Shown here piece after piece: positions 1 to 7,739 of a DNA stretch of 7,739 nucleotides. Positions within the stretch are counted from its first letter, which is position 1. Every line of letters starts with the position of its first letter. The translations under genes were made by a program, and so were the position numbers. The notes beneath the pieces are model-generated. The model had not been told where the DNA came from and searched no databases. It saw only the letters and a program-made list of their open reading frames with translations. This stretch comes from a virus (taxonomy: Duplodnaviria; Heunggongvirae; Uroviricota; Caudoviricetes), in IMG/VR virus record IMGVR_UViG_2695420487_000009; one strand, written 5' to 3'.

Positions 1-573
1 CGCGTCCGCACTGAATGTCCCCTCCGCGCCCTGGGTGAATGCCGAACCACCACGACAGCATGGTACCAGCAGGATCCCCGCGTTATTCGGGATATACGGG
101 AGCAGTTTTTTGGCAATATGTAAACCCTGGCCGACACAGCCGTACTGCCCTTTGCTCAGGTCAGCCCTCGGATGATTCAGCGTACTCATATCCTGCACAT
201 CATGCAGACAGTGGTCAGCCGGAATAATATCGTTATATCTGCAGGCAGCCCCGCCCGGCGTCACTGTACTGCGGCGCGCCAGCTGTTTAATGCGCGGATC
301 CGGAGCATCGTATGAATCCGGCAGCGGAAGCCCTTCACCGTAAGCCATGGCATTGGACTGCCCGGCCAGTACGATGACGTAGTACCAATCCGGCTCAGAT
401 GAAGGGCCGACCTGTGGCTCTCCTTCAATAGCCACCGCCTGCATCAGTGTGTACGGCGTAATGGCAACCGGTCCGCCGTATGGCTGCCAGCCCTCTTTCA
501 GTTTGTGTGTCAGCTTTTCCGCAAGATCTGACGGCGACGCCGCCCTGACAACATCATAATGTTTAATCGACAT
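1..573 (-). CDS. Prophage sialate O-acetylesterase-like protein (nanS-p-like; DUF1737 N-terminal domain followed by SGNH/SASA esterase domain); only the first ~191 codons are in the window, gene continues past position 1
   Basis: Reverse-complement translation from the ATG at 573 gives MSIKHYDVVRAASPSDLAEKLTHKLKEGWQPYGGPVAITPYTLMQAVAIEGEPQVGPSSEPDWYYVIVLAGQSNAMAYGEGLPLPDSYDAPDPRIKQLARR... with no stop before the window edge. The N-terminus looks like the DUF1737 fold found at the start of prophage esterases, and GQSNAMAYG is the catalytic-serine block of SASA/SGNH sialate O-acetylesterases. An SD-like GGGAG lies 7 nt upstream of the ATG. Position (downstream of Q and a moron) matches the stx-nanS-p arrangement of Stx phages. 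Confidence 0.7.
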   Translation of the reverse strand, partial: MSIKHYDVVRAASPSDLAEKLTHKLKEGWQPYGGPVAITPYTLMQAVAIEGEPQVGPSSEPDWYYVIVLAGQSNAMAYGEGLPLPDSYDAPDPRIKQLARRSTVTPGGAACRYNDIIPADHCLHDVQDMSTLNHPRADLSKGQYGCVGQGLHIAKKLLPYIPNNAGILLVPCCRGGSAFTQGAEGTFSADA

Positions 574-659
574 CGAATTTCTCCCGTGTACAGGAACAGA
601 GTTAAAAAGCCGGAACCGGAATCAAATCACAGGATGACCATCTGCCAGTGGCAGGTCAT

Positions 660-685
660 AAAAAAAAGCTGCGCAATGCGCAGCC
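660..685 (-). terminator. Rho-independent terminator read on the minus strand (7-bp GC-rich stem, 3-nt loop, followed by a U9 tract)
   Basis: Plus strand 660-668 is A9 and 669-685 is GCTGCGC-AAT-GCGCAGC (perfect inverted repeat). On the minus strand this is a hairpin followed by nine U. It lies between the membrane-protein moron and the esterase gene. Confidence 0.55.
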
Positions 686-1114
686 AGAACTCACAAGGAA
701 AATGATAAAAGGAATAACACTAGTGATGTACGCATGGCGCCTCCCGCTAAGTTCTGCAATGATCAAACAGAACTCGCTACGTGCCCTTAAAACTCGATCA
801 TTTAGCCCCTCCAAGGAGGATTCACCATGCGGTTGGTTTTTTAATAAACAGTAAACAAAAAAGTCAAGAATTATTCATTCTGTTCTTTCATCATCGGCCA
901 CAGCAATACCACAATGCCGCAGACCAGAGCGCCATCAGTCAGTACCAACATTATCCTGCTGGTGAAATCCATCATCACCATCACTAAAAGCAGGATCACA
1001 ACAGCAAGCAGACACAGTTTATAAAACAATGTTCAGAAAACGCATTCAGCATGCCTGAGGTTCTATTCCTACGAATAGCCAACTTGCAACTTAAAATATT
1101 ATTTATGCAGCCAA

Positions 1115-1831
1115 TTAAATTCTGGTCCTTACAATATCAACCTGAAGATTCTTATCTTGTGCTGATTGATAAATGACAAACCTTTTACTACCTGCATTGA
1201 AAGAAGTAGACAAAACCAGACAATTATCATAACGAGCAAGAACATAATACCAACCATCATTATAATTAATCATTTCATATTCTTTCTTAAACTGTGGTTT
1301 GTAATATCCTGTCAGAAATGAAAAAAGCCAGAAATATGCCACAAAAGCAATCATCACAATCTCAAAAAAATGTTTTTTTATAAATGGCTTATCATAGAAG
1401 CATGATACCGATAAAAATCGCCCATAAGATCTTATCGAAATTGTAACCGCCAGCGCAATCGCTGCTGACAGTAGCAAAAGAGGTACCTGAATCTTCTGTC
1501 TCAATATAGAAAACTCAATAATTGCCGGCACAAACAATAATTCCACAGCAAAATAAAGGCGAAATACATTTAGCTCTTGCATAGAATGTTTTCTTTTCAC
1601 TGCGAAAAAGAATACAACACCAATACCCCAACCGATAAGAAATATAGCAATGACGATAACTGCAAAAAATAAACTTCTGGCAACATCATCAACACCTGCA
1701 CCTACAATCCACCATGGGAAGCCGTAGTAAAAAGAAGTACCCCATCCATAGAAATAAGCACTCCCCCATCCAAGGCATCCCATGTAGGCAATAAAAAGTG
1801 AAGAACTCCTGAGCAGCGCACCATCCTTCAT
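1115..1831 (-). CDS. Polytopic inner-membrane protein of unknown function (about 5 predicted TM helices plus a ~50-aa C-terminal soluble tail); AT-rich moron downstream of Q
   Basis: Open frame 1115..1873 on the minus strand (252 codons). Hydrophobic runs include SLFIAYMGCLGWGSAYFYGWGTSFYYGFPWWIVGAG, SLFFAVIVIAIFLIGWGIGVVFFFAV, LYFAVELLFVPAIIEFSIL, VPLLLLSAAIALAVTISI and FFEIVMIAFVAYFWLFSFLTGYY. I favour the third in-frame ATG (1831, MKDGALLRSSS...) because it is preceded by a G-rich SD-like GGGGTGG, and the first ATG (1873) sits inside a candidate -10 element; 1873 and 1858 remain possible starts. Composition is clearly more AT-rich than the flanking Q and esterase genes. Confidence 0.6.
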   Translation of the reverse strand: MKDGALLRSSSLFIAYMGCLGWGSAYFYGWGTSFYYGFPWWIVGAGVDDVARSLFFAVIVIAIFLIGWGIGVVFFFAVKRKHSMQELNVFRLYFAVELLFVPAIIEFSILRQKIQVPLLLLSAAIALAVTISIRSYGRFLSVSCFYDKPFIKKHFFEIVMIAFVAYFWLFSFLTGYYKPQFKKEYEMINYNDGWYYVLARYDNCLVLSTSFNAGSKRFVIYQSAQDKNLQVDIVRTRI

Positions 1832-2010
1832 AACCACCCCAATACAAGATGGTAACATTGGCTTACAACTCATAACAAAAGCAATTCAATGCCGTCAAGA
1901 GGTTACAGGCTAAAAAAACTCTATTACATTGCAGTCAGCATGTTTACTACACAAATACAATTCAGAGCATAAAAACTACTCGGCGGCAGGTTATTGAGCT
2001 CATCAATGAC

Positions 2011-2067
2011 ATGTAAAAAATGCCCATTATTGGTGTCAAGTTTCCCCAAAGTTATTCAAAAAGTCAA
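2011..2067 (-). promoter_or_regulatory. PR'-like Q-dependent late promoter with qut-type architecture
   Basis: On the minus strand just after the Q stop: TTGACT (2067..2062), a 17-nt spacer TTTTGAATAACTTTGGG, GAAACT (2044..2039), then TGACACCAATAATGGG. This parallels my recollection of lambda PR' (TTGACT-TATTGAATAAAATTGGG-TAAATT-TGACTCAACGATGGG), including the Q-binding spacer and a start-proximal -10-like pause element. The -10 hexamer here is weaker, and an overlapping TTGACA-17-TTACAT alternative exists. Confidence 0.5.
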
Positions 2068-2109
2068 TATTATGCCGTTAATATGTTGCCATCCGTGGCA
2101 ATCATGGCG

Positions 2110-2733
2110 CTAACGTGTGATCGCATTCAAAATGTTGTCTGCGATTGACTCTTCCTTGTGGCATTGCACAACCAGAGCGTCATACAGCGGCTTAACAGTG
2201 CGTGACCAGGTGGGTTGAGTAAGGTTTGGGATTAGCATCGTTACAGCGCGATATGCGGCGCTTGCTGGCATTCTTGAATAGCCGACACCTTTGCATCTTC
2301 CGCATTCTTTCTCAACAACTCTCCCCCACAGCTCTGTTTTGGCTATATCAACTGCCCGACCTGTACCGTGGCAATCTCTGCATCTTGCGCCCGGCGTCGC
2401 GGCACTACGGCAATAATCCGCATAAGCAAATATTGCGAGCACTTGCAGTACCTTTGCCTTAGTATTTCCTTCGAGCTTTGCCACACCACGGTATTTCCCC
2501 GATACCTTGTGTGCAAATTGCATCAGATAGTTGATAGCCTTTTGTTTGTCGTTCTGGCTGAGTTCGTGCTTACCACAGAATGCAGCCATTCCGAATCCGG
2601 CTTGTGATTGCGCCATTCCCATAGCAGCCATCACATCAGTACCGGAAAGAGAGTCAGAAGCCGTAGCCCGTGGTGAGTCGCTCATCATCGGGCTTTTTGG
2701 CGAATGAAATTTAGCTACGCTTTCGAGTCTCAT
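2110..2733 (-). CDS. Q: Late-gene antiterminator Q (lambda type)
   Basis: 207-aa product [207 protein letters not shown] matches lambda Q as I recall it over essentially its full length, including the CxxC...CxxC zinc-binding region. Its ATG overlaps the stop of the upstream phosphatase gene (ATGA), and it is followed by a PR'-like promoter. Confidence 0.95.
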
Positions 2734-3395
2734 GCGCCTTCTCCCTGTACCTGAATCAATGTGAGGTTTCCGCAGAACACTGCGCCGGTATCGATATACA
2801 TCTGGTTGGCAAACTTGAGTGGTTTCACTGCTGGCGTATGACCAAAGATGAACGTGTCCGCGCCTTTGATTTCTTTCACGATCCCGTCTTGTGAGTTGCT
2901 GATTCGTTCGCGGTTCCAGATTACCTGCTGATGATCAACTGGCTTTCCAAACTCGTATTCGTCACAAGGATAATCGGCGTGGCAGATGACATATTTTTTA
3001 TCTTTGCTCACCAGTTCGATGATTAACGGAAGTTCTTCTGCTTTATGGGCAAGAGCTTTAGCCAGAATTTCTTTGTCGTAATCGAGATTAAAGAACCAGC
3101 CACCGCCATTAAGCAGCCAGTGATTGACGTTTCCACGCTCTGATAAGCCATCAATCATCATGTGCTCATGGTTTCCACGTACAGCTCTGAACCAGGGGAA
3201 TGTGATTAATTCCAGGCATTCAACGTTCTCTGCACCACGATCAACCAAATCGCCAACCGAGATAAGCAGGTCTTTTTTGGTGTCGAATCCTATCGTCTCC
3301 AGTTTTTTCATCAGGTTCGTGTAGCATCCGTGCAGATCGCCAACTACCCAAATATTTCGGTATTTGCTGCCATCAATTTTTTCGTAATAGCGCAT
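2730..3395 (-). CDS. ninI: Serine/threonine protein phosphatase, lambda ORF221 type (calcineurin-like metallophosphoesterase)
   Basis: From the ATG at 3395 the product is 221 aa, [25 protein letters not shown]...GDLVDRG...GNHE..., carrying the GDxHG, GDxxDRG and GNHE phosphoesterase signature blocks and matching lambda phosphatase as I recall it. The longer frame from 3470 (246 aa) adds an N-terminal extension that overlaps ninH and is not expected. Confidence 0.9.
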
Positions 3396-3579
3396 CTCTT
3401 TCACTCCATCCGCGATGAACCATGAGAACGTCGTTGACGATGGCGTGCATTTTCCCGTCTTTATCATCAACGTATTTTCTGACCGTACCGCGACTACATT
3501 TCAGTCTGCGTGCTACTTCTGTCTGGTTTCCGTATGCTTCAACGAGCATGTCTGGAATGGTTTTTACTGAGAACGTCAT
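3373..3579 (-). CDS. ninH: NinH (68-aa lambda nin-region protein, small DNA-binding-like)
   Basis: 68-aa product [68 protein letters not shown] corresponds to lambda NinH in length and sequence as I recall it. Its start overlaps the ninG stop and its end overlaps the ninI start, the typical nin-operon coupling. Confidence 0.85.
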
Positions 3580-4178
3580 GCGGCCTCACTTCTGCTATTT
3601 CGCAGGTCTTTGAGTTTCTGCTGATACTCCGCCTTAATGGCCCTGCACTCTTCGACAGTCCAGCGATGGCGGTTATGGTTTGATTCGATTTCGTCTACTG
3701 CTTCCTGCCCGATGCGGTTAATCAGTTCGACGCGATACGGAACGAGATTTCCGCTTTTATGTTGGTTGCACACCACGCATTGCTTGTGAATATTGCGTTC
3801 ATCAAATCGGAGTTGAGGCGCCGCAGCAGTTGTCCGGTAATGCCCGGCATCCCACTGAGCAGACGTGAGCGTTCCGCACGAGATACATGGTAAGTCGCGA
3901 TCTCTTTCTCTGATGAAGGCGTTTACGGCTTGTTGGGCTTGTTTAATCCAGTAACTGCGGGGCTTTAAGGCGAGTTTTCGAATCTTCAGTTTATCTTTCT
4001 GTTTCTGCTCCTCTCGTCGTCGTTTCTTCTCTGCTGCTTTTTCCGCTTTTTCGCGTTCTTTGCTTCGTCGTTCGAGTGCTATCTTGGTTCCACAAATCTC
4101 ATTACACCAATATTGATTTTGATATTTTGGTATAAACCATTCATTGCAACATTTACATTTCCTTCGATAGATTCGCAT
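3576..4178 (-). CDS. ninG: NinG/Rap-family recombination-promoting protein with a divergent N-terminal ~30 residues
   Basis: From the ATG at 4178 (strong SD AAGGAG 5 nt upstream) the 200-aa product is [104 protein letters not shown]...[70 protein letters not shown]. From GTKIALE onward it matches lambda NinG as I recall it; the first ~30 residues are divergent and encoded by AT-rich codons. The ORF-track start at 4238 lies inside the upstream endonuclease gene and is rejected. Confidence 0.85.
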
Positions 4179-4719
4179 AAGTGCTCCTTTCGTTGCCGGA
4201 AAAATCACCGTAATACTTATCTCGGGCTTCTTCAGCAACTAGTACCGCTAACTCCAGATCATCAAAGCATCCGAAGTGTTTACTCTTGCCATGGAATCCT
4301 AGCCTAACATTCCATTTTTTCTGTCGTTTGTGCCAAGTAACCCCTCTGCAACCTGATTTGCTATTCTTTCGGATCCTTATATTTCTTGAATTTTCTATTG
4401 GCAGGCATTCTCTTAAATTTTCTGGCCTATTGTCGGTCCTAATTCCATTAACGTGGTCAATTTGACCAGCAGGCCAACGATTATGAGTTATGTAAAAAAC
4501 TAAGACGTGAGTTTTATATCTACGCCCATCTATCATGATCATTGAATAACCGTTGGAATCAAAAGTTCCAGCAACACTATTTAATGCTATCCTTCCCTGA
4601 GTGGGAACTTTCCATCTAAATACCCCGGTAGATTTATCGAAACTTAGTAACTCAAATATCCTTTTAACAGTTAAATCTTCTCTTTTACGGTTACATCGTC
4701 TTCGCGCTGGTTTAGCCAT
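4153..4719 (-). CDS. HNH homing endonuclease with C-terminal AP2-type DNA-binding domain, translated from the original ninG start codon (first 9 residues MAKPARRRC are ninG-derived)
   Basis: Product [188 protein letters not shown]. The block [27 protein letters not shown] is an HNH_3-type catalytic motif, and [49 protein letters not shown] is an AP2-like domain; this pairing is typical of free-standing phage homing endonucleases. The region is visibly AT-rich relative to the flanking nin genes. The upstream GTG at 4800 is an alternative but less likely start. Confidence 0.8.
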
Positions 4720-4828
4720 CGCCTTCTTCCTCCGTAATGGTTTTCTGAATTTGGCCACCTGAACAGAGCTCACCAAAGCTATGGATGTCGGTATTTCCAC
4801 AATACCAAGATGGCGAAAATAACTGCAT
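4712..4828 (-). CDS. ninF: NinF-like small cysteine-containing protein (38 aa)
   Basis: Minus-strand frame from ATG 4828: [38 protein letters not shown], ending in a TAA that overlaps the ninG-derived ATG. Termini resemble lambda NinF (M.SPS... and ...EEEDDG) as I recall it, and the position immediately 5' of ninG fits. It falls below the ORF-track length cut-off; short length makes this moderate confidence. Confidence 0.5.
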   Translation of the reverse strand: MQLFSPSWYCGNTDIHSFGELCSGGQIQKTITEEEGDG

Positions 4829-4918
4829 GATAAGCCTCAGGGAAAAGGGAAGACACTACCCCCGATAATTCAGAAACAAATCGAAATACATGAACTAAAG
4901 AAAAAACCACAACAAACA

Positions 4919-4972
4919 GAAATAGAAATAGAAATAGAAATAGAAATAGAAATAGAAATAGAAATAGAAATA
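4919..4972. repeat. Perfect tandem hexanucleotide repeat (GAAATA)x9
   Basis: Direct reading: nine uninterrupted GAAATA units, 54 bp, in the intergenic region between the minus-strand nin genes and the divergent plus-strand 617-codon gene. Confidence 0.95.
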
Positions 4973-5158
4973 TTAAAACAGACCACCACATTCCTGATGT
5001 CATACTCACTAAACAATTTTTCGACAACATGGTAGCTCATAGAACGTTATCGTGTAGACACCCTCTGCTACGTATTCGGTGTTCAGTGCAATATCTACAA
5101 ATACTGGAAAAATCTAAAATCGAGGCAAGTTTTTGGTGATAACTATAGTTAGACTATA

Positions 5159-5187
5159 TTGACGACCTGATGTGCTGTATGTAATAA
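5159..5187 (+). promoter_or_regulatory. Candidate sigma70 promoter for the 617-codon gene (TTGACG, 17-nt spacer, TAATAA)
   Basis: TTGACG at 5159-5164, a 17-nt spacer, then TAATAA at 5182-5187 with a TG dinucleotide immediately upstream, about 20-75 nt before the candidate start codons. Sequence-only prediction in AT-rich DNA, where such matches are common. Confidence 0.3.
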
Positions 5188-5206
5188 CTAACAAAAAATA
5201 TTTTCC

Positions 5207-7739: not shown

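Follow-up and report, generated by a model that had tools for sequence, protein, structure and literature searches.

An intact TfpB-family inner-membrane protein gene in the post-Q cargo slot of a lambdoid late operon, a candidate envelope-acting conversion factor

The viral DNA analysed here, a stretch of 7,739 nucleotides called the window in what follows, carries an intact gene for an inner-membrane protein of the TfpB family (PF27470) between the late antiterminator gene Q and a nanS-p-like esterase gene. With moderate confidence, the product of this gene can be regarded as a non-enzymatic, envelope-acting lysogenic-conversion or host-adaptation protein with a candidate promoter of its own and a predicted periplasmic β domain, and not as a protease, an abortive-infection trigger, or a lysis component. 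The gene is already catalogued in phage 434, in the prophage Sp3 of E. coli O157, and as a Pfam family. The features of the region, all on the minus strand, are listed below from upstream to downstream.

2110–2733, minus strand: late antiterminator Q of the lambda type, 207 aa (Pfam PF03589, E = 4.3e-57)
2039–2067, minus strand: PR′ late promoter with the qut/Q-binding site, TTGACT-17 nt-GAAACT (coordinates transferred from HK542)
1971–1990, minus strand: degenerate tR′-like terminator, CCUGCCGCCGAGUAG-U5, with a weak stem (aligns with the 434 terminator)
1912–1961, minus strand: AT-rich irregular hairpin with U7, a possible weak terminator (−7.5 kcal/mol before T7 at 1918–1912)
1869–1898, minus strand: promoter-like element, TTGACG at 1898–1893, an 18-nt spacer with TG at 1877–1876, and the hexamer TATGAG at 1874–1869 (comparative evidence)
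1837–1840, minus strand: Shine–Dalgarno sequence GGGG, 5 nt before ATG 1831
1115–1831, minus strand: gene for the TfpB-family (PF27470) inner-membrane protein, 238 aa (homology, alignment, and AlphaFold2 model)
871–1029, minus strand: second gene of the cassette, a 52-aa membrane protein of the DUF3927 / P1 TciB-like type (PF13064, E = 3.4e-14; phrog_1470)
656–814, minus strand: 52-aa ORF, a doubtful gene that contains the terminator (its counterpart in 434 is annotated as a “putative membrane protein”)
667–685, minus strand: intrinsic terminator-like hairpin GGCUGCGCAUUGCGCAGC with U8, the end of the cassette (scanner call; the 434 site is annotated as a “terminator”)
1–570, minus strand: esterase with DUF1737 and SASA (nanS-p-like) domains, N-terminal part, cut by the window end (Pfam DUF1737, E = 4.8e-16; SASA, E = 0.0022)

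The Q protein shows 97.6% identity to the antitermination protein of phage 2B8. A stretch of 77–84 nt located 3′ of Q has 90–92% identity with HK97-group phages and bears in HK542 the annotation “promoter, similar to lambda PR′ / Qut”; the consensus promoter scanner gave no call for PR′ at 2067–2039. The order of genes on the minus strand is NinG (PF05766), a 68-aa ORF in the NinH position, a Ser/Thr phosphatase, Q, the ORF in question, DUF3927, and the esterase, and the order in VT2-Sakai is NinG, NinH, Q, tRNAs, stx2A, stx2B, the SASA esterase, and the holin. The gene had been placed in the earlier note in an stx-equivalent slot between Q/PR′ and the nanS-p-like gene, and the synteny comparison agrees with this assignment, since the same position is held by stx2AB in VT2-Sakai. 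Moreover, the N-terminus of the esterase shares 72–92% identity with esterases lying 3′ of stx in several hundred Stx phages. The proposed succession of Q, PR′, a moron, a terminator, and a DUF1737 esterase is likewise borne out by the Pfam domains, the HK542-derived PR′, and the hairpin at 685–667. The Rfam scan of the window matched no RNA family.

Q-dependent read-through is an established part of lambda and Stx-phage biology, and the slot shared with stxAB and other post-Q cargo, between Q/PR′ and a nanS-p-like esterase or holin, suggests that the same read-through logic applies here. The TfpB cargo differs from stxAB, however, in being a membrane protein and not a secreted toxin, in having a candidate promoter of its own, and in that other alleles reside at non-late sites.

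The open reading frame runs without interruption from 1873 to 1115 on the minus strand and comprises 252 aa if counted from the first ATG. This whole interval had been taken for the gene, and a real, intact gene is indeed present there, but it most likely starts at ATG 1831 and encodes 238 aa, the 1873 start being a probable over-extension. The internal start is favoured because the family members are 237–238 aa long and because the Shine–Dalgarno sequence and the start codon align: the start codon of diverged alleles corresponds to M15 of the 252-aa ORF, and a GAGG, AAGG, or GGGG core lies 5–6 nt 5′ of the aligned start codon in close alleles (57–94% identity). Among the alleles, neither of the two ATGs lying further upstream (1873, 1858) is conserved. 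As to the annotated length, it is 247 aa in the records of 434 and Sp3/Sakai and 238 aa in that of 2B8.

That the cargo gene is AT-rich had been seen correctly, its GC content being 0.32–0.35 over 1051–1650 versus about 0.50 (0.49–0.52) in the neighbouring Q region. Such a composition, together with the “hypothetical” label and the lack of a functional annotation, might point to a non-functional remnant or a mis-called ORF. This explanation has a negligible probability and is ruled out by the selection analysis, in which dN/dS was 0.055–0.18 across all six pairs tested (phage, plasmid, and chromosomal lineages). The gene is intact and under purifying selection; it is found intact in ~680 genomes, and the family, whose conservation extends from Enterobacterales to Moraxella, has a confident fold prediction.

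Amino-acid identity of the protein is 100% to the “putative membrane protein” of phage 434 (CPT_434_68), encoded in the “434B nonhomology” region, to WP_001302581.1 of E. coli O157:H7 and O145:H28, and to the copy in prophage Sp3 of the O157:H7 strain PV15-279; its identity to gp58 of phage 2B8 is 97.9%. In Sakai, the gene at the corresponding Sp3 position is ECs_0816, annotated as a “membrane protein” and matched by position, not by sequence. Phages 434 and 2B8 and prophage Sp3 thus share with the window a near-identical protein and the same DUF3927 neighbour, while 434 and Sp3 differ in having a Q82-type antiterminator and LpxR upstream, whereas the window has a lambda-type Q.

Assignment to a family came from several sources. 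The PHROG match is phrog_1521 (E = 2e-154), for which no function is annotated. All of the 103 homologues found in a collection of 5.8 billion proteins have a precomputed PF27470 label, named TfpB, and the window protein was assigned to PF27470 through these homologues and an identical-allele representative (100% over all 238 aa), not by a direct scan with the model. A Pfam-A copy without the PF27470 model, NCBIfam, and PADLOC gave nothing significant for the window protein. The legacy name “protein tfpB” stands on one E. coli fragment and on a Moraxella cluster, and the Moraxella “protein tfpB” was reached by a profile search at E = 7e-62. A tblastn comparison with Moraxella TfpB gave 28.6% identity over residues 9–216 (220 residues aligned) at E = 5e-20. 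TfpB of Moraxella bovis and M. lacunata is homologous to the window protein, belongs to the same length class, and shares with it the blocks GW(S/G)xAYxYGW, YG(Y/F)PW, ARSL, GYxRP, and YY(I/V)L. The family match, the homology to Moraxella TfpB, and the signature blocks with a length of ~235–260 aa, which define membership of PF27470, are all found in the window protein. What differs is the location: the Moraxella gene lies inside a pilin inversion locus, and the window gene occupies a lambdoid late-operon slot together with DUF3927. In both Moraxella species, tfpB is an ORF with no assigned function inside the type IV pilin inversion region. For TfpB, DUF3927, TciB, ECs0816, and phage 434, the literature searched yielded either no paper or only unrelated meanings of “TFPB” (chemistry, anaesthesia, type IVb pili).

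A partial resemblance to CPBP/Abi intramembrane proteases, proposed in the earlier note, has to be abandoned. For a CPBP/Abi-type intramembrane metalloprotease speak only the strings VELLF and FIKKH of the window protein; in addition, CPBP/Abi proteases and TfpB are both polytopic membrane proteins often found on mobile elements. Both strings are present, but the region in which they lie is the least conserved one of the family. In close homologues, I, V, L, T, or F stands in place of the Glu of VELLF, which has no adjacent Glu or Arg; the His of FIKKH is replaced by Y, N, or V in other members, and the third His motif (HxxxN/D) is absent from every member. PF02517 did not match the window protein at E ≤ 1, nor did it match any of the 26 family members at E ≤ 10, and no structural match to a protease-like (Rce1/CPBP-like) fold was found. 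Since the PF02517 HMM, the EExxxR, FxxxH, and HxxxN/D motifs, and the fold all fail, a protease of this type is scarcely credible.

By contrast with the protease lead, the description of the product as a protein of ~240 aa with about five TM helices and a soluble C-terminal tail has stood. According to Kyte–Doolittle hydropathy, there are four strong TM segments, an aromatic/Gly-rich N-terminal segment, and a hydrophilic C-terminus of ~60 residues. An AlphaFold2 (AF2) model built on a 26-sequence alignment that includes distant members (pLDDT 81.8, pTM 0.74) shows five helices, at residues 3–36, 47–79, 84–111, 116–136, and 155–181, and a C-terminal domain of ~55 residues with five β strands at 187–232. 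An earlier AF2 model, obtained with a shallow enterobacterial alignment, had a pLDDT of 57 and was too poor for use. The net charge averaged over the family is +0.5 for the N-terminus, −1.6 for loop 1–2, +2.0 for loop 2–3, +0.3 for loop 3–4, and +2.35 for loop 4–5. Because of these loop charges, the positive-inside rule together with the single AF2 model predicts an N-in, C-out topology with five TM helices, in which the β domain would face the periplasm.

In the family alignment, the only invariant columns are A25, Y26, W30, W40, A51, G175, Y195, and F218, and W22, Y28, G29, R52, S53, L54, R91, and P102 are near-invariant. The invariant residues belong to helix 1 (GWGSAYFYGWG), to the first periplasmic loop (YGFPWW...ARSL), and to the hydrophobic core of the β domain, and conservation peaks in helix 1 (0.72) and the periplasmic loop (0.65). 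No conserved set of His, Asp, Glu, or Cys was found in the family alignment. Because the invariant residues are aromatic, Gly, or small and such a set is lacking, a non-enzymatic binding or adaptor role is suggested. A channel or transporter-like role is also compatible with the absence of conserved catalytic residues.

The gene appears to have a promoter of its own, and this candidate has good comparative support. An identical geometry, TTGAC(G/T), 18 nt with TG at −15/−14, and a hexamer, is found 66–70 nt 5′ of the start codon in four alleles, namely the window/434 allele, the 68% stx-slot allele, the 59% allele of the ETEC plasmid, and the 57% iro-adjacent allele. The spacer ends with TGn in all four and the hexamer begins with TA or AA, while the surrounding DNA has diverged; in two of the four (the ETEC-plasmid and iro-adjacent copies), the neighbourhood lacks Q. 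The consensus scanner gives no call for the element at 1898–1869 because the hexamer TATGAG is without the final T. A candidate extended −10 of the gene's own, directly upstream of it, had been suggested previously. Its geometry, kept in the four alleles, speaks for the suggestion; however, TGTTATGAG (1877–1869) overlaps ATG 1873 and so contains this start codon instead of preceding it, and lies 38 nt upstream of the 1831 start.

Two terminator-like elements separate PR′ from this putative promoter. The counterpart of the degenerate tR′-like element in phage 434 is a clean, annotated “terminator”, CCCGCUGCCGAGUGGG-U8, located at the edge of the shared module. The hairpin at 1961–1912 with its U7 is conserved in 434 and drew no scanner call, which makes it a weak indication of termination. 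Taken as a whole, the leader from PR′ to the gene folds no better than shuffled sequence (z = −0.55). Within 560–2200, the site at 685–667 is the sole terminator-like site called.

The gene and DUF3927 form a compact cassette with a putative promoter at the head and a terminator at the tail, that is, in the classic moron layout. The traits of a moron in the Hendrix/Juhala sense, a putative promoter, a terminator, a deviating GC content, and patchy presence, are all seen, and the gene is missing from HK97-group phages having the same PR′. Of 80 viral contigs with the identical allele, 47 have a lambda-type Q upstream of it and 32 a Q82-type Q. All 79 contigs with sequence 3′ of this allele have DUF3927 there, followed by the esterase or by a different reverse-strand ORF and then by a class II holin. 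Since the same gene and DUF3927 stand behind unrelated Q types, the cassette recombines as a unit. As an obligate partner, DUF3927 was considered and rejected, being absent beside all diverged alleles.

Being a membrane protein whose gene is transcribed with the late operon and precedes that of the holin, TfpB could in principle serve in lysis timing as a holin, antiholin, or spanin-like component. This is very improbable, as related carrier phages already have a full set of holin, endolysin, and spanin, and the homologues lie far from lysis genes (on plasmids, after tail genes, or as lone chromosomal genes) and show no consistent linkage to endolysin or spanin genes. A protein of 238 aa with five TM helices and a β domain is, besides, unlike holins.

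The identical allele type is present in 692 of 5426 complete E. coli genomes (~13%); the identity is at least 99% in 679 of these 692 genomes, and the median number of copies per genome is two. Among 50,697 phage records, 434 and 2B8 are the only ones with any family member, and a HMMER pass over 1.84 billion cluster representatives yielded only 55 proteins at E ≤ 0.001. Full-length distant matches with 20–32% identity come from Neisseria, Moraxella, and Mannheimia, and further relatives turned up when species-representative genomes were scanned, in Salmonella enterica subspecies arizonae and diarizonae, Glaesserella, Actinobacillus, Aggregatibacter (two copies), Rodentibacter, Pasteurella canis, Spirabiliibacterium, Mesocricetibacter, and Conchiformibius. 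These taxa are all animal-associated, and the family appears to be limited to such bacteria.

The genomic contexts of the relatives are diverse. One diverged allele lies between Q/methylase and the esterase, accompanied by LpxR and PmrD, and the allele of Citrobacter freundii follows tail-fibre genes near Lom/Ail and DinI. In C. rodentium, the allele is divergent from LpxR at the chromosomal frmA/MCP locus; the Salmonella allele shares this locus, has an SseJ-like gene (Sif and GDSL lipase domains) on its other side, and is retained in subspecies enterica, arizonae, and diarizonae with a dN/dS of 0.07. The ETEC plasmid allele lies ~870 bp from eltA in divergent orientation in every place examined. 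The idea that the spacer between eltA and the TfpB gene is a relic of a phage Q/PR′ region was unsupported, as only an IS110-family fragment is present there. Family members also occur on Shigella virulence plasmids (pINV), beside iroB/iroC-like genes with a Bor remnant nearby, in Yersinia directly 3′ of a PF06530-type Q, and in Moraxella between pilin genes. In Neisseriaceae and Pasteurellaceae, they are lone genes between varying housekeeping genes, one of them (in Glaesserella) beside cdt genes with confirmed CdtA/C domains and another beside an HlyB/HlyD-type exporter pair. Frequent neighbours are envelope and host-interaction genes: LpxR (in three arrangements), PmrD, Bor, and Lom/Ail. 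The co-location with virulence and envelope genes may also simply mark shared insertion hot spots for acquired DNA.

If the protein is a conversion or host-adaptation factor of the envelope, as we prefer to think, it could work in the following way. In the lysogen, the cassette would be transcribed from its own extended −10 promoter, and after induction, Q-modified RNA polymerase starting at PR′ would pass the weak terminators and raise the expression. The protein would insert N-in with its five TM helices and expose the β domain of ~55 residues to the periplasm. Most likely it would bind another component, or act as an adaptor, on the periplasmic side of the inner membrane, and the binding would alter an envelope process to the benefit of the carrier cell. 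Such a conversion role is preferred to defence or lysis because the gene does not depend on the late operon or on lysis genes and has long been retained at the Salmonella locus, and also because its hosts appear to be confined to animal-associated bacteria and its neighbours include LpxR, PmrD, Bor, Lom, and toxin genes.

Known prophage genes of a comparable kind are bor, lom, and those of the Sie proteins (P22 SieA, HK97 gp15, T4 Imm), each of which encodes one envelope protein and has a promoter and a terminator to itself. TfpB resembles them in its moron-type organization, and Bor and Lom/Ail homologues are found near some TfpB alleles, but those proteins are smaller, have known phenotypes, and bear no sequence or structural relation to TfpB. 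The relatives of the window gene adjoin the heat-labile toxin genes of ETEC, sseJ of Salmonella, and cdt of Glaesserella and are repeatedly near LpxR and PmrD. Should TfpB modify the envelope, or a machine for secretion or pilus formation, many mucosal pathogens would share a lysogenic-conversion factor that has been overlooked; if TfpB is a simple exclusion protein, it would be an ordinary moron.

The latter possibility, a superinfection-exclusion or phage-defence protein that blocks DNA entry of incoming phages, is unlikely, though it deserves serious attention. P22 SieA, T4 Imm, and HK97 gp15 are inner-membrane blockers of phage DNA entry. Like them, TfpB may be encoded by a moron that lies in a prophage and seems to have its own promoter, and its conserved surface is predicted to be periplasmic, where DNA injection occurs. 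Two classic moron sites, post-Q and post-tail-fibre, are occupied by family members, and the Moraxella copy lies in a pilin locus, where other species keep phage-evasion genes. On the other hand, none of the PADLOC-DB v2 families matched at E ≤ 1, and the neighbours are host-interaction genes, not defence islands. The stability of the gene at one locus in three subspecies of Salmonella enterica and its occurrence as a lone gene between housekeeping genes are both unlike the behaviour of fast-turnover defence genes. A conversion role in the envelope remains the preferred reading.

Another explanation is suggested by the pilus-assembly proteins TfpY, TfpX, TfpZ, and FimB. Proteins of the TfpY/FimB class are ~240 aa long; a short N-terminus in the cytoplasm is followed by three TM helices and a periplasmic β-rich domain. 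They bind pilins and minor pilins and promote pilus assembly, with no role in phage defence (PMC11841053). In its plan, this class may be the closest functional analogue of TfpB, which holds the equivalent position in Moraxella: the overall layout is similar, a catalytic motif is lacking in both, and in some species the genes are adjacent to pilin genes. The TfpY-type proteins differ in having three TM helices and a larger, two-sheet periplasmic domain, whereas TfpB has five TM helices and one small five-stranded domain.

By this analogy, TfpB might be a pilin or pseudopilin accessory that modulates the assembly of type IV pili or of type II secretion, which we consider distinctly unlikely. 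The TfpY-like plan is alike in its length of ~235–245 aa, N-in orientation, multiple TM helices, periplasmic β-rich C-terminus, and non-enzymatic, pilin-binding mode of action (PMC11841053). The name-giving Moraxella member lies between pilin genes, and the ETEC allele is fixed ~870 bp from eltAB. LT is a substrate of type II secretion. A bolder form of the same idea would make TfpB a second, hitherto unrecognized inner-membrane adaptor class for type IV pilin-like proteins, captured by enteric phages and virulence plasmids to tune T2SS/T4P; this is a long shot, and if true, it would tie the copies at eltAB and in the stx slot to toxin export or to blocking pilus-dependent superinfection.

Against a role as a pilin accessory, no sequence link to TfpY was seen, and TfpB and Moraxella are absent from the account of that class (PMC11841053). 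Five TM helices stand versus three, and the β domain is much smaller. Adjacency to pilin genes is confined to Moraxella: no pilin gene was found nearby in the window, nor at any of 20 further loci that were checked, and pilin linkage as a family-wide trait was accordingly rejected. In M. lacunata, tfpB carries a frameshift, yet the strain is piliated, and the truncated matches in the genome scan fit such a frameshift.

Genes of the TfpB membrane-protein family (PF27470) adjoin lpxR, the lipid A deacylase gene, in three distinct arrangements, which were found among phage 434, the O157 prophage Sp3, five loci carrying a diverged TfpB allele (L139-L143), and Citrobacter rodentium:
Arrangement 1: divergent, with Q in between
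Arrangement 2: convergent, with pmrD alongside
Arrangement 3: divergent, with a gap of 178 bp (C. rodentium)
Such a repeated adjacency reflects either a functional coupling of the two genes or a common moron hot spot.

A flank consisting of a frmA-like alcohol dehydrogenase gene, an MCP gene, and a LysR gene is common to the TfpB copies of Salmonella (L004, L036, and L037) and C. rodentium (L144), which thus occupy a syntenic locus on the chromosome; the opposite flank in Salmonella is an SseJ-like effector gene. In Glaesserella parasuis, TfpB adjoins cytolethal distending toxin genes (L040, 4955-7017), with the CdtA/C domains confirmed, and in Mesocricetibacter, it adjoins a pair of exporter genes of the HlyB/HlyD type in which a C39-like domain is present (L038, 4888-8454). 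The E. coli TfpB allele that is 100% identical to the window's is also present on a 3-kb contig (L033) labelled “MAG: Veillonella sp.”, which is almost certainly mis-binned.

On the ETEC plasmids (L018-L025), a single TfpB subfamily (59% identity) and eltAB point away from each other at a distance of about 870 bp in all places read (locus coordinates):
5001-5714: TfpB gene
3358-4134: eltA
The spacer between eltAB and TfpB contains a fragment of the IS110 family but nothing left over from a phage Q/PR' region. In the index listing, the ETEC TfpB protein is recorded in 1285 blocks of the collection.

In phage 434, a clean intrinsic terminator (L001, 5937-5960) directly precedes the cassette shared with the window, while most of the stem of its counterpart (window 1971-1990) has been lost. 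Judging from this sequence difference, read-through from the late promoter PR' may need less antitermination in the window than in 434.

Three further features lie in and around the nin region of the window:
5207-7060, + strand: 617-aa ORF, inside the nin region on the opposite strand to it, GC content about 33%
4914-4972: tandem repeat (AAATAG) x 9.8, 98% match, upstream of the 617-aa ORF at a distance of about 235 nt
4153-4800, - strand: HNH endonuclease whose DNA-binding domain is AP2-like, inserted beside NinG
The 617-aa ORF is a second AT-rich moron of the window besides the TfpB cassette, with no function assigned: it matches phrog_9230 in PHROGs, itself functionally unassigned, and has no match in Pfam, NCBIfam, or PADLOC. 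Its counterpart in O145:H28 RM13516 is represented by two separate “hypothetical” genes (296 and 275 aa). The hexanucleotide repeat, which gives rise to LFLFLF and ISISIS pseudo-ORFs, could be a regulatory tract of variable length. Finally, the HNH/AP2-like gene beside NinG looks like an insertion of the homing-endonuclease type into the nin region.

Follow-up and report, generated by a model that had tools for sequence, protein, structure and literature searches.

The window analysed here, a 7,739-nucleotide stretch of IMG/VR virus record IMGVR_UViG_2695420487_000009, has the overall content of a lambdoid E. coli prophage late region, carried on the minus strand. NinG (4238..3576), NinH, and a NinI-type phosphatase (3470..2730), in that gene order, are followed by the gene for a 207-aa antiterminator of the lambda Q family (2110..2733; Pfam PF03589, E = 4e-57), and the intergenic region under study lies between Q and a membrane-protein ORF. 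This ORF is the first of two cargo genes on the same strand: cargo gene 1 (1115..1831; phrog_1521) codes for a 238-aa multi-pass membrane protein of the TfpB family (PF27470), and cargo gene 2 (871..1029; PF13064, E = 3e-14; phrog_1470) for a 52-aa small membrane protein resembling DUF3927/TciB. Downstream lie the gene for the sRNA PasD, an EcOnc13 homologue (about 830->660; 660..867 together with a promoter-like site), and the 5' part of a gene (1..570; PF08410 and PF03629) for a DUF1737 and SASA (NanS-p-like) sialate O-acetylesterase. GC content is about 0.50 in Q and drops to 0.28-0.41 in the cargo. A tRNA scan of the window gave no tRNA genes; those typical of Stx-phage PR' regions are absent.

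Directly 5' of NinG, and overlapping its 5' end, is an ORF with HNH_3 and AP2 endonuclease domains (4153-4800, minus strand), which, within the nin region, has the look of an insertion of the homing-endonuclease type. Between this gene and a divergent low-GC ORF of 617 aa (5207-7060, plus strand; phrog_9230) there is a perfect tandem repeat of a hexamer (AAATAG x 9.8; 4914-4972), which lies about 235 nt before the ATG of that ORF and might affect promoter spacing or phase variation. The 617-aa ORF, an insertion within the nin region that reads from the other strand, has no match in Pfam, NCBIfam, or PADLOC; it is labelled 'hypothetical' in O26:H11 11368 and is probably another moron. The end of an IS3-family element, present in thousands of copies across E. 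coli genomes, occupies about 7634-7739, in place of the NinE-side flank known from O26 and other genomes.

The elements of the late promoter PR' and of qut can be followed from the Q stop codon onward, all on the minus strand. The spacer between the stop codon and the -35 (2068..2109) is identical to lambda at 39 of 42 positions, and leads into a -35 hexamer, TTGACT, that matches lambda completely (2062..2067; 6/6), a 17-nt spacer containing the predicted Q-binding element (QBE), TTTTGAATAACTTTGGG (2045..2061; 14/17), and a -10 hexamer, GAAACT, where lambda has TAAATT (2039..2044; 4/6). The last T of this -10 is overlapped by TTGACA (2034..2039; lambda TTGACT, 5/6), which we take to be a -35-like element. 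Then come an extra C (2032), which is an inserted base relative to lambda, the -10-like sigma-dependent pause element AATAAT (2026..2031; lambda AACGAT, 4/6), and a GGG discriminator-like element (2023..2025; 3/3). Given the one inserted base, all of these stand in lambda register, with TTGACA, CC, AATAAT, and GGG filling 2039-2023, and transcription is predicted to start at A2031 or C2032. In lambda, AACGAT occupies +1 to +6 and is followed by the GGG discriminator-like element and a pause at +16 (PMC4005639); the layout of the cassette, and the role of the -35-like DNA segment in the repositioning of sigma region 4, have been described (PMC9388147). With a PF03589 Q directly 5' of PR', the locus belongs with the lambda-family Q-dependent regulatory cassettes, and judged by its sequence the PR'/qut core is real, far beyond chance.

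The QBE was assessed against the natural variation across the sampled loci, among which the cores TTGAATAA and TTGGG are near-invariant. Both cores are kept in the window, and the positions at which its spacer differs from that of lambda (2, 11, and 12) are naturally variable among phages. The window Q is identical to lambda Q at 205 of 207 residues (the differences being T101I and V205I), and, together with the match of the Q-binding spacer and the common register of the elements, this bears out the original prediction that Q and qut are co-conserved with lambda; we infer that Q acts on the qut of the window. Two features differ from lambda immediately 3' of the promoter: AATAAT is nearer consensus than AACGAT, and the extra nucleotide that separates TTGACA from the pause element is also present in HK97. 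Taken as a sigma70 promoter, PR' has a -35 identical to that of lambda and 17-nt spacing, and a -10 that agrees with consensus at three of six positions (3/6), has lost T-12, and falls below the scan threshold; by consensus it is weaker than that of lambda, as had been proposed.

Comparison with lambda (NC_001416) by BLAST aligns window 3619->2035 with lambda 43000-44584 at 97.1% identity, and no other segment of the window rises above noise, including any remnant of 6S/tR'. Similarity stops at about +9/+10 of the transcript, and conservation does not extend to the lambda pause-site region (+10..+25), with only 4 of the 20 nt after GGG (2022-2003) identical. These nucleotides fall within a class-D-specific initial transcribed segment, CAUUUUUUACAUGUCAUUGAUGAGCUCA (1995..2022), which matches neither lambda nor phage 434, and which includes a predicted pause zone, U6, at 2020-2015. 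For the rest of the leader, alignment to lambda 44596-45190 gives a local score of 13 (11.6 +/- 1.6 for shuffles), which is at chance level. The expectation that lambda similarity would end behind the pause element was therefore correct as to the boundary, although the end lies at about +9/+10 rather than at +25, and the downstream sequence is, as had been claimed, unrelated to lambda 6S/tR' and not collinear with it through tR'.

A 28-mer from the Q-stop spacer retrieved >120 IMG/VR loci, and behind the same Q/QBE these have four classes of initial transcribed sequence, all of which split directly 3' of the pause element. Class A is lambda-like, class B is HK97-like, class C is small, and class D, to which the window belongs, reads TGACACCAATAATGGGC[G/A]TTTTTTAC. 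This pattern supports a module boundary just past the pause-inducing element. By megablast, the entire stretch from the end of Q to the cargo is found in phage 2B8 (98.5%); phage 434 shares the part that starts at about window 1994 (98.9%), there preceded by a Q82-type antiterminator and an annotated terminator. Both forms occur in EPEC E2348/69, one in PP4 with a lambda-type Q and the other in PP2 with a Q82-type Q, and over the span from the Q stop to PasD the PP4 locus matches the window at 99.2% identity. Among 5426 complete E. coli genomes, the lambda-Q junction occurs in 570 and the Q82 form in about 620-632. Because this cargo block is also found behind a Q82-type Q (434, EPEC PP2), and in Yersinia a homologue lies behind a Q21-type Q, the arrangement is a swap of the whole late-leader module, which is common and widespread, rather than a private moron insertion into a lambda late region. 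The recombination point immediately downstream of qut to which delivery of the moron had been attributed is thus recovered as a module boundary just 3' of the pause element, but not as the site of an insertion.

Judged by its SNPs, the lambda-like block is itself mosaic. A SNP map of 2272-2343 (Q codons ~131-154) places a breakpoint within Q near 2281/2272: the arm codons at 2343-2281 are lambda-like (L135, R138, V140), and from 2272 through qut all informative sites match the class D lineage, as represented by phage 2B8, and not lambda. V205I is present in 21/21 class-D loci, and about 17 of the 21 add R138I and V140A; R138I is also absent from a few class-D loci other than the window. The Q proteins of EPEC PP4, the O26:H11 11368 prophage, and phage 2B8, like those of most class-D cassettes, carry L135Q/R138I/V140A in the zinc-ribbon arm, where the window Q is lambda-like. 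This arm (residues 114-152) contacts QBE positions 11-13 and sigma region 4 (PMC9388147), and the class-specific changes R138I/V140A may either be an adaptation to the altered geometry of the class-D qut or simply be linked to it. The exact Q and qut pairing of the window, a lambda-like arm with a class-D qut, is rare (7/5426 complete E. coli genomes).

The variant -10 is typical of the class, with GAAACT in 20 of 22 class-D loci (TAAATT in L075 and TAAGTT in L123). Phage 2B8 also has GAAACT, with the same PR'/qut and leader as the window, and was plaque-purified and amplified prior to sequencing (PMC6969025). Because this viable phage carries the same promoter, qut, and leader, a PR'/qut of the window type can, by analogy, support a lytic cycle.

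Between PR' and the cargo (2031-1832) we found no hairpin with a U-run that is better than chance, and thus no tR' such as belongs to the lambda-family cassette. Alignment to 434 identifies 1971..1994 as a relic of the 434/Q82-type promoter-proximal terminator. The intact 434 structure, AAACCCGCU-GCCG-AGUGGGUUU followed by U8, has a folding energy of -12.2 kcal/mol (z = -4.6); in the window a 4-nt deletion and substitutions, with loss of the 3' arm of the stem, leave -1.5 kcal/mol, and the relic is the same in 22/22 class-D loci (11 distinct leader sequences). With a detector for long interrupted stems, every class-A locus (49/49) gave lambda tR' at +184, every class-B locus (40/40) gave a compact terminator at +50, and class D gave only an AU-rich imperfect 51-nt hairpin abutting a U7 run (1912..1969). 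This weak candidate, at -7.5 kcal/mol (tool) or -9.3 (scan), was rejected as a leader terminator, as it is at chance level (z = +0.20, with 105/200 shuffles as good; lambda tR' has z = -4.4 in the shuffle comparison). The search of the leader for a tR'-equivalent terminator by RNA folding, which had been suggested as a check, therefore gave only the relic and this chance-level hairpin.

The first strong intrinsic terminator downstream of PR' is that of PasD, GGCUGCGCAUUGCGCAGC followed by U8 (660..685; -11.4 kcal/mol, z = -3.0), which is conserved across class-D loci and lies about 1.35 kb downstream of PR', past two ORFs and PasD itself. A terminator scan of 600-2200 reports it (685-667) as the only terminator on the minus strand. 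By these sequence comparisons class D is an exception among the sampled lambda-family cassettes in being without a convincing promoter-proximal terminator, although partial, non-canonical, or Rho-dependent termination could occur in the leader at the U5 and U7 runs.

The PasD locus aligns near-identically with PasD1 and PasD2 of E2348/69, has a 3' stem-loop and U-tract, and lies downstream of Q. In EPEC, where it has been mapped and where coordinates and a probe are available, PasD is an abundant sRNA that depends on Hfq (PMC8550237 supplement); it is related to STnc100, has Q among its conserved neighbour genes, and in phage 2B8 lies directly 5' of the esterase gene (preprint 10.64898/2026.05.13.724894). 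Consistent with this relationship, a sub-threshold Rfam STnc100 match at 860-656 (41 bits, gathering score 47) corresponds to PasD, and an Rfam search of the leader returned no family. A promoter-like TTGACT (867-862), with TTAAAA/TAAAAA 17-18 nt on and ending about 7 nt 5' of the estimated PasD start, suggests that PasD has its own promoter besides any PR' read-through. The esterase gene, whose counterparts in 434, 2B8, and EPEC are annotated as coding for a SASA family esterase, starts 3' of the PasD terminator.

Cargo gene 1 likely starts at the ATG at 1831, which is preceded by a GGGG Shine-Dalgarno sequence (1840-1837); alternative starts lie upstream at 1858 and 1873, and an intergenic span of 1874-2109 presupposes the longest ORF. 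Assignment of its product to the TfpB family follows from PF27470, which is found on 108/108 homologues with E down to 7e-152; local searches of Pfam, from which the PF27470 model is absent, NCBIfam, and PADLOC gave no match for this protein, and a literature search on 'TfpB' returned no relevant paper. An AlphaFold model has about five helices and a C-terminal beta domain, at low confidence (mean pLDDT 62). We note that TfpB homologues recur beside virulence or phage regulatory genes: after a Q21-type antiterminator in Yersinia (L128-L130), where the Q21-to-TfpB leader has no homology to that of the window, beside LT enterotoxin A/B and STb genes in ETEC (L131-L133), and beside an SseJ-like lipase gene in Salmonella (L127).

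Expression of closely related loci can be read from DESeq2 BaseMean values for uninduced EPEC E2348/69 (PMC8550237 supplement). In PP4 these are 0.4-2.3 for the nin genes, 6.0 for Q, 147 for the cargo, 5.4 for holin, and 3.9 for lysozyme; in PP2 they are 69 for the Q82-type Q, 226 for the cargo, 37 for DUF3927, 11017 for PasD2, 102 for the esterase, and 3.5 for holin. The PP4 cargo is thus about 25-fold over Q and holin, with counts that are not assignable to one prophage copy. The cargo genes of PP2 and PP4 differ at 3/717 nt and their reads cross-map, so the RNA-seq does not distinguish the copy without a terminator from the one behind an intact terminator. Per nucleotide, the PP4 cargo is still about 21-fold over Q and about 8-fold over holin, and therefore the signal does not come from spontaneous induction. 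EPEC contains Q-independent cargo mRNA. The PR' of lambda is constitutive, a property also predicted for the PR' of Stx phages (PMC7547250), and PR' is the most plausible source of this mRNA.

An stx-like moron would have its cargo 3' of tR' and silent without Q; in the window, by contrast, the first strong terminator comes only after the cargo. Because of this position the cargo is most likely Q-independent, and it is probably transcribed without Q and boosted by Q upon induction. With no better-than-chance terminator before the cargo, and with cargo counts of that height in PP4, the proposal that the cargo is under Q-dependent late control, as stx is, is not supported.

The reading that we favor, and which we consider somewhat better than evenly supported, is that a lambda-type PR'/qut is fused at about +10 to a late-leader module with a relic terminator, that the cargo is expressed without Q, and that the PasD terminator serves as the equivalent of tR'. 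RNA polymerase would initiate at about A2031, and sigma70 would re-bind the near-consensus AATAAT-GGG at +1..+9, so that the complex would pause at about +16 in the U6 run. Q, if present, would bind the QBE between the -35 and the -10 and load onto the paused complex. At about +10 this cassette is joined to the widely distributed module for the TfpB-family protein, the DUF3927/TciB-like protein, PasD, and the esterase. Constitutive PR' transcripts would traverse both membrane-protein genes without Q and end at the PasD terminator (685-660), and Q would be required only to pass this terminator into the esterase and lysis genes. A more specific version is possible but rather unlikely, and we offer it tentatively: loss of the leader terminator would let constitutive PR' drive a two-membrane-protein operon expressed in the lysogen, and Q read-through would abolish formation of the PasD 3' end at the tR'-like terminator, coupling PasD to the lysis-lysogeny switch. 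If true, this coupling would be analogous to that of lambda 6S RNA and StxS, but with protein-coding cargo within the 'short' transcript.

Several other explanations of the cargo mRNA can be considered. The leader held in common with 434 and EPEC PP2 (1832..1994, by alignment) might contain a promoter of the cargo's own, either CII-activated or a weak sigma70 promoter, independent of PR' and Q, with PR' having a minor role in lysogens. Candidate sites are a CII-like TTGT-N6-TTGT at 1878-1865, annotated as a CII site in the 434 record (OL657226), and a weak sigma70-like TTGACG-N18-TATGAG at 1898-1869, both on the minus strand. The similar cargo counts in PP2, which are at least equal to those of PP4 in spite of an intact terminator after PR', hint at a promoter within the shared leader, and the weak -10 of the window's PR' points the same way; however, the PP2 counts may derive from PP4 through cross-mapping. 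Moreover, no promoter-like site in the leader passes the scan on the minus strand, the candidate -10 TATGAG lacks the conserved final T, and CII is not produced in stable lysogens, so that we regard this explanation as unlikely. If the CII site is real, the cargo would be induced while lysogeny is established.

Strict control of the cargo by Q, as for stx, would need a functional leader terminator that halts PR' transcripts in lysogens and through which Q reads. The U5 run after the relic (1975-1971) and the U7 run after the 51-nt hairpin (1918-1912) are in keeping with such a terminator, as is the presence of the same cargo behind an intact terminator in 434 and EPEC PP2, and an untranslated leader of 200 nt could permit Rho action. 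But the stability left in the relic and the z-score of the 51-nt hairpin are far from those of real terminators (z = -3 to -4.6), the leader is not C-rich (C 30 and G 44 of 200 nt), and cargo mRNA in uninduced EPEC greatly exceeds that of Q and holin, which together make this account quite improbable. Least credible of all, and to our minds very improbable, is that PR'/qut is a decaying remnant in a degraded prophage, with neither Q-dependent nor PR'-driven expression of any significance: the weak -10 without T-12, a mismatched Q allele without the R138I/V140A that accompany most class-D qut sites, the rarity of the exact Q and qut pairing, and the IS3-family element in the nin region fit such decay, but the same PR'/qut, GAAACT included, works in plaque-forming phage 2B8, Q is intact at 207 aa, and a few other class-D loci are likewise without R138I.

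The fusion of PR'/qut to a late-leader module with cargo ahead of the PasD terminator is ordinary lambdoid mosaicism plus one modestly interesting variant feature, and involves no new mechanism. Its interest lies in the position of an accessory gene relative to tR', which sets its expression: a gene upstream is expressed constantly in the lysogen, and one downstream, such as that for Shiga toxin, upon induction only. About 10% of complete E. coli genomes carry the cassette, among them those of O157, O26, O103, O111, O145, and EPEC, and if the favored reading is true, then two uncharacterised membrane proteins are constitutive products of lysogenic conversion, and the PasD sRNA terminator is a checkpoint that Q must pass to reach the lysis genes. 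The cassette also provides a natural allelic series for Q loading, in which qut is with or without the extra base, the pause element is consensus-like, and the Q arm varies.

Compared with the lambda Q cassette, the window has a Q that is 99% identical, an identical -35, a 17-nt spacer with conserved QBE cores, a -35-like TTGACN overlapping the -10, and a -10-like element and GGG at the transcript start. It departs from lambda in its GAAACT -10, a gap to the pause element that is 1 nt longer, and a pause element closer to consensus, as well as in having no homology past about +9, no 6S RNA or tR', and a first strong terminator that is preceded by two ORFs and an sRNA gene. The HK97-type PR' (class B) resembles the window in its lambda-family Q and QBE and in the 1-nt longer spacing from the -10 to the pause element; unlike the window, it has a compact terminator at +50 with no cargo ahead of it, and its transcript begins with a different sequence. 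The Stx phages 933W/Sp5, with the order PR', StxS, tR', stx, likewise carry accessory genes directly 3' of the Q/PR' cassette and 5' of the lysis genes, an Hfq-binding sRNA tied to the PR'-proximal terminator, and a NanS-p-type esterase further downstream. However, their Q is of a different family, and their stx lies 3' of tR' (258 nt from PR'; PMC7547250) and is Q-dependent, whereas the cargo of the window precedes the first strong terminator. Phage 434 (OL657226) and EPEC PP2 share with the window the leader from the terminator on, the TfpB gene, the DUF3927 gene, PasD, and the esterase (~97-99% identity), but their antiterminator is of the Q82 type and has its own PR', and their promoter-proximal terminator is intact (the -12.2 kcal/mol structure in 434). 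EPEC PP4, the O26:H11 11368 prophage, and phage 2B8, which represent the class D lambda-Q cassette, have an identical PR'/qut and the same relic, cargo, and PasD (99.2% for PP4 and 98.5% for 2B8), although PP4 and the O26 prophage, unlike the window, run straight to the lysis genes without an esterase gene.

Follow-up and report, generated by a model that had tools for sequence, protein, structure and literature searches.

The 5′ end of ninG (rap) in lambdoid prophages is the lodging site of a cassette that is probably a free-standing HNH-AP2 homing endonuclease gene spread by intronless homing. The window analysed here, a 7,739-nucleotide stretch of the IMG/VR virus record IMGVR_UViG_2695420487_000009 (Caudoviricetes), carries every feature described below on its minus strand (Table 1). 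A first-pass annotation, made from the letters of the window alone, had proposed that an HNH endonuclease gene was inserted in the 5′ end of ninG, and the junctions, compared with lambda and 70 other insert-free alleles, bear this out.

Junctions of the cassette and capture of the ninG start

Window positions 4736–4691 consist of the lambda-type ribosome-binding site (RBS) and ninG nt 1–29 (ATGGCTAAACCAGCGCGAAGACGATGTAA), the match ending at nt 30. This left island codes for MAKPARRRC plus 2 nt of codon 10. When k-mer-anchored extracts from 137 loci (67 insert-bearing and 70 insert-free) were compared, the insert-bearing loci were identical to insert-free ninG up to nt 29 and differed at nt 30; a pairwise MAFFT alignment of the window with lambda had masked this left junction by aligning lambda wholly to the second ninG start. 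On the other side, lambda-type sequence starts again at 4094 (TGTGGAACCAAG, encoding C-G-T-K), which fixes the resumption of lambda-like sequence that the annotation had noted. The proposed capture of the start codon is exact, and the junction is the same in all 67 insert-bearing loci examined.

Table 1. Positions of the cassette, its parts and its neighbours in the window.
Feature	Position	Strand	Remarks
Left lambda-type island	4691..4736	-	GGAGG RBS 4733-4729 and ninG nt 1-29, ATG 4719
Mobile cassette, 596 bp	4095..4690	-	in place of 64 nt of lambda-type ninG (nt 30-93)
HNH_3 + AP2-like endonuclease ORF, 188 aa	4153..4719	-	ATG 4719-4717, TAA 4155-4153
AAGGAG RBS of re-started ninG	4184..4189	-	seen in the sequence itself
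AT-rich replacement ninG 5′ end, 28 codons	4095..4178	-	ATG 4178-4176
Lambda-type ninG body	3576..4094	-	~97% identical to lambda
38-aa ORF in the ninF position	4712..4828	-	flank of the window, outside the cassette

Since the ninG sequence on the left stops precisely at nt 29, the ninG RBS and the MAKPARRRC codons now head the nuclease, whose first 9.7 codons are of ninG origin and joined in frame. These residues are not native to the nuclease family, the members of which start a few residues before the motif LLxYDPxTGVFRWK. At the other end, the C-terminal tail of the nuclease runs through the replacement ninG start before reaching its TAA, and the two ORFs overlap by 26 nt (4153–4178). The left island appears to double as the site where translation of the nuclease begins and as the left homology arm. 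Because the nuclease ORF is in frame with the first 29 nt of ninG, it would be translated from ninG's own RBS and ATG within the nin operon. Expression from nin operon signals had been suggested in the first-pass annotation and is consistent with the promoter scan, which gave no sigma-70-like site upstream of the nuclease on the minus strand. The same scan recorded a weak terminator-like hairpin at 4863–4847, in the flank.

In the window, the DNA upstream of 4736 is an unrelated low-GC insert instead of ninF, and the ninF position, occupied by a bona fide ninF in other loci, holds in the window an ORF that overlaps the nuclease start by 8 nt and is annotated as gp37 in SH2026Stx1. An alternative GTG start for the nuclease ORF at 4800 is possible in the flank context of the window only. 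The canonical contexts read ninB-ninD-ninE-ninX-ninF-HNH-ninG-ninH, and in these the overlap of ninF with the nuclease start repeats that of ninF with ninG in lambda.

The HNH-AP2 assignment of the nuclease held up on two kinds of evidence. Pfam HNH_3 (PF13392) was found by profile search (E=4.2e-11, 42.7 bits vs a cut-off of 24.8), the PHROG 99 family 'HNH endonuclease' matched at E=1.4e-71, and residues D88, H89, N101 and N110 are invariant in an alignment with 14 relatives. The Pfam AP2 profile (PF00847) matched at E=1.8e-4 and 22.2 bits, which is under its cut-off of 33.3. In an AlphaFold model (pLDDT 87.8), residues 127–173 form three strands and a helix, and the model superposes on the AP2 domains of AtERF1, WRI1 and TEM1 with an rmsd of 1.1–2.0 Å over 48–61 residues; these fold matches have a probability of ~1.0 but weak Foldseek E-values (0.03–0.6), and a PDB sequence search gave a weak AP2 match only (E=0.19). 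Taken with the sub-threshold profile match, this fold similarity upholds the assignment of a predicted C-terminal AP2-type DNA-binding domain. An HNH domain followed by a C-terminal AP2 domain is a well-established arrangement among homing endonucleases (PMC10448857, PMC2248197). For the nuclease part of the model, the structure that matches best is I-HmuI, the HNH homing endonuclease of Bacillus phage SPO1 (PDB 1u3e; 18% identity, Foldseek E-value 0.012), which, unlike the cassette nuclease, is intron-encoded, is a nickase and has other DNA-binding modules. The closest HNH relative among 5.8 billion proteins was 44% identical, with no donor lineage found, and the cassette was absent from 185,579 GTDB species representatives, which yielded only a 39%-identical relative in Planctomycetota. 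HNH proteins adjoin terminase genes in some phages; a terminase or packaging role was set aside here on location and family.

A re-started ninG with an AT-rich 5′ end

Beyond the nuclease, ninG is a complete gene of 200 aa that runs to a stop at 3576 and matches Pfam NinG (PF05766) at E=4e-85 over profile positions 5–192 of 193. Its restart within the nuclease end, as first described, was confirmed at ATG 4178; the AAGGAG site sits within the 3′-terminal part of the nuclease ORF, with a spacer of 5 nt to the ATG. As the ninG 5′ copy at the cassette end has its own Shine-Dalgarno sequence, full-length NinG would still be made, its translation starting within the end of the nuclease ORF. Of 66 insert-bearing loci, 62 have an intact ninG ORF of 200 or 203 aa. 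The gene anatomy speaks against an intron: the nuclease ORF has its own stop, and ninG has its own RBS and ATG and matches the whole NinG profile.

The divergent, AT-rich character of this 5′ end was likewise upheld. The replacement segment has a GC content of 28.6% vs 49.9% in the rest of ninG (GC3 0.25 vs 0.50), and the 64-nt lambda-type segment that it replaces is 52% GC. It keeps the four N-terminal cysteines, is 3 codons shorter than the lambda type, and encodes an N-terminus 42% identical to that of lambda, on bodies that are 85–95% identical to lambda and form at least five or six clusters. In complete E. coli genomes the replacement 5′ end occurs only together with the HNH gene. It behaves like a constant component of the cassette, not like a co-conversion tract of varying extent. 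Of the earlier proposal of homing with co-conversion, mobility is supported by the population data given below. Neither outcome that the annotation had named as refuting its reading, a lack of insert-free target alleles or a failed HNH-AP2 assignment, was obtained.

Only one insert-free relative of the AT-rich segment was found, in the metagenomic lineage L153, where a 90%-identical ninG 5′ end occurs without the HNH gene. There too the segment is a compositional island in its own gene, with normal GC outside it. A search for an AT-rich donor phage as the source of the 5′ end gave no confirmation. The nearest other N-termini, P0091 and P0092, match at just 18–19 of 30 residues and belong to a class, RRKCKIC..PKY, that also takes in Xenorhabdus and Photorhabdus proteins. 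Queried with a 40-aa N-terminus, the 5.8-billion-protein set gave partial E. coli NinG entries only, and a full-length search was used instead; full-length NinG proteins in that set are grouped into 90%-identity clusters whose representatives are of the lambda type. At least nine NinG N-terminal types occur on bodies that are 85% or more identical to lambda, and all of them switch at the same point.

Distribution, diversity and competing explanations

Of 5426 complete E. coli genomes, 538 carry the cassette, at 571 places and with at least 99% identity in all 538; it also occurs in Stx1 phages and Salmonella prophages, always with the same junction. Many of the sampled loci belong to clonal EHEC lineages (O157, O26, O111), and these counts are therefore not independent. 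Insert-free target alleles, for which the first-pass annotation had called, are abundant: ninF and ninG are contiguous in lambda, HK544, SfI and 80 IMG/VR loci, the last being the 80 alleles closest to lambda. These loci share their ninF alleles with the insert-bearing ones, where identical ninF sequences lie upstream of the cassette, and the ninG bodies of the two kinds of locus are intermingled. Divergence (dxy) between the two sets is about equal to the diversity within them, some bodies are identical between the sets, and SNPs at 4086, 4062 and 4038 are common to both.

These data bear on whether the HNH gene could be an ancestral neighbour of ninG that lambda-type phages have lost, a reading for which the constant position of the gene speaks and nothing else. 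Against it, the start of ninG is duplicated, 29 nt of it being of the lambda type at the left and a second, divergent start standing complete at the right; the composition of the cassette is that of an outlier; ninG and ninF alleles from insert-bearing loci fall inside the diversity of the insert-free ones; and a deletion would have had to restore precisely 64 nt of lambda-type sequence. We give this explanation hardly any credence, and reject it on the start duplication, the composition and the nesting of alleles.

Further evidence comes from the contrast between the cassette and its surroundings. Among 61 loci, nucleotide diversity is 0.0039 in the cassette, with 23 segregating sites, and 0.042 in the 519-bp ninG body, with 235 (Fisher p=7e-66). 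Flanks around a cassette that is at least 99% identical differ by 4–16%. In Salmonella loci the cassette is 99.0–99.7% identical to that of the window and the ninG body just 84–86%, divergence starting about 18 nt beyond the junction. As far as such comparisons reach, the presence of almost identical copies in many E. coli and Salmonella prophages that are otherwise unrelated shows that the cassette moves, and all copies are shown to share one founding junction. Of 71 loci, 69 have an intact nuclease ORF; its segregating sites comprise 14 synonymous and 15 non-synonymous ones (pN/pS ~0.29), from which purifying selection appears to act on it.

A single insertion, now inactive or irrelevant, could alternatively have been carried by homologous recombination within conserved ninG and by hitch-hiking with successful EHEC/Stx prophages. 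The one common junction implies a single origin, and many copies sit in the clonal O157, O26 and O111 lineages. The right boundary coincides with a general ninG mosaic junction, seen also between insert-free alleles (Emek vs lambda), so ordinary recombination in a conserved stretch could produce it. The match counts are ambiguous in the same respect. A query of ninG, cassette and 5′ flank gave 2430 megablast matches, which include insert-free lambda-type ninG copies besides the cassette places, and most cassette-bearing genomes have more matches to this ninG-region query than cassette copies, which suggests, from the counts per record, unconverted ninG copies beside the cassette in the same genomes. 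Such copies are expected if the nin operon is silent in lysogens, and an inactive nuclease would fit equally well. We nevertheless regard a relic as unlikely, since a cassette about ten-fold less diverse than its flank, on ninG bodies up to 16% apart in two genera, would require many recent and tightly bounded transfers; the intact ORF, its pN/pS and the conservation of the catalytic residues also argue against it.

Purifying selection on the ORF would also be expected if the nuclease were kept for a benefit to the phage, such as marker exclusion or the degradation of competing lambdoid phages during co-infection or co-induction, with homing as a by-product. The cassette is frequent in strains rich in lambdoid prophages, and the Seg and Mob nucleases of T4 cause marker exclusion (PMC2988022). 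This explanation predicts the same sequence pattern as homing and is compatible with it, but the nuclease family is typical of selfish homing endonucleases, and we consider a primary phage benefit improbable.

Proposed homing route and relation to known systems

For the preferred reading, spread by homing, we infer endonuclease activity, a cleavage site, strand specificity and over-transmission (super-Mendelian inheritance) from sequence. The nuclease would cut insert-free ninG alleles during lytic growth or co-infection, probably in or beside the 64-nt segment that the cassette replaces, and the break would be repaired from the cassette-bearing genome, with homology supplied on the left by ninF and ninG nt 1–29 and on the right by the highly conserved ninG body. 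The AT-rich replacement segment would give carriers immunity to cutting. The element probably arose when a cut lambda-type ninG was joined, illegitimately and in frame, to a donor in which an HNH gene lay just upstream of a divergent ninG. Going further, and tentatively, the cassette may be a self-contained 'cut-and-replace' drive, whose recoded 5′ end both restores target function and abolishes the recognition site; AP2 domains have been reported to prefer DNA rich in GC (PMC10448857). The N-terminal hypervariability of NinG in lambdoid phages (31 codons) would then be what a long arms race of ninG with homing endonucleases has left behind, and insert-free relics like L153 the loss phase of the homing cycle.

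A literature search gave no description of a ninG-associated homing endonuclease, and the SH2026Stx1 genome announcement makes no mention of a ninG-associated nuclease. Like SegF, SegG and MobE of T-even phages (PMC2988022, PMC2790892), the nuclease gene of the ninG cassette appears to lie outside any intron or intein, occupies a fixed site in some of a set of otherwise homologous genomes while others lack it, and has a neighbouring target with a divergent, presumably immune sequence that travels with it, spread being inferred to proceed via double-strand-break repair and co-conversion. The cassette differs in that its host is a temperate lambdoid prophage rather than a T4-like lytic phage, its ORF has no start of its own and continues in frame from nt 1–29 of the target, and it supplies a complete new 5′ end for that target; its protein, known here from sequence, is of the HNH_3-AP2 type and not of the GIY-YIG (Seg) or T4 Mob type. 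With the HNH-AP2 family (Xanthomonas phages Xp10, OP1 and Xop411, PMC2248197; ICP1 'IPA-HNH', PMC10448857; PHROG 99) it shares the order of N-terminal region, HNH_3 and AP2-like domain, the small size (~160–190 aa) and a patchy presence in phage genomes, but it is at most 44% identical to any other member, its AP2 match is under the Pfam cut-off, its N-terminus is a ninG chimera and its C-terminal tail reaches into the ninG start.

Capture of a start has a precedent in gene 31 of Salmonella phage epsilon34, where the N-terminus of eaE is in frame with an HNH homing endonuclease (PMC2629481). There too, in a P22/lambda-like temperate phage, the N-terminus and start of the invaded gene were captured; the gene (eaE, early-left operon) and the HNH lineage are different, however, and neither a replacement 5′ end for eaE nor population-level spread was reported. 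The mobE insertion in nrdA of Aeromonas phage Aeh1 ('genes in pieces'; Friedrich et al., 2007, as cited in PMC2988022) likewise places a free-standing HNH gene inside a coding sequence with host function retained. As described in that citing paper, nrdA is split into two polypeptides that reassemble, whereas ninG stays whole through its duplicated, recoded 5′ end.

The implications reach beyond the locus. To our knowledge, nearly all work on homing endonucleases has dealt with lytic phages of the T4-like and SPO1-like kinds. The lambda nin operon belongs to the best-understood phage genetic system, and if the homing reading is true, an apparently active homing endonuclease resides in it, and simple lambda crosses could probe homing, co-conversion and immunity. 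Mosaicism is notorious in the stretch that lies directly upstream of Q and the stx genes. The cassette is common: roughly a tenth of complete E. coli genomes have it, Stx1-converting phages and prophages of EHEC O157, O26 and O111 among its carriers, and Salmonella prophages have it as well. A nuclease that breaks and converts lambdoid DNA at ninG could therefore add to that mosaicism. The architecture would also represent a way into a coding sequence that needs neither intron nor intein, in which the start is captured and a presumably immune 5′ end is supplied in its place.

Anatomy of the insertion in ninG

The relevant genes of the window all lie on the minus strand and form part of a lambdoid prophage's nin-Q region: ninG, ninH, a NinI-type phosphatase gene and Q. 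The first-pass annotation placed a free-standing HNH-AP2 homing endonuclease gene in the 5' end of ninG, and its description was accurate, since the reading frames, their 26-nt overlap, the domains and the N-termini are as it stated. The lambda NinG start, MAKPARRRC, now heads the nuclease, while the NinG of the window begins with other residues and restarts 26 nt before the nuclease stop, behind a new ribosome-binding site.

The exact junctions come from a comparison of the window with lambda and with 70 further insert-free ninF-ninG loci. The left arm is lambda-type in its ribosome-binding site and in ninG nt 1–29, ATGGCTAAACCAGCGCGAAGACGATGTAA, and the match is lost at nt 30; lambda-type sequence returns at 4094, TGTGGAACCAAGATAGC. 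From these junctions, 64 nt of lambda-type ninG were swapped for 596 bp, hereafter the cassette, which holds the nuclease gene and a replacement ninG 5' end. The nuclease stop TAA is part of a TGTAA within the replacement start, and its homologue in the lambda-type start directly precedes the left junction, so that two diverged copies of the first 26–29 nt of ninG flank the insert. The replacement 5' end is AT-rich, as had been noted (28.6% GC and GC3 0.25, versus 49.9% and 0.50 for the remainder of ninG); the nuclease body has 39% GC and the replaced 64-nt segment 52%. The left junction is identical in 67 of 67 insert-bearing loci examined, which argues for one founding event.

Features of the window in and around the ninG cassette
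Feature	Coordinates	Strand	Remarks
HNH nuclease ORF	ATG 4719 to TAA 4155-4153	-	188 aa; HNH_3 E=4e-11, AP2 E=2e-4 (sub-threshold)
ninG	ATG 4178 to 3576	-	200 aa; full-length Pfam NinG match, E=4e-85
ninG ribosome-binding site	4189-4184	-	AAGGAG, precedes ATG 4178
Left arm, ninG nt 1-29	4719-4691	-	lambda-type
Cassette	4095-4690	-	596 bp
38-aa ORF	4712-4828	-	8-nt overlap with nuclease start
Hexanucleotide array	4914-4972	+	(AAATAG) x 9.8; TTTCTA on minus strand
617-aa ORF	5207-7060	+	590 aa in RefSeq; 34% GC; PHROG 9230 (function unknown); no Pfam match
252-aa predicted membrane protein	1115-1873	-	downstream of Q; 36.5% GC; PHROG 1521 (function unknown); no Pfam match

Genes with and without the insert were both found, a directly observed polymorphism. 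In lambda, HK544, mEp234, SfI, phage 21 and many others, ninF adjoins ninG, and the window's sequence on either side of the insert is matched at 97–98%. Gene order in E. coli E21845/O/A, PEC422 and Salmonella prophages is ninB-(ninD)-ninE-(ninX)-ninF-[HNH]-ninG-ninH, and the overlap of ninF with the nuclease start is exactly that of ninF with ninG in lambda. The reading of the HNH gene as an ancestral neighbour of ninG with no empty site is excluded, insert-free loci being plentiful.

The window, O26/O111 prophages and the Stx1 phages SH2026Stx1 and AU6Stx1 carry a low-GC insert in place of ninF, with an antisense ORF of 590–617 aa that lies, in these prophages and phages, between ninE and the HNH gene; it appears to be a moron that took the place of ninF. 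The 38-aa ORF in the ninF position ends ...EEEGDG*, lambda NinF ...EEEDDG*, and judging from this sequence it may be a ninF remnant or substitute. The stretch with the hexanucleotide array is ~57 nt longer in SH2026Stx1, so repeat number appears strain-variable. In O157:H7 an IS30 remnant is found upstream.

The nuclease and the replacement ninG start

The HNH_3 assignment stood, at a significant E-value, while the AP2 half of the proposal gave a profile match below threshold. The protein falls in PHROG 99, 'HNH endonuclease' (E=1e-71), and 'HNH endonuclease' is the only label that public records give the gene. When the protein is aligned with its 14 nearest relatives, D88, H89, N101 and N110 do not vary. 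Its AlphaFold2 model (pLDDT 87.8) has the homing endonuclease I-HmuI as best PDB match, and residues ~122–173 match the plant AP2 domains AtERF1, WRI1 and TEM1 at 1.1–2.0 Å rmsd, both with weak Foldseek E-values. HNH with a C-terminal AP2 is an established architecture of phage homing endonucleases (PMC10448857, PMC2248197), and AP2 domains reportedly favour GC-rich DNA (PMC10448857). The nearest relatives start just a few residues ahead of a conserved LLxYDPxTGVFRWK motif, indicating that MAKPARRRC is foreign to the family and that the fusion point lies near the nuclease's original start.

The search for a donor of the cassette among 5.8 billion proteins gave no candidate, the nearest HNH relative being 44% identical, and the cassette was absent from GTDB species representatives. 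The closest other NinG N-termini, those of two proteins (P0091 and P0092), match the replacement start at 18–19 of 30 residues and belong to an RRKCKIC..PKY..WC class that includes Xenorhabdus/Photorhabdus proteins. In one lineage from metagenomic data, L153, ninG begins with an AT-rich segment that has 90% identity to that of the cassette (a 28.6% GC island within a 51% GC gene), and no HNH gene is present; upstream lies an unrelated ORF of 74 aa, which likewise shares 26 nt with ninG and ends at the same TGTAA. This lineage may be related to the donor allele, or may have lost the nuclease after invasion. The next gene in its contig (3604–4731, 375 aa) joins an HNH_3 endonuclease in frame to an antiterminator-Q-like C-terminus, possibly a second instance of a nin-region gene captured by a homing endonuclease.

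The N-terminal 31 residues are generally the most variable part of NinG. This Cys-rich segment (codons 1–31; window 4095–4178, with equivalents in loci L002 and L003 and proteins P0025–P0144) is hypervariable: at least nine types are attached to bodies with 85% or more identity to lambda.

Population pattern and mobility

The cassette occurs at 571 places, spread over 538 of the 5426 complete E. coli genomes, where the best copy per genome is always at least 99% identical over at least 80% of the query; the AT-rich start was never seen there without the cassette. The one partial match that was looked at has an IS3 element inserted between the HNH gene and ninG. In E. coli PK8241 (L011, 4550–5763) an IS3-family element at this position removes the last residues of the nuclease and cuts ninG off from the upstream genes.

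Across 61 aligned insert-bearing loci, from partly clonal samples, the cassette has a nucleotide diversity of 0.0039 (23 segregating sites in 596 bp), versus 0.042 for the adjoining lambda-type ninG body (235 in 519 bp; Fisher p=7e-66), and the jump falls at both cassette edges. When the 61 bodies were compared with 82 insert-free ones, dxy was about equal to within-set diversity, and this held even for the first 50 bp. Clusters drawn at 1% distance contained both kinds, some bodies being identical, and SNPs 4086, 4062 and 4038 had similar frequencies in both. The insert-free set was confined to the 80 alleles closest to lambda. The 60 nt of ninF lying upstream are identical between some insert-bearing and insert-free loci. 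Five Salmonella loci have a cassette 99.0–99.7% identical to the window's on a ninG body only 84–86% identical, with divergence starting ~18 nt beyond the right junction, and the MRIYRRKC N-terminus is joined to at least 5 or 6 NinG body clusters that are 85–95% identical to lambda at the protein level. A young, near-invariant block on many old, divergent flanks in two genera is, on these alignments, the pattern that recent horizontal spread by gene conversion would leave.

We suggest that the nuclease gene would be expressed as part of the nin operon transcript, with translation beginning at the captured ninG start; a promoter scan of the window found no promoter-like site upstream of the gene on its strand. 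During lytic growth with a second lambdoid genome, the nuclease would cut ninG genes that lack the insert, within or close to the 64 nt that were replaced, and repair would copy the cassette, with ninF plus ninG nt 1–29 and the highly conserved ninG body as arms. Carriers would be shielded by the AT-rich recoding, and an illegitimate in-frame join following a cut is a plausible founding event. A benefit of the nuclease to the phage in inter-phage competition is compatible with homing.

That the cassette is instead an inactive relic spread by ordinary recombination seems unlikely to us. In favour of that reading, the right boundary coincides with a general ninG mosaic junction: Emek and lambda alleles, with no nuclease gene, pass from ~65% to ~97% nucleotide identity at the same point. 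Counts of matches per genome, higher for the ninG region than for the cassette, suggest insert-free ninG copies beside the cassette, which fits a relic; a nin operon silent in lysogens would lead one to expect such copies too.

Of 71 loci, 69 have an intact nuclease ORF (the other two carry a frameshift and an IS3 insertion at its 3' end, respectively), with pN/pS ~0.29 from only 29 segregating sites (14 synonymous, 15 non-synonymous), and 62 of the 66 insert-bearing loci retain an intact ninG.

Other HNH genes occur in cassette-bearing prophages (loci L157, 5183–5603; L159, 4408–4929; L001, 528–1139): a NUMOD4+HNH_3 gene lies immediately downstream of Q in the Salmonella loci, and SH2026Stx1 has an HNH endonuclease gene immediately after dnaB. 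Several genes resembling those of homing endonucleases may be present in lambdoid early-right regions.

The literature searched, including the phage papers checked, yielded no description of a ninG-targeted homing element. The cassette would share its working principle with the intronless homing of the T-even Seg and Mob nucleases (PMC2988022), its protein is a member of the HNH-AP2 homing endonucleases, and gene 31 of phage epsilon34 is a precedent for capture of a host gene's N-terminus (PMC2629481). Its architecture, in which start capture is combined with a supplied replacement 5' end, is unusually tidy, and it is located in the highly tractable lambda system.

Follow-up and report, generated by a model that had tools for sequence, protein, structure and literature searches.

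The hexanucleotide typing marker VNTR-9 sits in a dead IS911-like element within a lambdoid prophage module

In this study, we analysed a stretch of 7,739 nucleotides from a tailed-phage record (Caudoviricetes; IMG/VR IMGVR_UViG_2695420487_000009), hereafter the window. On its minus strand the genes follow the order of lambda: ninE, which is cut off by the right end, then a fragment of ninF, a gene for an HNH endonuclease, ninG, ninH, ninI and Q (2110-2733). We take this nin-to-Q direction to be that of the pR delayed-early operon, as in established lambda biology. ninF is split by a 2.8-kb insertion, the left end of which is a dead IS911-like element containing a perfect hexanucleotide microsatellite. 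The main features are the following.

4153-4719, minus strand: gene for a free-standing HNH endonuclease of 188 aa, flanked by the ninF remnant and ninG (Pfam HNH_3, PHROG 99, RefSeq annotation)
4712-4733, minus strand: 3' remnant of ninF, its last 7 codons and stop (sequence comparison)
4734-5125, plus strand: decayed IS3-family (IS911-like) remnant (blastn, alignments, BLASTP; right boundary approximate, 5112-5125)
4919-4972, no strand: (GAAATA)x9 perfect hexanucleotide microsatellite, the repeat array of VNTR-9/TR1/Vhec4/O157-9 (sequence, Tandem Repeats Finder, shuffles, published unit AAATAG; PMC2246123)
5288-7060, plus strand: AT-rich cargo gene, 590 aa, TTG start, against the early-operon orientation (PGAP, PHROG 9230, Escherichia albertii comparison)
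7104-7138, no strand: hairpin with an 11-bp stem (GTATGCGAC.../...GTCGCATAC), candidate terminator (44 nt past the cargo stop; -19.7 kcal/mol, z = -4.6)
7519-7567, minus strand: 5' part of the split ninF (NRSYEQESVERA...), codon 4 being a stop; bounds the insertion on the right (sequence comparison)

The initial annotation had placed ninF about 90 bp from the repeat, a distance that is right for the open reading frame seen there; yet this 38-codon frame (4712-4828, minus strand) is chimeric, being ninF only at 4712-4733 and antisense to the IS remnant over the rest, and its 38-aa product gave no match in NCBIfam or PHROGs. The first 20 nt of the neighbouring HNH gene match the start of phage Sf6 ninG, as would be expected for an insertion of the homing-endonuclease type. 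The HNH protein also shows a weak AP2-like match at its C-terminus, and the 5' part of the gene holds an imperfect 20-bp tandem duplication (4661-4701; two copies, 80% matches by Tandem Repeats Finder, TRF). Other prophages display either ninF-HNH-ninG or ninF-ninG without the HNH gene. At the opposite end of the insertion, the 458 bp from the cargo stop to the 5' ninF remnant (7061-7518) contain small open reading frames and the strong hairpin, and no IS right end was found there.

The module is found in prophages of E. coli O26, O111, O103 and O145, in O157 Stx1 phages and in E. albertii. Over window positions 4063-7633, E. coli O111:H- 11128 (locus L001) departs from the window by 5 SNPs and a 1-nt deletion at 6182. 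The mosaic boundaries are sharp, at about 4062 and at 7633: between 2000 and 4062 the window has diverged by 2-3% from O111 11128, where ninH is absent, and homology to Stx1 phages, lambda and O111 11128 all stops at 7633. Further left, a frame of 57% GC runs off the window end (1 to about 620, minus strand), in a region overlapping phage BLAST records with a gene annotated as "SASA family carbohydrate esterase"; presumably it resembles the prophage esterase nanS-p. Downstream of Q, 1115-1873 (minus strand) encodes a 252-aa multi-pass membrane protein (PHROG 1521, unknown function), the gene for which is annotated as frameshifted in O111 11128. An Rfam scan at gathering thresholds and a tRNA scan of the window found nothing.

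The AT-rich plus-strand frame, as opened, spans 5207-7060 and had been described as a 617-codon gene some 230 bp from the repeat. The distance (235 bp) is right for that frame, but the gene itself is likely one of 590 codons that begins 315 bp after the array. Its start is most likely the TTG at 5288, to judge from the AGGAGG at 5278-5283; PGAP and PHROG 9230 use this same start (590 codons), the ATGs upstream of it are not conserved in E. albertii, and in phage SH2026Stx1 a 1-nt insertion between those ATGs and the TTG puts them out of frame. The cargo protein had no Pfam or NCBIfam match, and its PHROGs matches were only to families of unknown function; a profile search of its alignment against PDB sequences returned chance-level matches only (E ~0.2), and the AlphaFold2 model built from a 14-sequence alignment (mean pLDDT 41.7) was not good enough for a search by fold. 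The only species in which homologues turned up were E. coli, E. albertii, Salmonella enterica and Providencia alcalifaciens, with an E. albertii paralogue in a small island next to nleF and the Salmonella homologue in the cdd-sanA island. Given a Ser-rich N-terminus with a repeated LTLNDFLD motif and hydrophobic helices in the middle, the protein is a possible candidate for a type III effector. In O111:H- 11128, the 1-nt deletion at window 6182 frameshifts the cargo gene into two annotated open reading frames; O111:H8 strains, judged from spans and annotation, have the same 1-nt-shorter span and split gene calls.

The array comprises nine perfect GAAATA units (54 bp, 83% A+T), with the G at 4919 and units in the AAATAG phase to 4972, bounded by CCACAACAAA(C/T)AG on the left and TTAAAACAG on the right. 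TRF reports 4914-4972 (period 6, 9.8 copies, 98% matches, score 111), the surplus over nine units being an imperfect AAACAG at 4914-4919; sequence and TRF alike confirm the perfect nine-unit hexanucleotide of the initial annotation. That such an array is rare by chance also holds: in 500 shuffled sequences the longest period-6 self-match run averaged 6.3 and never exceeded 11, whereas the window has one of 49.

The array is the published EHEC typing marker VNTR-9, alias TR1, Vhec4 and O157-9, already known and in use since the 2000s. We take these names to stem from Noller et al. (TR1), Lindstedt et al. (Vhec4) and Keys et al. (O157-9). The suggestion that the locus might correspond to a published MLVA locus was borne out, by matches to forward primers and by the published synonymy of VNTR-9 with Vhec4, TR1 and O157-9 (PMC3321953, PMC3768571). 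The TR1 primers and the repeat unit AAATAG are given in Table 2 of PMC2246123, and the PulseNet forward primer of VNTR-9 in Table A1 of PMC3321953 and in PMC8461963. The corresponding sites in the window, together with the right flank shared with O157:H7, are these.

4704-4730, plus strand: PulseNet VNTR-9 forward primer site, exact match (primer from PMC3321953 Table A1, PMC8461963)
4822-4841, plus strand: TR1 forward primer site, exact match (primer from PMC2246123 Table 2)
4973-4986, no strand: 14 bp right of the repeat, still common to O157:H7 Sakai (alignment; the Sakai IS30 is inserted after 4986)

Alignment of window 4700-4986 to the Sakai Sp17 locus (4101-4387) gives 99.3% identity over 287 nt, taking in the left flank, the repeat and 14 bp beyond. 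Thus the window shares with VNTR-9 of O157:H7 Sp17 (EDL933 Z3935-Z3936) the unit AAATAG/GAAATA, the left flank with both forward sites, the 14-bp right flank and the allele range. The two differ in the first unit, AAACAG in the window and AAATAG at the O157:H7 locus, and in what follows on the right, the IS911-like remnant and then the cargo gene here but IS30 in O157:H7. The reverse primers of TR1 and VNTR-9 have no match in the window, with up to 3 mismatches allowed; both map in Sakai downstream of the same repeat, at the expected distance, within IS30. Repeat unit, forward primers, flank orthology and polymorphism by whole units therefore all identify the locus, and the one attribute of VNTR-9 wanting here, a reverse-primer product, depends on a site defined by the assay. 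Other hexanucleotide loci of O157 (O157-3, -10, -17, -19, -25 and -37) likewise gain and lose whole units of 6 bp, at rates that increase with the number of copies (PMC3777172). Several of them lie inside annotated open reading frames (PMC3321953 Table 1), whereas VNTR-9 in the window lies in a prophage IS remnant and so moves between strains with the prophage module. Searches of the published literature on Z3935, on the cargo protein accession and on O157-9 in O26 returned nothing useful.

Copy number varies widely among relatives. A 701-bp probe matched 997 of 5426 complete E. coli genomes, in 245 of them over its full length, and its spans in cargo-type genomes, 689-785 bp long, differ by multiples of 6 bp, equivalent to 7-18 and 23 units; spans of a Sakai probe imply 5, 7, 9, 10 and 16 units in Sakai-type genomes. 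The overall range among complete genomes is 5-23 units, most of these numbers being derived from the lengths of BLAST spans, with seven arrays on the E. coli side and two from E. albertii read as sequence. The former have 7, 9, 9, 10, 13, 17 and 23 units, six distinct alleles that differ by whole units only; the flanks are identical among the cargo-type sequences read, and Sakai has the same left flank and 14 bp on the right. In the two E. albertii prophages, with flanks about 7% diverged, there are 7 and 12 units. These values agree with the published record for VNTR-9, which lists 6-23 repeats in 15 alleles with a diversity of 0.90 (PMC3321953), and in serial passage single-unit insertions arose at about 4e-5 per generation per strain (PMC3777172). 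From the whole-unit changes and these passage experiments we infer slipped-strand slippage as the mechanism. The initial annotation's view of a hypervariable VNTR prone to change in copy number is upheld; the number is by no means identical across related strains, which would have counted against it. The module is also carried on Stx1 phages, so that some genomes have more than one copy, with up to four places matching the 701-bp probe, and this matters for MLVA in silico. A Logan short-read contig (locus L020, position 1-30) begins inside the microsatellite, the array thus breaking short-read assemblies.

The sequence that surrounds the array points to its source. Sensitive blastn of 4720-5290 retrieved IS911 of phages Sf6, SfII and SEN22 (66-73% identity, E 1e-21), as well as IS3-family copies in 2396 plasmid records; in the alignment, IS911 orfA and the beginning of its orfB run collinear with window ~4773-5112, and BLASTP of the translated frame against IS911 OrfA, in which the (EI)n array stands out as an insertion, gave 47% identity (E 2e-22). 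The terminal repeat is preserved on the left.

4745-4768, plus strand: left inverted-repeat core of the IS, matching Sf6 IS911 at 24/24 nt (alignment)

An IS tip of 11-12 nt, from 4734, begins exactly where ninF homology stops (4733/4734). Besides the left inverted repeat, the remnant retains an orfA that carries in-frame stops and has ~105-120 nt deleted internally, the first ~30 codons of orfB, and a decayed version of the A6G frameshift motif (TTAAAACAG, against TTAAAAAAG in IS911). The deletion takes in the orfA start, and the remaining frame has stops; the conceptual orfA translation fell below significance in Pfam owing to the loss of its N-terminal HTH part. On the right, no inverted repeat was detected, an 8/16 nt resemblance at ~7500-7520 being judged chance. 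When compared with IS911, including the K-12 copy IS911A interrupted by IS30A, the element shares the left-repeat core, OrfA homology at 47% and the start of orfB; yet its DNA is only 66-73% identical to any sampled IS, the orfA start is lost and orfB is cut after ~30 codons. With a terminal inverted repeat on the left only and no functional orfA/orfB with an A6G site, the element is, as far as its sequence tells, a remnant and not a functional member of the IS911 group. At the position of the array, IS911 reads ATT GAA ATG GAG AAT GAA ATA TTA AAA AAG (IEMENEILKK), ending in the A6G frameshift motif, and the 54-bp microsatellite occupies the place where IS911 has GAAATGGAGAATGAAATA. The microsatellite is an expansion of a cryptic three-unit hexamer periodicity, GAAATG-GAGAAT-GAAATA, in IS911 orfA.

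The right side of the locus has a different history in O157:H7. In Sakai Sp17, a partial IS30 begins 14 bp after the array and so creates a break of homology there. The Sakai insertion site (4387/4388) is homologous to the nucleotide at which IS30A is inserted in IS911A of K-12 (L014 ~1235; window 4986/4987), a structure described in PMC9333248. The junctions read ...GGCTAC|TGTAGATTC in K-12 IS911A and ...GACCAC|TGTAGATTC in the O157:H7 Sp17 remnant, the two targets being only ~70% identical to each other. Insertion of IS30 at homologous sites suggests either a hot spot next to the IS911 frameshift region or exchange between IS30 copies. For typing, the consequence is straightforward: both reverse primers lie in IS30, which the window lacks, so that the window would type as a null allele. 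Reverse-primer sites in an IS30 confined to the O157:H7 Sp17 context are one candidate explanation of the frequent null alleles at VNTR-9, reported at 31.7% (PMC3321953). We found no mention of this account in the VNTR-9 literature examined, and regard it as a small addition to a known marker. By the same account, the prophages of O26, O111, O103, O145 and E. albertii should become typable with a reverse primer sited within 4990-5110.

Altogether, we consider it very probable that the array is a selectively neutral, slippage-prone microsatellite that is the published locus VNTR-9. In the proposed course of events, an IS911-like element would have inserted into a lambdoid ninF and then decayed. 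Its dead orfA would already have had a cryptic 6-nt period in the stretch GAAATG-GAGAAT-GAAATA (IEMENEI, just 5' of the A6G site), where point changes may have created a few perfect units; slipped-strand mispairing at replication would then add and remove whole 6-bp units. The array now travels with the prophage module of HNH endonuclease gene, IS remnant and 590-aa cargo gene; in O157:H7 Sp17 an IS30 landed 14 bp to its right and the cargo was lost. The perfect array kept in E. coli and E. albertii modules that are ~7% diverged could reflect high turnover or retention by selection.

The initial annotation proposed that copy number could tune promoter geometry or regulator binding. The array would in that case be a regulatory contingency repeat, whose copy number alters the spacing or phasing between an element and a promoter, or binding of the H-NS type, and so tunes the divergent 590-aa gene. 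In favour of this, the AT-rich, horizontally acquired gene has the array on its upstream side and is divergent from it, the E. albertii module has kept the array, and variable expression would be plausible biology for a gene whose homologues were found only in Escherichia, Salmonella and Providencia. A sigma-70 consensus scan of 4650-5350, on both strands, found no site, the scan being a crude one. H-NS-silenced AT-rich genes often have poor promoters. The probable control region lies in a conserved block.

5137-5193, plus strand: 57-nt block, 100% identical in the modules of E. coli and E. albertii (beginning 165 bp past the array)

The IS remnant around the array is 90-92% identical between E. 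coli and E. albertii and the leader past 5193 only 65%. Within the block, a perfect 6-3-6 palindrome (TATAGT-TAG-ACTATA, 5144-5158) abuts TTGACG (5159-5164), with TAATAA 17 nt further. The block is the best candidate for the promoter/operator of the cargo gene; since it alone is perfectly conserved, the likely control region lies 165 bp from the array, the end of which is 187 bp upstream of the only candidate -35. The minus-strand genes, for their part, are in the pR early operon and so need no local promoter. Helical phase is not kept when 6-bp units are gained or lost, and every whole number of copies from 7 to 18 is represented, which speaks against any helical-phase constraint. Furthermore, the array belongs to the IS remnant and not to the cargo. 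It occurs only together with the complete IS-remnant module, and no GAAATA-type repeat was found upstream of the remoter homologues of the cargo, namely the paralogue in E. albertii, the homologue in Salmonella and one of 58% identity. It also varies where no intact cargo is left to tune, persisting and varying in O157:H7 with the cargo deleted, and having 9 units in three O111:H8 strains and 14 in strain 8E, where the cargo is probably frameshifted. The array is thus neither within a recognisable promoter nor associated with the gene across its homologues, and tuning of the cargo by copy number appears unlikely. A particular form of it, in which VNTR-9 acts as a rheostat whose length sets H-NS-like occupancy or DNA looping upstream of 5137-5193 and so varies cargo expression, is slightly less probable again; if true, the tuned gene would be that of an uncharacterised 590-aa protein which might be a secreted effector.

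Repeats of this kind do act as promoter contingency loci in other pathogens, for instance TAAA upstream of Neisseria nadA, TA between the -35 and -10 of Haemophilus hifA/hifB, and 7-bp repeats upstream of hmw1A/hmw2A. The present array is like these in being a perfect short-unit intergenic array upstream of a horizontally acquired gene of a pathogen, and in mutating by whole units at roughly 1e-5 to 1e-4 per generation. Unlike them, it lies 165-187 bp from the promoter candidate, has its origin in an IS pseudogene, does not accompany the gene family and outlives the gene. The likeness is one of form only, and we infer from the sequence comparisons that the repeat is most likely neutral.

Three further readings assign the array other roles. 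The initial annotation had seen in it a candidate recombination junction, and indeed BLAST alignments of O157:H7 end at or just after the array (query_to 355-387) and short-read contigs end inside it (L020), as if the repeat itself were a substrate of recombination, or the mosaic junction, in the exchange of prophage modules. Where alignments stop inside the array, differences in copy number explain it. Alignment at base level puts the breakpoints elsewhere, at 4733/4734 between ninF and the IS, at ~5112-5125 between the IS and the cargo, and after 4986 for IS30; the IS30 end is intact and follows 14 bp of shared right flank, and the module boundaries against O111 11128 fall at ~4062 and 7633. 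The array as the mosaic junction itself was rejected on these alignments, and its service as a recombination substrate must be held very unlikely. What stands of the earlier suggestion is the neighbourhood: the array lies inside the IS911-like remnant at the left edge of the 2.8-kb insertion in ninF.

A small protein encoded through the array, as (IS)n or (FL)n from the minus strand or as (EI)n from the plus strand, and changing its length in frame, deserves still less credence. Three minus-strand and two plus-strand frames are open through the repeat, frames exist at 4870-5040 and 4779-5030, and the literature places the locus "inside ORF Z3935/Z3936" (PMC3321953). RefSeq/PGAP annotates an (IS)n "hypothetical protein" at L015 321-575 and L017 321-515 (window 4870-5040, minus strand), but only in the long alleles, of 13 and 23 units, and none at 7 or 9 units, as befits a spurious gene call that depends on length. 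Moreover, the IS30 of O157:H7 removes the start of the frame, a 1-nt indel in E. albertii shifts the same ATG into a different repeat frame, and the frame through the repeat has no Pfam match; on the plus strand, (EI)n is read in the frame of the dead orfA, which has stops and lacks a start. Open reading frame, frame and start are thus not conserved across relatives, as they would be in an in-frame coding repeat.

Judged by the order and orientation of the genes, the array is part of the early transcript, where, as (UAUUUC)n, it could load Rho and set a polarity on HNH-ninG-ninH-ninI-Q that depends on copy number. Rho prefers unstructured, C-containing, G-poor untranslated RNA, and the transcribed array is free of G, with UC every 6 nt, within ~2.8 kb of untranslated RNA. 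The argument is purely inferential, and it is met by the many other loading sites along the 2.8-kb untranslated stretch and by the lack of support from covariation or an Rfam family. In lambdoid phages, N-modified polymerase reads through Rho-dependent terminators, which also weighs against such polarity. We judge an RNA element of this kind to be extremely improbable.

Overall, a neutral VNTR-9 that slips within a dead insertion sequence best fits the locus. The derivation of VNTR-9 from an IS911-like element may be new, no mention of it having been found in the VNTR-9 literature examined. The marker has long been used by public-health laboratories and the biological value of the finding is small, while its practical value is modest but real. 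The locus offers a clean natural case of a microsatellite born from a cryptic 6-nt coding periodicity after the death of the gene.
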